This document shows positions 1 through 63,359 of a stretch of DNA of 63,359 nucleotides, one piece after another. Position numbers and translations under genes: made by a program. The notes beneath the pieces were generated by a model, which saw only the letters and a list, made by a program, of their open reading frames with translations, was not told where the DNA came from and did no database searches. The stretch covers positions 1 to 63,359 of the IMG/VR virus record IMGVR_UViG_3300023179_000108; one strand, 5' to 3'. Within the stretch, counting starts at the first letter, position 1. The number at the start of each line of letters is the position of its first letter. Source of the stretch: a virus (lineage: Duplodnaviria > Caudoviricetes).

Positions 1-1
1 A

Positions 2-559
2 ATGAGATTTACACGCTCTGTAAGAGCAGCATCGAAATATTTAGGAGCTAGCTATCAACATGTTAAACCCTACTTTAAATTATTTAGAGTAGACGAATCT
101 GATCCTAACTCTCCTACTTTATTTGAAGTACATAAGAATCAAAGTGGAAAAGGAATACCTAAATTCTTACCTAATAAAAGAAAAGAACCAAATGTTAAAT
201 TAATATTTGAAACAGGTACTGGTTGGGAATCATTTACTCCTGAAAAAATAAAAGCAAGAGGTGTAGCTGAGGGATATTTGAAAGAGGAATGTTATCATTG
301 TGGATTCTGTGAACGTAGAGTAACAGATTATAAAATACCGTTATTATTAAACTTTAAAGATGGAAACAAAAACAATTATCTTATTGATAATCTCGAGTTA
401 TTATGTTATAATGACTATTTTCTTCTTATTGCCGATCCGCTTACCCCTGACCAAGTACGTCATATTGAAGACAATACTGAAGTTAAAGCGGTGGCTCACG
501 AATGGGATTTGGATGAGGCGCATTTAGAAAATATGAAAGCATTAGGACTTTTGGATTAG
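2..559 (+). CDS. HNH-like zinc-binding protein, probably catalytically degenerate (may be 5'-truncated by the window edge)
   Basis: CYHCG...LLLNFKDGNKNNYLIDNLELLCYND parallels the HNH motif of 1270..1710, but F replaces the first His. Confidence 0.55.
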   Translation: MRFTRSVRAASKYLGASYQHVKPYFKLFRVDESDPNSPTLFEVHKNQSGKGIPKFLPNKRKEPNVKLIFETGTGWESFTPEKIKARGVAEGYLKEECYHCGFCERRVTDYKIPLLLNFKDGNKNNYLIDNLELLCYNDYFLLIADPLTPDQVRHIEDNTEVKAVAHEWDLDEAHLENMKALGLLD

Positions 560-597
560 GCAAAATACTTTATTAAATTTAGTTATAATTAAAAAAT

Positions 598-888
598 ATG
601 CGTTACGAACTAGCACAACAATTTGCTGAATTTGAATTACCTAATGATGTAAAACAAGCATGGAAAGCAGGAATACCATTAATTGGTTCACTTAGATTTA
701 CTAAAATGATGTTGTTCGCAAATAAAGTTGAATTAACTAATGATGATATTGATTATTTTATGGCTATGAAGCCTAAACAAAATGAAGATGAAACTCCTGA
801 ATCATTTAGAATTCGCTCTAAATTTGCAAAAGCACTTCTAAAATATAGAGCTCATCTTTATGATTATTCCGTTTATTATCAACAATAA
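598..888 (+). CDS. hypothetical protein
   Basis: ORF directly after a promoter motif and A-rich leader. Confidence 0.75.
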   Translation: MRYELAQQFAEFELPNDVKQAWKAGIPLIGSLRFTKMMLFANKVELTNDDIDYFMAMKPKQNEDETPESFRIRSKFAKALLKYRAHLYDYSVYYQQ

Positions 889-900
889 AATTAATGTTAT

Positions 901-1101
901 ATGAAATATTTTCAAGTTAAAGTTGAATTTACAATAGAAGAAAATAATAAAATTAAAAAACAAAAAGTAAATTACCTTGTAGATTCAATGACTGTGACTG
1001 AAGCGGAACAGAGAATGGTTAAATATCTCCAAGAACAAGGAGAAAATGAATTTCAAATTAAATCAGCAGTTGAATCTTCTATTTCAGCTGTAATTAGTTA
1101 A
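901..1101 (+). CDS. DUF4494-family protein
   Basis: YFQVKV...KKQKVNYLVDSMTVTEAEQR resembles the Bacteroidota DUF4494 N-terminal pattern. Confidence 0.7.
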   Translation: MKYFQVKVEFTIEENNKIKKQKVNYLVDSMTVTEAEQRMVKYLQEQGENEFQIKSAVESSISAVIS

Positions 1102-1115
1102 AATAAAACTAAGAC

Positions 1116-1191
1116 CGAGTAGTTCGGGAGTCCGGTACCCGGCTTGGTTTGGGACCAAGACAATTCGCAAGTTCGAATCTTGCCTACTCGA
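1116..1191 (+). tRNA. tRNA-Pro(TGG)
   Basis: Acceptor CGAGTAG/CTACTCG, anticodon arm CTTGG-TTTGGGA-CCAAG, T-arm GCAAG-TTCGAAT-CTTGC; CCA not encoded. Confidence 0.93.
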
Positions 1192-1269
1192 CATAGAAAT
1201 ATTTCTTTAAAAATTTAAGTTATTAGTCTTTAAGACGTTTGTGAATATTTATTAATATAAATTAATAAT

Positions 1270-1710
1270 ATGAAACGAACAAATATTAAAGACAATATGA
1301 GTAAAATTTTAAATGGAGAAATGAAGATAACTTTTGTTCCTGCATTTAGAAATAGAATTAAAAAAGATAAATTATTAGGTGATCCAAAGTGTGGAGAGTG
1401 TGGAATTGGAGAAGAATGGAGAGGTAAAAAGTTATCTTTAGAATTAGATCATATTGATGGAGATAAACATAATAATAAAAAAGATAATTTAAGATATCTT
1501 TGTCCTAATTGTCATTCTCAAACCCATACTTTTAGAATAAAAAATTATAATAAACCTAAAAATAAAAGACAATGGGTAGATGAGTCTAAACTTATAGAGT
1601 CTATACAACTAGGAGGATCAATAGCTGATATTTTAAGACGAGCTGGGCTTAAGCCGGTTGGTGATAATTATAATAGAATTCATCGTCTTAAAATAAAATA
1701 TGAACTATAA
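1270..1710 (+). CDS. HNH homing endonuclease between tRNA genes
   Basis: CGECG...LELDHIDGDKHNN...NLRYLCPNCHSQT. Confidence 0.9.
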   Translation: MKRTNIKDNMSKILNGEMKITFVPAFRNRIKKDKLLGDPKCGECGIGEEWRGKKLSLELDHIDGDKHNNKKDNLRYLCPNCHSQTHTFRIKNYNKPKNKRQWVDESKLIESIQLGGSIADILRRAGLKPVGDNYNRIHRLKIKYEL

Positions 1711-1711
1711 T

Positions 1712-1799
1712 GGAGGCTTGGCAGAGAGGTTGATTGCACCGCTCTTGAAAAGCGGCATACGTGATAAGCGTATCTGGGGTTCGAATCCCTAAGCCTCCG
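1712..1799 (+). tRNA. tRNA-Ser(TGA)
   Basis: GGAGGCT/AGCCTCC acceptor, G73, CCGCT-CTTGAAA-AGCGG anticodon arm, long variable arm. Confidence 0.95.
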
Positions 1800-1800
1800 C

Positions 1801-2643
1801 TTAAGATAGTAATTTATAATATTCTTTGAAATGCTTCAATCGATCAGGTAAACCAATTGTACCTCCGTTAACACATTTAGTTACATTTACAACAGTAGTA
1901 TCACTAGCGTCAACACATCTACCTAAACAGTTTTTACTAAAAAACCAAGCAGCAGATAATAATGGATACTTAGTTGCTACTAAATCAGGTTCAGCTACAA
2001 CGTCAACACCAATAGAATCACTAAACGCTTTATAATTGTTTTTACCTGTTAATTGAATATAACCACGTCCACGATACTTCCACCCCTCACCCGAGGATTC
2101 AGGACCATTACCCATTCTACCACCATAAACACGGCTAGCTATTTTTTGAGGATTGCGAGCATAAGAATCAGGAGATACATCTCTAAAATATTTGGGAAAT
2201 ATTTTTCTTAAACCATCAGCTGAGTAGTTTAAATTTTCACTTACTAGTCTGAATCCTCCTGATTCGTGACCACATTGAGCTAAGAAATGAGCTAATTTAA
2301 CAGGATTATTAATTCCAAACTTTGAAGCAACTTCAGGTATTTGAGATATAACAGTATCAGGTATATGTCCTTTTAATCGCTCAATGTTTAATCCTGAAAT
2401 AGCAGGTATGGTAGAAGAAGATGATGGAGTTGATGGAGCTGAAGTTGGTTGGAGATTAACTATTATTAATTTATTCCAAACTAAATCACCAACTACACCA
2501 TCAACAACAATATTATTATTTATTTGAAATCTTTTAACTGCTTCTTCAGTATTTTTTCCAAAAATACCATCTGCGGTTAAACCTAATTTCTGTTGAATTT
2601 TTTTAACATCGTCACTTTTGGACCCAACTTTAAGTAATGGCAT
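1801..2643 (-). CDS. Endolysin: N-terminal peptidoglycan-binding domain plus GH19 (chitinase/lysozyme-like) domain
   Basis: DGIFGKNTEEAVKRFQ...DGVVG (PG_binding_1); AHFLAQCGHESGGF, YRGRGYIQLTGKNNY, VNGGTIGL (GH19). Confidence 0.92.
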   Translation of the reverse strand: MPLLKVGSKSDDVKKIQQKLGLTADGIFGKNTEEAVKRFQINNNIVVDGVVGDLVWNKLIIVNLQPTSAPSTPSSSSTIPAISGLNIERLKGHIPDTVISQIPEVASKFGINNPVKLAHFLAQCGHESGGFRLVSENLNYSADGLRKIFPKYFRDVSPDSYARNPQKIASRVYGGRMGNGPESSGEGWKYRGRGYIQLTGKNNYKAFSDSIGVDVVAEPDLVATKYPLLSAAWFFSKNCLGRCVDASDTTVVNVTKCVNGGTIGLPDRLKHFKEYYKLLS

Positions 2644-2714
2644 AAATACATTTATTTATAAATATTAGAGTAGGCAAAATAGATTTTATAAATTTAATCA
2701 ATTAAAATAATTAA

Positions 2715-2789
2715 GGACTCATAGCTCAGTTGGTTAGAAGCAACGGTCTCATAAACCGTAGGTCCCAGGTTCAAGTCCTGGTGGGTCCA
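2715..2789 (+). tRNA. tRNA with CAT anticodon (elongator Met or lysidine-modified Ile2)
   Basis: GGACTCA/TGGGTCC acceptor (G1-C72, so not an initiator), ACGGT-CTCATAA-ACCGT anticodon arm. Confidence 0.9.
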
Positions 2790-2792
2790 CAC

Positions 2793-2864
2793 GGCCGGTT
2801 AGTTTAACAGGAAAAATACATCACTTGTAATGATGAGTTAACGGTTCGGTTCCGTTACTGGCCT
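2793..2864 (+). tRNA. tRNA-Thr(TGT) with atypical acceptor stem
   Basis: GGCCGGT/ACTGGCC acceptor, CATCA-CTTGTAA-TGATG anticodon arm, AACGG-TTCGGTT-CCGTT T-arm. Confidence 0.82.
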
Positions 2865-2872
2865 CAAACAAT

Positions 2873-2944
2873 GGTCCTATAGTTAAATGGATATAACAAA
2901 GACCTTCTAAGTCTTTTTTGGAGGTTCGATTCCTCCTAGGACTA
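2873..2944 (+). tRNA. tRNA-Arg(TCT)
   Basis: GGTCCTA/TAGGACT acceptor, AAGAC-CTTCTAA-GTCTT anticodon arm, GGAGG-TTCGATT-CCTCC T-arm. Confidence 0.92.
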
Positions 2945-2960
2945 CTAATATTCATACTTA

Positions 2961-3422
2961 ATGGAAAGAAAATTTAAAACTTTAAATAGTAATCAACAAA
3001 TAGATATAATAAATTATATTAGTGAATATTTATTGACGCACTCAAATGTTGAGATATTAATTGGGTGCGATTCACAAAATCAAAATCTAATATCTACAAC
3101 TTATGCAATTGTAGTTGGATTATACAAACCCGGTAAAGGTGCTCATGTACTATACTCTAAATGGAGCACCAATTTCGAAAAAGAAAGTACCGTTCGTCTA
3201 CTAAATGAAGTTTGGTATTCGGTTGAAGTAGCAGAATATATTAAAAATAAACTTAATATAAAAGCTACTTGGATAGATATTGATTTAAATCCTGATCCAA
3301 AATATAAATCAAATCAAGTACTAGCCAGTGCTGTAAGTATAGTAACAGGAATGGGATATAAAGTAAGACATAAAGGAAATAACCCAGTAATGGTATATGC
3401 TGCAGATCATATTGTAAAATAA
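2961..3422 (+). CDS. RNase H-like YkuK (DUF458) family protein
   Basis: ILIGCDSQ...RLLNEVWYS...IDIDLN...YAADHIVK pattern. Confidence 0.8.
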   Translation: MERKFKTLNSNQQIDIINYISEYLLTHSNVEILIGCDSQNQNLISTTYAIVVGLYKPGKGAHVLYSKWSTNFEKESTVRLLNEVWYSVEVAEYIKNKLNIKATWIDIDLNPDPKYKSNQVLASAVSIVTGMGYKVRHKGNNPVMVYAADHIVK

Positions 3423-3470
3423 ATTATGGCAAAATTTTTTTATTATATTTATAAAACAAAATTAAATAAT

Positions 3471-3950
3471 ATGAAAAAAATATTTTTAATTTTCACTCTA
3501 CTATTATCTTTTACTCTAAACTCTTATTCAGTTAATCCACAACATGGAAAAGATTTTGAAGAAATAAGTAAAGAGAATTTATGGAAAGTAATTAATGAAA
3601 TGGATATTCAACATCCTAAAATTGTATTTGCTCAAGCCTTACTTGAAACAGGAAATTTTACAAGTTATATTTTTAAAACAAACAATAACTTATTTGGTAT
3701 GAAAATGCCAGGAAAACGCCCAACTGTAGCTAAAAAACCAAGTAAAAAAGGAAGTTATGCCAGATATAATAGCTGGACTGAATCAGTAGAAGATTATAAG
3801 TTATTTCAAGACTATGTTTTTGAAAGAAAAGGAGAACTTGGAGAGACAAAATATTTTAATTATCTTGACAGAATGTATTGTGAAAGTACAGGCTATAGTC
3901 AAAAACTTAAAAAGATAATAGAAAAAAATAAACGAATATTTAATAGTTAA
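3471..3950 (+). CDS. GH73 glucosaminidase-domain protein with signal peptide
   Basis: AQALLETGNF, NNLFGMK, YARYNSWTESVEDY. Start moved to MKKIFLIFTLLLS because the ORF-track extension from 3426 is the promoter motif. Confidence 0.85.
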   Translation: MKKIFLIFTLLLSFTLNSYSVNPQHGKDFEEISKENLWKVINEMDIQHPKIVFAQALLETGNFTSYIFKTNNNLFGMKMPGKRPTVAKKPSKKGSYARYNSWTESVEDYKLFQDYVFERKGELGETKYFNYLDRMYCESTGYSQKLKKIIEKNKRIFNS

Positions 3951-3957
3951 TTTAAAC

Positions 3958-4113
3958 TGTCAGATGGTGAAAAGCGTTACGCATGGCAGACACACCCACC
4001 CGTCTAGTGGGCGCAGATAACGAGATAGATAAGTAATATAGGTTGACCACAAAGCCGGCTTATTTTGTTACTTATTGAATTGCTGCTTAGAGGTTCGAAT
4101 CCTTTTCTGACAG
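3958..4113 (+). ncRNA. tRNA-shelled element (divergent copy) with about 80-nt hairpin insert
   Basis: TGTCAGA/TCTGACA acceptor, GTG...TGGCAGACAC D-arm, AGAGG-TTCGAAT-CCTTT T-arm, CCCAC-CCGTCTA-GTGGG stem (C at position 33), long ATAAGTAA/TTACTTAT hairpin. Confidence 0.7.
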
Positions 4114-4139
4114 CAAGTATTTATATTAAACAATAATTA

Positions 4140-4454
4140 ATGGCCTGTCACTGTTTATCTTTAAAAGATCAAAAAGAATTTTATAGTTTACTTAAAGCCA
4201 GAGATTCAGACTTAATTATAAAAATGGTGAGATGTGTTATTAGTGCTACTAAACGTAATAAACCAAGTATTGATATATTTGATATAACGTTTAAAAATTT
4301 AGATTCATTAGTATTTACTATTGAAAAAAGTCAATATAAAGAATTACTTTCTAATTGTTTAGATGATCTTATAGCAGTTGAAGAATATGAATTATGTGCT
4401 GAAATTAAAAAAATATTAGAAAGTAAAAGTAAAAAGAAAAAAGAAGCTCTTTAA
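4140..4454 (+). CDS. hypothetical protein with C-terminal UVR (UvrB/UvrC)-like motif
   Basis: IAVEEYELCAEIKKIL. Confidence 0.6.
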   Translation: MACHCLSLKDQKEFYSLLKARDSDLIIKMVRCVISATKRNKPSIDIFDITFKNLDSLVFTIEKSQYKELLSNCLDDLIAVEEYELCAEIKKILESKSKKKKEAL

Positions 4455-4459
4455 CATAC

Positions 4460-4827
4460 GGGGATGACTTGGAATTGATTGCTACACGAATGGCAATATT
4501 ACAAGTAGGAAAATGATACTATTCCTTAATATTGTATCAAAAAATAAATGCTGAAGAATTATCTTCCTTTACCTTCGAAGACGCTATGGCTTTCGTTGGT
4601 GCTGATTACGCAGTAGCTGCCTAATCACTCCCGCACACATCGTGGAATTTAAAAAGAATGTGCAACTAGAGTACGGCTCACTAACTCTTTAAATAAAAGT
4701 GAGAAACATAATGATAATGTATGTATAAAACTTATCTATTTGTCTATTATGAATAATATAATAAACTTGTGAGACGTTGATATTATTATTACTTAGCAAG
4801 ACGCCGGTTCGAATCCGGCCATCTCCA
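4460..4827 (+). ncRNA. ssrA: tmRNA
   Basis: 5' GGGGATG pairs with 3' CATCTCC including the G3-U70 alanine determinant; GCCGG-TTCGAAT-CCGGC T-arm; internal tag ORF ending YAVAA-stop. Confidence 0.93.
4550..4624 (+). other. tmRNA tag reading frame AEELSSFTFEDAMAFVGADYAVAA*
   Basis: ATAAAT immediately before the GCT resume codon; hydrophobic AA terminus. Confidence 0.8.
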
Positions 4828-4881
4828 CTTATATTTAACTTTCTTCCCTATTAGTTTTGTTAAGATTTAAAAAACTAACCT

Positions 4882-5508
4882 ATGAAAACACCATTATTTG
4901 TATTATTATTGTTAACGTTAAATGTATCTGCTCAAGATACTATTACTTTACATCATAAAGCATACTCAACCACATTTAGTAAATCAAAACATTATCCAGT
5001 AAAAGTAGAATGGTGGTTAACTAAAGCAATGCTAAACTGTACAGACAAAGTAAAACGTACAGATAAGTTTATACCAGACCCTAAATTACCTAATGAAACT
5101 GACTTACAAGCAGATTACAATAATACAGGTTTTGATCGTGGACATAACTTTAATGCTGCTGATGGTGCTTGTGATCAAATAACAATGGAAGAGTCATTTT
5201 ATTTTAGTAATATGACTGCTCAGTATCCATCATTAAATAGAGGTGATTGGAAAGCACTAGAATCATGGACACGTGAAATAGCATCTAAAGAAGACTCAGT
5301 TCATATTTGGTGTGGATCAATTGGTATTGAAAAAAAAATTGGTACAACTGCTATTCCTAAACAATGTTGGAAAGTGATTTATATTAAAAAAACAAACGAA
5401 TGGTTAGCTTATTTATTTAATAATGATACAAGTAAAGCTGATGGAATAGATAATAATAAAGTAACTATAACCAAAATAGAAAAGTTAACCAATTTTAAAT
5501 TTAAATAA
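4882..5508 (+). CDS. DNA/RNA non-specific endonuclease (NucA family) with signal peptide
   Basis: GFDRGHN, ESFYFSNMTAQYPSLNRGDWKALE; signal-like MKTPLFVLLLLTLNVSA. Confidence 0.9.
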   Translation: MKTPLFVLLLLTLNVSAQDTITLHHKAYSTTFSKSKHYPVKVEWWLTKAMLNCTDKVKRTDKFIPDPKLPNETDLQADYNNTGFDRGHNFNAADGACDQITMEESFYFSNMTAQYPSLNRGDWKALESWTREIASKEDSVHIWCGSIGIEKKIGTTAIPKQCWKVIYIKKTNEWLAYLFNNDTSKADGIDNNKVTITKIEKLTNFKFK

Positions 5509-5567
5509 TATTATTATACAATAATCCAGTAAATACTCATATTTATTAGTGTTCACCGTTAAAACTA

Positions 5568-5855
5568 ATGAGTATGAATCTATTCAAAGATAATAATGAT
5601 ATTAATGAAAAATCAGTTGCTGGTTTTATTTCTCTTTTAGTAATGATTGGATTCGCTATAGCTGATGTAGCTACTGGATATGTGGGTAAAGATTTAGTTG
5701 TGAATGAATTTATATTTAATGCTTTTTTAACGTTAACATTAGGTTCATTAGGTATAGCATCTGTTGATAAATTCATCAATTCTAAAAAATCATCAAACAA
5801 TAATACTTCTAGCAGTAATGAAATAGAAGAGAGAAAAGAAGACGATCTAATATAA
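5568..5855 (+). CDS. two-TM membrane protein (holin candidate)
   Basis: Two hydrophobic segments, charged tail, upstream ATATTTAT. Confidence 0.6.
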   Translation: MSMNLFKDNNDINEKSVAGFISLLVMIGFAIADVATGYVGKDLVVNEFIFNAFLTLTLGSLGIASVDKFINSKKSSNNNTSSSNEIEERKEDDLI

Positions 5856-5878
5856 TCACCTTTAAAAATTAAAAATAA

Positions 5879-6073
5879 ATGAATCCTAAAATTTTAAGCT
5901 TTGTTGGATCTTTACTAGTAATGGCAATTGCTATTGGTATTTTCTTCATGTTGATGGAAAAAGAAATGCCGCAATCTAATAGAGAGTTATTAATTGCTTT
6001 TGTCTCTGTTTTGTTTGGTGCTATGGCTACATCAATCAAGAAAATAACAGGAGATGATGAAAAACCAGGATAA
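5879..6073 (+). CDS. small two-TM membrane protein
   Basis: Two hydrophobic helices. Confidence 0.65.
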   Translation: MNPKILSFVGSLLVMAIAIGIFFMLMEKEMPQSNRELLIAFVSVLFGAMATSIKKITGDDEKPG

Positions 6074-6344
6074 TATTATTATTTTTATGGGTATAGTATT
6101 GTTAGTTGCTTTTATAGGATTTTTATTTTATAATTCCTATAATAGAGATAAACTTAATCTCATTAGAGAAGATATAACTAACGACTCTATTATTTTTAAA
6201 CAAAACTATAATCTCCAATTTAAAGATAGTATTCTTTTGAAAAATAATAATGATTTAAGAAAAACTATTATCTTACACGAAAAAAGAATACGTTCTTTAG
6301 AAAAAGTTAAACACTTTCATTCATTAGATACTTCTAAATTATGA
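6054..6344 (+). CDS. single-TM membrane protein
   Basis: N-terminal hydrophobic helix followed by a coiled-coil-like tail. Confidence 0.6.
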   Translation: MMKNQDNIIIFMGIVLLVAFIGFLFYNSYNRDKLNLIREDITNDSIIFKQNYNLQFKDSILLKNNNDLRKTIILHEKRIRSLEKVKHFHSLDTSKL

Positions 6345-6622
6345 AAGAACAAAATTCATCTTCCCTCTCAGATACTTTCTTTTCAAAACTAAAAGAACAG
6401 TCATTTACTATTATTTTATTAGTAGGTATAATGTATTATCAAAATATAATTTTTACTCAACAAATGAATGAATATAAGAAGATGATTGACCAAAAAGAAA
6501 ATCTTATTTTAAAGCTTACTGAAGAAGAAAGATTACGTCTTATAGAGAGAGAAAAGTACCTTATTCAACAAAGAGATGGTTTTATAGAAGATCTGAAAGA
6601 AATGGCTTTATCTAAAAAATAA
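6341..6622 (+). CDS. single-TM coiled-coil protein
   Basis: FTIILLVGIMYY followed by a charged helix; ATGA overlap with the upstream gene. Confidence 0.65.
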   Translation: MKEQNSSSLSDTFFSKLKEQSFTIILLVGIMYYQNIIFTQQMNEYKKMIDQKENLILKLTEEERLRLIEREKYLIQQRDGFIEDLKEMALSKK

Positions 6623-6677
6623 AAATAGGCAAAATAAAAATTTTATATTTATTTAAACAAAAAAAAAAAACAAGTTT

Positions 6678-6845
6678 ATGAAAAAAACAATGTTTGTTAT
6701 CGCGAGTGCTATGATTATGGTTGCCTGTGGTGGTCAAGAAACTACCAAAACAGAAGTAGTTGATTCTTTGTCTATTGATTCTACATCTATAGCTCCAATA
6801 AGTGACTCAGTAGCATCATTGGACAGTATGCATGTTGTCCTTTAA
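6678..6845 (+). CDS. small lipoprotein (not in ORF track)
   Basis: MKKTMFVIASAMIMVA-CGGQETTKTEVVDSLSIDSTSIAPISDSVASLDSMHVVL*; lipobox; own promoter at 6628 and terminator. Confidence 0.85.
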   Translation: MKKTMFVIASAMIMVACGGQETTKTEVVDSLSIDSTSIAPISDSVASLDSMHVVL

Positions 6846-6851
6846 AAATTT

Positions 6852-6884
6852 AAGGTCCGGTTGAAAAACCGGACCTTTTTTTTT
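6852..6884 (+). terminator. intrinsic terminator
   Basis: AAGGTCCGGTT-GAAA-AACCGGACCTT followed by a T-run. Confidence 0.9.
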
Positions 6885-6895
6885 AATTTTAAATT

Positions 6896-7096
6896 ATGAT
6901 TGAAAATATTATTAAGAAAATTAATAGTAATAATACTGATAGTATTATGCTTGATAATGAAGAGCTTATAGCTCTTATTTTAAAATCTGTAAATGATACA
7001 TTTGCCTATAAAAAAGCAGAATCGGCAAAATTATTTCATTATATTGATACAGAAGATCAAAGTGAAAAAATAGGTGTTCGTATTAAGTTCAATTAA
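6896..7096 (+). CDS. hypothetical protein
   Basis: ORF track. Confidence 0.6.
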   Translation: MIENIIKKINSNNTDSIMLDNEELIALILKSVNDTFAYKKAESAKLFHYIDTEDQSEKIGVRIKFN

Positions 7097-7100
7097 TGTT

Positions 7101-7247
7101 ATGTTAGGTTTCATTATTTTAATAATTTCATTTATTGCCACTATTGCTTGGTTATGGGCGGGAGGAATAGATTACATGAGAGAGAATCATCCTGATTATA
7201 AAGGTGAAGACTTTTTAGATTGGGATAAGGGTAAAAATAAAAAATAA
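7101..7247 (+). CDS. small membrane protein (not in ORF track), paralogue of 10196..10312
   Basis: MLGFIILIISFIATIAWLWAGGIDYMRENHPDYKGEDFLDWDKGKNKK*. Confidence 0.75.
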   Translation: MLGFIILIISFIATIAWLWAGGIDYMRENHPDYKGEDFLDWDKGKNKK

Positions 7248-7251
7248 TGCT

Positions 7252-7533
7252 ATGAACTACAAAAATATGCTCAAATATCTTCAAAGCAAGAAGATATATG
7301 GGAATAAATTAGACGCACCCGAAGTAACGAGAGTACTAAAGATCATCAACAAGAACCACGATGACGAGTACGGAACAGTAAACGAACACTACGTTGTCAC
7401 GTACGAGATCAGAGCCAACATACACAACAACGTTTTCAAAAGACAAACGTGTCTGGTAAATAAAGCATCCTATAAGTCTTGGGAAAAAGAAAAAAAATCT
7501 GTAATATTATTAAATCAAAACGAAAATGAATAA
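7252..7533 (+). CDS. hypothetical protein ending QNENE
   Basis: ORF track; stop overlaps the next start. Confidence 0.7.
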   Translation: MNYKNMLKYLQSKKIYGNKLDAPEVTRVLKIINKNHDDEYGTVNEHYVVTYEIRANIHNNVFKRQTCLVNKASYKSWEKEKKSVILLNQNENE

Positions 7534-7786
7534 CACACCAATCTTCCAAAACACAGAAATCATTCAAAACTACATTGAAAAAAACGGAAGTTTTTATCTA
7601 CATTACCGCCGTGATAAAAAACAATTCGAAGTCTTCACTCGTCCCACCCAACAATTCTATGTAAACTCATTAGAAGAACTAACACCAGATAGGTTTATGT
7701 TAGAAGAGGAAAGACAGAAGCAATATGAGGAAAATTATATAGCATATATGTTTAGATTGTGCCAAAAACAAAATGAAAATGAGTAA
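7526..7786 (+). CDS. hypothetical protein ending QNENE
   Basis: ORF track. Confidence 0.7.
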   Translation: MNNTPIFQNTEIIQNYIEKNGSFYLHYRRDKKQFEVFTRPTQQFYVNSLEELTPDRFMLEEERQKQYEENYIAYMFRLCQKQNENE

Positions 7787-8018
7787 TTACAAATCAGCAC
7801 ATTACGACCCCGTAACTTTGGAAAAATTAGAAATTGAAACTAACATACCAAACGAATTAGTTACTGATTTAAAACTTATGTTAGAACAAATGGAGAACTA
7901 CCTATCAACTCCGATAATAATTAACAAAGAAGATAAATCAGTTATGTGGGGATTAATGGATAAAGAAGATAAAACTTTGAAATATACAATATCAATAAAA
8001 CAAAACGAAAATGAATAA
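7779..8018 (+). CDS. hypothetical protein ending QNENE
   Basis: ORF track; start set at MSN by analogy with the repeat. Confidence 0.7.
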   Translation: MSNYKSAHYDPVTLEKLEIETNIPNELVTDLKLMLEQMENYLSTPIIINKEDKSVMWGLMDKEDKTLKYTISIKQNENE

Positions 8019-9108
8019 CATCGACCGACAATACTTAGAACTTGTAAACCACATCCTACGATTCGGATATACTAAACAAGACCGTACCGGAACAGGAACC
8101 AAGTCCATATTCGGGTGGCAGATACGCCATTCTATGAAGGACGGATTTCCACTTCTCACTACAAAGAAGATGGCGTTCAAGACGATGGTGACCGAACTAC
8201 TGTGGATGTTACGCGGAGACACAAACATTAAGTATCTTGTGGATAATGGTTGTCATATATGGGATGGTGATGCTTATAAGAATTATGTAAATACACATGA
8301 AAATTATGAGTGGACAGATGAATTTTGTAAAAAAAATCTTAAAGATTGTGGAGACCAATGGATGGAATTGAGTAAAGAAGAATTCATCAACAAAATCAAA
8401 ACCGATGATGAGTTTGCAAAGAAGTGGGGTGAGTTAGGTCCAATTTATGGCAAGCAATGGAGAAAGTGGAAGCAAAAAGATATATTGGAATGGGGTTATA
8501 AAGAAGGGGAAGTAGAGGTAGACCAAATCGCAAACGCAATTCATCCACTGAAAACAGACCCTGATAGTAGGAGGATACTTGTGAGTGCTTGGAACGTAGG
8601 AGAACTTGACCAGATGACGTTGCCACCGTGTCACTACTCGTTTCAATTTTATACGAGAGAGTTGAGTGAAGATGAGAGATATGAATTATGTGCAGCACAA
8701 AAAAGTAAAATGACTGCAATCTCTGAAGAAGATTATATCAAATATAACATTCCAACACGAGCAATCTCTTTATCCTGGCAACAACGCAGTGTGGACGTGG
8801 GATTGGGCCTCCCCTTTAACATCGCATCCTACGCTCTTTTGTTGGAAATTATAGCCAAAGAAGTCAATATGGTTCCCGAAGAAGTGATTGGTAACTTGGG
8901 AGACTGTCACATCTATCTCAATCACGAAGAGGGATTGAAGGAGCAATTGACGAGGATTCCTTACGATTTACCCAAATTAAAATTCAATCCCATATTTTTA
9001 GCTAATTTAGAACAGAAAGGGTTTGATGAAGCTGTTAATGGACAAATCAATTTTGAGTTAGAGAATTATCAATCGCACCCAGCAATTAAACTTCCCCTTT
9101 CAAATTAA
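8011..9108 (+). CDS. thyA: thymidylate synthase
   Basis: DRTGTGT, FPLLTTKK, LGPIYGKQWR, DSRR, LPPCH, QRSVDVGLGLPFNIASY, GDCHIY. Confidence 0.98.
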   Translation: MNNIDRQYLELVNHILRFGYTKQDRTGTGTKSIFGWQIRHSMKDGFPLLTTKKMAFKTMVTELLWMLRGDTNIKYLVDNGCHIWDGDAYKNYVNTHENYEWTDEFCKKNLKDCGDQWMELSKEEFINKIKTDDEFAKKWGELGPIYGKQWRKWKQKDILEWGYKEGEVEVDQIANAIHPLKTDPDSRRILVSAWNVGELDQMTLPPCHYSFQFYTRELSEDERYELCAAQKSKMTAISEEDYIKYNIPTRAISLSWQQRSVDVGLGLPFNIASYALLLEIIAKEVNMVPEEVIGNLGDCHIYLNHEEGLKEQLTRIPYDLPKLKFNPIFLANLEQKGFDEAVNGQINFELENYQSHPAIKLPLSN

Positions 9109-9486
9109 AAAACAATAATTATGAATCAAAAAACAATTACATTAGATGGTGTTGATTATTATTTGATACCAAAACCTAAAAAAACAACCCTACCAGAAGG
9201 AGTTGAAATTAAATTCGATAAAACAGAAATTAAAACATATTTTGATATAAGGGTAAGGGGTTGGTGTTCAAGAAGAACAAGTGATGGAGAAAATCCATGG
9301 GTTCTTTTTAGAAGAATTGAAAACGAAGATGGTAGCTTTGAATGGATTGATTGGACAACTGGCGGTGTTAGACCTACAAGAGAACACGAATTGATTGTTG
9401 AAAGTTGGTATCAAAATTATATAAATTCATAAATCGCGCTTAAACATTAAACTTCCCCTTTCAAATTAAAAAACAAAAATTATGAA
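9071..9486 (+). repeat. imperfect direct repeat of the thyA 3' end (9071-9125 and 9432-9486)
   Basis: ATTAAACTTCCCCTTTCAAATTAAAAAACAA is identical at 9085 and 9446. Confidence 0.9.
9121..9432 (+). CDS. hypothetical protein inside the direct repeat
   Basis: ORF track. Confidence 0.75.
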   Translation: MNQKTITLDGVDYYLIPKPKKTTLPEGVEIKFDKTEIKTYFDIRVRGWCSRRTSDGENPWVLFRRIENEDGSFEWIDWTTGGVRPTREHELIVESWYQNYINS

Positions 9487-9643
9487 AAAGAACACATTTA
9501 CAGTTGAATACGACACTCAAGCAATTTTCACGGTGGATGATATTAAAAGTATTCTTAACGAATCTTTTGGTCTCGACATAATAAGATTGAGTGAGGATGA
9601 TGATGAGACACAGAAGTATGAAATAGTCAAATTGGAAAATTAA
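9482..9643 (+). CDS. small acidic protein (not in ORF track)
   Basis: MKKNTFTVEYDTQAIFTVDDIKSILNESFGLDIIRLSEDDDETQKYEIVKLEN*. Confidence 0.65.
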   Translation: MKKNTFTVEYDTQAIFTVDDIKSILNESFGLDIIRLSEDDDETQKYEIVKLEN

Positions 9644-9656
9644 AAAAACAAAAATT

Positions 9657-9890
9657 ATGAGCAAACCAATTTTCATTGTACGATTACCAGCAAAAAAATA
9701 TGAACCAGACATGATTGATGGTATTCAAGAAAGATTCAGCACATCGGATATATCTAATGACTATCATGTATTAGTTATGGCAGATGCATTTACAGGCGGA
9801 CAAACAAAGTTCGAATGCTTCAACGCTCCTCACACAGAAATGGAATTTGAAGAGCTGAAGCGTCGAGTGTTAGAGTTACTAAAAGATTAA
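9657..9890 (+). CDS. hypothetical protein
   Basis: ORF track. Confidence 0.7.
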   Translation: MSKPIFIVRLPAKKYEPDMIDGIQERFSTSDISNDYHVLVMADAFTGGQTKFECFNAPHTEMEFEELKRRVLELLKD

Positions 9891-9902
9891 AACAAAAGAA
9901 CA

Positions 9903-10193
9903 ATGAGTTACATTAGCATAGACGTAGACATCGATGATATCGTCTTAAGTATGAGCAAGTACGACAGAAGAAAGTTCTTCGAAGCAATGCAAGCGGAAGG
10001 ATACATTTCTGAGCATTGTGTTGTTACAGACAACGGAGAAGTAGAAGCTCCTCCGCTGGTTGAAAAAAAAGCAGCTGCATCTAGCCAAGATGATTTCAAT
10101 CTGGCACTAAAAAAACTATGGGACAACGGTTGGAAACTTACAAAAGAAGAAGAAGACTGTATTATAGGCATATCTAAACGGTTTATACTCTAA
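9903..10193 (+). CDS. hypothetical protein
   Basis: ORF track. Confidence 0.7.
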   Translation: MSYISIDVDIDDIVLSMSKYDRRKFFEAMQAEGYISEHCVVTDNGEVEAPPLVEKKAAASSQDDFNLALKKLWDNGWKLTKEEEDCIIGISKRFIL

Positions 10194-10195
10194 CT

Positions 10196-10312
10196 ATGTT
10201 AGCTGCTATAATTTTAACTTTATCGTTTTCACTATCTATAGCTTGGCTGTGGACTGGAGGTATTGAGTATATACACAAATATCATAAAGATTATAAAGAA
10301 AATAATTTTTAG
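10196..10312 (+). CDS. small membrane protein (not in ORF track), paralogue of 7101..7247
   Basis: MLAAIILTLSFSLSIAWLWTGGIEYIHKYHKDYKENNF*. Confidence 0.65.
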   Translation: MLAAIILTLSFSLSIAWLWTGGIEYIHKYHKDYKENNF

Positions 10313-10351
10313 GCAAAATAAATTTAATATATTTATTGAAGAAAATAATTT

Positions 10352-11116
10352 ATGTATCTAGAATGTGTTACAGTTTGTGTTAATTACGGTGATTTCTTAG
10401 CTCAAACGTTACCTCAAAATAAACAACATTTTAATCACATGGTTGTTGTTACTACACCTAGTGATAAACTTACTCAAAAGATATGTGATTACCATAATGT
10501 TGAATATCTAGTAACAAATGAATTTACAGCAGGGGGAGCTCCATTTAACAAAGCTAAAGGTATAAATGTTGGATTAGAATACCTATCTCGGAAAGATTGG
10601 GTATTGCATTTAGATGCTGATATGTATCTTCCACCTCTTACTAGAGGTATTTTAGATCGTATTTCTTTAGTTAAAGAAAATATCTATGGTATAGATAGAA
10701 TGATGTGTCCTAATTTTGAAGAGTGGACTAAATTTTTGAATGAACCCGGTCCTCTTCATACAGGATGGGTTTATATACACCCAACTCGTTTTCCTATGGG
10801 TGTTCGTATTGGAGAATATATGAGTGAAGGATATGAACCCATTGGTTATTTTCAATTATGGAACCCAAACGGGTCAGGAGTAAAATTATATCCTGAAGAA
10901 CACGGTGCTGCAGACAGAACAGATGTTATATTTGCTAAAAAATGGCCTAGAGTTAAACGAGTATTAATACCTGAAATTATAGGTATTCATTTAGATTCAG
11001 AAAACGCTACTTTAGAACAAATGGGAATGAATTGGCAAGGTAGAAAATCAAAACCATTTGGTTATACTACTATAGAGCAGCATAAGAAAAAAGGATGGAG
11101 TATTTTTTCCAAATAA
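10352..11116 (+). CDS. GT-A fold (GT2-like) glycosyltransferase
   Basis: VTVCVNYGDFL, FNKAKGINVG, WVLHLDADM (DxD motif), GYFQLW. Confidence 0.8.
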   Translation: MYLECVTVCVNYGDFLAQTLPQNKQHFNHMVVVTTPSDKLTQKICDYHNVEYLVTNEFTAGGAPFNKAKGINVGLEYLSRKDWVLHLDADMYLPPLTRGILDRISLVKENIYGIDRMMCPNFEEWTKFLNEPGPLHTGWVYIHPTRFPMGVRIGEYMSEGYEPIGYFQLWNPNGSGVKLYPEEHGAADRTDVIFAKKWPRVKRVLIPEIIGIHLDSENATLEQMGMNWQGRKSKPFGYTTIEQHKKKGWSIFSK

Positions 11117-11142
11117 AATATATTTATATAAAATAAGTTAAT

Positions 11143-11562
11143 ATGAACGATTACAAAACTAATCAAGAAATATTTTCAGCTTGGAAAAACCAGATTGAAA
11201 TGAGTCCTTCCTCTATTTTTAGTAAACAAGATGTCTTAAATGTATTAGATAGTGTATTTAAAGCTCTCAATCTTGTTGAAGGAGAAAGTACAGGTAATGG
11301 AGAATCATTTGCTAGTATTGCTAATGAAGCTATGAATGATTTTAAAGTAGAAACATTAAAAGGTTTAGCTGAGTTAGTAGATGAAGGTAAATATCATGAT
11401 GAATTAATGGATTTTTCTCAAATTGTATACAGCATTGAACCAGGTAGTGTTATAGCTGTAAAAGATGGAGTTGTAATAGACTTAGAAAAATTTGATGGAT
11501 TTTTAGAAACAATTAAAAATCGCTGTCTTAATCCTACTGTTCCTCTTGCTGATAATGAATAA
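11143..11562 (+). CDS. hypothetical protein
   Basis: ORF track; upstream ATATTTAT. Confidence 0.7.
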   Translation: MNDYKTNQEIFSAWKNQIEMSPSSIFSKQDVLNVLDSVFKALNLVEGESTGNGESFASIANEAMNDFKVETLKGLAELVDEGKYHDELMDFSQIVYSIEPGSVIAVKDGVVIDLEKFDGFLETIKNRCLNPTVPLADNE

Positions 11563-11572
11563 AATGTTTTGA

Positions 11573-12295
11573 ATGAAAATTATCGCTATTAGTGATACTC
11601 ATGGTAAGCATAATCATGTAAGCTTACCGGATGGTGATTTATTAATACATGCTGGTGATTTAACCAATATTGGGAGAGAAATAGAAGTAGAAGAAGTAAT
11701 TAATTGGTTTTATCAACAAGCAAATCGTTATACTTATGGTATAGTGTTTATAGCAGGTAATCATGATCGTTCATTCGATCCTAAATTTAATTTAAATGAT
11801 GGAAAAACTAAAAAACCAAAATGGTTATTTAATATTTTATCTAATATTAAATCTACTAACCATATACACTATTTGGAGAACAACTCTGTTGAAATAAACG
11901 GAGTTAAAATATGGGGATCACCTATCACACCTTGGTTTGGAGGTGACTATTGGGCGTTTAATGCTCATAGAGGTCCTGATATAATGAAATATTGGGAACA
12001 AATTCCATCTGATGTTAACATAATAGTTACTCATGGTCCTGTAATGTATAAGTTAGACTATACAATATATGATAAAAAATACGTTGGTTGTGAACAACTA
12101 AGATATCAAATAGAAACAATAAAACCACTACTTCATATTTCAGGCCATATTCATGAAGGATATGGGTATGAATACAGCACTGATACTCATTATTTTAATG
12201 CTTCAATTTGCAATATCAATTATAATCCAATAAATGAACCTTGGAGTATAGATGTTGATTTTGAAAATAGAGATATTAATGGTGAGTTTTTTTAA
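11573..12295 (+). CDS. calcineurin-like metallophosphoesterase
   Basis: ISDTH, HAGD, AGNHD, VTHGP, SGHIHE. Confidence 0.93.
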   Translation: MKIIAISDTHGKHNHVSLPDGDLLIHAGDLTNIGREIEVEEVINWFYQQANRYTYGIVFIAGNHDRSFDPKFNLNDGKTKKPKWLFNILSNIKSTNHIHYLENNSVEINGVKIWGSPITPWFGGDYWAFNAHRGPDIMKYWEQIPSDVNIIVTHGPVMYKLDYTIYDKKYVGCEQLRYQIETIKPLLHISGHIHEGYGYEYSTDTHYFNASICNINYNPINEPWSIDVDFENRDINGEFF

Positions 12296-14967
12296 AAATA
12301 TTATTATTTGTTTCTTTCCTAATGAGTATACTAAGTTTATTTATTTGGGATACATTGATTATTTATTTGAGAAAAATACAAAGGAGTATAGTATAATAAA
12401 AGATTTTATTTTAATTGTTGATGGAGCTGCTAGACCAAAATGGTGCCCTAAATGGTTTCTACGTTTATTAGAATTATACAGAAATAATAACTCAATAGTA
12501 AATAAATTACATAGTAAAATAACTAAAAATATTCGTATTACAGATATGTCAACTACATATCATAGCCATAATATTATTATACAGGGTTACTTTAATCCTG
12601 AAATTATGTATAGTATAGAAAGATTAAAAGAAAAATTATTATATGAAACCGATACACAAATTTAATGATGGCTCTGGAGCTACATTGTGCCATAAATGTT
12701 ATAAAATAATTAGTAATGGTTTTACTGATGATTTATATTGTGAAAAACATAATAATGAAGAATCTATTTACAAATATAGATTAGTTAGAGAACATGATGG
12801 ATTAGTTAAAACAGGTAATGTAGCGTATTGGGTAGAATGGGATGAAAACAATAGAGGTAAAAAACCACATCAAGAACCAGCAATAGGATATAGTTTTGTA
12901 CTTGACTTTATGTATGGTGATTACATTTGGTTAACAACACAAGTAGAAGAAATTTTAAGTAGGCAAGATAATTATATTAAATTTAAAACAAAAAATAGTA
13001 TTTACGAATTATTTATCAATGAGACAGAAAGTAAGTAAAGAAAAACGTCGTTGGTTTATAGTTATGAATTCTAAATGTCAATTTTTTTGTGGATTACAAT
13101 ACGGTGGAGAACTAGTTTGGACAGATGATTCTAATAGAGCTAAACCACTTGATGATGAAAGAAAATTTGAAACACTACAAGTATTATGTCGTGGTGAAGA
13201 ATTGATAATGGACTATATTAATTAATAATATTTATTGGTAAATAACAAACATGAAACAAATTAATGAAGTTAAAAGAATGCAGCAATTAGCTGGTGTTTT
13301 AAAAGAAGAAGATACTTGGGCGGATGCAGCTAGAGAAGAGGCTATAGATGGTATTATAAAAAATATGAAACAAGAAGTGCAAGATTTAATAAGAATGCAA
13401 TATGGTGACACTGCAGAGGGTGTTTTAGATAGAGTTAAAAAAGAATTAAGCATGCATCAATTTGAAGTACCTGATACAGAGGATCTTCCTTTTTAAATTA
13501 AAAAGAATCATTTAAAATATCCAAAGGACATAAGCATTAAAGAAGTTGAAACTCTTAATTATTAATCAATAAAAACAAAAACAATGAAGGTTATTAAAGA
13601 AAATTACACGATGAAGTGGTTTGAGTTTGTTGATGAGAAACTTATCCATCATGAAGTAACTAATGAGTATTCAATTGCTTTAACAGATGATGGTAAGATA
13701 AAAAATATCATTAATGAATTTGGATCTTCAATAAGTGAAGATAGTGAAGTGTTTGAGTATTTCTCAAGCAAGTACAATGGTTAATTTTAATGAAAGCAAA
13801 GACGAATCATATATTCGTCGCCGCAATCATCTTTTAGAGATGATGAAAAAAGAAAAATGGGATGTGGATGAAAAACCACAATATAAAAAACGTGGTCGTA
13901 AAATCAAAGAAAAATCTAAATCAAATATTGATTTAGAAAAACCAAGAAACAAATATTATAGTTGGTTAAAATAAATGTTATGACAGAACAAGAACTGATA
14001 GACGCTGGTTTTGAAAAACTTATAGAAGAAAATGGTGGTTATGAACCATTTTATTATTACTTTTGGGAACCATATGAAATGAGTGGTTTTGGTCTTATTT
14101 CACCTGCTAATGATGAAGTAAAAGATAATTTTTGGAAAATATACATGTTTGATGATGAAAGTATAGTATTCTCAGATATTAAAGAAATTCAAACACTTAT
14201 AGATGTAATAAAAAGAAATACTAAAATCAAATAACTATGGCTAAAGCTATTCTTGAATATGATCTTGCTAATCCTGATGATGTTATAGAATATAATAGAG
14301 TTAATAAAGTATTAGATTTAGCCCTAGCAATTTGGGATATAGATAGTTTTCTAAGATCAAAAATTAAATATGCTCCTGATGATATATCTCAAGAAAAATA
14401 TGAAGCATATAGTGAAGTTAGAGAAGAATTATATGAAATATTGAATAAGCATAGTATTAATATGGATAATATAATAAAATGAAAAAGTTTGAATGGTTAA
14501 AAATATTAAATAGCCCATTTAAACTGTTTAGTGTTAGATGGTATATTGGTAAAACACAAATTGGAGTACCTTATTTTTACCCTAGAAAATGGGTTAAAAG
14601 TAAAGAAAAACCGGGATATTTAAAACCCATACCACTTAAAGTAGGATTTGATTACTGTGATTTAGGATGGAAGACTAAATGGGGGGATACTGATTTTAGA
14701 TATGAATGGGGACCTGTATTTACATTTGTATTCTTTGGTTATCAAATAGCAGCAATGGTAGGATTTAGAGATAAAGAAGCTGTTCATGCATATTGGGAAG
14801 CATGGTTATGTTATGAATATGCTACAGATAAAACTAAATCCAAAGTAGAACGAATAGCTGAATGTAGAAAAATAATGCCTCAAATATGGTATAAATACAC
14901 TGATGGAAATAAAGAAACAATTGATTATTATGAACGTATACTTAAACCAAAGTATTTAAATAAATAA
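12252..14967 (+). other. run of small hypothetical CDSs: 12252/12279..12665, 12643..13038, 13019..13225, 13584..13784, 13777..13974, 13962..14234, 14237..14482, 14479..14967
   Basis: Tightly packed co-directional ORFs with no motif recognised. Confidence 0.65.
13251..13496 (+). CDS. hypothetical protein with RMQQLAG-LKEE leader, late-type promoter
   Basis: ATATTTAT at 13228; leader ends in LKEE like the putative head-protein leaders. Confidence 0.65.
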   Translation: MKQINEVKRMQQLAGVLKEEDTWADAAREEAIDGIIKNMKQEVQDLIRMQYGDTAEGVLDRVKKELSMHQFEVPDTEDLPF

Positions 14968-15009
14968 GTTGGCAAAATAATTTTTATATTTTTAATTAAA
15001 TAATAGGTT

Positions 15010-15372
15010 ATGAAAAAAGAATTCGTTCCTTACGAACAAGCATTAGAACTTAAAGAACTAGATTTTGATGAACCTTGTTTTGGATGGTACACGTTGGAAG
15101 GTGATGGAGCGAAACCAATGTTTATTTTTGAGCAATGCCTTAAACAAGATATAGGTTTATGTTTAGCCCTAACCTTCTCTCAAGCATTTAGATTTTTTCG
15201 TGAGAAGTATGGATTAGTAGGTTTAATCGAGATTGGTACACAGGAATATTCTTTTTTCATATACGATGAAAAGACAGATAGTCCAAAAGTAACAACTTCC
15301 ATGAATGGTACCTACGAAAAAGCAGAACTTGGATGTCTCAAGAAGTTGATTGAGATGGTAAAAAACAAATAA
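15010..15372 (+). CDS. phage protein (EFVPYEQALELKEL family), related to 16070..16441 and 21231..21434
   Basis: Shared FREKYG/LRVNHG and TYE(K)AE..CL.KLIE C-terminal pattern. Confidence 0.7.
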   Translation: MKKEFVPYEQALELKELDFDEPCFGWYTLEGDGAKPMFIFEQCLKQDIGLCLALTFSQAFRFFREKYGLVGLIEIGTQEYSFFIYDEKTDSPKVTTSMNGTYEKAELGCLKKLIEMVKNK

Positions 15373-15373
15373 C

Positions 15374-16886
15374 ATGACACAAGAAGAAATACAAGAACGT
15401 AATAAGCAGATTGCGTTGATGCTTAGATTAAAGCTACCTCTTTCAATATCAAAATACTCAGCATTAATTTGTGAGAACAATGGTAACTATCATTCAGATT
15501 GGAACTGGCTTATGGAGGCAATTCAATTTTTACATAAAAACTTTGAAAGTAAAGAAAGGGGTTGGACTTCAATTGAGAGGTATCCGCTTTATACAGATAT
15601 CGAAACTGTTTTTGTTTTAGTATCTGATTTTGCCAGACATTATAACGAAGGAAAACTATGAAGCACAGTTTATTTGCAATAGACAACTACCTGTTGGTGG
15701 TAGATGACTCAGAGATTAAAGAAGGGGATAAAGTACTATACAATGATTTAGATATTTTAACTACAGACAAGTTTGATTCTTGGTTTACAAAATGGGATTT
15801 TGTGGAGAAAAGCATTCCTCCTGTCAAGTATATCAATAATTGCAAAAAAATCATTGCTCACCTCCCTCTCAATGGAGCACCAGTTCTTGATGGTGTTCCA
15901 CTACTTCCACCACTTCCACAAGAAGACGATAAAGAGAAGTATAAGTACACAGAGGAGGATTTAGTTAGGGCGTTGTGGAAAGTTGGGAATCTGTAAGTGA
16001 TTATATAACTTCTATAGAACAAAGTTATTTTCCAAACGGTGTTATCATCATTCAATCAAAACAAACAATATGAAACTAATAAACAAAGATGTACATGAAC
16101 ATTGTTGTTCATTGGAACTATTACAACTACTCTATGACAAAGGAATGAGGTATCGTGAATGGGGAGAGGGTACATTAACATATAATTCATTAGCGGAAAA
16201 GAAGTTCAATGAGGGTGATGTTTCATACCTAAAGGATACAGTCACACATCAAATTGTTCTTGAGTGGTTAAGAGTTAATCATGGTATTTGGATTTCAGTT
16301 TCTTTAGATTTATCAAATACTCAATTATTTGATTTTGAAATTCAAAAAGAACATTGGCTACATCTTGAAACAGGACTTTATGACACACCGCAAGAAGCGA
16401 CAGAAGTTGGAATAATGTATGTTTTAAATAATTTGATATGACAATAAAAGAATGAAACGCAACAAAATGAAAAGAAAACTTAATCAAATATTAAATAGTT
16501 TTACAGCTATTTTAACTGGACTTACTATGTCTTCTCTTTGGATAACAAATAATGATAATTGGAAAATATACCTACCATTAATTTTTATTTGTATAGGACT
16601 TAGAAACGCAATAGATGACGCTGAATAAAATACAAACATTATGAAAGGAGTATACCTCACAGAGGAAGGAAAGAAAGCTATTGAAGCTAAGATAGTTGAA
16701 CTTGAAAGGTTCAACTTTGAATTGGAAGATGAAAAGCTAAATGGTAATTTGGAAGGGAATGTTTATTGTTTAAAAGAAATCCTATCCTCAGCAACAATAC
16801 TTCCTGTCGAAAAGGGATATTTTGAGTTTTATTATAATATAGAAGAATATCCAAATGGAGTAATCATCATCCAATCAGAACAATAA
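15374..16886 (+). other. small hypothetical CDSs 15374..15661, 15658..15996, 16070..16441, 16641..16886
   Basis: ORF track; co-directional. Confidence 0.65.
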
Positions 16887-16913
16887 CATGTCACCCAAGG
16901 AAATAGAAAAACT

Positions 16914-17186
16914 ATGACACAAAAGAAAATAGATGCAACAGATGCTCCTCTTGAAGGAGCCATTGAATGGTTCTGGAAACAACTGCCAGAGATTCTACCA
17001 TATACAGTTGATACAGAAACTGCTATTGATTTACTAGACGCTTACGAACGTGCTAAACAAACTCAAAAGCACATGGTGATGCATGCGTACAATTATGGAT
17101 GGGATGATGGGCATTTTGATGTAAAAGGAAGCGAGGAAGATGATGCTGATGAGAAATTTTACAATACGTTTTATGGAAAGCAATAA
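16914..17186 (+). CDS. QTAVEW/EKAKE-family phage protein, copy 1
   Basis: AIEWF...ERAKQTQKHMVMHAY...EKFYNTFYGK. Confidence 0.7.
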   Translation: MTQKKIDATDAPLEGAIEWFWKQLPEILPYTVDTETAIDLLDAYERAKQTQKHMVMHAYNYGWDDGHFDVKGSEEDDADEKFYNTFYGKQ

Positions 17187-17433
17187 ACAACAGACCGCAG
17201 TTGATTGGTTGTTTCTTATGTTAAACAATCCAAATAGAGACCAAGAGTTTGCTCATAAGTTATTACAAAAGGCTAAAGAAATAGAGAAAGAGCAGATAAT
17301 GAGAGCGTTTGCATTAGGTAAAGCGGAAGTTTTAATGTATGAAATTGGAAATAGAAAAGACGGAGAAGATTATTATAATGAAACACATGGAAAACAACAA
17401 GCAACAAACAGCAATACAAAGTTTTTGGGATAA
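17173..17433 (+). CDS. QTAVEW/EKAKE-family phage protein, copy 2
   Basis: MESNKQQTAVDWL...KAKEIEKEQI...EDYYNETHGK. Confidence 0.75.
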   Translation: MESNKQQTAVDWLFLMLNNPNRDQEFAHKLLQKAKEIEKEQIMRAFALGKAEVLMYEIGNRKDGEDYYNETHGKQQATNSNTKFLG

Positions 17434-17635
17434 AATAGCATTGCAATTATCTATTGCACAAATTAACGAGTTCCTACCTGAATTTGAAAAAGCCAAAGAA
17501 ATGCATAAAGAGCAGATAGAAAACGCTTGGGATAGGGGACAGTATATCGGTGAAACTTTTCCGCAAAGAAATATTGAGCCAGAGTACGAAAACAATTCAG
17601 AGGAGTACTACAACAAAACATATAGAAAAGAATAA
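17387..17635 (+). CDS. QTAVEW/EKAKE-family phage protein, copy 3
   Basis: MENNKQQTAI...EKAKEMHKEQI...EEYYNKTY. Confidence 0.75.
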   Translation: MENNKQQTAIQSFWDKIALQLSIAQINEFLPEFEKAKEMHKEQIENAWDRGQYIGETFPQRNIEPEYENNSEEYYNKTYRKE

Positions 17636-17681
17636 AAAGGCAAAATAATTTTTTTATATTTATACATATAATAACTAAAAA

Positions 17682-18740
17682 ATGCCAATCATTACCAAGG
17701 ATCAGTCTCAAGACAAAGCTAGTAATCGTTTAGACAGGAATTTAAACAAAAAGAAAAAACAAAAACCATTAGGTGAAGAAGAATGGAGTGAACTAACAAA
17801 TAGAGGAGCTAGTTTAGCTGAGCAATTTGAATGGCTTAAAATTAAAAAACAAAAGGATGATTATAAATAATGCTGAGTTAATGTATAAAGCATTTTTAAT
17901 TGAAGCCACAACTAAACTACTTGTATTGAAAGGAATCACCGATTGGGAAAAATTAGTTAAAGAAATTGATGAACAATACCAACCAATCACAGAAGAAGAA
18001 ATGGAAGTATTTAGTGAAGCTATTATATATGCTAGATGTGCTATATTAAACTAAAAAGTTATGAATAAAACAAAATGGTATTGGTGGTTTCCTCTTTTAG
18101 GATTGTTCTTTATAGAAGAAATTACAGGGTGGGTTTGGGATAGTAAACTAGAAGAACAAAAACAAAGAATATCATATTATTCTTCTATATGGGCTCTACA
18201 CCTAATAAGTACTTCTATAGTTATGATGATATTTATTTTAGTGATAAAATCTTAAAATAATATAATATGGCTGCTACTATCTTAAAAGGTTTTCACTATT
18301 CTTTTGGGATAGCCCCTAAAATATACACTACACCAACTACCATTTCTAAGCAAATAACATTCACTGACAGTTGTAGATATAATCTTAATTCTGATGATCA
18401 ATTAGATATAAATAAGTTATTTGGTATTGGTTATTTTCCATCACATCATCATAATAGTGTTAGGTTTGGATGGAGATATGATTTAAATCAAGACAAAATA
18501 GAAGTATTAGCTTATTGGTATGAAGATAAAGTAAGAAAAAATATGTCTTTATTTTTTGCTAATATAGGGAAAAAATATGAATATGATATTCATGCAATGA
18601 AAAGTTCTCATATTTTAAGTGTTAAAAAAACAGTTGGTTATACTGTATTTGTTCCAAGTAAACGTTATGGTTTTTCTCTTAATCCATATTTTGGGGGTAA
18701 TAGACGAGCACCTCACACTATGAAAATACTTATTGATTAA
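17682..18740 (+). other. hypothetical CDSs 17682..17870, 17857..18054, 18061..18255 (membrane), 18267..18740
   Basis: ORF track. Confidence 0.65.
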
Positions 18741-18790
18741 AGAGGCAAAATAAAAGTCTTATATTTAGTTTATAATTAAAAATAAATGTT

Positions 18791-19570
18791 ATGAACACAA
18801 ACAGAATGATGACAAATCACAGTTACACACTTGATGAGATTAAGCATCTCGCTCCATCTGTTTTTACAGAGCAAAAAGCACCTCACCTAACAGACAAGTA
18901 CATTCAAACTCCAACATCACGTGTTGTTGAAGATTTGATGCGTTTGGGGTGGCAAGTAACTAAAGCTCAAGAAATTAAAGCTCGCAAAGGTAAAGGATTT
19001 CAAAAACACATGGTTGTGTTTCGCAACCCAGACATTATGATTAGAGGTAATAATGGAGACGATTCATTCCCTCAAATTCTACTTACCAATTCACATGATG
19101 GTAAATCAGCATTTAATTTTAGAGTAGGTATTTTTCGTTTAGTATGCTCAAATGGATTAGTTGTTAGTGATGCTGATTTTAATAATGTTTCTATTAAACA
19201 TATTAATTATACTTTTGAATCACTCCAGGAAAAAATAAATGGTGTGATTGAAAAGTTACCTGGTTTAGTTCAAAAAATTAACTTGTTTAAGAGTAAAGAA
19301 TTGACTCAAGAACAAATGGTTGATTTTGCAACTAAAGCTGCTACACTTAGAAATAAGCAAGTAGTGAATGCTATGGATTTACTTAATGCTACTCGAGAAC
19401 AAGATAATGGAAATGATTTGTGGGTAGTATTTAATCGAGTTCAAGAAAAAATACTTGGTGGTGGTTACAGTTATGGTAGAAAAAATCGTAAAGCACGTTC
19501 AATTACAAACTTTCAACAAGATATTAAAATAAATGAACAATTATTTGAATTAGCTGAAGCTTATCTTTAA
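18791..19570 (+). CDS. DUF932/DUF945-family protein
   Basis: APSVF, PQILLTNSHDG, GIFRLVCSNGL, LWVVFNRVQE. Confidence 0.9.
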   Translation: MNTNRMMTNHSYTLDEIKHLAPSVFTEQKAPHLTDKYIQTPTSRVVEDLMRLGWQVTKAQEIKARKGKGFQKHMVVFRNPDIMIRGNNGDDSFPQILLTNSHDGKSAFNFRVGIFRLVCSNGLVVSDADFNNVSIKHINYTFESLQEKINGVIEKLPGLVQKINLFKSKELTQEQMVDFATKAATLRNKQVVNAMDLLNATREQDNGNDLWVVFNRVQEKILGGGYSYGRKNRKARSITNFQQDIKINEQLFELAEAYL

Positions 19571-19576
19571 TTTTTA

Positions 19577-19612
19577 AAGGTGGGGGTGTGAATAGCCCTC
19601 ACCTTACATTTG
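19577..19612 (+). promoter_or_regulatory. hairpin followed by a perfect Bacteroidota -7 box TACATTTG
   Basis: AAGGTGGGGG...CCCTCACCTT stem, then TACATTTG, then ATG at 19619. Confidence 0.55.
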
Positions 19613-19618
19613 TACCTT

Positions 19619-21434
19619 ATGGAAAGTAAAGATGAAATACATATAGGGTTTAATTCTTATTTGAATGTTCAAACATCAAAAATAATTTCATTAGATGAAA
19701 GATTAATTTTAATGGTTGAAGATCAAAAATCAATTGAATTAAAAATTAAAATTGAAGCTGACTTTAATACTATACCTGAAGAATATCATGAAATATTTTT
19801 AAATATGATAACTTCTAAATATTACAATAAAGTATCATTCAGTGATAATCTATTTTCACAATGTTGTAAACCAAAACGTAAGTGGTATGAATTTTGGAAG
19901 GCAAGATAATTATTTTATCTTTAATTCATAAAAATAAAAGTTATGATTACTTACAATTTAGAAGCAGTTAAACCTAAACTAATTGATTGGGTGAAAAGTA
20001 ATGTATCCGATTTTTGTAGTGATATGTTTAAAGAAATTCAACATGCTGCTGGACATAAATCACCAGATGATGTTGAAATGTTTTTAGGTCAAATAAGAGA
20101 AGCTGAAAAACTATCAGTAGATTATACTAAAATAATCAATGAAGCACAAACATTAGCTGATATACTCAAAATAGCTGATGAAGATGTTATGTGTAATGTT
20201 TTTTATGAAAGAGAAGATGAAATTATAACTATTATTTTGGGTGTTAAAATAGAACAAGTATATTTATAGCAAAAAATAAAATAAAATGACCGCTGTAGAC
20301 TTTATCAAAGCAATTATCAATGCACAGCACGGATGGGCTGTAGCCGATCAGTTTGAATCTACTTATGAAAATCCATCTCCAAGTAATTTTAGTGAACGAA
20401 ATCAAGAAGCACTTGATTCAATTAAAGAAACTATCGAAGATTTATTTGATAGTAATCTTTTAAGTGAAGGATTAATAGATGAATTAAATTATTATCTTGA
20501 CTGTATGGATGGACTTATTGATGAAGAAGAAGTAGATGATAACTATGATGATGGATTTGAAGATTATGATTATGATAAAGGTTTATTTGATGTTGATTAA
20601 TGGAACGGTTATTTAGAGCTTTATTTAAAACCATTATAGCTATTTTTATTTTAATGGTTATCATTGAATATGGTGATAATATAGTGTATTTTTATGAAAA
20701 ACACCCATGGATGTTAATAGCGACTATATTTTTCTTGTACTATTATTATTTTTCAAAATAGGCAAAATAAGATTTTTATATTCATGTTATGAAAAAAACA
20801 GCAGTACAAGAAGTAATTGATTATATTGAAAGTTCAACAAAGATAAAGTTTAAAGATACAAGTAAGGAATTATTTAACGATAAACACAAGTATCAAATAA
20901 CTGAAGCTATTGAACATGTACTTGCTGGTTTTATCACTAATGACTATCTTAGACATAAAATAGCTGAAAAATATTACAATGAAGTTTATGGTAATAATAA
21001 AAATAGTGAAGAATAATTTAAAAAATAAGTCATGAAATATCTTGTAACAACATTTATAGTACTCCTACTAGGAGTAGTTATGTATGGTTTGTATTCGTTT
21101 ATGTATTTAGAATTGAATCCACTTAAGTGGGAAGATGATGTTCGTAAATCTATTAGTTTTGGTTGGTTTAGTTTGTCAATGTTAATTGTTATTGTTAGAT
21201 CAATGACTAAAAAAGATAAAACTGATCCATATGGAAGAAAATATATCTAGGTGGGATGAATTAGAGAATAAATTAGATGTTTGTTCATTTGTTGCTTTTA
21301 ATAGAAGTAATAAATGGTCATATAAGATTTATTCTATATCAAATGATGAAATATTTGAGCAGAAAAGCGGTTATGCTACAAAAAATGATGCTAAAAAAGC
21401 ATGTTTAGATAAGTTAATTGAATTGGCAAAGTAA
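19619..21434 (+). other. small hypothetical CDSs 19619..19909, 19943..20269, 20286..20600 (very acidic), 20789..21016 (QTAV family), 21032..21250 (membrane), 21231..21434
   Basis: ORF track; several have their own promoter motif. Confidence 0.65.
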
Positions 21435-21467
21435 TTTTATTATTTTTACTTCATAAAATTAAAAGTT

Positions 21468-22103
21468 ATGAAAGTAATAGAGAAACCATGGTACTATGGT
21501 TCATATTTAGCCTATGAAGACATTGAAGATGAGTTTATACCTACTGAACGAGGAGTAAGGGTATTACCTGCTCCATTCTTCTATGATAAAAAGATATTTT
21601 TCACTTTACATAAACAATACCAACCAGGCGAAAAACAATCATTCCCAAATGGTGGTTATGAAGTCATAGACATGACTGGTGGTATTAGAAATTATGACTT
21701 AGATCAAATCATTATTCACCCAGCAGTATTGAAACATAAAAAGATGCTGGAGAAAATGAAACGTAGAACTGAAAAAACTCAAAAGCAAATTGATCGAGAA
21801 TTAAGAAAACGTAATCGCGAAGCTAAGAAACAAAATAAAACAGGCAAACGAGGCAGACCAGCACTTAATTCAGAAGAAAAAGCAAAACGAGAAATAGCTA
21901 AAGCAGAAAGTAAAACACGTTCAGGTGGTAAACGAGGTAGACCCAAATCAAATACACCTAAACCAATCACTGAAAAAACAAATACAGGTAAACGAGGTAG
22001 ACCAGCATTAAGTGAAGAAGCAAAACGTCAACGTGAATTAGCTAAATTAGCAACTAAGGTTAGAAGTGGTGGTAAACGAGGTAGACCTAAGAAGGCAAAA
22101 TAA
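21468..22103 (+). CDS. AT-hook repeat protein
   Basis: Four KRGRP motifs in a duplicated TGKRGRPAL...RSGGKRGRPK unit. Confidence 0.8.
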   Translation: MKVIEKPWYYGSYLAYEDIEDEFIPTERGVRVLPAPFFYDKKIFFTLHKQYQPGEKQSFPNGGYEVIDMTGGIRNYDLDQIIIHPAVLKHKKMLEKMKRRTEKTQKQIDRELRKRNREAKKQNKTGKRGRPALNSEEKAKREIAKAESKTRSGGKRGRPKSNTPKPITEKTNTGKRGRPALSEEAKRQRELAKLATKVRSGGKRGRPKKAK

Positions 22104-22132
22104 AAGTCTTATATTTATTAAAATTAATAGTT

Positions 22133-22342
22133 ATGAAAAATAAAGTTTGGCACAAAATCACTATTGCTACAGAGGAACAGAATGTAGAAATACACCCAAC
22201 AGACACGTATGATGGTATCATAGTGGTGACTAAAGAGCTGGATGATAAGACAGAAAGTCCACGAATGTATCTGAATGAAGATGAAATGGAAATGCTTATT
22301 CTTAAGATGAGAGAGATGATGAATTCTGTTAAAGCAAAATAA
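22133..22342 (+). CDS. hypothetical protein
   Basis: ORF track; promoter at 22094. Confidence 0.7.
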   Translation: MKNKVWHKITIATEEQNVEIHPTDTYDGIIVVTKELDDKTESPRMYLNEDEMEMLILKMREMMNSVKAK

Positions 22343-22344
22343 AA

Positions 22345-22479
22345 AATTAGGTTGATCGGGGAAGGAAGAGACTTATAAACCCTGTCGATGGGTGGGTAGG
22401 GCCTTCGGAGTTGAAATCGTCAAAGTAAAGCCAATCATAAAAGTAGATGTCCACGCAACCATCTTCTACTTTCCTAATT
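22345..22479 (+). ncRNA. putative structured ncRNA with pseudoknot
   Basis: AATTAGG/CCTAATT closing stem, TGATCGG/CCAATCA, AAAGTAGA/TCTACTTT; GATGG-GTGGG (22387-22396) is complementary to loop TCCAC..CCATC (22450-22463); GC-rich and non-coding. Confidence 0.6.
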
Positions 22480-22562
22480 CTCAGTGTTCCCAGAGATTAA
22501 ACGGGGGCTATTGACGACTGGAGATTAGTCGTAGGTTCACGATGCAAGAGAAATCGTAGGTT

Positions 22563-22699
22563 AGTCAGGTGGCGGAATTGGTAGACGCAAATAGGGTGTG
22601 TAAGTGTGAATCTAATCCGAGAGGTAGTCGCTCGGACAATAAAGCACTCGATTGATGAAGTGACTTGTCATCATACAGGTTCGAATCCTGTCCTGACTG
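22563..22699 (+). ncRNA. tRNA-shelled element, long structured insert
   Basis: AGTCAGG-TGGCGGAATTGGTAGACGC...ACAGGTTCGAATCCTGT-CCTGACT-G; no anticodon arm; insert hairpins TCCGAG/CTCGGA and TGATGA/TCATCA. Confidence 0.8.
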
Positions 22700-23037
22700 A
22701 TAAAAAAATAATATATGACAGAACTTGAGTATATACAGAAAAAACTGAATGTCATAAAAAAACTACGGAAGAACAACAAACCCTAAATTATGAATAAAAA
22801 AATAAAAGAAACTATTTTATTAATAGGTGCAGCCTTAGTTTGGTCATTAATATTGTATCTCCTATTTAAATTAATTCAATAAAAACACAATGAAAAAAGT
22901 AAAATTAGAACATGAAAAAAAGAAAGTTAAAATGGGTAGCGTGGTTTGAAACTCCGATATGTTTCTATACCAAAAAAGAAATGTTAAAATATTGCGAGGG
23001 GAAAATCGTGATGAAGAGTAAAATGAATTGTCATTAA

Positions 23038-23055
23038 AATCCTGTCCTGACTACT
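23038..23055 (+). repeat. 3'-half-only copy of the tRNA-shelled element
   Basis: AATCCTGTCCTGACTACTA with no 5' half upstream. Confidence 0.85.
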
Positions 23056-23193
23056 AAAACTTAAAAACATGGAACAAGAAAAATGCAATGTGTGTAATTA
23101 TGAAAATGGGCATAATTCACTATGTCCTAATAACGTGATTAACTCTGATGTGTACGAATATCAGAATAGTCAAATTGAAGAGTAAAATAACAT

Positions 23194-23271
23194 AGTCAGG
23201 TGGTGTAATTGGCAACGCAACATATAAGTCCGAGTGCATTGTTGATACAGGTTCGAATCCTGTCCTGACTA
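23194..23271 (+). ncRNA. tRNA-shelled element, short insert
   Basis: AGTCAGG-TGGTGTAATTGGCAACGC...ACAGGTTCGAATCCTGT-CCTGACT-A; CAACA/TGTTG stem with an oversized loop. Confidence 0.8.
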
Positions 23272-23454
23272 CTAAAATTAAAAGTTATGGAAAAAGATAA
23301 AGACTTTGAATCATTTGGATATAATACAGACAATCCATGTGAAATATGTGGAGAAAAACCTGCTAAAATAGAACCAAGATTCTTTTATACTGTTTGTAAA
23401 GAACATCAGTATTTAACACCCACACAAGTAAGTGAGTTAAAAATAAAGAAATAA

Positions 23455-23481
23455 TCAGGTGGGGGAATCCTGTCCTGACTA
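23455..23481 (+). repeat. internally deleted copy of the tRNA-shelled element
   Basis: TCAGGTGG fused via GGG to AATCCTGTCCTGACTA. Confidence 0.8.
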
Positions 23482-23633
23482 CTAAAAATAAAATACATGA
23501 AAACTCTATTTTGGATTTGTTACTATGGGCTTATAGTTGTATTAGGTATATATGCCGTTGTAAAATTCATTAAAAATAAATAAAAATTACAGAAGGCAAA
23601 ATAATTTTTTTATATTTACTAAAATTAAAAATT

Positions 23634-25114
23634 ATGATGTCAAACGATGAAATTCAAAAATGGAATAGAGAAATGTTCAATGAAATGCATGAACCTATTC
23701 AAGAAAGTGTTTCTGATGCTCTAGATTATGTTAAGTATACTTTAGAAGAAGCAAAAGAATGTCATATGGAAACTGAAGTGGTAGTTTGGGCTCTAAAGTA
23801 TATGAAAGATGATCCAACACTAACTATTAAACAGGCAATATCTTACTCATTTAACGATTGGATAAAATAAACAAATGAAAACATTTAGAATTATTGAAGA
23901 AGCCCCAGTTATCTGTGTTTGGACATACATAGTTGAAGCAGAAACTGAAGAAGAAGCATTAGAACTAGTAACAAATGGTGATGTTGAAGCAGCGGAGATG
24001 AATATTGAAGTAGATTATGAAGATGCTGAATTCACATACCATATTGAAGAAGAAGAGGCAAAATAATTATTTTATCTTTATTTAAACAATTAAAACAAAG
24101 GTTATGACAAAGCAACAAACAATTGACACTCTGAAAAGTCAACTCCCCGGATTTTATTCAGTTGAACAAGTAATCGCACTTATTGATGGTATTGAAGCTG
24201 AAACTGAACAAACAGCAATATCAAAACTTGATAGTGACAAAGTATCATCACTTGTAAGAGATATGGTTGAAGAAATATGTGATCAAGCTGATTCTCTAAT
24301 AGATAATTATGAGCTGGAAATGAATGGTAGAGAAGTAGAAATGACAAGTATTACACTTGATCTGTATGGTTTGAAATCAATAGTAGAAGAATATTTGAAA
24401 GATAATAATATAATGTTGATTGAGAAAGAAGAAAGTGATGAAGATTAAGTTGGCAAAATAATTATCTTACATTTATTAAAATTAAAAATTATGGCAAAAA
24501 TTGAATTTGTAGAACTCAAAGATGTTGATGATTCTTTATGGTATTTTACTCAAGTAAATGGATGTTATATTGTTAATTCTGGTAGTTTCAAGAAAGAAAA
24601 AGCATATGATTTTTTCAAAAAGTACGTTGAAAGCTCAAATAAAAAACCAGTTGAAACCGTTCTAGAAACTGTTGAAGTAGAAGAAGCAGCCGCACCATTC
24701 TAAAACAAACCATTATGAAAATTCAACTTGTCAAAGAAACAAAATACGACAAAGCCACCTACTACATTACAGTAGATGGTAAGTTCAAAGCTGGTTCCAC
24801 TTGTGATAACCTAGCAGAGGCACTGGAAGCATTTGAAGATGCTAAATATGAAGTAAATGGTAAGCGTATCGAAATTCTAATGCAAGAAGAACTTTAAAAA
24901 GGCAAAATAATTTTTATATCTTTAGCATATGAAAAAAATAATAATTAAAATCAACCAGCTATTGTTTACTAATGAAAATCAAAAAACATATAGCTTCACC
25001 CCAGGTACGCACACTATTCTGCCTACAGATATACTAGATGAAAAACAATGGATGAATGAGTTTAAAGTATCATTTATGTATGGTTGGCGAAGTAATCCAA
25101 TATATTTAGACTAA
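23634..25114 (+). other. small acidic hypothetical CDSs 23634..23870, 23875..24066, 24104..24448, 24491..24703, 24715..24897, 24929..25114
   Basis: ORF track; most have their own promoter motif. Confidence 0.7.
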
Positions 25115-25265
25115 TAAAAGTAAGTAAAAATGGATATGTTTTTATTAGTAATCATTATAATTTATTTACACGATATTAATCACAATATCAAAGTTAAAAA
25201 ATAATTTGTTAGGCAAAATAAAGATTGTATATTTAATTATTATTTAAACAATTAAAACAAAGGTT

Positions 25266-25502
25266 ATGAACAACGAAACGATGAATGTAGAAACAAAGCG
25301 CCGTGGAAGGCCGGTTGTTGAAAACAGTGCTCGCCAACTGAAACTCGCAGCACAAGCAGCACGAGGTGAAGTAAAACGAGGCCGTCCCGCGAATCCAAAT
25401 TCAAATCGCCAAACCAAAATGGCAGCACGAATGATTGTGATTGCAAATGGTGGTGAAGTAAAGCGTGGTAGGCCCAAGATGATAAAAGAAGTGGTTGCGT
25501 AA
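25266..25502 (+). CDS. small AT-hook protein, paralogue of 31056..31358
   Basis: Three RGRP motifs. Confidence 0.8.
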   Translation: MNNETMNVETKRRGRPVVENSARQLKLAAQAARGEVKRGRPANPNSNRQTKMAARMIVIANGGEVKRGRPKMIKEVVA

Positions 25503-25510
25503 GCAACCAC
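25491..25510 (+). other. hairpin at stop codon, before tRNA-Leu
   Basis: GTGGTTGC-GTAA-GCAACCAC. Confidence 0.6.
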
Positions 25511-25514
25511 TAAT

Positions 25515-25601
25515 GCCTGGGTGGTGGAATAGGTAGACACGCTTGACTTAAGATCAAGTTTGCAGAAAAAGCAAGTGCGGGTTCGATTCCCGCCCCAGGT
25601 A
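25515..25601 (+). tRNA. tRNA-Leu(TAA)
   Basis: GCCTGGG/CCCAGGT acceptor, CTTGA-CTTAAGA-TCAAG anticodon arm, long variable arm, GCGGG-TTCGATT-CCCGC T-arm. Confidence 0.95.
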
Positions 25602-25647
25602 CATAAATAAGATTACTAGTCTTATATGTTTACATATATTTATTAAT

Positions 25648-26115
25648 ATGAAACAATATAATACTAAAAAATCAAACAGTTGGGAAAAAACAGGTATTAA
25701 AGTTGATAATATCTCTCAACAAGAATTCGTTAATATATGTTCTAGTAGTGAATCAATGGCTCACGCCGCTTCTAGACTTGGATTACATTTTAATACTTTT
25801 AAAAAATATGCTCTTAAATATGATTGTTATAAACCAAATCAATCAGGAAAAGGATTAAAAAAAGAGAATGGGTATAGAGTAAAATATGATGGATTAAAAA
25901 CAAGAGCAGGAATAAGAAAACGAATAATAAAAGAAAAGTTAATTGAATATAAATGTAGTGAATGTGAAATATCAGAATGGAAAGGTCAAAAACTAGCATT
26001 ACATTTAGATCATATAGATGGTAACGCTTGGAATCATGATTTATCTAATTTAAGATTTTTATGCCCAAATTGCCATTCATTAACTGATAATTACACGGGA
26101 AAAAATAAAAAATAA
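25648..26115 (+). CDS. HNH homing endonuclease
   Basis: CSECE...LHLDHIDGNAWNH...NLRFLCPNCHSLT. Confidence 0.9.
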   Translation: MKQYNTKKSNSWEKTGIKVDNISQQEFVNICSSSESMAHAASRLGLHFNTFKKYALKYDCYKPNQSGKGLKKENGYRVKYDGLKTRAGIRKRIIKEKLIEYKCSECEISEWKGQKLALHLDHIDGNAWNHDLSNLRFLCPNCHSLTDNYTGKNKK

Positions 26116-26120
26116 AAGTT

Positions 26121-26375
26121 ATGAAAGCATACCAAGTATATAAAGGAGAACAAGATAAACACGGACATCAACAATTTGATTTAATAGCAACTTATTTAGA
26201 TAAACAACAAGCTTTAAACCACGCTGAAAAAATAGCTGAAGAAACTCCTTTGTATAGCGATACTATATTAGAATTTGATGGATGGTACGGGAAAGGTAAG
26301 TATTGTAGCTGGTCCATAAGAGGTTGGGAAATAATTATTGTTTCTCAATTCAGAGAGATTGAAATTATAGAATAA
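26121..26375 (+). CDS. hypothetical protein
   Basis: ORF track; ends 4 nt before a tRNA-shelled element. Confidence 0.7.
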   Translation: MKAYQVYKGEQDKHGHQQFDLIATYLDKQQALNHAEKIAEETPLYSDTILEFDGWYGKGKYCSWSIRGWEIIIVSQFREIEIIE

Positions 26376-26379
26376 AAAT

Positions 26380-26470
26380 AGTCAGGTAGTGTAATGGTAG
26401 CACGGAGTGAAGTAGACGCATTAACATGTAGTCCCGATCTCAAGTATAGGTTCAAATCCTGTCTTGACTA
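26380..26470 (+). ncRNA. tRNA-shelled element
   Basis: AGTCAGG-TAGTGTAATGGTAGCAC...ATAGGTTCAAATCCTGT-CTTGACT-A; non-canonical interior. Confidence 0.78.
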
Positions 26471-26563
26471 CAAACACAGAGTGACGTAGGTTGATGTTCC
26501 AAAAAGGAATCTGATATAGAGTTAAAAGAGGTAGGAGAAATCACTCATTAACCCACCCAATTT

Positions 26564-26636
26564 AGTCAGGTAGCTCAAAGGTCGAGCGGGCCCGTAACAG
26601 GGAGTGCGTATGCAGGTTCGAATCCTGTCCTGACTA
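26564..26636 (+). ncRNA. tRNA-shelled element of tRNA size without a canonical anticodon arm
   Basis: AGTCAGG-TAGCTCAAAGGTCGAGC...GCAGGTTCGAATCCTGT-CCTGACT-A; only CCC-GTAACA-GGG inside. Confidence 0.78.
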
Positions 26637-26671
26637 CTGATAGTCATACTTTTAATTTTTAATGGTGAAAC

Positions 26672-26704
26672 GACCTGGAGTGTCTACTCCGGGTCTCTTT
26701 TTTT
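26672..26704 (+). terminator. intrinsic terminator
   Basis: GACCTGGAGT-GTCT-ACTCCGGGTC followed by a T-run. Confidence 0.85.
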
Positions 26705-26756
26705 AAAGGTTGGCAAAATAAAAGTTTTATATTTAATCAATTAAAAAATAAAAGTT

Positions 26757-28753
26757 ATGAAACTAATTTACACAAAACGCGAACTTCAAGAATTAGATAC
26801 AATTGAGCAAGCTTGGGATGATGATGAATTAAAAATTGATGAGGATAATGTTCGTGTATGGTTAACACATACAGAAAATAGACAATACAATGGTGATTAT
26901 GTTGTTGAAATAAAAACAAATGGTAGTTGGACTCAACACTATATGTTGTTTGAATAAGAGTGACAAAATAAATTCTTACATTTAATTATTAATAATTAAT
27001 TATATGATCATAGAATTAAAAAGCATCATTGAAGAAATAAGTGATTTCATTAATGAAAACACTGATGAGTTTGAATTTGTAGTTGATATTAATAATTTGG
27101 ATTTATGGGAATTTGATTTTAATGATTTGAGTTTTAATATAAGAGAATGCTGTAATATATTTGTTAGAGAATTAGAAGATAATAGTATTGAAAAAGAATA
27201 TAGTGAAAGTGTTATTAAAAAAGTCTATAAAAACAATTTAATATTATACTTGGTTAATTAGGCGAAATAAATTATTAACTTTATTAAAATTAAATAATAT
27301 GATTACAAAAGAACAATTCCTAACAGCTCAGTTAAAAGATATCTCTCAAGTTTATCTTGGTAAAAATCATCACTGCCGATGCGGTTGTGGAGGAAAATAT
27401 ACCGCTACTACTTACATGATTAAACCTCGTACAGCGACTATAGACAATAATTTGGTTAATTTGCGTCTTAAAAGAGCAAAAAAACTGATTGAATCTGGAG
27501 TTCAAGTTGATTATGGTGATAATTATGTTAATATTGTGACAGGAAATAATCGAGCCTTGACATTTTATTTTAACGAAACACAACAATAAAAAAGTTGGCA
27601 AAACAATTCACTACATTTATTAAAATTAAAAGTTATGAAAATAGAATTGACAGACATGCAGCTACAAAATCTATACTATGTAGCTAACAAAGTGAAACTA
27701 GAAAAGGAGAAGGGAATGTTTGCAATGATTGAAATGAATGAATTGGATGAACTAATTGAATTGCTTGATAACGCAATAGAAGAAAATAATAAACAATTCA
27801 GACAAGAATTGTGGAATAGTGTTAGTAAAACTATGGATAAAAGGACAAAATAGTAACCATATATTTAATTAATAAATAAAAAGGTTATGGCACAACAAAC
27901 AGCAGTTGAATGGTTGATAAAGGAAATTGACTCACAATATCCGCATATTAATATCTTATGGAAGCAGTGGATGATCGAAAAAGCCAAACAAATGGAGAAA
28001 GAGCAGATAATAAAAGCAGATTTAGCTGGAGTAGAAAGAACTATTGTAAAATTTAATGAATATTTACCTCTTCCTGATGTATTAAATGTTTTAAAAAACA
28101 TTAAACAAGGCATAGATATACATGAAGAAGGAGAACAATACTATAACGAAATTTACACAACCAAATAATAAACAAACAAAAAACCAAAGGTTATGATGAA
28201 CGTAAATGAACTAAAATCCAACTACAGTATTTTCGGTAATAAAGGAAACGTATGGAATAATACAGCTCATATCTATAAATCGGGTGAGGGTAATTTATGT
28301 GGAACTCCAGCACTATCAACTAATTGGGCTAGGATAGAAAATGTAGAAACAATCGGTTGTGTGGAGTGTTTGAAAAAATATAATGAAACTAATTATGAAA
28401 TATTTGATATAGATACTCAATATAATACTGAAGTGTATTATGGGGATGATGATTATGATTTTGGTTATGATGAATGGAAGCAGCAAAGTAGGTAATAATT
28501 TAGTTGAATTTTGTAGTTGAAATTAGGAAGTCAAAATAATTCACTAACTTTACTTAAATAAAAAAATCAAGTTATGAATACACAAGAATTGGCAACTAAA
28601 ATCTACAATTACATTACAACTCTTAATAGAAACGGAGAACATTGGGATAAGTGGGATGATGAGAGGGAAATCGATTTCATTAGGAGCCTGATTGATAATC
28701 AACACAAGTCAGTAATAGAGCAAAACTGTAATAATGATGATTGGGGTTTCTAA
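26757..28753 (+). other. small CDSs, nearly all with their own promoter: 26757..26957, 27004..27261, 27299..27589 (CRCGCGG motif), 27635..27853, 27887..28168 (QTAVEW family), 28193..28495 (Cys/His motifs), 28574..28753
   Basis: ORF track plus promoter motifs. Confidence 0.7.
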
Positions 28754-28782
28754 AGGTGAAATGAACAAGTAAAAAATAATAT

Positions 28783-28905
28783 AGTCGGGTGGCGGAATGG
28801 TAGACGTAAATACATCCAGTTATAGGGACTGAAACTCAAGCACATTTACGTTTTAGTAAATGAGAGATGAAAAAACTAATACAGGTTCGAATCCTGTCCT
28901 GACTA
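28783..28905 (+). ncRNA. tRNA-shelled element, long structured insert
   Basis: AGTCGGG-TGGCGGAATGGTAGACGT...ACAGGTTCGAATCCTGT-CCTGACT-A; insert hairpin CATTTAC/GTAAATG. Confidence 0.8.
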
Positions 28906-29029
28906 CTAAAAAAAGAAAAAATGTTTTACGAAGCAAACAATAAAAAGGATTTTATTATTGGTTGGATTTCGGGCGTGATATTCGCTATATCAATTGTAAT
29001 ATTGTTTAAGATTCTGTAAAAAATGTATT

Positions 29030-29248
29030 AAGTTAATGGATGGAAATAGATGTTAGAGGGTGGAAAATGATAGGGTGTTATGTAGTGTTTTTTTATAGAT
29101 CTTTGTTATAGTATGTGGAATGGTGTTAATGTAGAGTTAGGTGATGGTTGTGATAAGGTTCCTTTCTTTTCTCGCCTCACCTAATTTTTTTTCTAAACCC
29201 AATTTTTTTATACACAATTTTTTTTATTCTATTTTTTTTTCTCCAAAA
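29030..29248. other. non-coding stretch with abrupt G-rich to C/T-rich strand switch
   Basis: 29030-29160 almost lacks C; 29161-29248 almost lacks G. Confidence 0.7.
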
Positions 29249-29294
29249 AGGCAAAGTAATTTTTTTATATTTAATCATTAAAAAATTAAAAGTT

Positions 29295-29546
29295 ATGTAC
29301 AATGAAAAAACAATGAACAATGTTATGTTGCAACGCGCAGCATTGATGGGGGCATTTTCAGCTATTCTTGCCACTGAGGAAGAAAAAACAATAGAGGAAA
29401 TTAAAATAGCTATTTGTAATTTTATAGGTGATTTGATTAGTCAAGGGATAACTATAGGTGATGAAATTGAATTGGATGTCACTAGCCGATGTATAATTTT
29501 TATTGAGCAACAAAGAGCAGTTGTTGCGGTTAACAGTATACTTTAA
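29295..29546 (+). CDS. hypothetical protein
   Basis: ORF track; promoter at 29250. Confidence 0.7.
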   Translation: MYNEKTMNNVMLQRAALMGAFSAILATEEEKTIEEIKIAICNFIGDLISQGITIGDEIELDVTSRCIIFIEQQRAVVAVNSIL

Positions 29547-29594
29547 TATAAGAGAGGCTAAGTTTTATTTTTATATTTATACAAATAAAAAGTT

Positions 29595-29807
29595 ATGAAT
29601 AACTACAAAACGCAAATGACCGCCCCCACTTACAAAATTGTTTATACTAAAAAGAATGGGGACGTTAGGGTAATGAAATGTAGGGTAGAAAGTGATTACT
29701 GTGAACATATTTCAGGCAAGCCAGAATATGTTGTTGTTTATGATTTGGTTAACGAGGGATACAGGACAGTAAATACTGATACGATTAAGTTGTTTGAATT
29801 GATGTAA
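29595..29807 (+). CDS. WYL_2/SH3-like beta-barrel protein
   Basis: YTKKNGDVR...VVYDLVNEGYRTVN. Confidence 0.65.
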   Translation: MNNYKTQMTAPTYKIVYTKKNGDVRVMKCRVESDYCEHISGKPEYVVVYDLVNEGYRTVNTDTIKLFELM

Positions 29808-29824
29808 TGTGAATTGGATATAAT

Positions 29825-30163
29825 AAATGAGGGGGTCAAAACCCCCTCACTACATTTATCTTATAAAATTAAAACGTATGAAAATTAAAGTAATCAAAAA
29901 CGCTTATTACGTAAGTGAAGATTTGACTAATTACGGCTGTGTAGATGAAGAAACATTTAACAATTCATTTTCGCAAGTGTTGTGTGTTGGAGATATATGG
30001 GAGAGTTGTAGTACTGAGTTTGGTGACTTTTTTAAATGTATTAAAAGTAATATATGGAGAGAAGAGTTGAATGATGGTTGGTGGGATTATGATCGTATGA
30101 AAGATTATTTTGAAGTGATTGAAAATTAAAATGAGGGGGTCAAAACCCCCTCACTACATTTAT
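29825..30163 (+). repeat. direct repeat of a promoter-containing stem-loop (29825 and 30129)
   Basis: AATGAGGGGGTCAAAACCCCCTCACTACATTTAT occurs twice, flanking 29878..30129. Confidence 0.9.
29878..30129 (+). CDS. hypothetical protein
   Basis: Start moved to MKIKVIK, downstream of the promoter hairpin. Confidence 0.7.
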   Translation: MKIKVIKNAYYVSEDLTNYGCVDEETFNNSFSQVLCVGDIWESCSTEFGDFFKCIKSNIWREELNDGWWDYDRMKDYFEVIEN

Positions 30164-30588
30164 TAAAATTAAAAGTTATGAATTACAACATTGGTGATCA
30201 GGTCATTATTAAAGATGACAAATGTAAATTATATGGTACGATTATAGAAATAAATAATGACATAATCACAGTTCGTACTATGTTTGGAAATAAATTGGTC
30301 ACAATAAATGAAATTGTAGATTAATTGGGCAAAATTATTTATTATATTTAACCATTAAAATTAAAACGTATGAGAGTTACTAATGAATTGCTTCAAAAGT
30401 ATTTCGAAGCATTAGTTGCAGGTCAGCCTGATGATGTTGTAAATATGTTAATGGAGTTGTTTAATGAAAAAGTTAGTCAAAGGGAGTGGATTGAATTAAT
30501 TGCCGATGATGTTTATGATATATACAAAGATGTATAAATAAAAAGGCAAAACAACAATTGTATATTTAACCATTAAAAATTAAAAGTT

Positions 30589-30867
30589 ATGTTTACAAGT
30601 AATCGCAACAAAGGATTCACAATGACATTTGAAAATGGCTGGACTATAAGCGTTCAGTGGGGTATAGGAAATTATTGTGATGTAGGCCGTTCAGCAGAAG
30701 ATTATAATGAATCAACAAAGCATAAATCTTGGAAATCCGAAACCGCTGAAATAGCAATATGGGATAAAAATGATAATTGGTATGAGTTTGAACATGACAC
30801 AGTAAAGGGGTATTGCACAGCCAATGAAGTAGCTGAGTGGATTTTGATTGCGGCTACATTGAAATAA
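30589..30867 (+). CDS. hypothetical protein
   Basis: GFTMTFENGWTISVQWGIGNYC; own promoter. Confidence 0.75.
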   Translation: MFTSNRNKGFTMTFENGWTISVQWGIGNYCDVGRSAEDYNESTKHKSWKSETAEIAIWDKNDNWYEFEHDTVKGYCTANEVAEWILIAATLK

Positions 30868-31055
30868 AAAAGCAAAACAACGAACGTACATTTAACCATT
30901 AAAATTAAAACATATGAACACAATTATCATTACAGCACAGTTCAGTGCCGCAGCAATTGTTTGGGTATTAATTGTATATGTTATTATTAGTAAAATTAAA
31001 GAGGCAAAGTAACGAACGTATATTTAGTCATTATTAAAAATTAAAAATTAAGGTT

Positions 31056-31358
31056 ATGAGTAAGAAGAAAGTACAAGTAGTCGAAACAACTGAAGTAGTT
31101 GTAATTGAGAATTTGGTCGAAGCGGTTGTAACTGAAAAACGCAAACCCGGCCGCCCGATAGTAGAAGGTAGTAAGCGTCAACTTGACCTAGCCGCTAAAA
31201 TGTATCGGGTACAATTGAATGGTGGTATAGTAAAACGTGGCCGCCCAATAGTAGGTGAAAGTAAAAGACAACAAAGAATGGCTGAACGGGAAGCTAAATT
31301 GGCGGCCGGAATTGAAATTAAAAGGGGCCGCCCCAAAATGGTAGTAGCCGAAGCATAA
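31056..31358 (+). CDS. small AT-hook protein
   Basis: PGRP, RGRP, RGRP; aligns with 25266..25502. Confidence 0.8.
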   Translation: MSKKKVQVVETTEVVVIENLVEAVVTEKRKPGRPIVEGSKRQLDLAAKMYRVQLNGGIVKRGRPIVGESKRQQRMAEREAKLAAGIEIKRGRPKMVVAEA

Positions 31359-31374
31359 ATATTAAATAACAAGT

Positions 31375-31404
31375 AATGGATGGGGACGAAGGTCCCCATT
31401 CGTT
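31375..31404 (+). terminator. stem-loop after the AT-hook gene
   Basis: ATGGGGAC-GAAG-GTCCCCAT; weak T-tail. Confidence 0.55.
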
Positions 31405-31641
31405 ATCTCAAACAGCACGGGTGGCGAAACAACAACCGTATATTTAATCATTAAAAATTAAAAATAATGATTACAAAAGCGTTGATCGAAGTAGTAATTG
31501 AACTGAGCCCAGCCATTATAATAATGGGTATTGTAGTTGTTGGTTGTATCATGTTTACTAAGCCTGAGGATGATGTTAAATGGGAAGACATTGATGGGGC
31601 GAAATAACGAACGTATATTTAATTATTAAAAATTAAAACAC

Positions 31642-31842
31642 ATGACACTGTTCCAAGCCAAAATTGCCTTGACTGGTCTGAAGTTTGAACTTAAGACAGG
31701 TATGAAGATGTCAGGTAAAGTAAACACATACAGAATAGTTGCCACGGCTTTAGGGTATCCAAAAAATGCTCGGCCAAGTAAAGAACAATTGATTAGAGAA
31801 TTGGAAGCGGCGATTGTTGAGACGGAGCTTCAAGAAGCGTAA
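31642..31842 (+). CDS. hypothetical protein, last gene of the early-type block
   Basis: ORF track; promoter at 31598. Confidence 0.75.
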   Translation: MTLFQAKIALTGLKFELKTGMKMSGKVNTYRIVATALGYPKNARPSKEQLIRELEAAIVETELQEA

Positions 31843-31862
31843 GTTGTAAAAAAAAGTTTGGT

Positions 31863-31906
31863 GATGGCGGGTCGGTATCGATTGATATCGGCCCGCTATC
31901 GTTTTG
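31863..31906 (+). terminator. long GC-rich hairpin closing the early-type region
   Basis: GATGGCGGGTCGGTATC-GATT-GATATCGGCCCGCTATC followed by GTTTT. Confidence 0.65.
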
Positions 31907-32174
31907 CCATCGATCTGCTCCCATGCCAATTGTGGTCCATCGATGGGGCGGGGGCGGCATAAAAAAAATGGGATGTATTCTCAACTCACAAACACCTCTC
32001 ACCATCGACAGTATATACACATATACTTTATTTACAATTTCCATTTTAACCCCTTTTGCAACCACTTTGTAAAATCTCAAAATCTCTTTTAATACAATTT
32101 TTTTGTATAAATCCCCCATATCAATTAATTTAAATATATTAAAAATATTTTGCCTTTTTTCAATATTTATTATT

Positions 32175-32426
32175 ATGAAGACATACAAAATAAAATCTGA
32201 GGATAAAGCTGCTTTCCTTAATCGTATGGAAAAACTTAAATCCCCCATCGATACTACCCAGATTAAAGATATACCAATTGATAATGCATTTGAAGTAACA
32301 ATAGAAGATCCTGAGCAACTATTGTTAGTAAAAAAAGTTTTAAATCAAGCACCAAAAATTAATGTTTTGAAAGAAAATATATCTTTATTAGAAATTGCAA
32401 AGAGGTTATTGAATAATACAAAATAA
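32175..32426 (+). CDS. hypothetical protein
   Basis: Start moved to MKTYK, after ATATTTAT. Confidence 0.7.
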   Translation: MKTYKIKSEDKAAFLNRMEKLKSPIDTTQIKDIPIDNAFEVTIEDPEQLLLVKKVLNQAPKINVLKENISLLEIAKRLLNNTK

Positions 32427-32520
32427 GCTTGGCTCGGCAAGAAAAATTCTGTATTTTCTAACTACACTACTACAATTAGAAAAACGTAGAGTGTTGATAT
32501 TTATAGATAAATATATACTT

Positions 32521-32721
32521 ATGAGATATAAAGCGAATGTAGTAATGCAATTGGAGCATATAGACTCAATTGCAAGCCGTATACAGTTTCAAGTAAATAG
32601 AGGTTACGATCAAAATCAAATTTTGGAAACTATTGAGATGTTAAAGGAACAAATTGAAAAAACTCGTGAGATGGTTTCACTCGAGGATGATGATTTTGCT
32701 AAACAATTTGCTGGGTTATGA
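32521..32721 (+). CDS. hypothetical protein
   Basis: Start at MRYK, after ATATTTAT. Confidence 0.7.
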   Translation: MRYKANVVMQLEHIDSIASRIQFQVNRGYDQNQILETIEMLKEQIEKTREMVSLEDDDFAKQFAGL

Positions 32722-33005
32722 TTTGGTGGCAAATATTACTTTGGGTAGTTGGAATTCACGTTGTTGAAGTTGTAGGTGTACTTATATTTTTATTAATGAG
32801 ACGAAATGGTGCTTTAGAAAAAGCACTTGCTGAACAACAACAATATATTGATGCTATTTCAATAGTAATTGAAAACTCTGATCAACAATTAAAAGAATTA
32901 GATAGAATGGGTGCTTTTGAAGCTGACGATGAAGTAGGAACTTTTTTTAGAAATTTAAAAGAAATTCAAAATCTTATTAATCAGTTCAAGACAAACCAAA
33001 AATAA
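32718..33005 (+). CDS. membrane-anchored protein
   Basis: N-terminal TM; GAFEADDEVG motif. Confidence 0.7.
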   Translation: MIWWQILLWVVGIHVVEVVGVLIFLLMRRNGALEKALAEQQQYIDAISIVIENSDQQLKELDRMGAFEADDEVGTFFRNLKEIQNLINQFKTNQK

Positions 33006-33019
33006 CTTGAATGTAAGAA

Positions 33020-33790
33020 ATGTATTATACAAACGAAGAAACTGATTTATTCTTAGAAGAAGAATTACAACTAACAAAGAAAGGAAAACCACGTAAACGT
33101 AAACCAAAAGAACCTCGTATCTATTTCACTCAGGATACTGAAGATGCTATTGTTGAGTATTTAATTACTGAAGATATAGCTTTACGTAATAAAATTTATA
33201 ATGAACGTATAAAATATGGTTTTTATAAATTAGCAGAAAATATTATTCATACGTTTAAGTTTTATTATACTGATACTGATACAATTGAAGAGTTAAAGCA
33301 TGAGGTAATTACGTTTTTATTAGAAAAATTACACTTATATAATCCAACTAAGGGTAAAGCGTTTAGTTATTTTGGAACAATAGCTAAGCGCTATCTTATT
33401 GTATATAATGAGAATAATTATAAGAAGTTACAAGAAAAAGCAGACGTAGATGAGAGTGATGATGATCAAATGATGTTGTATGAGCATGATGCTAATATAG
33501 AAAGAGTATTTGATGAAGTTATTTTTATAGATCAATATATTAAGTATATAGATAATAATTTGTTTAAGTTATTTCCTAAAAAACAAGACGCCCAAACAGC
33601 TGATGCTATTATTGAATTATTCCGGAAACGTGAATCATTAGAAATATTTAATAAGAAAGCACTTTATATCTATATTCGTGAAATAACAGATGTTTCTACT
33701 CCCCAAGTTACTAAAATTATAAAAAAACTTAAAATAATATATATCCAGTTATATAATGAATATTATAATAACGGATATGTAAAAGTTTAA
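33020..33790 (+). CDS. phage RNA polymerase sigma factor (gp55-like late sigma candidate)
   Basis: Region-2-like KLHLYNPTKGKAFSYFGTIAKRYLI; C-terminal helical segment. Confidence 0.75.
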   Translation: MYYTNEETDLFLEEELQLTKKGKPRKRKPKEPRIYFTQDTEDAIVEYLITEDIALRNKIYNERIKYGFYKLAENIIHTFKFYYTDTDTIEELKHEVITFLLEKLHLYNPTKGKAFSYFGTIAKRYLIVYNENNYKKLQEKADVDESDDDQMMLYEHDANIERVFDEVIFIDQYIKYIDNNLFKLFPKKQDAQTADAIIELFRKRESLEIFNKKALYIYIREITDVSTPQVTKIIKKLKIIYIQLYNEYYNNGYVKV

Positions 33791-33819
33791 GAATTTATAT
33801 TTATTGGTAAATACAATTT

Positions 33820-34203
33820 ATGTCGAATTTCGATAATGTTACTTTATTTGGGAATACATCATTATCTGATTTATTTAAGCAAATACATAAAAATAATAAA
33901 GATATTGATAAACAAATTGGAGAGTTTATTGATACTTTAAAACCTATGGCGTCTTCTAATGCTGGTTCTGCTGTAATGCTTATGCCTACTGTTAAGGATT
34001 TAATAGATGTTAATGTAAAAAATAATGAACAATTAATTAAAATGGCTGCTATTGCTCAAAGAGCAGCTAGTGTTAACGCATCTAATGGGACTGAGTTAAT
34101 TAATATGGATGAAATTAATGCATTATTAGAAGAACAAAAAGAAATACAAGAGCAAGGTCAAAAATTACTTGAACAAACTCACCCTCATAAACTAGAAAGA
34201 TGA
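33820..34203 (+). CDS. helical protein (small terminase-like candidate)
   Basis: Late motif upstream; DVNVKNNEQLIKMAAIAQR; function inferred only. Confidence 0.45.
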   Translation: MSNFDNVTLFGNTSLSDLFKQIHKNNKDIDKQIGEFIDTLKPMASSNAGSAVMLMPTVKDLIDVNVKNNEQLIKMAAIAQRAASVNASNGTELINMDEINALLEEQKEIQEQGQKLLEQTHPHKLER

Positions 34204-35378
34204 GTTTTAAAATACGTGATAATACTTCTTATCTTTATAGCAATTTAGGAAGAAATAATTTTACTTTTCCTACCAAACCACAAGCTGGAAAAGTATTTGG
34301 AATTGTCACTACTAAAGATACTCCAACTCCAGCTATGTTTAAAAAAGCAGGAGGTTTCAGTGGATTAGGAACTATTTTTTATCAAAATTATGAGTTATCT
34401 AAAAATGAAATAGGTAATATAGATGATACTTTTTTAGACAAATGTTCTTTAGCTAAACCTTTATATCCTCAATTTTCTTATTATCCTGCCTTAAAAGAAT
34501 TAGTTTATATAATATCCCTTCCCTCAGCTTATAATCAAGTGAATTCAACTGATGCTGGATTATATTATATAAATTCAATTAATATTTGGAATAATAATCA
34601 ACAAAATAGCCAACAAGTTAGTGAAAATGAAACTTTAGGGTCTACACTTTTTGAAAATCCAAATACTAGACTTTTAATAGCATATCAAGGAGATAATATA
34701 ATTCAAGGAAGACAAGGTAATTCTTTAAGATTTAGTACAGTAACTAGAGGTGTTAACCCATCAAACGAATGGAGTCAAGTTGGAAATGAGATTGATCCTA
34801 TTACTATTTTAACTAATGGTTTAGCTTATGATCCTTCTAAACAATACTATGTTGAACAAATAAATAAAGATGCTTCATCTATTTATTTAACATCAACTCA
34901 AAAAATACCATTACAAACGGATAAAACAGGAGTATTAAATAATTTAACAAATCCTTTAAATGTACCTGATTATACTAATTCTCAAGTAATTTTAAACGGA
35001 GATAGAATAGTATTAAATTCTAAAAAAGATGAAGTAATGCTATTTGCTAAAACTAATATTGAGTTAAATACTAAAAATACTATTAATTTAAATGCTGATG
35101 AAAGAGTTTATTTAAATACAAATAATATTTTTTTAGGAAAATATGATTCGAAAAATATACCCCAACCTGTATTATTAGGTAATAATACGCTTGAAGTATT
35201 TATTTTATTGCAACAAACATTAACAACATTAGGATCTTATTTACAAAAAGCTGTAAGTACTTCTGAAGGTTCTCCTATAGTTGGAATAAACGCTGCTGGA
35301 AAAGAAATAATTAATGATATGAATAGATTATGTGATTTATTAAATAAAATAACATCTACAAAAGTATTTACAATATAA
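34200..35378 (+). CDS. baseplate hub/spike-like protein
   Basis: Upstream of gp25/gp6-like genes; GRQGNSLRF; beta-repeat C-terminus; PVLLGN. Confidence 0.6.
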   Translation: MSFKIRDNTSYLYSNLGRNNFTFPTKPQAGKVFGIVTTKDTPTPAMFKKAGGFSGLGTIFYQNYELSKNEIGNIDDTFLDKCSLAKPLYPQFSYYPALKELVYIISLPSAYNQVNSTDAGLYYINSINIWNNNQQNSQQVSENETLGSTLFENPNTRLLIAYQGDNIIQGRQGNSLRFSTVTRGVNPSNEWSQVGNEIDPITILTNGLAYDPSKQYYVEQINKDASSIYLTSTQKIPLQTDKTGVLNNLTNPLNVPDYTNSQVILNGDRIVLNSKKDEVMLFAKTNIELNTKNTINLNADERVYLNTNNIFLGKYDSKNIPQPVLLGNNTLEVFILLQQTLTTLGSYLQKAVSTSEGSPIVGINAAGKEIINDMNRLCDLLNKITSTKVFTI

Positions 35379-36637
35379 TGGCTAGTAATTCTATTAATAT
35401 ATCACCTGTTATATCTCCTGATATTGTTAATAATATATCAAAATCTAATAATATTAAATCATTTGGAGATCAACTTAAAAATCAAGCTAAAGAGAAAATA
35501 ATAATAGGTGGTCAAGATAAAATAAAAGAAATAGGAGATAAACAGCTTGAATTAACTATAAAAGAAGAACAAGCAGGAATTAATAAAAACAATACAATAA
35601 AAAAAGCTGAGCATGATTATAATACTAAACAAATAACTGAACAACAATATAATGATATTATTGCTGCTGCTCAAACTACTTACAATGCAGAATTAGCTGC
35701 TATTAAATTAGAAAAACAAAAGTTACAACAAGATAAAGATAATATAATTAATGATCCTCTTCAAAAATTAAAAGATAAACAAAAACAATTAAATAATAAA
35801 GTTAAAGTTTTAAAAAAACAAAATATAAATATAGATAATAAAGCTAAAAAAGATTTAGCTAAGCAAGTATTATCTAATGCTTCAAAAACATTAGCTCCAA
35901 TTATTGCTCTTCAATTAACAAATAGTTTTATTTCTATTATTTCTCAACGAAAAAAATTAGAAATTTTAGTTGATCAAGTAAATGAATATATTGATACTCA
36001 AGTTAAAGATCAATCAACTGTTGCTATAGCTACTAATTTAAGAAATAATGCTGTTACTTTAATAAACAATAATGTAAAAAAATTACAAGCAATAGAAAAA
36101 ATTCTTAAAACAATTACTACTATAATAACTACTATTACAATAATATTAACAGTAATAGAAAGAATATTAAGTTTACCTATACCTGCTTTACTTCCTGTAA
36201 AAGTACAACTTCAACCTACATTACAAAAAATATTAAGATTAATATCAGCTATAAATGCTGTATTAATTATAGTAACTAACTTATTAGAGAATGAAATTTT
36301 AAAATTAATTGAAATAAGAGAACGTTTAAAAGAAATTAGTTTAAAATTAGATGGTAAAACTTTGAATAATTTAGATAATCAAGAATTTACTGATTTAATT
36401 AATACTTTTGCTCCTATTAGTACAGGAGAATTTTCACCTTATAAAGGATTTAAATTTAAATTAAAAGAAGAAAATAATCCTAAATTTGTAGTTAAAGGTA
36501 ATAAACGCCGTTATGCTGTTGCTATTGATCGTGATGGCGTTGAAGTACTTAAAAGTGAATTTTCATTTACATTAGATCCTAACGATTTAATAGACCAATT
36601 AAAATTAATTATTGATCAACAAAACTTACAAGGATAA
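35378..36637 (+). CDS. coiled-coil structural protein
   Basis: Long amphipathic helices within the tail module. Confidence 0.6.
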   Translation: MASNSINISPVISPDIVNNISKSNNIKSFGDQLKNQAKEKIIIGGQDKIKEIGDKQLELTIKEEQAGINKNNTIKKAEHDYNTKQITEQQYNDIIAAAQTTYNAELAAIKLEKQKLQQDKDNIINDPLQKLKDKQKQLNNKVKVLKKQNINIDNKAKKDLAKQVLSNASKTLAPIIALQLTNSFISIISQRKKLEILVDQVNEYIDTQVKDQSTVAIATNLRNNAVTLINNNVKKLQAIEKILKTITTIITTITIILTVIERILSLPIPALLPVKVQLQPTLQKILRLISAINAVLIIVTNLLENEILKLIEIRERLKEISLKLDGKTLNNLDNQEFTDLINTFAPISTGEFSPYKGFKFKLKEENNPKFVVKGNKRRYAVAIDRDGVEVLKSEFSFTLDPNDLIDQLKLIIDQQNLQG

Positions 36638-36650
36638 AATATTTATAATT

Positions 36651-36980
36651 ATGAATGCTAAAATATTTAAACAATTAATTAAAGAAGCAGTTCGTGAAGC
36701 TGTTCGTGAAGAAATTGGTGTGTTGTTATTAGAACAGAAAAAACAAGAATTAAATGAAAGTAAAACATTTAGTTTTACAAGTAATGATATGCCTGTAAGT
36801 GTAGATGCTAAAACAGCATTACGTAGTAAAATGAGTACTATGTTTGGGTATGAAACTCCTCAAGCTCAGTCTCATTTAAAAGTTGATCCAACATCTGATA
36901 ATCCATTTGCTGCTTTTATAGCTGATGCTGGAGCTAATATGACTGCTCAAGATTTATCAGGATTAAGAAATTTAGGATAA
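36651..36980 (+). CDS. virion protein with KQLIKEAVRE leader
   Basis: Start after ATATTTAT; LxE motifs. Confidence 0.65.
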   Translation: MNAKIFKQLIKEAVREAVREEIGVLLLEQKKQELNESKTFSFTSNDMPVSVDAKTALRSKMSTMFGYETPQAQSHLKVDPTSDNPFAAFIADAGANMTAQDLSGLRNLG

Positions 36981-36981
36981 A

Positions 36982-37386
36982 ATGCCAATACCTCAAACGA
37001 TACGAGTAAATCCTTTAGATTTACAAAAAAATATTGCTATTGGGGTATCTCTTCCTTTTAATAAACCATTTAGTAGTACTTATACAACAAAAGATCAAAT
37101 TAAATCTAATTTAGTTAATTTATTACTAACTGATATAGGTGAACGAGTAATGAATCCTCTTTTTGGTTGTAATTTAAAAAGATTTATATTTGAAGGTATC
37201 ACTGATGCTAATATAGAAAGTTTAAAAATTAATTTGTTAAATAGTATATCTATTTTTATTCCTGAAATAACAGTAATAGAAATAGTTATAGCTCCTAATA
37301 CTGATTATAATTTAATAGATTTATCTATTAATTATGTTTTAAATATATCTAATACTCCTGATCAAGTAACAATACAACTTCAGTAA
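36982..37386 (+). CDS. baseplate wedge protein, gp25/GPW family
   Basis: QIKSNLVNLLLTDIGERVMNPLFGCNL. Confidence 0.9.
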   Translation: MPIPQTIRVNPLDLQKNIAIGVSLPFNKPFSSTYTTKDQIKSNLVNLLLTDIGERVMNPLFGCNLKRFIFEGITDANIESLKINLLNSISIFIPEITVIEIVIAPNTDYNLIDLSINYVLNISNTPDQVTIQLQ

Positions 37387-37388
37387 TA

Positions 37389-39227
37389 ATGACTAACGAA
37401 GATAAAAATATATCATACTTAAATAAAAGTTTTCCTGATTTTAAGGCATCTTTGCAACAATATGCTAAAACATATTTTCCTACAATATATAATGATTTTT
37501 CAGAGGCAACTCCTGGAAACTTATTTATAGAAATGGCAGCATATGTTGGAGATGTAATGTCATTTTACTTAGATACACAAACACAAGAAAATTTTTTATT
37601 ATATGCTAAGGAAAAAGAAAACCTATATGCAATGTCCTATGTTATGGGTTATCGTCCTAAAGCATCATATGCTTCAAATACTACTGTTGATATATATCAA
37701 TTAGTTCCTTCTATTACTAGTGGTAGTATCACTACACCTGATTTTAATACTTATGGATTAATTATTCCTGTTAATACTATTATAACTTCAACTTCTACAG
37801 GTACTAAATTTTTAACTACACAGCAAGTAGATTTTACAAATACAGGAAGTGCAGAAATAACATTTGTAGATTCTAATTATTACTTATTTAAAAAATCAAT
37901 TCCTGCTATTTCAGCTGAAATAAAGTCAACTGTTGTTAATATACCCGCTAATCAAAAATTTGCTACTACTAATATTACTGACACTAATATTATTCAAATA
38001 TTAAACATAACATCAAGTGATGGTAATATATGGTATGAAGTACCATACTTAGCTCAATCAACAATATATCAAAAAATTGCTAATCCTAACTATAATACTG
38101 ATCAAGTACCTTATTTACTAAAGTTACAAAGAGTACCTCGTCGTTTTGTGTCTAGAATATTGTCTGACAACACATTACAATTAGAATTTGGGGCTGGCTT
38201 ATCTACTAATAAAACTGATTCTCAAATTATCCCAACTCCAGATAATATTCAATTAGGATTAGTACCTGGAATATCATTATTGACTAATAATTATAATGAA
38301 GCATCGGTATTTTTTACTCAAGAATATGGATTAGCCCCTGCTGGTAATTTAACTATAAAGTATTTAGTAGGAGGTGGAATAACATCCAATGTCCCTGCTA
38401 ATGATTTAACTATTATAGATACATCTGGCATTTATTTTAAAAATGGTAATCCAGGAGGTGGATTAGCTACTACTGTATTAAGTAGTGTAGTTTCAAATAA
38501 TCCAACTCCATCAGTAGGAGGAAGAAATGGTGATACTATTGATGAAATAAGACAAAATGCATTATATGCTTATTCAACACAGTTACGAGCTATAACTAAA
38601 GATGATTATATAACTAGAGCTTTAGCTATGCCTGCTGATTATGGTGTTATATCTAAAGTATATATATCACAAGATTTTAATAGAAATTCTCAACAAACTG
38701 TAGCTCTTACTCAACAAAATAACCCATTAGCTTTAGATTTATATGTTTTATCTTATAATAGTAGTAAACAAATCACAGTAGCTTCTACAACATTAAAACA
38801 AAATTTAATAACTTATCTTAATCAATATAGATCAATAACAGATGCTATTAATATTAGAGATGCTTATTATATTAATATAGGTGTTAATTTTGATATTACA
38901 ATTTTAAGTGGATATTCAAATAAAGAAATATTAACGTCTTGTATAACTATTTTACAAGATCATTTTAATATTGATAAATGGCAAATTAATCAACCTATAA
39001 TATTATCAGAAATAACATCTAAATTATTACAAGTAAGAGGAGTACAATCAGTAATTAAAATAGAAATTACAAATAAACAAGATAACACAGGAACTATCTA
39101 TTCACAATATGGTTATGATATAGCAGGTGCTACTAAAAATGGTAATGTTTACCCATCAATGGATCCTGCTATTTTTGAAGTAAGATACCCTAATACAGAT
39201 ATTCAAGGTAGAGTTGTTACTGTTTAA
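37389..39227 (+). CDS. baseplate wedge protein (T4 gp6/baseplate J-like)
   Basis: YNDFSEATPG..FIEMAAYVGDVMSFYLD, GGRNGDTIDEIRQNA, QLRAITKDDY. Confidence 0.88.
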   Translation: MTNEDKNISYLNKSFPDFKASLQQYAKTYFPTIYNDFSEATPGNLFIEMAAYVGDVMSFYLDTQTQENFLLYAKEKENLYAMSYVMGYRPKASYASNTTVDIYQLVPSITSGSITTPDFNTYGLIIPVNTIITSTSTGTKFLTTQQVDFTNTGSAEITFVDSNYYLFKKSIPAISAEIKSTVVNIPANQKFATTNITDTNIIQILNITSSDGNIWYEVPYLAQSTIYQKIANPNYNTDQVPYLLKLQRVPRRFVSRILSDNTLQLEFGAGLSTNKTDSQIIPTPDNIQLGLVPGISLLTNNYNEASVFFTQEYGLAPAGNLTIKYLVGGGITSNVPANDLTIIDTSGIYFKNGNPGGGLATTVLSSVVSNNPTPSVGGRNGDTIDEIRQNALYAYSTQLRAITKDDYITRALAMPADYGVISKVYISQDFNRNSQQTVALTQQNNPLALDLYVLSYNSSKQITVASTTLKQNLITYLNQYRSITDAINIRDAYYINIGVNFDITILSGYSNKEILTSCITILQDHFNIDKWQINQPIILSEITSKLLQVRGVQSVIKIEITNKQDNTGTIYSQYGYDIAGATKNGNVYPSMDPAIFEVRYPNTDIQGRVVTV

Positions 39228-39268
39228 AAATTATATGTTATTATATTTATGTATAGTAACTATTATAT

Positions 39269-40366
39269 ATGGCTATTTACAAAATATTTCCTGAAAAAAC
39301 TGCTACTTTATATTCTTATTATCCTAGCTTAAACACAGGATTAGATGAAATACTAGAAATTAGTACATATTATTCAATAACAGGTACTGGTGAAGTATCT
39401 CGTGCTTTACTTAAATTCCCATCAGATCAAATAACAGATATTATCACTAATAAAATATTAGGAAATACTTTTGATACTTATTTAAGATTATATTTAGCAA
39501 ATGCTTCTGAAATTCCTTTAAATTATACACTGTTTACTCATCCTCTTTCAGCAAATTGGAATCAAGGAACAGGAAGATTAGGAAATGTACCTCAAACTAC
39601 AAATGGAGTAAGTTGGGCTTATACTTTAGAATCAGGTAGTGGTGCTTGGATTATTAATCCTTTTACTAATGGTTCTACAGGCTCATATAGTGGAACTAAT
39701 TATGGTGGTGGAACATGGTTAACAAGCTCATTATATCAATCAACTCAATCTTTTACTAATATATCTTCTAAAGATATAGAAATAAAAACTACAAATACTG
39801 TAAAAGCATGGTATAGTAGTTCTATTTCTAATTATGGATTTATACTAAAACATTCTTCTTCTTTAGAATTTACTACAGCTTCTAAATTTGAACTAAAATA
39901 TTTCTCAGCTGAAACACATACTATTTATCCTCCATGTTTAGAATTTAGGTGGGATGATTCAGTATATTCTACAGGATCATTAACAGTAGTTACATCAAGT
40001 TATTTTAATTTAGTATTAAACAATAATAAAGGAGAATATCAACAAGGATCAGTACAACGTTTTAGAGTTAAAGTTAGAGATTTATATCCTTCTGTAGCGT
40101 TTAGATCAACATTAAGTTTTGCTAATTCAAAAGCATTACCTACTTCTTCATATTGGTCAATAAAAGATTTGGATACTGAAGAAATTGTCGTAGATTATGA
40201 CACATCATATACTAAATTAAGTTGTGACAGTGGAGGTAATTATTTTGATGTTTATATGAATGGGTTAGAGCCTGAACGTTACTATAAAATACTTATAAAA
40301 ACTATTTTATCTGATAATGAAGTAGTAATATCAGACAATAATTATATATTTAAAGTTATAAGATAA
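39269..40366 (+). CDS. tail/baseplate structural protein
   Basis: Beta-rich; SRALLKF, NYGFILK, YPPCLEFRWDD; module context. Confidence 0.65.
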   Translation: MAIYKIFPEKTATLYSYYPSLNTGLDEILEISTYYSITGTGEVSRALLKFPSDQITDIITNKILGNTFDTYLRLYLANASEIPLNYTLFTHPLSANWNQGTGRLGNVPQTTNGVSWAYTLESGSGAWIINPFTNGSTGSYSGTNYGGGTWLTSSLYQSTQSFTNISSKDIEIKTTNTVKAWYSSSISNYGFILKHSSSLEFTTASKFELKYFSAETHTIYPPCLEFRWDDSVYSTGSLTVVTSSYFNLVLNNNKGEYQQGSVQRFRVKVRDLYPSVAFRSTLSFANSKALPTSSYWSIKDLDTEEIVVDYDTSYTKLSCDSGGNYFDVYMNGLEPERYYKILIKTILSDNEVVISDNNYIFKVIR

Positions 40367-40710
40367 TGTCTCAAATACCAGTACAAAAAACTGTATTTAA
40401 TAAAAGTACATATACTAGAGTAATTGATACTCAATTTAGTCAATTATTACTTCAAGGAGAAGAAGAAGAAACTCCCTCATTTACTATTGATGATTTTTTT
40501 GAATTATACGATCAATTATTTTATCAAATACCAAGAGAAGGAGAAACTAATTCACATCAATATATTTTACAACGTGAAGCTGATTATTTAGGAGTTAATA
40601 TTAATCAAGACGATGTTCAAGCTTTATTAGATGAAATTACAGCTTTAAGACAACAAGTACTTGATTCACAAACAATCATAAATGATTTATCTAGAACAAC
40701 AAGATTATAA
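40366..40710 (+). CDS. structural protein
   Basis: Module context. Confidence 0.6.
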   Translation: MSQIPVQKTVFNKSTYTRVIDTQFSQLLLQGEEEETPSFTIDDFFELYDQLFYQIPREGETNSHQYILQREADYLGVNINQDDVQALLDEITALRQQVLDSQTIINDLSRTTRL

Positions 40711-43700
40711 TGGCGGATAATATTAAAATAGTAGGTGAAATTTTAGAAACACAACAGATATCTCGTTATTCTGATGAAGATCTTAATTTACTTTTTCCTG
40801 AATTATTAAAAGAAAATTTTGGTCAACAAAATGACTATATTGAATATTTTGTATATGATGCTGGAAATAATCTTTTAAATACTAATTATTTATATAAAGA
40901 TTTTAAACTTCCATCAACATCATATATAAATCCAGCTAGTGGTTCTTTACCTATAATTGAAATTGATCCTGTAAAAGATCTTCAAAATTTAGGATACTCA
41001 TCAGGAGAATTTATAGTACAATATAATTTTTTTAATAATAAAGTTTCTAATGCTCAAGAAACAGGATTATTTATTAAAGAAATATCAGCAGATAGAACAG
41101 AATTAAGAGTAGGATCTACTGTTTTAACTAATAAACAAATTGAGGATGTAACCTTAAATATTATAAATGAATATACAGGCTCATCTTATTTTATTGATTA
41201 TTTAGCTAATTTTGGAACTAATCAACAAGTAATAATAGTAAATGTTGCTTTAAATAAAATTGAATCTGGCTATGAAATTTTTCTTAAATTATACCAACCA
41301 TTAGATATTACTATTCAAGAAAAAGCAACGTTGTGGATTGTCAAAGAAAAAGTTAATCCTTATTCTTTTAATATTAATCTTGATAAATTAATAATACCAG
41401 CTCCGGGTCCTCAATTAAGAGGTCCTAATTTTAATATACCAATTCCTAATCAAAATAATGTTTCTACTGCTTATCAAAATTATAATAATTTAATTACAAA
41501 TACTAGTGCTTCATATCAACAGCTTTTAAGTTTAATAACTTCACAAAGTATTGATATAAACATAGATTATAGTAATTTTGCTAATTTTTCTTTCTTTGGT
41601 TCTGCTGAACAGCGTGTACTAAATTTTTACAATAAAGTAAAAGAAATTGAAGATTATAAAACTAATATAGCCGCATATACAGCGTTAACTTCTAGTAGAC
41701 CTAATTTAAAAAATGATTTAAATTTAGCTACAGCTAGTATTAATAATATAATAGCTAACTTTGATGGGTTTGAATATTATTTATATTTTGAAAGTGGATC
41801 TTTAACATCTTCTGTTGATTATGGTGTAACTCCATATCCTAAATCTGGTTCTAATTTACCTTATACTTTATATCCTACCGGATCAGCATCAACTTCAATT
41901 TGGTTAAGTTATACCACAGACAATGCTGCTGAATGGGATGAATATAATCAAAATTATATAGTTAATACATTACCTGCTTTTTTAAAAGATGACACTAATA
42001 ATGATTCCTATATTACTTTCCTTAATATGGTAGGCCATTATTTTGATAATATATGGATATTTTTACAATCAGTTACTGATATTAATTTAGCAAATAATAA
42101 TTTAGAGCAAGGTGTTTCTAAAGACTTAGTATATTATGTTTTACAATCTTTAGGAGTTAAATTATATAATAAGTATGGTGATAGTAATGATTTTAAATTT
42201 TTAATAGGTAATAACACAGGTAGTAGTACTTTTGATAATAACTTCACCCCTACAGGTTCTTATTTAAATAATATTCCACGCAAAGATTTACTTGCAGAAT
42301 CATATAAACGAATTTATCATAATTTACCTTTACTTTTAAAAACTAAAGGTACAGCTTATGGATTACAAACCTTAATATCTACTTTTGGTATTCCTAATTT
42401 ACCATACTCAACTAGCTATGATACTAATGGAAGTGCTTCTTATTTTTATGTTACATCATCTACAGGATCTGGTATTACAAGTAGTATATTAAGTATAAAA
42501 GAATATGGTGGTGATTTAAAAACAAGTATGCTAGATGAGTATAATAATGATAAAATACGAATTGTTTCTAGTTCTATAGTAACAGGTAGTGTATTATCTC
42601 CTTATATTAGCGTACAAACAATAAGTTCATCTTTATTTAGAACAAATGATTTACATTATGTAGACATTTCATTTTCGCCTGAAACACAAATTGATGCTTA
42701 TGCTTCTGCTTCTATAGCAGCTGCTAATCCAACATGGAAATTAGATGATTATATAGGAGATCCTGGTTATTTATATAGTAGTTCATACTCTGATTTAAAT
42801 ATTCAAAAAAATACCTATTATAATTTCACAGCATCATATATGGATTATACTGGATTTATTCGCTTAATTCAGTTTTTTGATAATGCTTTATTTAAAATGT
42901 TAAAAGATTTTGTTCCTGCAAGAGCAAATCTTTCAACAGGTATTACTATTAGTTCTCCAGTACTAGAAAGAAATAAATGGTCTTATGCTAATCCATCAGA
43001 TACTTCTAAAGTAGATTCTAAAGATGGAACAATAGAAGGACCTACTATAGAAAGTGAATATACTAACTTATATACAGGATTATCTGGAGATAAGATAGCC
43101 TATTATGACGGTAATATTACAGGTAGTAATATTAATGTATATTCTTATTTTGTAAGTGGAAATTTAAATCCTTATTTATATAATTTTACTAATTGGAATA
43201 ATGGGCATCCAAGTGAAAGTATAGATTTATATAAGTTTGGTTTTTCTGATTTTAACATATTATTTAATAATGTATCTCAAAGTAGAGAATCATTAATTCG
43301 TAAAAAAATAGAACCTATTTATGTAATGAATAGTCCTTTAAGTTTATCAGGATATTCATCTAGTTATTATGCTGAGTTACAAGATTCATATTTAAGTTTA
43401 AAATCACATCAAACATCTCGTTATGAAGGTGTTAAATTAACTAGCTTAAAATACAACACATATACTAGTGCGTCATATACAGGTTCAAATGGAATAACTG
43501 TTCAAAATGGAGATATATCTTTTGGTAAAACTGCTGTTATAGATAAAAATGTTAAAAAAATAGGATTATTTACTGAAATAAAAGAAAATATATATTTACC
43601 AAAACGTAATAATGTTATATTAAAATATCTTGTAGATGGAGAAGGTGGATTAACAGAACTTAATGAACGTAATAAAAATTGGCATGAATTACAAAGAACA

Positions 43701-45278
43701 TTTATAGCAGGAGATACATTAGATGTTTCATTATTCAATGTTCAAAATAATCAAAAAACAACAAACGGTACTAAACTTATCTTTGACAGTGGATATGCTT
43801 ATTATCCAATACTTTATTTTAGTTCTTGCGATAAAGATCCAAAAATATATTTTGAAAGTACAGATGAATTAAAAGCTTATTCTTTACAAGCTATAAATGG
43901 TCTTTCACCTAAAACAATAAATGGGTATGATACTAATAAATATCCTATAACAAACGGAAAGGTATATAATATATTTGATACTGTAATAGAAGGATCTAGT
44001 TATTATACTATAGGTTCTATTTCAAATCAACTATTTCCTTCATACTCAGTTCAAGAATCAGGAAACCATAAAGCTAATGGTAATTTTACATTAGATGTAA
44101 GTACAACTAATAATGGTCAAACACAAATGGTTTGGAGTTTTTCTATTTACAAAAATGAAACTGAATTATTCAAACAAATAGCTAATCTTAATTTATCAAC
44201 AACATTTAATCCTGTTGAACAATCTCCATACTATACAAGATTTCCTTGTAGAGAAACTACATCAAATTTAAATATACCTGGAACTTTATTAGGCACATTA
44301 ACATTTGCTATTGCCGGTACTAATTTTAACATTGGAGATAATATATATTCTTACAATCTTTATAAATTTAAAACAGATTGTAATGTTTCTGGCTACTCAA
44401 CTTTTTATTCAAAAGCTTCATCTATTTCATTATATCCTTTCCCAGAATGTAATGATCAATGCGAAACAGGATATGCTAATATTTGGGGAGGTACTACAGG
44501 AGAATCATCATATATACTATACGATATACCTAATTTTACTTTAAATCCAAGTGGTAGAGCATCTTACAATTTTAGTATAGATCTTCCTAATATTTCTGGA
44601 GTAACAAAAAATGATTATATTATTCCTAAACTAGTATTAGAATCAACATCAACTACTAATTATACAGCTTCTATAACTGAAGGAAGTTTTACAGTAAGTT
44701 CGCTAGCAACTCAAATAGGATATGCTAATGCTTCTTGTCCTTATTTTAGCTCACCTTCAATATCAGCCTCTGTAGCAGCTAATGATAGAAGTACAATAAC
44801 TTTTAGTAGTGAATTAAGTAATTTTCATGATAAAAATTATACTTTTATTCCTAATCCTATTTATACAGGATCTCTTGGAATTTTAGCACCAAATAGTTTA
44901 TATCCTACTTATAAAGATGTTGATTATCCTTTTGCTATTAAACCTTTTGATATTATATTGACATATCTTTCTGATGGATCTTATGTTGAATCGCGAGTGT
45001 TAAAAGTTAGTACATCAAGTAGTCTTTTACAGGTAACATTAGATACTCTTATGTCTACTACTCAAATCTCTAATTTTCAATCAGGTTCATACCAAAGATT
45101 TTTAATATTAAGTAGAAAAGAAGATGAAACAAATGCTTATGTGACATTTAAAAAACGTGAAGGAGATACATCATATGGATTTGTTATTCCTTCTAATATA
45201 TCTCCTGATTTTCTTAATAATATAGATACTATAACTCGTGAGGTAAAACAAAGATTAATTAATGAACAATTATTATAA
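40710..45278 (+). CDS. large baseplate/tail protein (1522 aa)
   Basis: FLNMVGHYFDNIW, YKRIYHNLPLLLKTKGT; S/T/G-rich; module context. Confidence 0.75.
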   Translation: MADNIKIVGEILETQQISRYSDEDLNLLFPELLKENFGQQNDYIEYFVYDAGNNLLNTNYLYKDFKLPSTSYINPASGSLPIIEIDPVKDLQNLGYSSGEFIVQYNFFNNKVSNAQETGLFIKEISADRTELRVGSTVLTNKQIEDVTLNIINEYTGSSYFIDYLANFGTNQQVIIVNVALNKIESGYEIFLKLYQPLDITIQEKATLWIVKEKVNPYSFNINLDKLIIPAPGPQLRGPNFNIPIPNQNNVSTAYQNYNNLITNTSASYQQLLSLITSQSIDINIDYSNFANFSFFGSAEQRVLNFYNKVKEIEDYKTNIAAYTALTSSRPNLKNDLNLATASINNIIANFDGFEYYLYFESGSLTSSVDYGVTPYPKSGSNLPYTLYPTGSASTSIWLSYTTDNAAEWDEYNQNYIVNTLPAFLKDDTNNDSYITFLNMVGHYFDNIWIFLQSVTDINLANNNLEQGVSKDLVYYVLQSLGVKLYNKYGDSNDFKFLIGNNTGSSTFDNNFTPTGSYLNNIPRKDLLAESYKRIYHNLPLLLKTKGTAYGLQTLISTFGIPNLPYSTSYDTNGSASYFYVTSSTGSGITSSILSIKEYGGDLKTSMLDEYNNDKIRIVSSSIVTGSVLSPYISVQTISSSLFRTNDLHYVDISFSPETQIDAYASASIAAANPTWKLDDYIGDPGYLYSSSYSDLNIQKNTYYNFTASYMDYTGFIRLIQFFDNALFKMLKDFVPARANLSTGITISSPVLERNKWSYANPSDTSKVDSKDGTIEGPTIESEYTNLYTGLSGDKIAYYDGNITGSNINVYSYFVSGNLNPYLYNFTNWNNGHPSESIDLYKFGFSDFNILFNNVSQSRESLIRKKIEPIYVMNSPLSLSGYSSSYYAELQDSYLSLKSHQTSRYEGVKLTSLKYNTYTSASYTGSNGITVQNGDISFGKTAVIDKNVKKIGLFTEIKENIYLPKRNNVILKYLVDGEGGLTELNERNKNWHELQRTFIAGDTLDVSLFNVQNNQKTTNGTKLIFDSGYAYYPILYFSSCDKDPKIYFESTDELKAYSLQAINGLSPKTINGYDTNKYPITNGKVYNIFDTVIEGSSYYTIGSISNQLFPSYSVQESGNHKANGNFTLDVSTTNNGQTQMVWSFSIYKNETELFKQIANLNLSTTFNPVEQSPYYTRFPCRETTSNLNIPGTLLGTLTFAIAGTNFNIGDNIYSYNLYKFKTDCNVSGYSTFYSKASSISLYPFPECNDQCETGYANIWGGTTGESSYILYDIPNFTLNPSGRASYNFSIDLPNISGVTKNDYIIPKLVLESTSTTNYTASITEGSFTVSSLATQIGYANASCPYFSSPSISASVAANDRSTITFSSELSNFHDKNYTFIPNPIYTGSLGILAPNSLYPTYKDVDYPFAIKPFDIILTYLSDGSYVESRVLKVSTSSSLLQVTLDTLMSTTQISNFQSGSYQRFLILSRKEDETNAYVTFKKREGDTSYGFVIPSNISPDFLNNIDTITREVKQRLINEQLL

Positions 45279-45322
45279 GTTTTAAAATTAATATATTTAT
45301 AATAGATACAATATAAAAAACT

Positions 45323-45985
45323 ATGGCAATTTTAAATCCTGCAACAGTTACTGTAGATGCAATATTAACAATAAAAGGTCGTGAGTTATTGGCTCGCAAT
45401 GACGGTTCTTTTCAAATTACTCAATTTGCTTTAGCTGATGATGAAATTGACTATACTTTATATAACCCAACTCATCCATCAGGTTCAGCATTTTATGGAC
45501 AAGCTATTGAAAATACTCCAGTATTAGAAGCTATTCCTGATGAATCTCAAGTAATGAGATATAAATTAGTAACTTTACCTCGTGGTACTTCTAAGTTACC
45601 TGTTATTAATCTTGGTTATACTACAATCTCATTACGTCAAGGTGCTTCATTAACTATTACACCTCAAACACTTAATTATCTTGGATCTACAAGTACGTTT
45701 GAAGCTAATGGATACACAGCTACAATTGCTGATTCTCGCTTAGTATCTACATTCACTGGTACTGGTATTACTACAACAACTCCTATCCAAGATTTAAATA
45801 CAACTACAGGAACTGTATTATCTGTAACTCAAGTAGGTACTTCATTCACTCTAACTGGTACTACAATTAATACATTATTTGGTACTAGTTTAACTCAATT
45901 ATCTACTACTATTACTGTTATTGGTAGAGATAGTGGTGCTAGAGTAACTATTCCTCTTAATATTATAAAAGTATCAACAACTTAA
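45323..45985 (+). CDS. virion structural protein
   Basis: VDAILTIKGRELLA, ITQFALADDEIDY; Thr-rich. Confidence 0.7.
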   Translation: MAILNPATVTVDAILTIKGRELLARNDGSFQITQFALADDEIDYTLYNPTHPSGSAFYGQAIENTPVLEAIPDESQVMRYKLVTLPRGTSKLPVINLGYTTISLRQGASLTITPQTLNYLGSTSTFEANGYTATIADSRLVSTFTGTGITTTTPIQDLNTTTGTVLSVTQVGTSFTLTGTTINTLFGTSLTQLSTTITVIGRDSGARVTIPLNIIKVSTT

Positions 45986-45997
45986 TTTAAATAAAAT

Positions 45998-46987
45998 ATG
46001 TCATTTTCAAGATACAACCCAGAAGATTCTGTAATTAGTGCTGAATCCGTTGTACGCGGCGCTTGGAGCTCAGACAGTAATCAGTTATCTACTTTCCAAA
46101 CTGCCAGCTCATATACTGAATATTATTTAGATGTATATAATGGAGATCCAGCTTCAGCTGCTTCATCAGTACAATTTAGTATTCAATATGGTAATTTACA
46201 AGGCTCCGGATCGGCTTTAATTAATAATAATGTTCCTGGTCTTACTCCATCTCGTGTTGTTTATGGTCAATATAGAAATTTAGTTTATGGTACTGAAACA
46301 ACAAACTTTAGCTTTGATAATGGTACTACAATAGCAAACGATATATTTGTAATTAATATAGCTCGTTCTCGTTATAAAGAATCATTATATCCTGGTTCTT
46401 TTAATTTAACATTAGGTAGTGGAAGTAATGGTTTTATTAGATTAACTGATGATAGTGGTACTACAAGTTTAACTCGATATATTGGAGAAAATAGAGTATT
46501 TTATATTATTAGTGGAAGTAATGGTAACGCTTATACAGCAGCCGCTTCTGCTTCATATTATGGAATGATGTTTCCTGATTTAGATATTATAATACTAAAT
46601 GCTTCTTCTTCAGCGACTGTTAATTTAAAAAATTATTTTACCCCATTAACCACTACTACTTCTTCTGCTCAAAATAATCACATTAAGTTATATAATTCAA
46701 TAGTTAGTGGATCTTCATTTCAATTAAAATCAGAAGAAACAGTATCATCACGTTATTTCTTTACTAGAATTAAAAATAGTGAATTTAATTATACTACTAA
46801 TCCATCTATTATAGATAATAATGGTAATTTATTATATTCAACATTAATCAATAATCCACAAACATACATTACATCTGTAGGTATGTATAATGATAATAAT
46901 GAATTACTTGCTGTGGCTAAGTTAAGTAAGCCATTAACAAAAGATTTCACAAAAGAAGCTTTGATTAGAATCAAATTAGATTATTAA
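45998..46987 (+). CDS. tail/baseplate protein with C-terminal YITSVGMYNDNNELLAVAKL domain
   Basis: C-terminal domain paralogous to 48886..49191. Confidence 0.7.
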   Translation: MSFSRYNPEDSVISAESVVRGAWSSDSNQLSTFQTASSYTEYYLDVYNGDPASAASSVQFSIQYGNLQGSGSALINNNVPGLTPSRVVYGQYRNLVYGTETTNFSFDNGTTIANDIFVINIARSRYKESLYPGSFNLTLGSGSNGFIRLTDDSGTTSLTRYIGENRVFYIISGSNGNAYTAAASASYYGMMFPDLDIIILNASSSATVNLKNYFTPLTTTTSSAQNNHIKLYNSIVSGSSFQLKSEETVSSRYFFTRIKNSEFNYTTNPSIIDNNGNLLYSTLINNPQTYITSVGMYNDNNELLAVAKLSKPLTKDFTKEALIRIKLDY

Positions 46988-46990
46988 TGC

Positions 46991-48874
46991 ATGTCTTCAT
47001 TCAAAAAACTAAGCAGATCAGACGTTACGTATGTTCCATATGTAGCTAATAAGCAATGGAATATTTCTACAAATGGTTATCCTACCTCTTCAATTGTAAT
47101 ATATAAAGGAACTAATACAAGTAGTTTCTATCCTGCTATTACTGAAGATGCATATGAATATGCTGTTTACGCTGAAATAAATCAATTATTTTATCAAACA
47201 TATACGGCTTCATTAGACACATCTTCACTAATGAACTCATTATATTATGAGTCTGCTTCATCTCAACGTCCCACATCATCATACTTTATATTTAATGATA
47301 AAGCAGAGTTAATTAGAAATTATCCTACTGGAGCCGGAGCTGGAGTTAGAGTACTAGCCGTAAATCAAAATGTTTTTGGTGAAAAAGTATTACCAAATAC
47401 TTTTATTTTATCATCGTCTGCTTACTATGTAACAGATGATGGATACGGCAATTTATATGATGGATCTACTCATATCGGAAATATATTTTATGCTCATGGA
47501 TTAGCTATTATAACTAACCAAGATTATCAAGGAATGTTTCCTTTACCTCCATTAGCGTTTGATGATAGTGCTACTTTCTTAACAACAGATTCTCCTAAAT
47601 CTATATCTGTAGCTACAAATGATAGTGGAAGAAGTGGTACTTTAATAAATAATTCATTAACATTATCTGGCAGTACAGAACAATTATCTTATTGGAGTAC
47701 AGGAAGTGGAAACACAGTTGAATTAACTACAACATCAGAAGGAGTATATGAAATATATTATACTATAGGAGCTCAAGTTGCAGGCTCATATATATTAAGA
47801 AGTAATAAAGCTAAAGTTACTGCTATTGTGAACCCTGTACCAACAGCTACACCAACCCCAACACCTACACCGACACCAACACCAACACCAACTCCTACAC
47901 CGACACCGACACCGACACCAACTGCTACTCCAACACCAACGCCGACACCAACACCAACACCGACACCAACACCTACACCGGGACCTGTTACTATATATTA
48001 TAACTTCATAACTAATCCAAGCGGTGGTTATTATGTACCTGCTGTTTCTACTAGCTTATTAATAACAGATAATGGTTCAACTGCTATTAATATTTCTAGC
48101 TCTGCTACTAGTAACTTTGGTTCTCTTGGAAGTAGATCAATAAATGTTACTTTACAATCAACAATAGGTGAGTATACCTTCTTAAAGATAGATAACGTAA
48201 CAACAGCTACTAATATATTTAATACAGTAACTTACGCCCAAGCTACTAGAAACTATAGCTTTACAACAACTAATGGAAATAACTATGCTATAACAGCATC
48301 AGCATATAACTCTCTTGTAACACCAACACCAACAGCTACGCCAACACCAACACCAACTCCAACGCCGTCGCCTACACCAACGCCGGCACCACCAACACCA
48401 ACACCAACACCAACTCCTACACCAACTCCTACACCAACACCAGGACCAAATGAGATAATGTTTATATTTGAAATATCATCTTCGTTGAATGCTAAGATTG
48501 ATCCAACATATATTGATGGTGGTTCGTTAAATACTTCAACATACCAAGCAGGAACTACATTTGCTGTACCTGCTCCAAATACAATTGTAACTGCGGGTGG
48601 TGGAGAAAAAGCAGTATATGTTGATACAACTAATCCTTCATTTGCTTTCCCAGGTAATACTTTCTACTCAGCAGTAGGATTACTTAACCCAGCTTCTGGA
48701 GCTACTATTAGCCAAACTATAACTTATGATATAATTTATAATGGTAGCACAGTAGGTACAGTTAATATGGTTCCAACAAGATTAGTTGGAAATATATTCC
48801 AAATGCCTAATAATATAATAGCATTACCATTTACAGTAGCTAATGGGGATATAATTAAATTCTACTATCATTAA
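46991..48874 (+). CDS. tail appendage/adhesin-like protein with two Pro-Thr linkers
   Basis: Beta-rich domains separated by (PT)n tracts. Confidence 0.7.
47840..48441 (+). repeat. two (Pro-Thr)n coding tandem repeats (about 47840-47980 and 48320-48441)
   Basis: CCAACA/CCGACA/CCTACA hexamers with synonymous variation. Confidence 0.95.
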
Positions 48875-48885
48875 ACTAAAAAATA

Positions 48886-49191
48886 ATGCCAGTAACACAT
48901 ACAGGACCATTTACAGTATCATTTAAAAACTCACATACTATTAATGAGTTCGAGGTTCGTTGCTTAGTTGAGGAAAGTGATTTTAATTTATCTTATAATC
49001 CAACTTTAGTAACTAATTATGCCAGCGGTTCTGTAAAAGACTTTGCTACTGGTTCTAGTTTTTATACTTATGCTACATCATTAGGTTTATATAATGATAA
49101 TAATGAATTAATGGCTGTAGCTAAATTTGGTAAACCTATGCTTATATCACCAGACACAGATATGACTTTTGTTGTAAAATATGACACATAA
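48886..49191 (+). CDS. small structural protein, paralogue of the C-terminus of 45998..46987
   Basis: FNLSYNPT...YATSLGLYNDNNELMAVAKFGKP. Confidence 0.75.
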   Translation: MPVTHTGPFTVSFKNSHTINEFEVRCLVEESDFNLSYNPTLVTNYASGSVKDFATGSSFYTYATSLGLYNDNNELMAVAKFGKPMLISPDTDMTFVVKYDT

Positions 49192-49841
49192 TGATTAAAT
49201 TATTAGACATATTAAAAGAGATAAATATTAAGCAAAAAATAGCAATAGGTAGTGGAGACCAACAATCAGTATACCCTTATTTAAAAGATCCAAATTATGT
49301 TATAAAAAAATTTGATTCACAGCAGGATCAACCTGTTCTTAATAGATATGAGATAAAATATTACCTTAAAATGTTAGAACTATATCCAAAATATATAGCT
49401 AATATTATAATTCCGGATGGAAATATAAAATATTATTTTCAAGAAAAAGTAGATGTAAAAAAAGCACAAGAAGATATATGGGATGTTGTTATAAAAATAA
49501 TAAAAAAAGTAGCATTAGATTTAGAAAAAAAATATAAAACACCAAATGAAGTATATAATGATTTAGTTGCTGTGGATATATTTAATAATGCTAGCAGTTG
49601 GGAAGATATAAAAAATATAAAAGATATAGATGATTTCTTTGAAATTAATTATGGTGAAGGAATACCAATGGATGATTTATTCAACAACTATATTTATAAT
49701 AATTACTCTAAAGATATACCTCTAGTACAAAAATTAAAACCAGTTTGGGATATAGGTAAAAAAATAACTCAATTTGGATCATTTCATGAAGATAATTTAG
49801 GATATGATAAAGATGGTAATTTTAAAATAATAGATCTTTAA
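49191..49841 (+). CDS. protein-kinase-like fold protein with MIKLLDILKE leader
   Basis: IGSGDQQSVY, YVIKK, FHEDNLG, FKIIDL. Confidence 0.6.
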   Translation: MIKLLDILKEINIKQKIAIGSGDQQSVYPYLKDPNYVIKKFDSQQDQPVLNRYEIKYYLKMLELYPKYIANIIIPDGNIKYYFQEKVDVKKAQEDIWDVVIKIIKKVALDLEKKYKTPNEVYNDLVAVDIFNNASSWEDIKNIKDIDDFFEINYGEGIPMDDLFNNYIYNNYSKDIPLVQKLKPVWDIGKKITQFGSFHEDNLGYDKDGNFKIIDL

Positions 49842-49847
49842 CATGTT

Positions 49848-50279
49848 ATGACACATAAATGGAAATATTGGGATCGTTTTGAACCTGAAAATTATTATGG
49901 TTTTGTTTATAAAATTACCAATTTAAAAACTGGAAAGTTTTATATTGGGAAAAAATCGTTTTATCATAACAAAAAACATAAGCTCACTAAAAAACAACTT
50001 ACTGAACAAACAGGCCGCGGTCGTAAACCTACTCATGAAACAATTCAAGTTGAAAGCGATTGGAAAACATACTGGGGTTCTAATAAGCAATTAATAGCTG
50101 ATATTAAAGAACTAGGTGAAGATAAATTTGATTGTACTATCTTAAAATTATGTAAGACCAAAAAACAACTTACGTATTGGGAAATGCACCATCAATGTCT
50201 GAGTCAATGTATAGTTAGTTATGATTTAAGTTATAATGACAATATATTAGGTAAATTCTTTCCTAAAGACTTGGTTTAG
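49848..50279 (+). CDS. GIY-YIG nuclease (endonuclease II-like)
   Basis: GFVYKITN...FYIGKK...WKTYWGS...YNDNI. Confidence 0.8.
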   Translation: MTHKWKYWDRFEPENYYGFVYKITNLKTGKFYIGKKSFYHNKKHKLTKKQLTEQTGRGRKPTHETIQVESDWKTYWGSNKQLIADIKELGEDKFDCTILKLCKTKKQLTYWEMHHQCLSQCIVSYDLSYNDNILGKFFPKDLV

Positions 50280-50306
50280 GCAAACTAATATCATATATTT
50301 CCTTTA

Positions 50307-51248
50307 ATGGAAAATACAGCTTTATTATTTCTGATTGAATCAGTACTAGGTAAGGGACAATCTACAAGTAAAGGTAACTACGCATTTAAATGTCCATTCT
50401 GTACTCATCATAAAAATAAATTAGAAATTAATTTAAATACAACATCAAAACGTGAAAACTTTTGGCATTGTTGGATATGTGGAGCTAAAGGAAAAACATT
50501 ACTTACTTTATTTAAAAAAATAAAAGTATCTAATAATAAAATAAGTGATTTAAATATATTAATTGTTCCTACTAAAAAGGAAGAACATATTCCTATTAGT
50601 ACTATTGAATTACCTAAAGAATTTATTTCATTATCACGTTCCATAGAAGATAAAGTTGCTCAAATTGAAGCAAAACATGCTTTAAGATTCCTAAAAAAAC
50701 GAAATATATCATCAGATGATATTATAAAATATAATATTGGTTTTTGTAAAGAAGGAAAATATGAGTATCGTGTTATTGTTCCTTCATATGATGAACAAGG
50801 CAAATTAAATTACTTTATAGCGCGTGACTATAAAGAACCATCACTTCAAAAATATAAAAATCCACCCGTATCGGCTAAAGACGTAATCGGGTTTGAGCTA
50901 TACATAAATTGGGATGCACCTATTATTCTTGTTGAAGGAATATTTGATGCTCTCACCATTAAACGAAATGTTATTCCTTTATTTGGTAAAGTAATACATG
51001 GTAAACTAATGGAAAAACTAGTTAAATCTTCTGTAGATAGAATTTATATTGCTTTAGATAATGATGCTAGACGTGATGCTTTGAAACAAGCTGAAATGTT
51101 GATGTCGTATGGTAAAGAAGTATATTTGGTTGAAATGGAAGGTAAAGACGCTAATGAAATAGGTTTTGAACAATTCTTTAAAACTATCGAGCAAACATAT
51201 CCTCTAAATCTTCAAAGTTTGCTTGAAAAAAAATTACAATTAATATGA
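50307..51248 (+). CDS. DNA primase (zinc finger plus TOPRIM)
   Basis: CPFC...HCWIC, KYKNP, LVEGIFDA, IALDNDA, KDANE. Confidence 0.92.
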   Translation: MENTALLFLIESVLGKGQSTSKGNYAFKCPFCTHHKNKLEINLNTTSKRENFWHCWICGAKGKTLLTLFKKIKVSNNKISDLNILIVPTKKEEHIPISTIELPKEFISLSRSIEDKVAQIEAKHALRFLKKRNISSDDIIKYNIGFCKEGKYEYRVIVPSYDEQGKLNYFIARDYKEPSLQKYKNPPVSAKDVIGFELYINWDAPIILVEGIFDALTIKRNVIPLFGKVIHGKLMEKLVKSSVDRIYIALDNDARRDALKQAEMLMSYGKEVYLVEMEGKDANEIGFEQFFKTIEQTYPLNLQSLLEKKLQLI

Positions 51249-52027
51249 TTGAAAAAAATGTAAATATACTTAAAGATCCTAAGATCAAACGTATAATTGA
51301 ACACAACGAACAAGACAAACAAATAAATGTTTTAGATTCACGTTTTTATAAGCGTAATGAAAAATATTATCCATCTGTTACTTCTATTTTAAATTATTTT
51401 CCTAAAAATAAATTCTTTCATGAATGGCTTAAAGACGTAGGACATAACAGTGATATTATAGCCGCTAAAGCATCTGCTGAAGGTACTCAAGTACATAATG
51501 CTGTTGATAGATTTTTAAATGGAGAAGAAATTCAATGGATAGATGAATATGGACACGCTATATATTCACTTGAAGTTTGGAAAATGATTTTAAAATTTGC
51601 TGAGTTCTGGAATACACATAAACCTGAACTTATAGCTACAGAATATCATTTATTCTCAGATAGCCATGAATATGCTGGTACTGCTGATTTAATAGTCAGG
51701 TTAAATAATCAAGTTTGGTTACTTGATGTTAAAACATCAAATTCACTTCATACCTCCTATGATTTACAGTTATCAGCTTATGCTGTTGCTTGGAATGAAA
51801 CACACAATACACTTATTGAGCGCACAGGTATTATATGGTTAAAAGCAGCTACTCGTGGTGAAGGTAAAGGTGATTCAATTCAAGGTAAAGGATGGCAACT
51901 AAAACCAATAGACGGTATAGCTACTAATTTTAAAATGTTTCAAAATATATATGAAATATATAAACTTGAAAATCCAGATTTTAAACCTATGACTGAGTTA
52001 TTACCTACGTCGGTCAAAGTATCTTAA
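51245..52027 (+). CDS. PD-(D/E)XK exonuclease
   Basis: YPSVTSIL, GTQVH, AGTADL, LDVKTS, QLSAY. Confidence 0.88.
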   Translation: MIEKNVNILKDPKIKRIIEHNEQDKQINVLDSRFYKRNEKYYPSVTSILNYFPKNKFFHEWLKDVGHNSDIIAAKASAEGTQVHNAVDRFLNGEEIQWIDEYGHAIYSLEVWKMILKFAEFWNTHKPELIATEYHLFSDSHEYAGTADLIVRLNNQVWLLDVKTSNSLHTSYDLQLSAYAVAWNETHNTLIERTGIIWLKAATRGEGKGDSIQGKGWQLKPIDGIATNFKMFQNIYEIYKLENPDFKPMTELLPTSVKVS

Positions 52028-52041
52028 GTATATTTATTTGT

Positions 52042-52731
52042 GTGAATCAACAAATAACAATAGTGATTCCTTGTAAAAACGAAGGTGAAGGAATTGTAGA
52101 TGTTATCAAATTAATATTAAAACAAATAAATTGTAAAATAATAATAGCAGACTCTTCAGATGATGAAGAGTCTATTTTATTATTGCATAAATATATTTCA
52201 TTACATTCAAATATACAAGTTATAAAAGGTGGATTACCATCAGTAGCTCGTAATAATGGAGCTAAATTAGTAACTACTCCTTATGTATTGTTTTTAGATG
52301 CTGACATTTATATATATAAGAAAAATTTAATAAGAAAATGTATTAGGTTAGCAATTCAAAATAACTATGATTTAGTTACTTGTAAATTTAAAACTGATAA
52401 ACCTTATAGATGGGTATTTAGAATATTTAATATAATACAATGGTTTAGTTTATTAACTAAACCTTTTGCTTTAGGTGGTTTTATGTTATTTAAAACAGAA
52501 ACATTTAATAAACTAAAAGGATTCAATGAACAAGATAAAGTTGCTGAAGACTACAGGCTTAGCTCAAAAATTAAATCTAAAAAATTTAAAGTGTTTAATG
52601 GTTATGTATATACTCCAAGTAGAAGATTTGATAAAAAAGGTGTATGGTATATGATTAAATTAATGTGGAAATCTTGGATTAATCAAAATAATGATAAATT
52701 TTTTGAGAATGATCAAAATTACTGGAAATAA
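52042..52731 (+). CDS. GT2 glycosyltransferase
   Basis: IVIPCKNE, ARNNGA, LFLDAD, GFNE, AEDY, SRRF. Confidence 0.9.
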   Translation: MNQQITIVIPCKNEGEGIVDVIKLILKQINCKIIIADSSDDEESILLLHKYISLHSNIQVIKGGLPSVARNNGAKLVTTPYVLFLDADIYIYKKNLIRKCIRLAIQNNYDLVTCKFKTDKPYRWVFRIFNIIQWFSLLTKPFALGGFMLFKTETFNKLKGFNEQDKVAEDYRLSSKIKSKKFKVFNGYVYTPSRRFDKKGVWYMIKLMWKSWINQNNDKFFENDQNYWK

Positions 52732-52734
52732 AGT

Positions 52735-53481
52735 ATGAAAAAATATCAAACAATTATTGTCTCTGATTTACATTTAGGAATAAAAGATAGTAAAGCAGAA
52801 GAATTTATAGAATTCATTGAAAATTATTCTACTGATTTATTAATACTAAATGGTGATATTATAGATGGATGGGCTATTAATAGAGGAAGTAAATGGAAAA
52901 AACATCATACTAAAGTAATATCTAAATTATTAAAATTATCAAATAAAACAAAAATAATTTGGATTAGAGGAAATCATGATGAATTTATACAAGAATTTAT
53001 AGGATCTTATTTTGGTGGTATTGAAATTAGAGAAGATTATCGATTACAATATTATGAACATGTTGAATACGATATTTGGAAATCAAAATGTTATTATATA
53101 TTTCATGGAGATATAATTGATATTTTTATAACAAAATATAAATGGTTATCAAAATTAGGAGCAATTGGATATGATTTTGCATTATGGTTAAATAGATGGT
53201 ATAATACTTACCGCAAATGGCGTAAATTACCATACCAATCAATTTCACAAAAAATTAAAGCAGGTGTGAAGACAGCTACTAATTATATTAACGATTTTGA
53301 AACTACTGCTCTCTCTATGGCAAACAAAAACGGCTGTGATGGCGTAATTTGTGGACATATACATCAACCAGAAGACAGAATAATAAATGGTAAACGATAT
53401 TTAAATAGTGGAGATTGGGTTGAAAATATGAGTGCTATACTTATAGATAAAAATGGAAAAATAGAAATTTATAAAAAATAA
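52735..53481 (+). CDS. UDP-2,3-diacylglucosamine diphosphatase-like (LpxH-like) metallophosphoesterase
   Basis: SDLHLG, NGDIID, GNHD, HGD, CGHIH, YLNSGDW. Confidence 0.85.
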   Translation: MKKYQTIIVSDLHLGIKDSKAEEFIEFIENYSTDLLILNGDIIDGWAINRGSKWKKHHTKVISKLLKLSNKTKIIWIRGNHDEFIQEFIGSYFGGIEIREDYRLQYYEHVEYDIWKSKCYYIFHGDIIDIFITKYKWLSKLGAIGYDFALWLNRWYNTYRKWRKLPYQSISQKIKAGVKTATNYINDFETTALSMANKNGCDGVICGHIHQPEDRIINGKRYLNSGDWVENMSAILIDKNGKIEIYKK

Positions 53482-53630
53482 ATTATGTATAAGATTTTAG
53501 ATACACTGTTTAACTTTAATTCAAATAAAAAAATAGACTTTGAAAAAGGTGTTTATTGGGGAATAATCACATTTATTTCTTTATTATTGTTTTTTTCATA
53601 TATACTATAAATTTATTGTTTTAAATATTT

Positions 53631-53661
53631 ATAGGTGGCTTGGTTTGTCCAAGTCACCTAT
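53631..53661 (+). other. stem-loop between the late motif and the start codon
   Basis: ATAGGTGGCTTGG-TTTGT-CCAAGTCACCTAT. Confidence 0.7.
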
Positions 53662-53675
53662 TTATTTTTACAACA

Positions 53676-55076
53676 ATGAATTTAGGACAATACTTAGTAC
53701 AACAGTTATTAGAGGATAATATACAAGAAGTATACCCAAAGCGTTCTTCAGATGACATTAATCAAAATTATGTAACTAAAAAAGAACATTGGATTGAAAA
53801 AGCAGCTGCTGACTTTAATTATCCAATACCAGATATACGTTTTGCTTTTATAGCGGGAGGTATGGTAGTGTTAACTGATGATATTTGGTCTAAATTAGAA
53901 AATCAAGACTTAGAAGATGATTTAGAACTTGATGGTCCAGCAATGGTATTAAATTATGATGATGATAAGTATTATTTAGTATATGGAGGTAATTTATTAA
54001 GAAAACATAAAGAATTAAATAAAATACCTAAAGTATTAATGGGTAAACTTAATGTTAAAGGTCCTAAACCATTTCCATTAAAAGAAGGATTAGATAAAGA
54101 TACATTAAACTCATTTTTAAAATTTGCAATTAAAGAATTAGGATTAAAACAGTTACCTTCAAAGATTACTTTATCTAAAAACGTTAAAAAAGCAAGAGAA
54201 CGCCATACATTTGGTACATTCAATTCTGAAAATAAAAGCATTTGGTTATACACTAACAACAGAAATACAGCTGATATTTTAAGAACATTAGCTCATGAAT
54301 TAGTACATCGTAAACAAGAGGAAGATGGTAGATTAAAACCTGATAGTGGTGAAACAGGTTCTGAAATTGAAAATGAAGCTAATGCTAAAGCGGGTGTATT
54401 GTTAAGAAAGTTTGGAGAAAAAAATCCAATGATATACGAGGGAATGTATGGTAATTACTTATTTGGAGATAAAAATACAGGAGCTGCTATTGGTTGGTAT
54501 GAGAATGAAATGGAATCTGATACTCCTGCTGAGAAAAAATTATTTAATATCCTAAAAAAATATACCGATTCAGAATATGAAACTTACTCAGCTGTAAATT
54601 TGGATGATTTTATCCCTATTTTTAAAAAATTAAAAAACCAATATCCTGAAATAGTAGATCCTAAATTATCATCTAATACCTACATTTATAGAGGTACTAG
54701 TTTACCAAAAGAACAAATAGATAAATTAAATGCTGAGATAAAAGATACAACATATTATAAACAAGGATATATTATTCCTAATCAAACGTATAAGTCTAGA
54801 AGAAAAGCCCAATCGTGGAGTATTAATTATTTTACAGCTTCAGGATTTGCTTTTACAAGTGCTGAAAAAAAAGGAGGAGTACCTGTTATAATGAGAGCAA
54901 AAGTATCAGATGCTGATTTATATTTTAATTCAAAATTTATAGACAAATTAAGCACTCAAGCAGAAGATGAAACTTTCAATATAGTTAACCCAATTCCAGT
55001 AGATATTATGGTTATGGAATTTTATGAAGATGAATTTGAAGATATAGAAGCAGGATATTTACATACTAAAAAATAA
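53676..55076 (+). CDS. multidomain protein: unknown N-domain, zincin metallopeptidase, ADP-ribosyltransferase-like domain
   Basis: RTLAHELVH...ENEANA; YIYRG...QSWS...EDE; C-terminal domain paralogous to 62005..62994. Confidence 0.7.
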   Translation: MNLGQYLVQQLLEDNIQEVYPKRSSDDINQNYVTKKEHWIEKAAADFNYPIPDIRFAFIAGGMVVLTDDIWSKLENQDLEDDLELDGPAMVLNYDDDKYYLVYGGNLLRKHKELNKIPKVLMGKLNVKGPKPFPLKEGLDKDTLNSFLKFAIKELGLKQLPSKITLSKNVKKARERHTFGTFNSENKSIWLYTNNRNTADILRTLAHELVHRKQEEDGRLKPDSGETGSEIENEANAKAGVLLRKFGEKNPMIYEGMYGNYLFGDKNTGAAIGWYENEMESDTPAEKKLFNILKKYTDSEYETYSAVNLDDFIPIFKKLKNQYPEIVDPKLSSNTYIYRGTSLPKEQIDKLNAEIKDTTYYKQGYIIPNQTYKSRRKAQSWSINYFTASGFAFTSAEKKGGVPVIMRAKVSDADLYFNSKFIDKLSTQAEDETFNIVNPIPVDIMVMEFYEDEFEDIEAGYLHTKK

Positions 55077-55080
55077 TGTT

Positions 55081-55665
55081 ATGAGCGAATCAATGTTACA
55101 ACGTGAATTTCGTGAACGTGATGTTCAACGAATGAGAAATATAATCACTAAAAATGCTGATGCTAAAACAGTAACACAAGTTGGTTATACTAAAAAACAA
55201 ATAGAATATAATGAAGGCGATATTTGGGAAGAAAACGGCAAACAGTGGATTATTAAAAATGGTATAAAACAGACTGTTACTCGTTTTGATAAGTTAAAAA
55301 AATCAATCATATTACCTATTACATGCCCTAAATGTAATAAAGCAATGAAGGCAACATCATTAAATAAAAAGATGTGGCCTATTCATGGCACCTGTTTTGA
55401 TTGTGTCATTGAAATGGAAACTGAGTTAAAACGTCAAGGTAAGTTTGAAGAATATGCTCGCAATTTAGTTAATCGAGGTGTTAAAACTCATATTAAAGAT
55501 GTTGAAGACTTAATTTTAGAAATAGCATTAGAAGACAATAATGAAGAATTTGTTACTGAACAAGGTGATATTGAAAAATGGGCTGGTAAAGGTATTGATA
55601 AACAAAAAATAATACAAGAATTACAAGAATATATAGCTAAACTTAAAGACCATATCTCTTCATAA
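55081..55665 (+). CDS. hypothetical protein with CxxC/CxxC zinc site
   Basis: CPKC...CFDC. Confidence 0.7.
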   Translation: MSESMLQREFRERDVQRMRNIITKNADAKTVTQVGYTKKQIEYNEGDIWEENGKQWIIKNGIKQTVTRFDKLKKSIILPITCPKCNKAMKATSLNKKMWPIHGTCFDCVIEMETELKRQGKFEEYARNLVNRGVKTHIKDVEDLILEIALEDNNEEFVTEQGDIEKWAGKGIDKQKIIQELQEYIAKLKDHISS

Positions 55666-55697
55666 TATTTATAGGCAATTAACTATTAAAATGAAGT

Positions 55698-56000
55698 ATG
55701 GAATCAAATAACATTTGGTCAGTAATAATTACAGCTATAACTATTTTAGGAGGTAGTACAGCATTTCGTTTTTATGAACAAAGAGCACAAAAAAGAGAAA
55801 GAGATGAAGATTTTATTAGACATGACTGTAAAGATAGAATCGCTAAGTTAGAAGCACTTTTAGAAGAATCATCTGAAGAAAAAAACGAACTACGCAACTT
55901 AATTATAAAATTAACAGCTGAAGTAGCTGAACTGCGAGTTAAAGTAGAATACTTATCTGAAGAAAACGCTAAATTAGAAAAAGCATTCAAACCAAAATAA
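55698..56000 (+). CDS. single-TM coiled-coil protein (lysis-associated candidate)
   Basis: N-terminal TM; near the amidase gene. Confidence 0.6.
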   Translation: MESNNIWSVIITAITILGGSTAFRFYEQRAQKRERDEDFIRHDCKDRIAKLEALLEESSEEKNELRNLIIKLTAEVAELRVKVEYLSEENAKLEKAFKPK

Positions 56001-56001
56001 C

Positions 56002-56238
56002 ATGCATAAATTATTAGATCTTATAAATGAAGCCAAAGAAGGACCCATTGAATACCCCGCTAACCATAAGCCAGGCATGCGTGTAACTAAGGGTGGTTCA
56101 ATGTGTGCTAACTGTGAGTATTGGGTTGAGAAAGGTAACTTATGTAATAACAAATATTGGTTAAAATGGAGAAATGGTGATGCTAAAATACCTGCTCCTG
56201 CAGATGAATACTGCTGTAACTGGTGGCATGCAAAATAA
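56002..56238 (+). CDS. Cys-rich HiPIP-like protein with MHKLLDLINE leader
   Basis: CANCEYW...C...YCCNWW. Confidence 0.5.
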   Translation: MHKLLDLINEAKEGPIEYPANHKPGMRVTKGGSMCANCEYWVEKGNLCNNKYWLKWRNGDAKIPAPADEYCCNWWHAK

Positions 56239-56244
56239 TATTTT

Positions 56245-56907
56245 ATGAAAGTAACACAAGTACCCTTTTCAGCTGATCAATACATTAAAGAAGAACATAA
56301 AAAAACTCAAATATACCTCCATCACACTGCAGGTAATGCAAATCCAATTGCTGTTTTTAATGATTGGGGAGCAAATAAAGAAAGAATAGCAACATGCGTT
56401 ACTATAGGTGGAAAACCGGGTGTTAGTAAAGGATGGATAGACGGAGAAGTAGCTCAAGGATTTAGCTCTAAGTATTGGGCTTATCATTTAGGTCTTAAAG
56501 AATCTACATTTCAAAAATATGGAATAACATATAGATCGTTAGATAAAACTTCAATTGGAATTGAAATATGTAATTGGGGTCAATTAACATATAAGAATGG
56601 TAAGTTTTTTAATTATGTTAATAGAGAAGTCCCTAAAGATGAAGTAGTAGAATTACCTGTTGCTCATCGTGGATTTAAATTTTACCATGCTTATACAGAT
56701 GCTCAAATAGCAACTGTACAAGAATTACTCACATCATGGAAAAACCACTATAATATCCCTATCCATTATAACCCAGACATTTGGGATATAACGCCTAGAG
56801 CGTTAAGAGGTGAGCCCGGAGTATACACTCATAACTCAGTTAGAATAGATAAAGTGGATGTATCACCACAACCAAGATTAATTGAAATGCTTAAATCATT
56901 ACCATAA
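56245..56907 (+). CDS. N-acetylmuramoyl-L-alanine amidase (Amidase_2)
   Basis: IYLHHTAG, SIGIEICN, YTDAQI, THNSVRIDKVD. Confidence 0.88.
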   Translation: MKVTQVPFSADQYIKEEHKKTQIYLHHTAGNANPIAVFNDWGANKERIATCVTIGGKPGVSKGWIDGEVAQGFSSKYWAYHLGLKESTFQKYGITYRSLDKTSIGIEICNWGQLTYKNGKFFNYVNREVPKDEVVELPVAHRGFKFYHAYTDAQIATVQELLTSWKNHYNIPIHYNPDIWDITPRALRGEPGVYTHNSVRIDKVDVSPQPRLIEMLKSLP

Positions 56908-57542
56908 TGGAAAATAAAGAATTATTAATCGAAGACTGTGGATGTAATGGTCCTCAACTCATAAACGAATCTAAAGGTATGATATTATCTGAAGGTTTAA
57001 TATACCATCTTAAAGAAGGTAGAATGTTAATTAATAACATATATCGTCCTTTATCTGAAAATTATTTTGCTTTATTTCGTGAAGCACGTGAATTATATAA
57101 TAAAGGATTACTTTCAGTAACCGAAGATGATGCTGAATTGTTAGAATCAAACATTGGTGAATTTGGAATATATAATGGTATAAGAGTACCTTTAGATTAT
57201 GTTATTAGCTTAGACGAGTTAATATCATTAACTGAGGCTAAAGAATTAAAAGAAGCAGATAAAAAGAAAAAAACACCTCCAATCGGTAAACCAAAACGTG
57301 GCGGTTCAAAGAAATTTTACGTTTATGTTCGCAAACCAGGTGGTGGAATTAAAAAAGTATCATTTGGTGATACAACAGGATTACGTGCTAAAATAAATAA
57401 TCCAAAAGCTAGACAAGCCTTTGCTAAAAGACACAAATGTGCTCAAGCTAAAGACAGAACAACAGCGCGTTATTGGAGTTGTAGGCTTCCCAGAATAGCA
57501 AAGTCTTTAGGTCTTAAAACTAATTATTCCGGTTATTGGTAA
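56907..57542 (+). CDS. conserved phage protein, acidic LxE-rich N-part and basic C-domain
   Basis: KKVSFGD...FAKRHKC...RYWSC. Confidence 0.7.
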   Translation: MENKELLIEDCGCNGPQLINESKGMILSEGLIYHLKEGRMLINNIYRPLSENYFALFREARELYNKGLLSVTEDDAELLESNIGEFGIYNGIRVPLDYVISLDELISLTEAKELKEADKKKKTPPIGKPKRGGSKKFYVYVRKPGGGIKKVSFGDTTGLRAKINNPKARQAFAKRHKCAQAKDRTTARYWSCRLPRIAKSLGLKTNYSGYW

Positions 57543-57580
57543 GGAAATCGGCCTCCCCAATATTTATAGTAAATATAAAT

Positions 57581-58207
57581 ATGGCATACGTTTATCTTGT
57601 AACTAATATAATTAATAATAAAAAATATATTGGATCCTCTAGAAAAGAAAATATAGATCCTCATTATTTTGGAAGTGGTAAAAGAATAAGAAAAGCTTTA
57701 CAAAAATACGGTAAAGAAAATTTTAAAAAAGAAATACTGTGGGAAGGTAAAGGAGATGCTAGAGATATAGAAGCATATTGGTTAAAACATTTTGATGCTT
57801 CTTCTAATCCTCAATTTTATAATATGACTAATGATGCTAGAGGAAATGGATTTCATAAAGAAGAAACCAAAAAAACTGTTAGTGAAAAACTAACAGGAAG
57901 AAAATTTTCAAAAGAAATTTGCGAAAAAATATCTAAAGCAAAACTAGGTAAACCCAACCCCAAAAAAGGTAAATTAGACGGTCCTAAACCAGGAGTAACA
58001 GCTGCTCATAAAGGTAGAATTAGTCCTAATAAAGGTAAAGGAAAACAAGTAGCTTTATATACTGTTGAAGGAAAATATATTAAAACCTACTCTAATTACT
58101 ATGAATTAGCAATTGATTTACAAATAAACCCAGAAACAGTAAGATGTCAACTTATTGGGAAAGCACAAACTATTAAAAATAAACAATATAAAGCTGAATA
58201 TTTATAA
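57581..58207 (+). CDS. GIY-YIG homing endonuclease (Seg-like, NUMOD-type repeats)
   Basis: AYVYLVTN...KYIGSS...YFGSG...KYGKENF; ETKKTVSEKL and ICEKISKAK repeats. Confidence 0.88.
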   Translation: MAYVYLVTNIINNKKYIGSSRKENIDPHYFGSGKRIRKALQKYGKENFKKEILWEGKGDARDIEAYWLKHFDASSNPQFYNMTNDARGNGFHKEETKKTVSEKLTGRKFSKEICEKISKAKLGKPNPKKGKLDGPKPGVTAAHKGRISPNKGKGKQVALYTVEGKYIKTYSNYYELAIDLQINPETVRCQLIGKAQTIKNKQYKAEYL

Positions 58208-58210
58208 TAT

Positions 58211-58471
58211 ATGAAGCCATACACCGACATTGAAACTACATCCGAATACACTATACGTGAATTCGATGAAAATATAGACCCTGTTGAATTGCTTTGGCAT
58301 CGCGACGATGAAAATCGTACAATAGAAATTATAGGAAAAACTAATTGGCAAGTACAACTTGACAATGAATTACCAACATCATTAAATAAGTCTATATTTA
58401 TACCAAGACACTGCTGGCATAGAGTAATTAAAGGTAGTGGTAAATTGCAATTAAAGATCTATAAATCGTGA
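58211..58471 (+). CDS. cupin-like protein
   Basis: WHRD...IFIPRHCWHRVIKG. Confidence 0.7.
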   Translation: MKPYTDIETTSEYTIREFDENIDPVELLWHRDDENRTIEIIGKTNWQVQLDNELPTSLNKSIFIPRHCWHRVIKGSGKLQLKIYKS

Positions 58472-58887
58472 TCAAACTAACCGACATATTAAAAGAAATA
58501 CTATTAGAAGATCGCTGCAAACGCATTGCTGATCGCCGCTATAGTAAACCATCAGCATACAAATCAGGTGCTATTGTAAGATGTCGTAAAGGTGATATTT
58601 GGAAAGGAATTAAATCTGAAGCGTTTTTCATTGGTGAAGATGATATTGATCAACTAACTGAAAAACAAAAAGAAACTCTCCGCACCTGGTTTAAACGCAA
58701 AGGCGCTCCCGGCAAAACAGGCGGTTGGGTTGATTGTAATACATGCCGTGAAGTAGATGGGAAGAAAAAATGTAAACCATGCGGCAGACAAAAAGGTGAA
58801 AAACGAGCTAAATACCCATCATGTCGCCCAACACCATCACAATGTGGTGACCCAGGCAAAGGTAAATCATGGGGGAAAACAAAATAA
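58468..58887 (+). CDS. basic Cys-rich protein with MIKLTDILKE leader
   Basis: GTG start; PSAYKSG, YPSCRP. Confidence 0.7.
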   Translation: MIKLTDILKEILLEDRCKRIADRRYSKPSAYKSGAIVRCRKGDIWKGIKSEAFFIGEDDIDQLTEKQKETLRTWFKRKGAPGKTGGWVDCNTCREVDGKKKCKPCGRQKGEKRAKYPSCRPTPSQCGDPGKGKSWGKTK

Positions 58888-58917
58888 TAATATTTATACA
58901 TATAAAACTATAATCAA

Positions 58918-59337
58918 ATGACAATTAATGAAATACGTCAAGCAGTTAGAGAAGTAATTGCTGAAGCAAAAGAAAAAGGACTACCCAAAAGTGGTGGTAA
59001 ATTAGTGCATCTTAAAAAAGAATTAAAGAGTTTAAAAGCAATGAAAGAATCATTAGCTCAATACTCAATTAATGAAAACATTAGCGAACCTGTAGTTGAG
59101 TTTGCTCATTTACAGCGCTTTGTTAATGAAATGGCTAAAATTAAAGCTGCTCATGGTAAATTAGCTGAAATGTTAGATAGTCAAATTACCGAAGTAGAAA
59201 GTAAAGTAACAGCTGAAACTCAAAAGATTAAAGAAATGATTGGTTTAGTTGAACCACAAGCTGAAGCTAAAAAGAAAAAATCAGCTAAGAAAAAAGAAGA
59301 ACCTAAAGAAGATAAGGAACCTAAAAAAGGCAAATAA
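58918..59337 (+). CDS. coiled-coil protein with IRQAVREVIAE leader
   Basis: ORF track; late motif upstream. Confidence 0.7.
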   Translation: MTINEIRQAVREVIAEAKEKGLPKSGGKLVHLKKELKSLKAMKESLAQYSINENISEPVVEFAHLQRFVNEMAKIKAAHGKLAEMLDSQITEVESKVTAETQKIKEMIGLVEPQAEAKKKKSAKKKEEPKEDKEPKKGK

Positions 59338-59711
59338 TGGAAAACGCCATCATAGGTCAATTCGTTTCTGCTTTAATGGCGTCTCGTACGCAAGCTCATA
59401 TTTATCATCTTCAAACACCATCGTTTGCTGCTCATAAAGCATTAAATGAATACTACGATAATATTGTAGATATAATTGATGGGTTAGTTGAATCATATCA
59501 AGGTAAATATGGTATCATTACTGGTTATAGTAATGTAGCCTTACAAGAATATCAAAGTTGTGATGGTATTATTGCTTATTTCACTACATTATGTATGTTT
59601 GTTGAAAAAACTAGATCAATGATAACCCAAGATTCATACATTCAAAATCAAGTTGACGAAGTAGTAGCTGAAATTAATTCTTTACTTTACAAATTAAAAT
59701 ATTTAAAATGA
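59337..59711 (+). CDS. ferritin/Dps-like four-helix protein
   Basis: [19 protein letters not shown]...DGLVESYQG. Confidence 0.8.
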
Positions 59712-60364
59712 TAAAATTACTTGACTTATTAGAGAAAAAAATGACTCCCGCTCAAAAGAAAAAGCGCGGGGAAATATTTGATAAACTCAAAGCATCAGGC
59801 ATGTCTGACGCTAAAGCAGGAGCTATTGCTACTTCTCGCGCTATGAGTGAAGATTTAGACCCTATAGGTCAAGAAGATGATGATATAAATAACGATGGTA
59901 AAGTTAATAAAACAGATAAATATTTAGCTGCTCGTCGTAAAGCAATATCTAAAGCAGTACAAAAAGAAAATCTAGATCCTGAAGAAATATGGTCTAATTT
60001 AAGTAATGAAAAAAGAGCAAAAATACTAAGAAAAGTAATTTATGGAGCAGAGAACATGCCTCTTTATAGATCATTAGCTGCAAACACGGCTACTTTAGAT
60101 AATCTATCTCCAAAAAATGTACAAAGCATATATAGCTATCTTATAAATAATACTTTAAATAAGTCTTTAAATGAAGGTGATCATGAAGTATCAATGGCCC
60201 AATCTAGTTTAAAAGCAATTGCTAAAGCAGCCCTTGAATTATCTCAAAAATTAGGAACAGTTGAACGTAACATACCTGGTTGGATTCAAGATCATATAGC
60301 TAAAGCTGAAAACTATATTGAGCAAGCAGCTCAAGGTTTTCATGAATTAAAAAACGATGAATAA
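59708..60364 (+). CDS. protein with MIKLLDLLE leader and EF-hand/dockerin-like loop
   Basis: [15 protein letters not shown]; internal MSE, QKE and LNE junctions. Confidence 0.7.
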
Positions 60365-60878
60365 ACAATTATTATTAGAAAAATACATTAAAGTTGCTGT
60401 TCGCAAAGCTCTTGCTGAACAAGAAGAAAGAGAAAAGAAGGCAACTAAAGCTATGTATCTTGTATATCGCTTTCCCGGATTAAAGAAAGTTATGGAAGAT
60501 CTAATGTCTCCTACTTTTGGTCGTTTTATTAGCGATGTTAAAATAATAGCACCAAAACCAACTACGTTTACTGCTAAGTTAATAAACGAGCAAGATTTTA
60601 ATATTATATATGATGGTAAAAAGAATTTCACTGTTAAAGTAGCAGGGAAAAAATATAATATGCAAAACTTAGGCGAATTAGAAAGAGCACAACAAGCAAT
60701 CGCAAACGTGTTAGAATTAAATTATGCTATTGCTGAGGGAGAAGGTAAAGGAGCACCTGCTCCTGATGCTGGAGCCGAAGCATTTACTGCTACTTCAAGT
60801 GCTCCAGAAACAACACCAGCAGAAGAAACCCCACCAGCAGAAACACCAGCTGAAGAAACACCACCCGCTGAAGCCTAA
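60357..60878 (+). CDS. hypothetical protein with PAEETP-repeat tail
   Basis: ORF track. Confidence 0.75.
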
Positions 60879-60881
60879 ACA

Positions 60882-61946
60882 ATGACAGTTACTGATATAC
60901 TTACAGAATGGTCTTATAGATGCCCAGATGGTATAGTTGATTTAAAGGATCCTATTAAAATAAACATATTGAATGAAATACTAAAAGAAATAGGATTTCA
61001 AGAAACTATAGAAGAAGCTATGTCACCTAGAAAAGAAGCCATAGACATTTTAATAAGTAAATATAAAAATGAATTAGGCCCTCATAGTCGTCCTGGACGA
61101 ATAAAAAATATAGGTAATAAACTAACACCTGACGAATTCAAAAAAAGAATAGAAAATACAGATGTATTTAATAATCCTAAAGTAGAAAAAATAGACGCTG
61201 GCGATTCTAGAAATCCAAGCATGAGTAATCCTGCATTTAAATTTGAATATAAAGGTCAAAACATAATAATTGTTTTAGGAAGAGAAGCTCCTGGTCTAGA
61301 AGCTGAAAAGCAACAAGTAGATAAAATAAACAGTTTTATTCAAAGTATTGAAGGTGGAATAAATATAAAAATAAAGGATAAAATATACTATAATATCAAA
61401 TCAGCTAAACTTGATCTTAAAAATAAACACGCTGATATAATATTAGAAGGGGATGAAAATATTTATATTCAATATAAAGATGCCAACGAAGCAGATGAAT
61501 TTCAACAGTATTCTGGTATAGAAAAATTTAAAAGTGAAACTATTGTTAGGGACTTTATAGATGAAGTTCCTTCTAGCGGAGTAAAAAAAGGTGAAATGTA
61601 TAAAAGAAAAATTCCAAAAGGTAATTTATACAATCGGGGTATATTTGGAATTGGTAATTCTGAAGGAGATAAAGTTCAAATAGTATGTATAGGACCTATA
61701 CAAATAGAAAAAGAAGGTAATTATTACACTATAAAAGGAAGTACTGTTACTTTAATAGATGGAAGCCCAATTCCTGAAGATTATCAACCTTACTTAGGAG
61801 CAAGATATGCTTCTGATAGAAATCAAGAAGATAAAAGCCATACCCGATTTGGAATATACCCAGAAAAATATATTAAAAAGTTTAAAAATCCAACACAAGA
61901 AGAACCAACACTAGAAGAAATACTTTTTTCTTTAAGGGCAAAATAA
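60882..61946 (+). CDS. PD-(D/E)XK-like nuclease-fold protein with DILTEWSYR leader
   Basis: HADIIL...IYIQYKD. Confidence 0.5.
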   Translation: MTVTDILTEWSYRCPDGIVDLKDPIKINILNEILKEIGFQETIEEAMSPRKEAIDILISKYKNELGPHSRPGRIKNIGNKLTPDEFKKRIENTDVFNNPKVEKIDAGDSRNPSMSNPAFKFEYKGQNIIIVLGREAPGLEAEKQQVDKINSFIQSIEGGINIKIKDKIYYNIKSAKLDLKNKHADIILEGDENIYIQYKDANEADEFQQYSGIEKFKSETIVRDFIDEVPSSGVKKGEMYKRKIPKGNLYNRGIFGIGNSEGDKVQIVCIGPIQIEKEGNYYTIKGSTVTLIDGSPIPEDYQPYLGARYASDRNQEDKSHTRFGIYPEKYIKKFKNPTQEEPTLEEILFSLRAK

Positions 61947-63057
61947 ACTTCGTACTTTTAAAGCATGAATATATTTTATATCAACCACGATCCAATCTTG
62001 TAAGATGATTAAATTGATAGATATATTAAAAGAAGGAATATTTGGAGATTACTTGTTTGCAGATGAAAAATCTGGGGTAGAATATGGACTTTACGATAAA
62101 GAATTAGAAAAAGATACTCCTGAAGAATATAAACTATTTCAAGATTTAAAGTTATATGCTGCAGGCGGAGATTTTGAGGATATTAGTTTAGATAAACATG
62201 CTAGTTTATTAAAACAACTTAAAAAAGAATACCCTTCTTTTATTAAAACAAATTTATCTCCTGAAGATTACATATATAGAGGTACAGTTATTTTTAAAGA
62301 TAAATTAATTGATTTAATAAAAGAAAAAAAAATCATAAAAAATAAAGCATCTTATACTGTTTCTAATATTCCATACACTTCTAAAAAAATAATATCATCA
62401 TGGTCTTCTAATTTCTTTGCAGCTCATGATTTTGCTTATGAAACTCTTTTAAGAAAAAAAAATAATAACTTTATCCCTGCAGTTTTAAGAGTTAAAGTAA
62501 AAGAAGCAGATGTTTATTTTAAAGATGATTTTTTTGTAAAAATAAGTGATAATCAAGAATGGGAAGTTTTAAATATGAAACAACCTATAAATGTGGATAT
62601 GGTAATTCAAAGAAGAGATATCAATAATATAAAAATACGAGATAAAAATGAACTTTCTTTTGCAGAAGAATTAGCTATAAAAAGAATTAAAGATTATATA
62701 AAACAACCTGATTATTATTTATATATTAGTAATCTTCCTATTAATGAAATACCAAAAGAATTAAAGTTAGTAAAAGATGATTTTTTTGCTGATAATACTC
62801 CTATAAAATCATTACCTGATAATTTAGAAGTACAGGGAGATTTATATTTAAGATACTCTGCTATTAATATTTTACCTAAAAATCTAAAAGTTAAAGGAAA
62901 TTTAAATTTAGAAGGTACCCCTTTATCTAAAAAATATTCTCAAGAAGAACTAAAAAAATTACTTCCTGGTGTTGGAGGAGAAATTATAACTTAGAAGGCA
63001 AAATATTTTTTATACTTTTAAAGTATGAATATATTTTATATCAATCAAGACCCAATC
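61937..63057 (+). repeat. about 60-bp imperfect direct repeat (61937-61997 and 62997-63057): promoter plus first 11 codons of the glycosylase gene
   Basis: GGCAAAATA..TACTTTTAAAG(C/T)ATGAATATATTTTATATCAA(C/T)CA(C/A)GA(T/C)CCAATC occurs twice. Confidence 0.9.
62005..62994 (+). CDS. ADP-ribosyltransferase-like protein with MIKLIDILKE leader and C-terminal LRR-like repeats
   Basis: YIYRG...SSWS...EWE; IKSLPDNLEVQGDLYL and INILPKNLKVKGNLNL repeats. Confidence 0.7.
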   Translation: MIKLIDILKEGIFGDYLFADEKSGVEYGLYDKELEKDTPEEYKLFQDLKLYAAGGDFEDISLDKHASLLKQLKKEYPSFIKTNLSPEDYIYRGTVIFKDKLIDLIKEKKIIKNKASYTVSNIPYTSKKIISSWSSNFFAAHDFAYETLLRKKNNNFIPAVLRVKVKEADVYFKDDFFVKISDNQEWEVLNMKQPINVDMVIQRRDINNIKIRDKNELSFAEELAIKRIKDYIKQPDYYLYISNLPINEIPKELKLVKDDFFADNTPIKSLPDNLEVQGDLYLRYSAINILPKNLKVKGNLNLEGTPLSKKYSQEELKKLLPGVGGEIIT

Positions 63058-63359
63058 ATCGCAGCACAACAATTAGCCGATGACCACATTCGCAAAATGC
63101 AAATCGAATCAGCTCAAATGTGCTGTACAACACATTGGGCAGTAGGTTCACAAGCACCATATAAACGTGCTCATTTTAATCATCCCTCAACAATTTGGAC
63201 TCGCCAATCAATTCAACACTATCGTTGGCTTGTACAACATGGTCTTGAAATTTGTAATGAATTTACAAAACGTTATGGTAAACACCATAAAACACAAAAT
63301 GTACTTGAATGGTGTCGTGACAATGAACCTAATATACCTGATAATGGATTTACTCCTCC
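63025..63359 (+). CDS. pyrimidine-dimer DNA glycosylase-family protein (3'-truncated; not in ORF track)
   Basis: MNIFYINQDPIIAAQQLADDHIRKMQIESAQMCCT...PYKRAHFNHPSTIWTR...EFTKRYGKHH. Confidence 0.85.
   Translation, partial: MNIFYINQDPIIAAQQLADDHIRKMQIESAQMCCTTHWAVGSQAPYKRAHFNHPSTIWTRQSIQHYRWLVQHGLEICNEFTKRYGKHHKTQNVLEWCRDNEPNIPDNGFTP

Follow-up and report, generated by a model that had tools for sequence, protein, structure and literature searches.

Why should tRNA-like units without an anticodon alternate with tiny ORFs in a phage genome? This arrangement is found in a 63,359-nt stretch of DNA from a tailed lake phage (the window, which covers ~38% of the genome). The array belongs to a variable region of this large phage in which early genes and tRNAs lie. 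The first-pass annotation, made from the letters alone, read the array as integron-like, with the tRNA-shaped units ("shells") doubling as recombination sites for the capture and shuffling of micro-genes.

Shells alternate with micro-ORFs

The interleaving of shells and ORFs is a real architecture of this DNA. The window contains five full and two truncated shells, set among the following features (window coordinates):

1270–1710 (+): second HNH gene, in an indel between tRNA-Pro and tRNA-Ser
4882–5508 (+): nuclease gene, in an indel directly 3′ of the tmRNA (phrog_14168, E=1e-24)
22094–22135 (+): promoter-leader repeat, left-hand member of the 47-nt direct repeat pair around module 1; the closest relative, G001, has one copy, which aligns here
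22133–22342 (+): ORF69, conserved small accessory gene (homologues in 14 viral loci)
22347–22562 (+): non-coding; degenerate second tRNA-like unit plus two-hairpin spacer (alignment with loci L136–L141)
22563–22700 (+): shell U1, 138 nt, anticodon-less, 85-nt middle (family arms)
22715–22786, 22790–22882, 22912–23037 (+): micro-ORFs of 23, 30 and 41 aa (ORF list)
23038–23054 (+): 3′-only shell fragment, starting in the T loop (AATCC...; sequence)
23069–23185 (+): ORF38, CxxC..H..C (ORF list)
23194–23272 (+): shell U3, 79 nt (Rfam tRNA, 46.5 bits)
23287–23454 (+): ORF55, conserved small zinc-ribbon-like protein (117 representatives)
23453–23482 (+): collapsed shell; acceptor-stem hairpin with D and T loops fused at GAAT
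23497–23583 (+): ORF28, hydrophobic micro-ORF (ORF list)
23595–23636 (+): promoter-leader repeat, right copy bounding module 1
25515–25602 (+): canonical tRNA-Leu(UAA), with the left module 2 junction at its 3′ end
25648–26115 (+): HNH homing-endonuclease-like gene, not in G001 (PF01844, phrog_10822)
26121–26375 (+): ORF84, accessory gene (homologues in L145/L146)
26380–26471 (+): shell U5, 92 nt (Rfam tRNA, 45.5 bits)
26564–26637 (+): shell U6, 74 nt, with the right module 2 junction at its 3′ end (Rfam, 42.4 bits)
26672–26695 (+): intrinsic-terminator-like hairpin closing the tRNA/shell unit
28783–28906 (+): shell U7, 124 nt, within a segment replaced in G001 (Rfam tRNA, 34.7 bits)
28921–29019 (+): ORF32, hydrophobic micro-ORF; G001 homology restarts at 29020

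The 19-mer CCTGTCCTGACTACTAAAA occurs in four exact copies (23041, 23259, 23469 and 28893; 0 expected) and, with two to three mismatches, at 22687, 26458 and 26624, giving seven matches in the window versus none in 100 shuffles. As annotated, each exact copy is followed about 15 nt on by an ATG (23069, 23287, 23497 and 28921), and these start ORFs of 38, 55, 28 and 32 aa. The distance from discriminator to ATG is exactly 15 nt in all five copies with an A-rich leader, including U1 (ATG at 22715). ORFs were also said to stop just before the next unit: the ends at 23185, 23454 and 26375 do lie 8, 0 and 4 nt upstream of it, but the unit that follows 26375 starts with TCAGGTAG, not with TCAGGTGG as had been stated. 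TCAGGTGG has four matches versus 0.41 expected, and the match at 21921 is unrelated coding sequence. The 3′-half-only copy (23038–23054), the internally collapsed copy (23453–23482) and the Cys/His motifs in two cargo peptides (ORF38 and ORF55) are all present as described.

Shells form an anticodon-less tRNA-shaped family

The shell family comprises 185 copies in 119 viral loci and the window; at least 119 viral contigs carry shells, in a locus set gathered by the shell pattern itself. The arms are common to all and near-invariant (Leu-type acceptor stem, D arm, T arm, discriminator), and in 182 of 185 copies a C follows the discriminator. The middle is hypervariable in sequence and length, with 20–130 nt of unrelated sequence where a tRNA has its anticodon and variable arms. 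Paralogues are clustered on one strand only and can be numerous (17 in genome G002, 10 in G006).

Four of the five full window copies pass the Rfam tRNA threshold. U1 gives no Rfam tRNA match at E<=1, and its MFE fold shows the acceptor and the T arm. Rfam alignments place 17–60 nt where the anticodon region belongs, irregular and 17 nt long in U3. With default settings ARAGORN calls only U6, as Val(AAC) with a mismatched anticodon stem, and calls no tRNA at U3. Shells were rejected as canonical decoding tRNAs, lacking a 5-bp anticodon stem with a 7-nt loop, and as intron-containing tRNAs, for which ARAGORN allowing introns returned incoherent anticodons. MFE z-scores of shells are weak (+0.04 to −1.63).

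A role of the middles as cis-antisense elements was likewise rejected. Their pairing with the adjoining flanks is no stronger than with other flanks (−18.5 versus −19.1 kcal/mol downstream, −20.0 versus −20.0 kcal/mol upstream), and the middles of the window's shells match no target in the window, G001 or the other loci.

The nearest known counterparts are RNA1 (30501–30644) and RNA2 (32959–33083) of phage T5, annotated in record NC_005859 as "tRNA-like stable RNA with unknown functions". Both are located in a phage tRNA region, surrounded by small ORFs and HNH genes, and each has a long middle of non-anticodon sequence. RNA1 shares the Leu-type D arm of the shells; RNA2 has an identical T arm, CAGGTTCGAATCCTGTC, and a T-arm-like hairpin in its middle, as do some shells. 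However, the T5 acceptor stems are unlike those of the shells, the T5 RNAs are single copies rather than a multi-copy family with identical arms, and alternation with leader-bearing micro-ORFs is not described in T5. Expression is shown for T5 alone, by record annotation. On these comparative grounds, the shells are shown to be paralogous genes of a widespread, anticodon-less, Leu-tRNA-shaped phage RNA family of the T5 RNA1/RNA2 class; any function at the RNA level is one that we infer.

Shells lie between ORFs and at mosaic joints

Across phages, an ORF is tight on both sides of 25 of 135 shells, versus 6 of 210 canonical tRNAs; 55 of the 135 have no tight ORF on either side. ORF starts fall within 30 nt of 71/173 shells, 48/222 tRNAs and 775/3460 random positions. 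HSPs between phages end at or inside shells in 70 of 292 cases versus 11 of 292 at canonical tRNAs, each class covering ~1.8% of the sequence compared; many of these HSPs are not independent, and hypervariable middles end HSPs even without recombination. Homology is lost at a shell in 26 of 41 locus-pair comparisons, with ~15 distinct events behind the 26. Gene content around shells, compared across relatives as the annotation had proposed, is not invariant. In these comparisons, shells are shown to differ from real tRNAs in placement, lying between ORFs and at mosaic joints.

Truncated shells recur as well. A second phage, L169, has the same shell/ORF array with identical collapsed copies; the collapse seen at 23453–23482 is found twice there and also in L043, and 3′-only fragments of the 23038–23054 type occur in L048 and L054. 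Five truncated copies (two in the window and those in L043, L048 and L054) break at one T-loop position. Leader and ORF are kept in 5/6 truncated versus 43/185 full copies (p=0.004). The common T-loop break and the identical L169 array are more regular than random scars would be.

Depth peaks and joints at shell arms in assembled contigs from four runs were discarded, as they came from other phages' shells with different middles. In run X2, one contig matches solely 23449–23600, at the contig end, a single hint of another upstream context. No RNA run containing the stretch was among those listed by the run search.

Some indels end in promoter-leader repeats or at tRNA 3′ ends

The closest relative, G001, is collinear with the window and 85–97% identical; it has no shells, yet keeps six tRNAs (all the canonical ones) and the tmRNA. 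Shells are shown by this alignment to be dispensable add-ons, absent from the closest relative. The flagged block is contained in module 1 (22137–23590), a single indel versus G001. Module 1 is bounded by two copies of a 47-nt promoter-leader repeat, of which G001 has one; its junctions lie in these repeats, not in shells. No stem-loop terminator was seen in the two bounding repeats, and the interior of the module has neither a terminator nor a promoter repeat. Module 2, a shell block with the HNH gene, starts exactly at the tRNA-Leu 3′ end; its ends are exactly ...GGTAC and ...GACTAC. Breaks at a shell end or within the T loop are seen for module 2, for several inter-phage junctions and in the truncated copies (T loop), but not at the boundary of module 1. 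A search of metagenome contigs with the junction 20-mer returned just two chance matches, in unrelated GC-rich DNA.

The window contains 24 promoter-leader repeats, concentrated at 17–32 kb. They hold 11 of 40 junction ends versus G001, and 8 of 20 gaps have one at a junction, for one close relative with each junction a single event. The generic leader TAAAATTAAAAnTTATG precedes many window genes, where 15 nt again separate promoter box and ATG. From its sequence, the CTAAAA...ATG after shells is the phage's generic gene leader, and the ATG is always 3′ of the shell because each ORF carries this 15-nt A-rich leader. The repeats would act as promoters. Sigma-70-like promoters are not enriched in the window (35 sites versus 40.3 expected) and no Shine-Dalgarno sequence was found; to judge by their motifs, promoters and leaders look Bacteroidota-type. 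Stem-loops are present in a few repeats (G-run/C-run at 29863 and 30120–30163), with a further hairpin at 26672–26695.

Other junctions adjoin nuclease genes. Each of the three indels that abut the 3′ end of a tRNA or the tmRNA carries a gene for an HNH or other nuclease, and the nuclease at 4882–5508 occupies the gap 4817–5538 versus G001. The HNH gene at 25648 (PF01844, 21.5 bits; phrog_10822, E=1.8e-30) resembles T4/T5-group HNH genes and is 54% identical over 69 aa to the one at 1270–1710. The window and G001 have different tRNA-Leu bodies. The presence-absence of HNH and nuclease genes between the two is the pattern of homing-endonuclease insertion.

Proposed explanations: shuffling, processing, decoys and integrases

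We consider homologous shuffling like that of PeSLs, combined with homing endonucleases, to be the most likely cause of this architecture and somewhat probable overall, the recombination mechanism itself being what we infer. Shells would be co-transcribed with small promoterless ORFs. The 26–27-nt invariant shell arms, the generic leader and the ~45-nt promoter-leader repeats would supply portable homology for general or short-homology recombination and hence for PeSL-type modular shuffling. Free-standing HNH and nuclease genes inserting beside tRNA and tmRNA 3′ ends would contribute, and truncated and collapsed shells may be scars of such recombination.

PeSLs are mobile regulatory cassettes of T4-type phages that undergo modular shuffling (Arbiol et al., 2010, PMC2839356). 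That paper describes intergenic motifs that contain promoters and recur upstream of ORFans within variable regions, and indels between close relatives flanked by two motif copies versus one in the other phage. The module 1 indel has the same form, with a 47-nt overlap and one chimeric copy in the shorter genome, and G-run/C-run stem-loops occur in some of the window's repeats, though not in the two that bound module 1. Unlike in PeSLs, the window promoter is not sigma-70-like and has no Shine-Dalgarno sequence, and here a tRNA-shaped RNA gene can replace the promoter half before the same leader. Comeau et al. (2014) reportedly also treat the PeSL cassettes of T4-type phages.

Among free-standing homing endonucleases, the T5 record lists hegC and hegD in its tRNA region, and T4 SegB is said to be another in such a region. 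The window resembles these systems in nuclease presence-absence with junctions at tRNA/tmRNA 3′ ends and in the replaced flanking tRNA sequence. It differs in that its HNH family is rare near other shells: endonucleases cannot explain shells generally, because this family is found near shells in just 3 of 119 other loci. Endonuclease-driven, microhomology-mediated rearrangement of phage tRNA regions is outlined in a report on T6 SegB (PMC13096335).

Shells might instead, or in addition, be mainly tRNA-like processing signals in polycistronic early transcripts, a reading compatible with the preferred one that we hold as a tentative possibility. The shell would be cut at its 5′ end by RNase P and, past the discriminator, by RNase Z or a different 3′-processing enzyme, freeing monocistronic micro-ORF mRNAs with the 15-nt leader of promoter-driven genes. 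RNase P, RNase Z and the CCA-adding enzyme recognize a tRNA by its acceptor, T arm and elbow, and shell conservation is limited to just these, with the decoding half varying freely. The excess of shells over tRNAs with tight ORFs on both sides and with an ORF start within 30 nt argues in the same direction, as do the identity of the discriminator-to-ATG and promoter-box-to-ATG spacings and the absence of internal terminators and promoter repeats from module 1. Plant mitochondrial t-elements offer a precedent, being described in PMC1920247 as non-decoding tRNA-like structures at mRNA ends in polycistronic units; shells may have such a role, but differ in being phage elements with sequence-invariant arms and many paralogues. 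However, neither the collapsed copies (30 nt) nor the 3′ fragments (17 nt) have D and T arms, yet they occupy the same inter-ORF place, G001 manages without any shell, many shells have no tight ORF at all, and processing leaves the invariance of arm sequence, beyond arm structure, unexplained. Invariant sequence would fit a sequence-reading partner, as expected if shells were tRNA mimics soaking up tRNA-targeting host defence nucleases, their multi-copy interleaved layout arising incidentally as endonucleases drove segmental amplification and the copies then diverged. We think such a decoy role rather improbable. The clustered one-strand paralogues and the HNH gene 264 nt from U5 are consistent with it, and SegB-driven amplification of a tRNA segment that escapes Septu is a published case (PMC13096335), but the units are not tandem copies, the ORFs and the middles between the arms are unrelated, and the HNH family is rare near shells.

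The original integron-like reading, in which shells are attachment sites where a site-specific recombinase, from the host or from some other locus, takes up and rearranges ORF cassettes, is the least likely of all, and very improbable. As in integrons, one upstream promoter is followed by promoterless short ORFs, each then followed by a structured imperfect repeat, and content varies. The identical L169 array, the recurrence of junctions at one T-loop position, the retention of leader and ORF by truncated copies and an order of intact shell, insert and 3′ fragment that resembles attL-insert-attR also fit. But the window has no integrase, attI or attC-type core, its repeats are RNA genes with tRNA features, and its junctions fall within promoter repeats and, beside HNH genes, at tRNA 3′ ends; D-loop/T-loop GAAT microhomology suffices for recurrent collapse. 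The annotation had noted that no integrase is visible, and indeed neither PF00589 nor PF00239 matches in the window. Intact PF00589 is also absent from G001 and from nine other shell-bearing records (five large ones, of which four have no match at all, and four more), four of the records being genomes that are 99–100% complete, in searches whose control detected it in 14/14 genomes; the match in G004 has three stops and lies ~46 kb from shells. The proposal that the shell 3′ arm is a host tRNA attachment core fails too: among 185,579 species genomes the 22-nt arm is found in no host tRNA, and the 18 matching contigs, all MAG, carry 20 copies, every one an anticodon-less shell. What survives of shells as recombination sites for micro-genes is the recurrent alternation, the variable content, the homology ends and the T-loop breaks of truncated copies; the integrase mechanism does not, and the attractive integron analogy is removed as unsupported.

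A doubtful synthesis is that shells and 30-nt collapsed hairpins are dual-purpose inter-ORF modules, serving RNA punctuation plus integrase-free DNA exchange of leader-plus-ORF cassettes. If so, polycistronic transcripts would be punctuated, each micro-ORF receiving the 15-nt leader it would have behind a promoter, and invariant arms with a preferred T-loop break would let unrelated phages swap cassettes, making shells the tRNA-shaped equivalent of PeSLs and attC sites.

A literature search (supplements outside its scope) found no paper on tRNA-like inter-ORF elements or recombination modules in phages. The preferred explanation, PeSL-like shuffling with homing endonucleases, would link a large family of phage RNAs, tRNA-shaped but anticodon-less, that has gone without explanation since T5 and T4 with gain and loss of tiny accessory genes and extend PeSL-type modular shuffling to phages with Bacteroidota-type signals. 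Testable predictions concern transcripts ending at the borders of shells and the classes of junction to be seen in long reads.

Micro-ORFs and accessory genes

No close relative of the window phage was found among cultured phages, where the HNH gene is the sole match and ORF38 has no tblastn match; the only relative found for ORF41 is one near-identical protein. ORF69, which belongs to no Pfam or PHROG family, has homologues in 14 viral loci, 12 with shells nearby. These homologues stand behind a shell in two loci and elsewhere behind promoter-like or other sequence, with differing neighbours; in L136–L141, an intact unit and spacer 3′ of them align with 22347–22562. Homologues of ORF84 in L145 and L146 have a shell on each side.

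ORF55 yielded no relatives in metagenome contigs or in a single-protein search of viral contigs, and a small-alignment search gave one distant locus without a shell within 1.5 kb. Its family nevertheless has 117 representatives at E<=1e-3, and in an alignment of 33 members C18, C21 and C37 are invariant and H40 is >=90% conserved. By this conservation, ORF55 is shown to represent a genuine gene family.

Small ORFs alternate with anticodon-less tRNA-shaped units

The window has a G+C content of 29.5%, carries nearly all genes on the plus strand and comes from a record estimated to be 38% complete. Besides the RNA genes listed below, it has genes for baseplate-like proteins, an endolysin and thymidylate synthase. 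Cultured phages include no close relative, and the sole match among them is an HNH gene (~70% identity). Two proteins with repeated GKRGRP or KRGRP motifs (21468-22103, which matches Pfam AT_hook, and 25266-25502) may be DNA-binding early proteins.

RNA genes of the window (shells are anticodon-less tRNA-shaped units)
1116-2945, five canonical tRNAs
4460-4830, tmRNA (Rfam 74.8 bits; tag peptide ending ...ADYAVAA)
22563-22700, full shell U1, below the Rfam tRNA threshold
23194-23272, full shell U3, passes the Rfam tRNA threshold
25515-25602, canonical tRNA-Leu
26380-26471, full shell U5, passes the Rfam tRNA threshold
26564-26637, full shell U6, passes the Rfam tRNA threshold; Val-AAC in ARAGORN
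28783-28906, full shell U7, passes the Rfam tRNA threshold

The alternation of shells and small ORFs noticed in the first-pass annotation stands, and the architecture is real and recurrent. Exact copies of the repeated 19-mer lie at 23041, 23259, 23469 and 28893, and copies with 2-3 mismatches at 22687, 26458 and 26624; 100 shuffles gave no match. In the four exact copies and U1, the discriminator (the base after the acceptor stem) is followed at exactly 15 nt by an ATG (22715, 23069, 23287, 23497 and 28921), which bears out the ~15-nt spacing reported earlier for the last four. ORFs were also said to stop directly before the next unit; the ends at 23185, 23454 and 26375 do adjoin it, but the unit after 26375 begins with TCAGGTAG, not TCAGGTGG. 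The 3'-only copy (23038-23054) and the collapsed copy (23453-23482) are as described.

Among the listed shell loci, 25 of 135 full shells have both an ORF stop ≤15 nt upstream and an ORF start ≤30 nt downstream, compared with 6 of 210 canonical tRNAs (odds ratio 7.7, p=1e-6). A start ≤30 nt from the end is found for 71/173 shells, 48/222 tRNAs and 775/3460 random positions. In one locus of a 99%-complete phage (L169, 8368-8982), four successive ORFs are set apart by two identical collapsed shells of 30 nt and then by a shell of 74 nt; this array suggests that the collapsed form may be kept, not merely tolerated.

Shells belong to a large phage RNA family

Two parts are common to the five full units: on the 5' side an acceptor strand with a Leu-type D arm, and on the 3' side the T arm, the acceptor strand and a discriminator A followed by C. 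The middles enclosed by them are of very different lengths and unrelated sequences. Four of the five score 34.7-46.5 bits against the Rfam tRNA model (cut-off 29); U1 gives no match even at E≤1. A default ARAGORN run reports U6 alone, with a mismatched anticodon stem, and a reading of the units as tRNAs with introns was rejected when ARAGORN with introns allowed returned incoherent anticodons. The acceptor stem and T arm appear in the minimum-energy folds of 4/5 units, with weak fold energy z-scores (+0.04 to -1.63). The middles pair with their own flanks no better than with foreign flanks and match nothing elsewhere in the phage, in its closest relative (G001) or in the other loci.

At least 119 viral contigs, many with several copies, match a 17-mer of the 3' arm. 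In 182 of 185 shell copies (30-190 nt) extracted from the listed viral matches, the discriminator is followed by C and then mostly by A/T-A-A; this C looks like a conserved partial CCA or a signal for processing. Acceptor pairing is maintained in variant copies by two-sided changes, such as G1-C72 and A6-U67, in an anchor-based count that is noisy. Across 185,579 species genomes, just 18 contigs contain the 22-nt 3' arm; all are from MAGs, and about half are binned as Bacteroidota. Because all 20 copies there are anticodon-less units, the arm is not that of a host tRNA, so an attachment core shared with a host tRNA is not supported. Phage T5 encodes RNA1 and RNA2, annotated as 'tRNA-like stable RNA with unknown functions' and located amid tRNAs, HNH genes and small ORFs; the shells match RNA1 in the Leu-type D arm and are identical to RNA2 in the T arm. 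Shells are genes that form a large phage RNA family and are accessory in this lineage.

Two further sequences recur directly 3' of shells in unrelated contigs, TGACACGCACGGCA... and AC(A/T)T(T/A)CCAGCACGGG...ACATTTACCC (e.g. L006, L025, L095; L027, L085, L106, L115, L118). They may be additional conserved RNA or regulatory elements joined to shells.

The flagged block lies between promoter-leader repeats

We compared the window with the whole of G001 (62,799 bases), retrieved via a flanking protein. The two are collinear, with 85-97% identity in most shared blocks and 20 gaps. All six tRNAs and the tmRNA are kept in G001, which has no shell 3' arm even with one mismatch allowed. The block flagged initially lies within a single 1,454-base indel (22137-23590) comprising ORF69 (ORFs are named by length in aa), then a degenerate tRNA-like stretch and U1, followed by three micro-ORFs and the 3' fragment, ORF38 and U3, ORF55 with the collapsed copy, and finally ORF28. 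Breakpoints had been expected at the T arm or acceptor; the junctions are instead in a 47-nt promoter-leader repeat, present in two copies around the indel and in one copy in G001. Two copies versus one is the signature of PeSL-mediated shuffling according to Arbiol et al. (PMC2839356). Overall, 11/40 junction ends, over 8/20 gaps, fall in promoter-leader repeats.

The window contains 24 such repeats of ~45 nt, most between 17 and 32 kb, each with an GGCAAAATAA element, a TATATTTA-like box and an A-rich leader. This leader, of the form TAAAATTAAAAnTTATG, precedes many window genes, and the sequence after shells is not shell-specific. For six clear cases the distance from box end to ATG is 15 nt; since this equals the shell-to-ATG spacing, the shell occupies the place of the repeat's promoter half. 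The putative promoter here, TTG / TAnnTTTG, and the absence of a Shine-Dalgarno sequence are Bacteroidota traits; sigma-70-type sites are not enriched in the window. At 29830-29880 and 30131-30160 the repeat is overlapped by stem-loops in which a G run is combined with a C run; these closely resemble PeSL stem-loops of T4-type phages.

A second block missing from G001 holds an HNH gene (25648-26115), ORF84, U5 and U6. Its junctions lie exactly after the 3' ends of tRNA-Leu and U6, and the sequence 3' of U6 is that found 3' of tRNA-Leu in G001; the tRNA-Leu body differs between the two. The indel that separates tRNA-Pro from tRNA-Ser holds another HNH gene (1270-1710), and directly after the tmRNA the window alone has a nuclease gene (4882-5508), the tmRNA itself being shared. 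Since each of the three indels located at the end of a tRNA or tmRNA includes a nuclease gene, these genes fit free-standing homing endonucleases, as known from tRNA regions of T4, T6 and T5 (PMC13096335 and the T5 record). Of 119 other listed loci, only 3 have the window HNH family near shells. U7 and ORF32 lie in a segment replaced in G001, with the left junction in a promoter-leader repeat and homology resuming at 29020, directly after ORF32. The flagged block was gained or lost whole between promoter-leader repeats, and other shell blocks sit with candidate homing-endonuclease genes at tRNA ends.

Shells as possible joints in a proposed homology-driven shuffling

Shells were proposed to be recombination sites, which is partly supported. 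The 186 HSPs ≥150 nt between different listed shell loci have 292 internal ends, of which 70 fall on or within shells and 11 on canonical tRNAs; either class makes up ~1.8% of the sequence. Scored per locus pair and shell, homology continues through the shell in 14 cases, breaks off next to an unrelated flank in 26 and picks up again beyond a different middle in one. These counts are not independent (~15 separate events estimated), come from loci gathered by shell pattern and include divergent middles, which also end HSPs. Seven of 200 distinct shell copies are truncated, five at the same T-loop GAAT (two in the window; L043, L048, L054), to which the D loop carries microhomology. A CTAA-type leader follows 5/6 scorable truncated copies versus 43/185 full copies (p=0.004). 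The flagged block itself does not support the proposal, its junctions being in promoter-leader repeats. At one site, related phages differ in tandem shell number (two in L074, 4813-5031; one in L085, L106, L115 and L118), with junctions in conserved 3' arms.

The first-pass annotation saw no integrase in the window, and profiles PF00589 and PF00239 both lack a match there. PF00589 is also absent from G001 and four more records. Its only match in five large shell-bearing records has three stops and lies ~46 kb from the shells. The tyrosine recombinase sought beyond the window is intact in none of the four records that are 99-100% complete (G005 with 2 shells, G004 with 3, G006 with 10, G007 with mini-shells). 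A recombinase-driven, integron-like mechanism would leave this absence unaccounted for, as it would a flagged block bounded by promoter-leader repeats and not by shells; we regard it as unlikely, even though the recurrent T-loop junctions and mini-shell arrays are incompletely explained otherwise. We lean towards homology-driven modular shuffling of PeSL type, in which promoter-leader repeats would supply the homology for block gain or loss and shell arms plus the generic leader would act as additional portable homology. A role of shells in RNA punctuation, compatible with such shuffling, is plausible but tentative.

Cargo ORFs

Gene content around shells varies, as the cassette proposal implied: the flagged block is absent from G001, and the neighbours of ORF69 differ among loci. 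ORF55 (23287-23454) has 117 cluster representatives at E≤1e-3, mostly of 50-70 aa, and matches no Pfam or PHROG family. Across 33 aligned members C18, C21 and C37 are invariant and H40 is ≥90% conserved, within the motif FGY..T...CxxCG..PA..EPRF.Y..C..H. By these alignments ORF55 is a genuine gene of a widespread small-protein family, which is not tied to shells because one distant viral locus with a relative has no shell within 1.5 kb. In L145/L146 ORF84 lies between two shells; in L147 no shell is within 3 kb of it. ORF41 has only one relative, near-identical, and ORF38 no match in cultured phages.

ORF69 homologues occur at 14 loci (two pairs apparent duplicates), 12 of them with shells nearby. 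Homology extends from the leader as far as the stop codon. L133 and L143 have a shell upstream, the other loci a promoter-like or different sequence, and neighbour genes differ. In seven loci (L136-L142, with L141/L142 apparent duplicates), a tRNA-like 5' arm starts ~11 nt 3' of ORF69, and in the five that were aligned (L136-L139, L141) the tRNA-like unit is succeeded by a two-hairpin spacer and then a shell. ORF69 therefore also moves together with its RNAs as a single block. Window 22347-22562 is a decayed version of the unit and spacer, the unit being intact in relatives. The two spacer hairpins before U1 (22347-22562; ~4200-4400 in L136-L141) keep their positions and differ in sequence from those of relatives, a divergence that looks like compensatory change.

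Follow-up and report, generated by a model that had tools for sequence, protein, structure and literature searches.

A viral stretch of 63,359 nt (the window) carries a series of tRNA-shaped elements that hold unrelated interiors in place of an anticodon arm, raising the question of what kind of gene keeps the frame of a tRNA and exchanges its contents. The window contains five such elements (E1–E5), a diverged sixth at 3958 and two deletion stubs (Table 1). The initial annotation had placed complete copies at 22563, 23194, 26380, 26564 and 28783, and all five are found there. It had described a common AGTCAGG/CCTGACT frame; this frame is dominant, but E5 starts with AGTCGGG, and the T-arm and acceptor of E3 contain wobble pairs as variants. 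The element at 3958, listed as a further copy, is indeed related, but its different acceptor (TGTCAGA), different T-stem and G73 make it a diverged relative rather than the same shell. As had been claimed, the canonical anticodon arm is absent from E1–E5 (0/5), and their interiors belong to five separate types with none in common. The 15-mer at the shell 3' end occurs 7 times in the window versus 0.06 expected by chance; two of these occurrences are the stubs, absent from the initial annotation, of which the second (23453..23480) is, we infer, the product of a deletion. When scored on the shell alone, 4/5 of E1–E5 reach the Rfam tRNA gathering score, and a plus-strand terminator was called on none of the five. 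A tmRNA gene of the phage itself lies at 4460-4828.

Table 1 Features of the window discussed here; element coordinates count base 73 as the last base.
Feature	Coordinates	Strand	Remarks
Diverged relative	3958..4113	+	Acceptor TGTCAGA, D-loop hairpin insert, G73; upstream of tmRNA
Repeated promoter-like motif	22094..22121	+	Left border of 1.45-kb block absent from sister phage
69-aa ORF	22133..22342	+	Homologue behind shell-like 3' end in L033
Non-coding spacer before E1	22343..22562	+	Not better folded than shuffles
E1	22563..22699	+	Shell, 84-nt interior of two hairpin domains; Leu-type D-arm; G73; singleton interior type
Two micro-ORFs (23, 30 aa) after E1	22715..22882	+	No Pfam match
3'-only stub	23038..23052	+	Micro-ORF behind stub is the same as behind complete shell in L162
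38-aa micro-ORF cassette	23069..23185	+	DNA homology with L162 starts exactly at base 73
E2	23194..23271	+	Shell, 25-nt interior; LeuRS identity set complete
55-aa micro-ORF	23287..23454	+	Between E2 and second stub
Second stub	23453..23480	+	5' shell remnant fused to T-loop via shared GAAT
28-aa micro-ORF	23497..23583	+	Homologue behind shell in L301
tRNA-Leu(UAA), genuine	25515..25602	+	Left border of HNH-ORF-E3-spacer-E4 block
HNH endonuclease gene	25648..26115	+	Within HNH-ORF-E3-spacer-E4 block
84-aa ORF before E3	26121..26375	+	Homologues in L177
E3	26380..26470	+	Shell; interior type also in two other flank contexts, stem changes compensatory (L038, L343-L349)
Non-coding spacer module, E3-E4	26471..26563	+	82% identity over 92 nt to spacer before tRNA in L243
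E4	26564..26636	+	Shortest shell; class-I-type D-arm; ARAGORN calls tRNA-Val, without canonical anticodon arm
Terminator-like hairpin after E4	26672..26705	+	Conserved in L308-L312
E5	28783..28905	+	Shell, 70-nt interior; followed by 32-codon ORF

The shell has the features of the tRNA frame (RF00005), namely a 7-bp acceptor, a D-arm with G18G19 and a 5-bp T-arm with a TTCRA loop; the D-arm is canonical in 207/263 shells, the acceptor/D-arm spacing is of the 7/5 type, and all D-loop inserts observed lie between bases 15 and 18. The Levitt pair 15:48 covaries (A15:U48 327, G15:C48 17, G15:U48 4, A15:C48 18, others 10; Fisher p 3e-16, uncorrected for relatedness), which places the shell under selection for the tRNA fold; the G15 elements are spread over 17 interior types, and compensatory changes are also found in the T-stem and acceptor. 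An anticodon arm (5-bp stem, 7-nt loop, U33, purine 37) is recognized in 4/263 shells, mostly spuriously and once as a mis-hit on the T-arm, and a looser test adds the chimeric element of L092. The acceptor sequence is dominant in the family rather than invariant, and U3-A70 is present in 260/263 shells. At the borders, U at -1 (130/151), A at -2 (110/151) and C74 (147/151) form a pattern that recurs at the window phage's real tRNAs, and the candidate role of processing signal, considered in the initial annotation, would fit these leader and trailer bases.

The initial annotation had pointed to A73 as a base used by LeuRS. It is present in most shells, but E1 has G73 and 28/263 shells are without A73. 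Taking A73, U8:A14, A15:U48, G18G19, A20a and an intact T-loop as the identity set (PMC9976931, PMC2377443), the whole bacterial set is found in 148/263 shells, a sample partly chosen by a 5' pattern that holds A14 and A15. In the window the set is complete in E2, E3 and E5; leucine charging cannot be general, because E1 has G73 and E4 is without A20a.

Pattern scans, by which the family was gathered, yielded at least 438 distinct members outside the window among the matches listed, all on viral and metagenome contigs apart from 27 loci in MAG bins. These matches comprise about 270-310 interior types, with a Chao1 estimate of about 850-1000. Among GenBank phages, 85 and 53 records had short tRNA-arm matches, none covering 80% of E1 or E2, and no whole element was found in a cultured phage. 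The initial annotation had allowed that the family might already be catalogued; Rfam scans of the window and of batches of 20 and 10 loci (one shared) returned only tRNA, tmRNA and weak sub-gathering matches, and no description of a tRNA-shelled cargo family was found in the literature searched, by title or abstract start. The available text of Fremin and Kyrpides 2023 (PMC10690425) names five tRNA-like candidates and reports 8,495 models; four shell 12-mers are absent from those supplements of that study that were searched, but its models may include the shell or some of the cargo types. The excerpt of PMC7609411 makes no mention of phage.

We then asked what the interiors, or cargo, contribute. 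They had been described as individually structured, which holds as a family average, modestly above shuffles (mean z -0.52 for 233 interiors versus +0.11 for 150 control stretches), but taken one at a time the window elements do not fold significantly better than shuffled versions of themselves (z -0.3 to -1.5). Because most types are singletons (243/313), cargo constraint was examined in three interior types, and all three have compensatory changes: in one (20 sequences), 3/8 interior-stem pairs changed on both sides and 0/500 shuffles reach the whole-structure values; in a pseudoknot type, the changes fall in both crossing stems; and in the E3 type they were identified by inspection (L038, L343-L349). 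GNRA/UUCG hairpins (31 vs 13 +/- 3) and T-loop motifs (15 vs 5 +/- 2) occur more often in interiors than expected, and crossing stems show a weak excess (43 vs 30 +/- 5). Open frames, as a sign of coding origin, are at shuffle level (2.18 vs 2.12), and no partner protein or target of the cargo was found. The covariation shows the folding of the cargo to be important, but is no evidence of a ligand.

Direct comparison of slots, together with covariation in shell and cargo, supports the central proposal of a tRNA scaffold of natural origin whose cargo can be exchanged. Where both flanks are homologous, 5/9 slots hold unrelated interiors; one 7-member slot holds 6 interior types, and in L191 and L223 identical 50-nt flanks enclose unrelated interiors. 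Recurring interior types lie in unrelated flanks in 62/67 cases, 14 pairs having identical interiors there. These comparisons show that cargo has been swapped between genomic sites. The initial annotation had missed a DNA-level role: the constant halves are exchange sites for cargo, micro-genes and spacer RNAs. Sequence at 22419-22478, in the spacer before E1, has homologues in 8 loci, some directly before shells or tRNAs. Variants at bases 49-51 are linked to the interior 7 times and to the flank twice, and those at bases 59-72 to the flank 4 times and to the interior once, which is too few to place the crossover.

Dedicated enzymes were sought in five genomes. A RecA/UvsX match was found in only 3/5, a CCA/poly(A) polymerase family member in 1/5 and RtcB in 0/5. 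A SINE-like retro-element is not supported, reverse transcriptase PF00078 being found in 0/5 genomes, 2 of them near-complete (a host enzyme could still serve), and neither is an integron cassette array, as no intact tyrosine integrase accompanies the array: PF00589 is found in 1/5 genomes, broken by three internal stops and about 46 kb from the shells, with 3/5 records <90% complete. No target-site duplications were seen by eye at the compared loci.

A real phage tRNA-Leu(GAG) has the consensus shell D-arm and GTCAG at bases 2-6, and the shell appears to be derived from tRNA-Leu. In L092 the body of a tRNA(UAU) gene sits inside a shell acceptor, and in L010 one cargo is free-standing with its own closing stem. 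A sister phage (92% identical) has 0/5 AGTCAGG copies in the matching region; a 1.45-kb block with its right border at 23595 is missing, the 3' flank of E4 lies directly behind tRNA-Leu, and the 3958 element is nearly unchanged. Because this phage lacks all five elements in that region, and because stubs are found both in the window and in another genome (G002), the shell elements are dispensable and prone to decay.

Our best explanation, which we hold to be on balance probable, is that these elements form a family of phage carrier RNAs derived from tRNA-Leu, with genes that double as recombination joints. The architecture and the exchange we take as nearly certain. At the RNA level, the element would be transcribed along with early genes, host RNase P would cut at base 1, and trimming after base 73/74 and CCA addition would leave a stable L-shaped RNA displaying its folded cargo in place of the anticodon and variable arms. 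That a processed, stable RNA is made from the element is likely; leucylation would be possible for about half of the elements. The cargo would most likely bind a host or phage protein, as aptamer or decoy, with many cargo types because targets vary, and function through protein binding seems to us somewhat favoured. At the DNA level, two constant halves of about 25 bp each would serve as crossover points, the exchange being observed and the enzyme inferred: crossover in both halves of one shell would swap the cargo, and crossovers in neighbouring shells would exchange whatever micro-gene or free RNA lies in between. Capture of other tRNA bodies or of free spacer RNAs would supply new cargo. 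We offer more tentatively, and with some doubt, the extension that these phages share a library, subject to recombination, of about a thousand different RNA aptamers or decoys on a host-matured, protected and possibly charged tRNA-Leu chassis. It is equally conjectural that this library might be an RNA counterpart of the surrounding hypervariable small host-takeover and counter-defence proteins, recruiting free RNAs and tRNA bodies by shell crossover.

One may postulate instead that only the shell works, as a recombination joint and as a tRNA-like cleavage signal that divides early transcripts and so releases micro-gene mRNAs and spacer RNAs; the interiors would be stuffers, required only to fold in a way that leaves the shell intact. 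An A-rich leader and an ORF of >= 30 aa follow within 40 nt in 72/232 shells, homologues of window micro-ORFs begin immediately after shells, the 3' end and leader survive in stubs that have lost the interior, and elements of only 48-72 nt exist. A joint or cutting signal, however, needs no pseudoknotted inserts of 50-150 nt; moreover, cargo is kept across many flank contexts with compensatory changes, and an unpaired 11-nt stretch is invariant in 8/8 members of one type that was found without targeting that stretch. We regard this alternative as unlikely. Another alternative is that the shells are decoys, with an incidental interior, for defence toxins that attack tRNAs and recognize their acceptor end or elbow. 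This would be in keeping with the conserved L-fold and N73/C74, with the many shells holding the whole LeuRS set (148/263; PMC9976931) and with a genome (G001) that has 5 shells and no real tRNA. The acceptor-specific form of this idea, raised in the initial annotation, is weakened by the occurrence of the same cargo in wholly changed yet paired acceptors (L333, L085, L213, L368) and by the shells without A73; anticodon nucleases would have nothing to cut, and the diversity and constraint of the cargo are left unexplained, making decoys of this kind distinctly improbable.

A role of the cargo as antisense or guide RNA, directed at transcripts of phage or host, is suggested by the resemblance of a constant frame with high diversity to guide systems, and the triplet found most often before the T-arm is CAT (43/263). 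Against the phage's own DNA, the longest exact matches in either sense are nevertheless not above shuffle maxima (5/5 window and 4/4 G001 elements), start-codon-complementary motifs number 1 vs 2.8 expected, and cargo changes are compensatory inside the RNA; antisense cargo, one of the roles first proposed, is not supported against the phage's own DNA, and the wider reading is very unlikely. Least credible, and largely refuted, are decaying tRNA pseudogenes or intron-bearing tRNA genes. Descent from a real tRNA-Leu, stubs and damaged copies would suit them, but the tertiary pair covaries, contrary to the decay without shell covariation that the initial annotation had envisaged. Its other suggestion, splicing that restores anticodons, fails in that excision yields a canonical anticodon arm in 8/254 types versus 4-13 in shuffles and in 0/5 window elements; no intron family was found in Rfam scans of the window and sampled loci, and the intron reading was dropped.

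If the carrier reading is true, phages possess in nature what the tRNA scaffold is in the laboratory, together with their own means of diversifying it. The family provides several hundred small structured RNAs with exact, shell-defined boundaries, on which the long-standing problem of the function of tRNA-associated phage RNAs, T4 RNAC and RNAD among them, becomes testable at scale. It also reveals one way in which RNA genes give rise to mosaic phage genomes. There is also an annotation trap, as ARAGORN makes tRNA calls on about 33/151 members, and analyses of tRNAs and codons in phages would be distorted by them.

T4 RNAC and RNAD have tRNA-like ends. According to the excerpted source, they are late small RNAs of unknown function (PMC9697503); like the shells they are phage non-coding RNAs linked to tRNA genes, but they are two fixed T4 genes, whereas shells are multi-copy and mobile with a library of interiors. 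No sequence relationship to them emerged in the GenBank phage comparison. A single conserved function, an alanine acceptor (G3-U70) and a tag ORF characterize tmRNA (RF00023). It shares natural tRNA-like ends around pseudoknotted cargo, but in the shells the acceptor has U3-A70, the D-stem is full and open frames are not in excess, and they gave no tmRNA match in Rfam. The bacterial Y RNA YrlA, also found in phages, is described in part of its report (PMC4201824) as a tRNA-mimic domain with Levitt-pair covariation, as in shells, fused to a protein-binding part; the shell acceptor, in contrast, is built from the RNA ends rather than internally, and TROVE is found in 1/5 genomes, about 51 kb from a shell. 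The allo-tRNAs and irregular tRNA polycistrons of Mukai et al. (PMC5389517, in excerpt) are likewise irregular tRNA-shaped metagenome genes, some in tandem, but their acceptor branches are of the 8/4 or 9/3 type and they possess anticodons, unlike the 7/5 shells without an anticodon arm. PeSL cassettes of T4-type phages, given in the excerpt of Arbiol et al. 2010 as a promoter plus terminator hairpin (PMC2839356), are also repeated intergenic elements amid small orphan genes, where recombination between copies shuffles the flanked genes. The phage repeat differs in being a tRNA-shaped RNA gene with two joints around an exchangeable RNA and no early promoter/terminator stem-loop make-up; the window's separate promoter-like repeat is the closer PeSL analogue. 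A close architecture is the engineered tRNA scaffold of Ponchon and colleagues (PMC3753655), in which, in the portion available, foreign RNA at the anticodon position is processed and protected by cell factors. Acceptor stem, T-arm and D-arm are retained in both, but the laboratory scaffold is man-made with one chosen insert, whereas the phage system is natural, gives up the variable arm as well to its insert, and exchanges inserts by the hundred through recombination.

The initial annotation proposed a natural tRNA scaffold with swappable cargo, and this proposal holds in part: constraint on a tRNA fold and exchange of interiors both find support, whereas the antisense role suggested for the cargo does not where the phage's own DNA is concerned, its exact complementarity to the interiors being no greater than chance. 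All five complete shells (E1–E5; constant tRNA-Leu-like frames with consensus acceptor AGTCAGG and a variable interior) are present, bar small corrections, and two more shell 3′ ends are stubs, one of which, at 23453, joins a 5′ shell remnant to the T-loop via a common GAAT and is read as a probable deletion product. The 3958 element, also claimed as a copy, has acceptor bases 2–6 in common with the shells; its pairs 1 and 7 have changed in a compensatory way, and its D-loop contains a hairpin. The sister phage (92% identity at the query protein) carries a nearly identical copy. The window, a whole 63-kb virus record, has genes for baseplate, primase, thymidylate synthase and HNH proteins, six ordinary tRNAs and one tmRNA, and around the shells lie many small ORFs, many with a repeated promoter-like motif 5′ of them. 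By eye, a short inverted repeat 5′ of each tRNA-adjoining HNH gene resembles part of the neighbouring anticodon arm.

Locations of features in the window and in related sequences
Feature	Location	Strand	Observation
Promoter-like motif GGCAAAATAA, upstream of small ORFs	window 559–62997, dense at 20761–31607	plus, 35 of 39	motif count against expectation: 39 matches, 12.9 expected
Shells E1–E5	22563–22699, 23194–23271, 26380–26470, 26564–26636, 28783–28905
3958 element	3958–4113
Stubs	23038; 23453–23480
HNH genes	1270–1710; 25648–26115		immediately 3′ of tRNA-Pro and tRNA-Leu, respectively
Basic proteins with repeated RGRP motifs	21468–22103; 25266–25502		product of 21468–22103 matches Pfam AT-hook family
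Block absent from sister phage	22136–23591		between two promoter-like repeats
Non-coding stretch 5′ of E1	22343–22562		22419–22478 recurs in 8 loci (~6 distinct contigs), in some immediately 5′ of a shell or tRNA
Integrase match, phage genome G001	G001:C1:211231–211503		three internal stops
CCA/poly(A) polymerase-family gene, G001	G001:C1:238094–238513
Invariant unpaired stretch, cargo alignment A3	columns 79–89		5′ of T-arm; includes TATAAAT, possibly by chance
Anticodon-less tRNA-shaped RNAs, other acceptors	L178:14143–14250 region; L012, L132, L220, L262

The shell is under selection for a tRNA fold. In the covariation check that had been put forward, bases 15 and 48 (the Levitt pair), on either side of the variable insert, covary (A15:U48 327, G15:C48 17, G15:U48 4, A15:C48 18, others 10), a pattern repeated in a smaller element set, and T-stem variation among shells is compensatory. 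The inserts observed either replace both the anticodon arm and the variable arm or lie between bases 15 and 18. In line with the original remark on the anticodon loop, a canonical anticodon arm was found in just 4/263 shells among the matches listed. In one shell, L029, the anticodon arm looks canonical (loop TTTGAAA, with T73 in the same shell); this is possibly another captured tRNA body. Among the matches listed, U stands at −1 in 130/151 leaders and A at −2 in 110/151, while C74 follows the shell in 147/151, resembling the window phage's real tRNAs; the RNA would be matured by host RNase P, then 3′ trimming, then CCA addition.

The shell's consensus D-arm exactly matches the D-arm of a real 83-nt phage tRNA-Leu(GAG), which shares acceptor bases 2–6 with the shell and is its likely ancestor; both the tRNA-Leu resemblance and the decay of shells to stubs are evident in the sequences. 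According to PMC9976931, E. coli LeuRS requires A73, A15-U48, G18G19 and A20a, and still charges variants without anticodon and variable arms; PMC2377443 adds that A. aeolicus LeuRS also needs correct variable-arm orientation. Base 73 is A in 235/263 shells and the full LeuRS identity set is present in 148/263 (both among the matches listed), so that charging is plausible for many, not all. G001, a 99% complete phage genome, has no ordinary tRNA and yet carries five shells, along with a tmRNA and a gene of the CCA/poly(A) polymerase family, so that shells do not require a tRNA cluster.

Comparison of genomic slots demonstrates that interiors and spacers are exchanged at the constant halves. 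Nine slots among the matches listed have homologous 50-nt flanks on both sides, five with unrelated interiors and four with the same type; one slot has 7 members and 6 interior types, and dominates the pair count over such slots (24/30, pairs non-independent). In L191 and L223, unrelated interiors sit between identical flanks. Conversely, among the matches listed, both flanks are unrelated in 195/210 pairs having related interiors, and 62 of 67 testable recurring interior types were seen in unrelated flanks; at least 14 pairs have letter-identical interiors there. Acceptors can be swapped too: one cargo type sits in a fully different, still paired acceptor in L333, and others likewise in L085, L213 and L368. 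L092 encloses a tRNA(UAU) gene body that occurs whole in L011, L123 and L190, and the cargo of L106/L122 stands free in L010 with its own closing stem; these cases show routes by which new cargo types can be recruited, whichever way the transfer ran. A recombinase of the phage or its host would carry out the crossover at ~25 bp of homology, searches of five genomes for an integrase or a reverse transcriptase making both less probable.

The window's own region agrees with exchange. The sister phage lacks any AGTCAGG shell in the 10 kb downstream compared, and its tRNA-Leu runs straight into sequence lying 3′ of E4 in the window, with the junction at bases 72–74; gain and loss would explain this difference alike. 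The motif bordering the absent block may be a second, PeSL-like joint. Micro-ORFs 3′ of the stubs (23069 and 23497) have homologues lying 3′ of whole shells whose cargo differs, and the E3–E4 spacer recurs 5′ of a tRNA elsewhere. Four relatives are more distant, and one of them carries one shell in the stretch compared.

The cargo may be more than stuffing. The best-sampled type (30 loci; 20 distinct sequences aligned, one without a parsed 5′ end excluded) pairs in 96% of cells, with two-sided changes in 16/28 pairs, 3 of them in an 8-bp interior stem; 0/500 shuffles attained the values of the structure as a whole, and the slid controls collapse, with the caveats that a single sequence accounts for the six acceptor changes and that part of the inner hairpin is misaligned. 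Another type forms an H-type pseudoknot, both stems of which show compensatory changes (only 5 sequences counted; 4/500 shuffles as high), and swapped pairs are seen by inspection in the E3 type. The claim that interiors are individually structured stands on average, 233 interiors folding modestly better than shuffles, with tetraloop and T-loop motifs enriched two- to three-fold; a 5-bp stem occurs in 218/254 interior types against 185 ± 5 (among the matches listed). Against a role stand the fact that most types were seen once and the failure of our searches to find a target or partner. If functional, the cargo may act via protein binding. The TATAAAT in A3 resembles the T4-type late promoter, possibly by chance.

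The family is large. The 21-nt 3′ pattern matches at least 135 viral loci, with the 5′ half upstream in 155/166 (among the matches listed, the window's five included); the 5′ pattern gives at least 127 loci, at least 136 matches and at least 118 distinct elements that also have the 3′ half, 91/118 with the exact acceptor, while 12 matches listed failed the strict parse. Metagenomes add at least 124 loci. Pooled, excluding cargo-targeted scans, there are at least 438 distinct elements of 48–198 nt (median 104), whose acceptor constancy is partly built in, as the parser demanded at most one mismatch from consensus. Among the matches listed, these form 313 interior types, 243 seen once; other thresholds give 272–299 types and Chao1 of 842–1030. 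The anticodon-less RNAs with other acceptors suggest a wider family. In L204, L211, L270, L248 and L294 the 3′ acceptor strand is broken, followed in the first three by a long GAAA-tipped hairpin; Rfam returned only weak tRNA matches for the broken-acceptor shells.

Only 27 loci with a shell end occur in 185,579 prokaryote genomes, every one in MAG bins of mixed phyla, and many are probably mis-binned phage contigs; no whole element was found in any GenBank phage record. Bacteroidota titles on 14 of these 27, together with TAnnTTTG boxes 4–6 nt 5′ of the shell start in 17/263 shells (among matches listed), point to a probable Bacteroidota host. In one slot (L031, L069, L092, L105, L129, L202, L269, L304) the box lies 4 nt before the shell, so that base 1 may itself be the transcription start, and a conserved non-coding module follows 3′.

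Consistent with the suggestion of an uncatalogued family, Rfam returns a generic tRNA match only, and no description was found in the open-access literature, including part of the Fremin and Kyrpides supplements. Membership among tRNAs, tmRNAs, Y RNAs, allo-tRNAs, PeSLs, integrons or retro-elements failed on the features tested. We regard architecture and exchange as solid on these comparisons, and expression and a cargo role as putative. We found no precedent in the open-access literature for structured RNAs kept as an exchangeable library within a single tRNA frame. Each part of the system does have precedent: the architecture is like that of the engineered tRNA scaffold (PMC3753655) and the shuffling like that of PeSL cassettes (PMC2839356).
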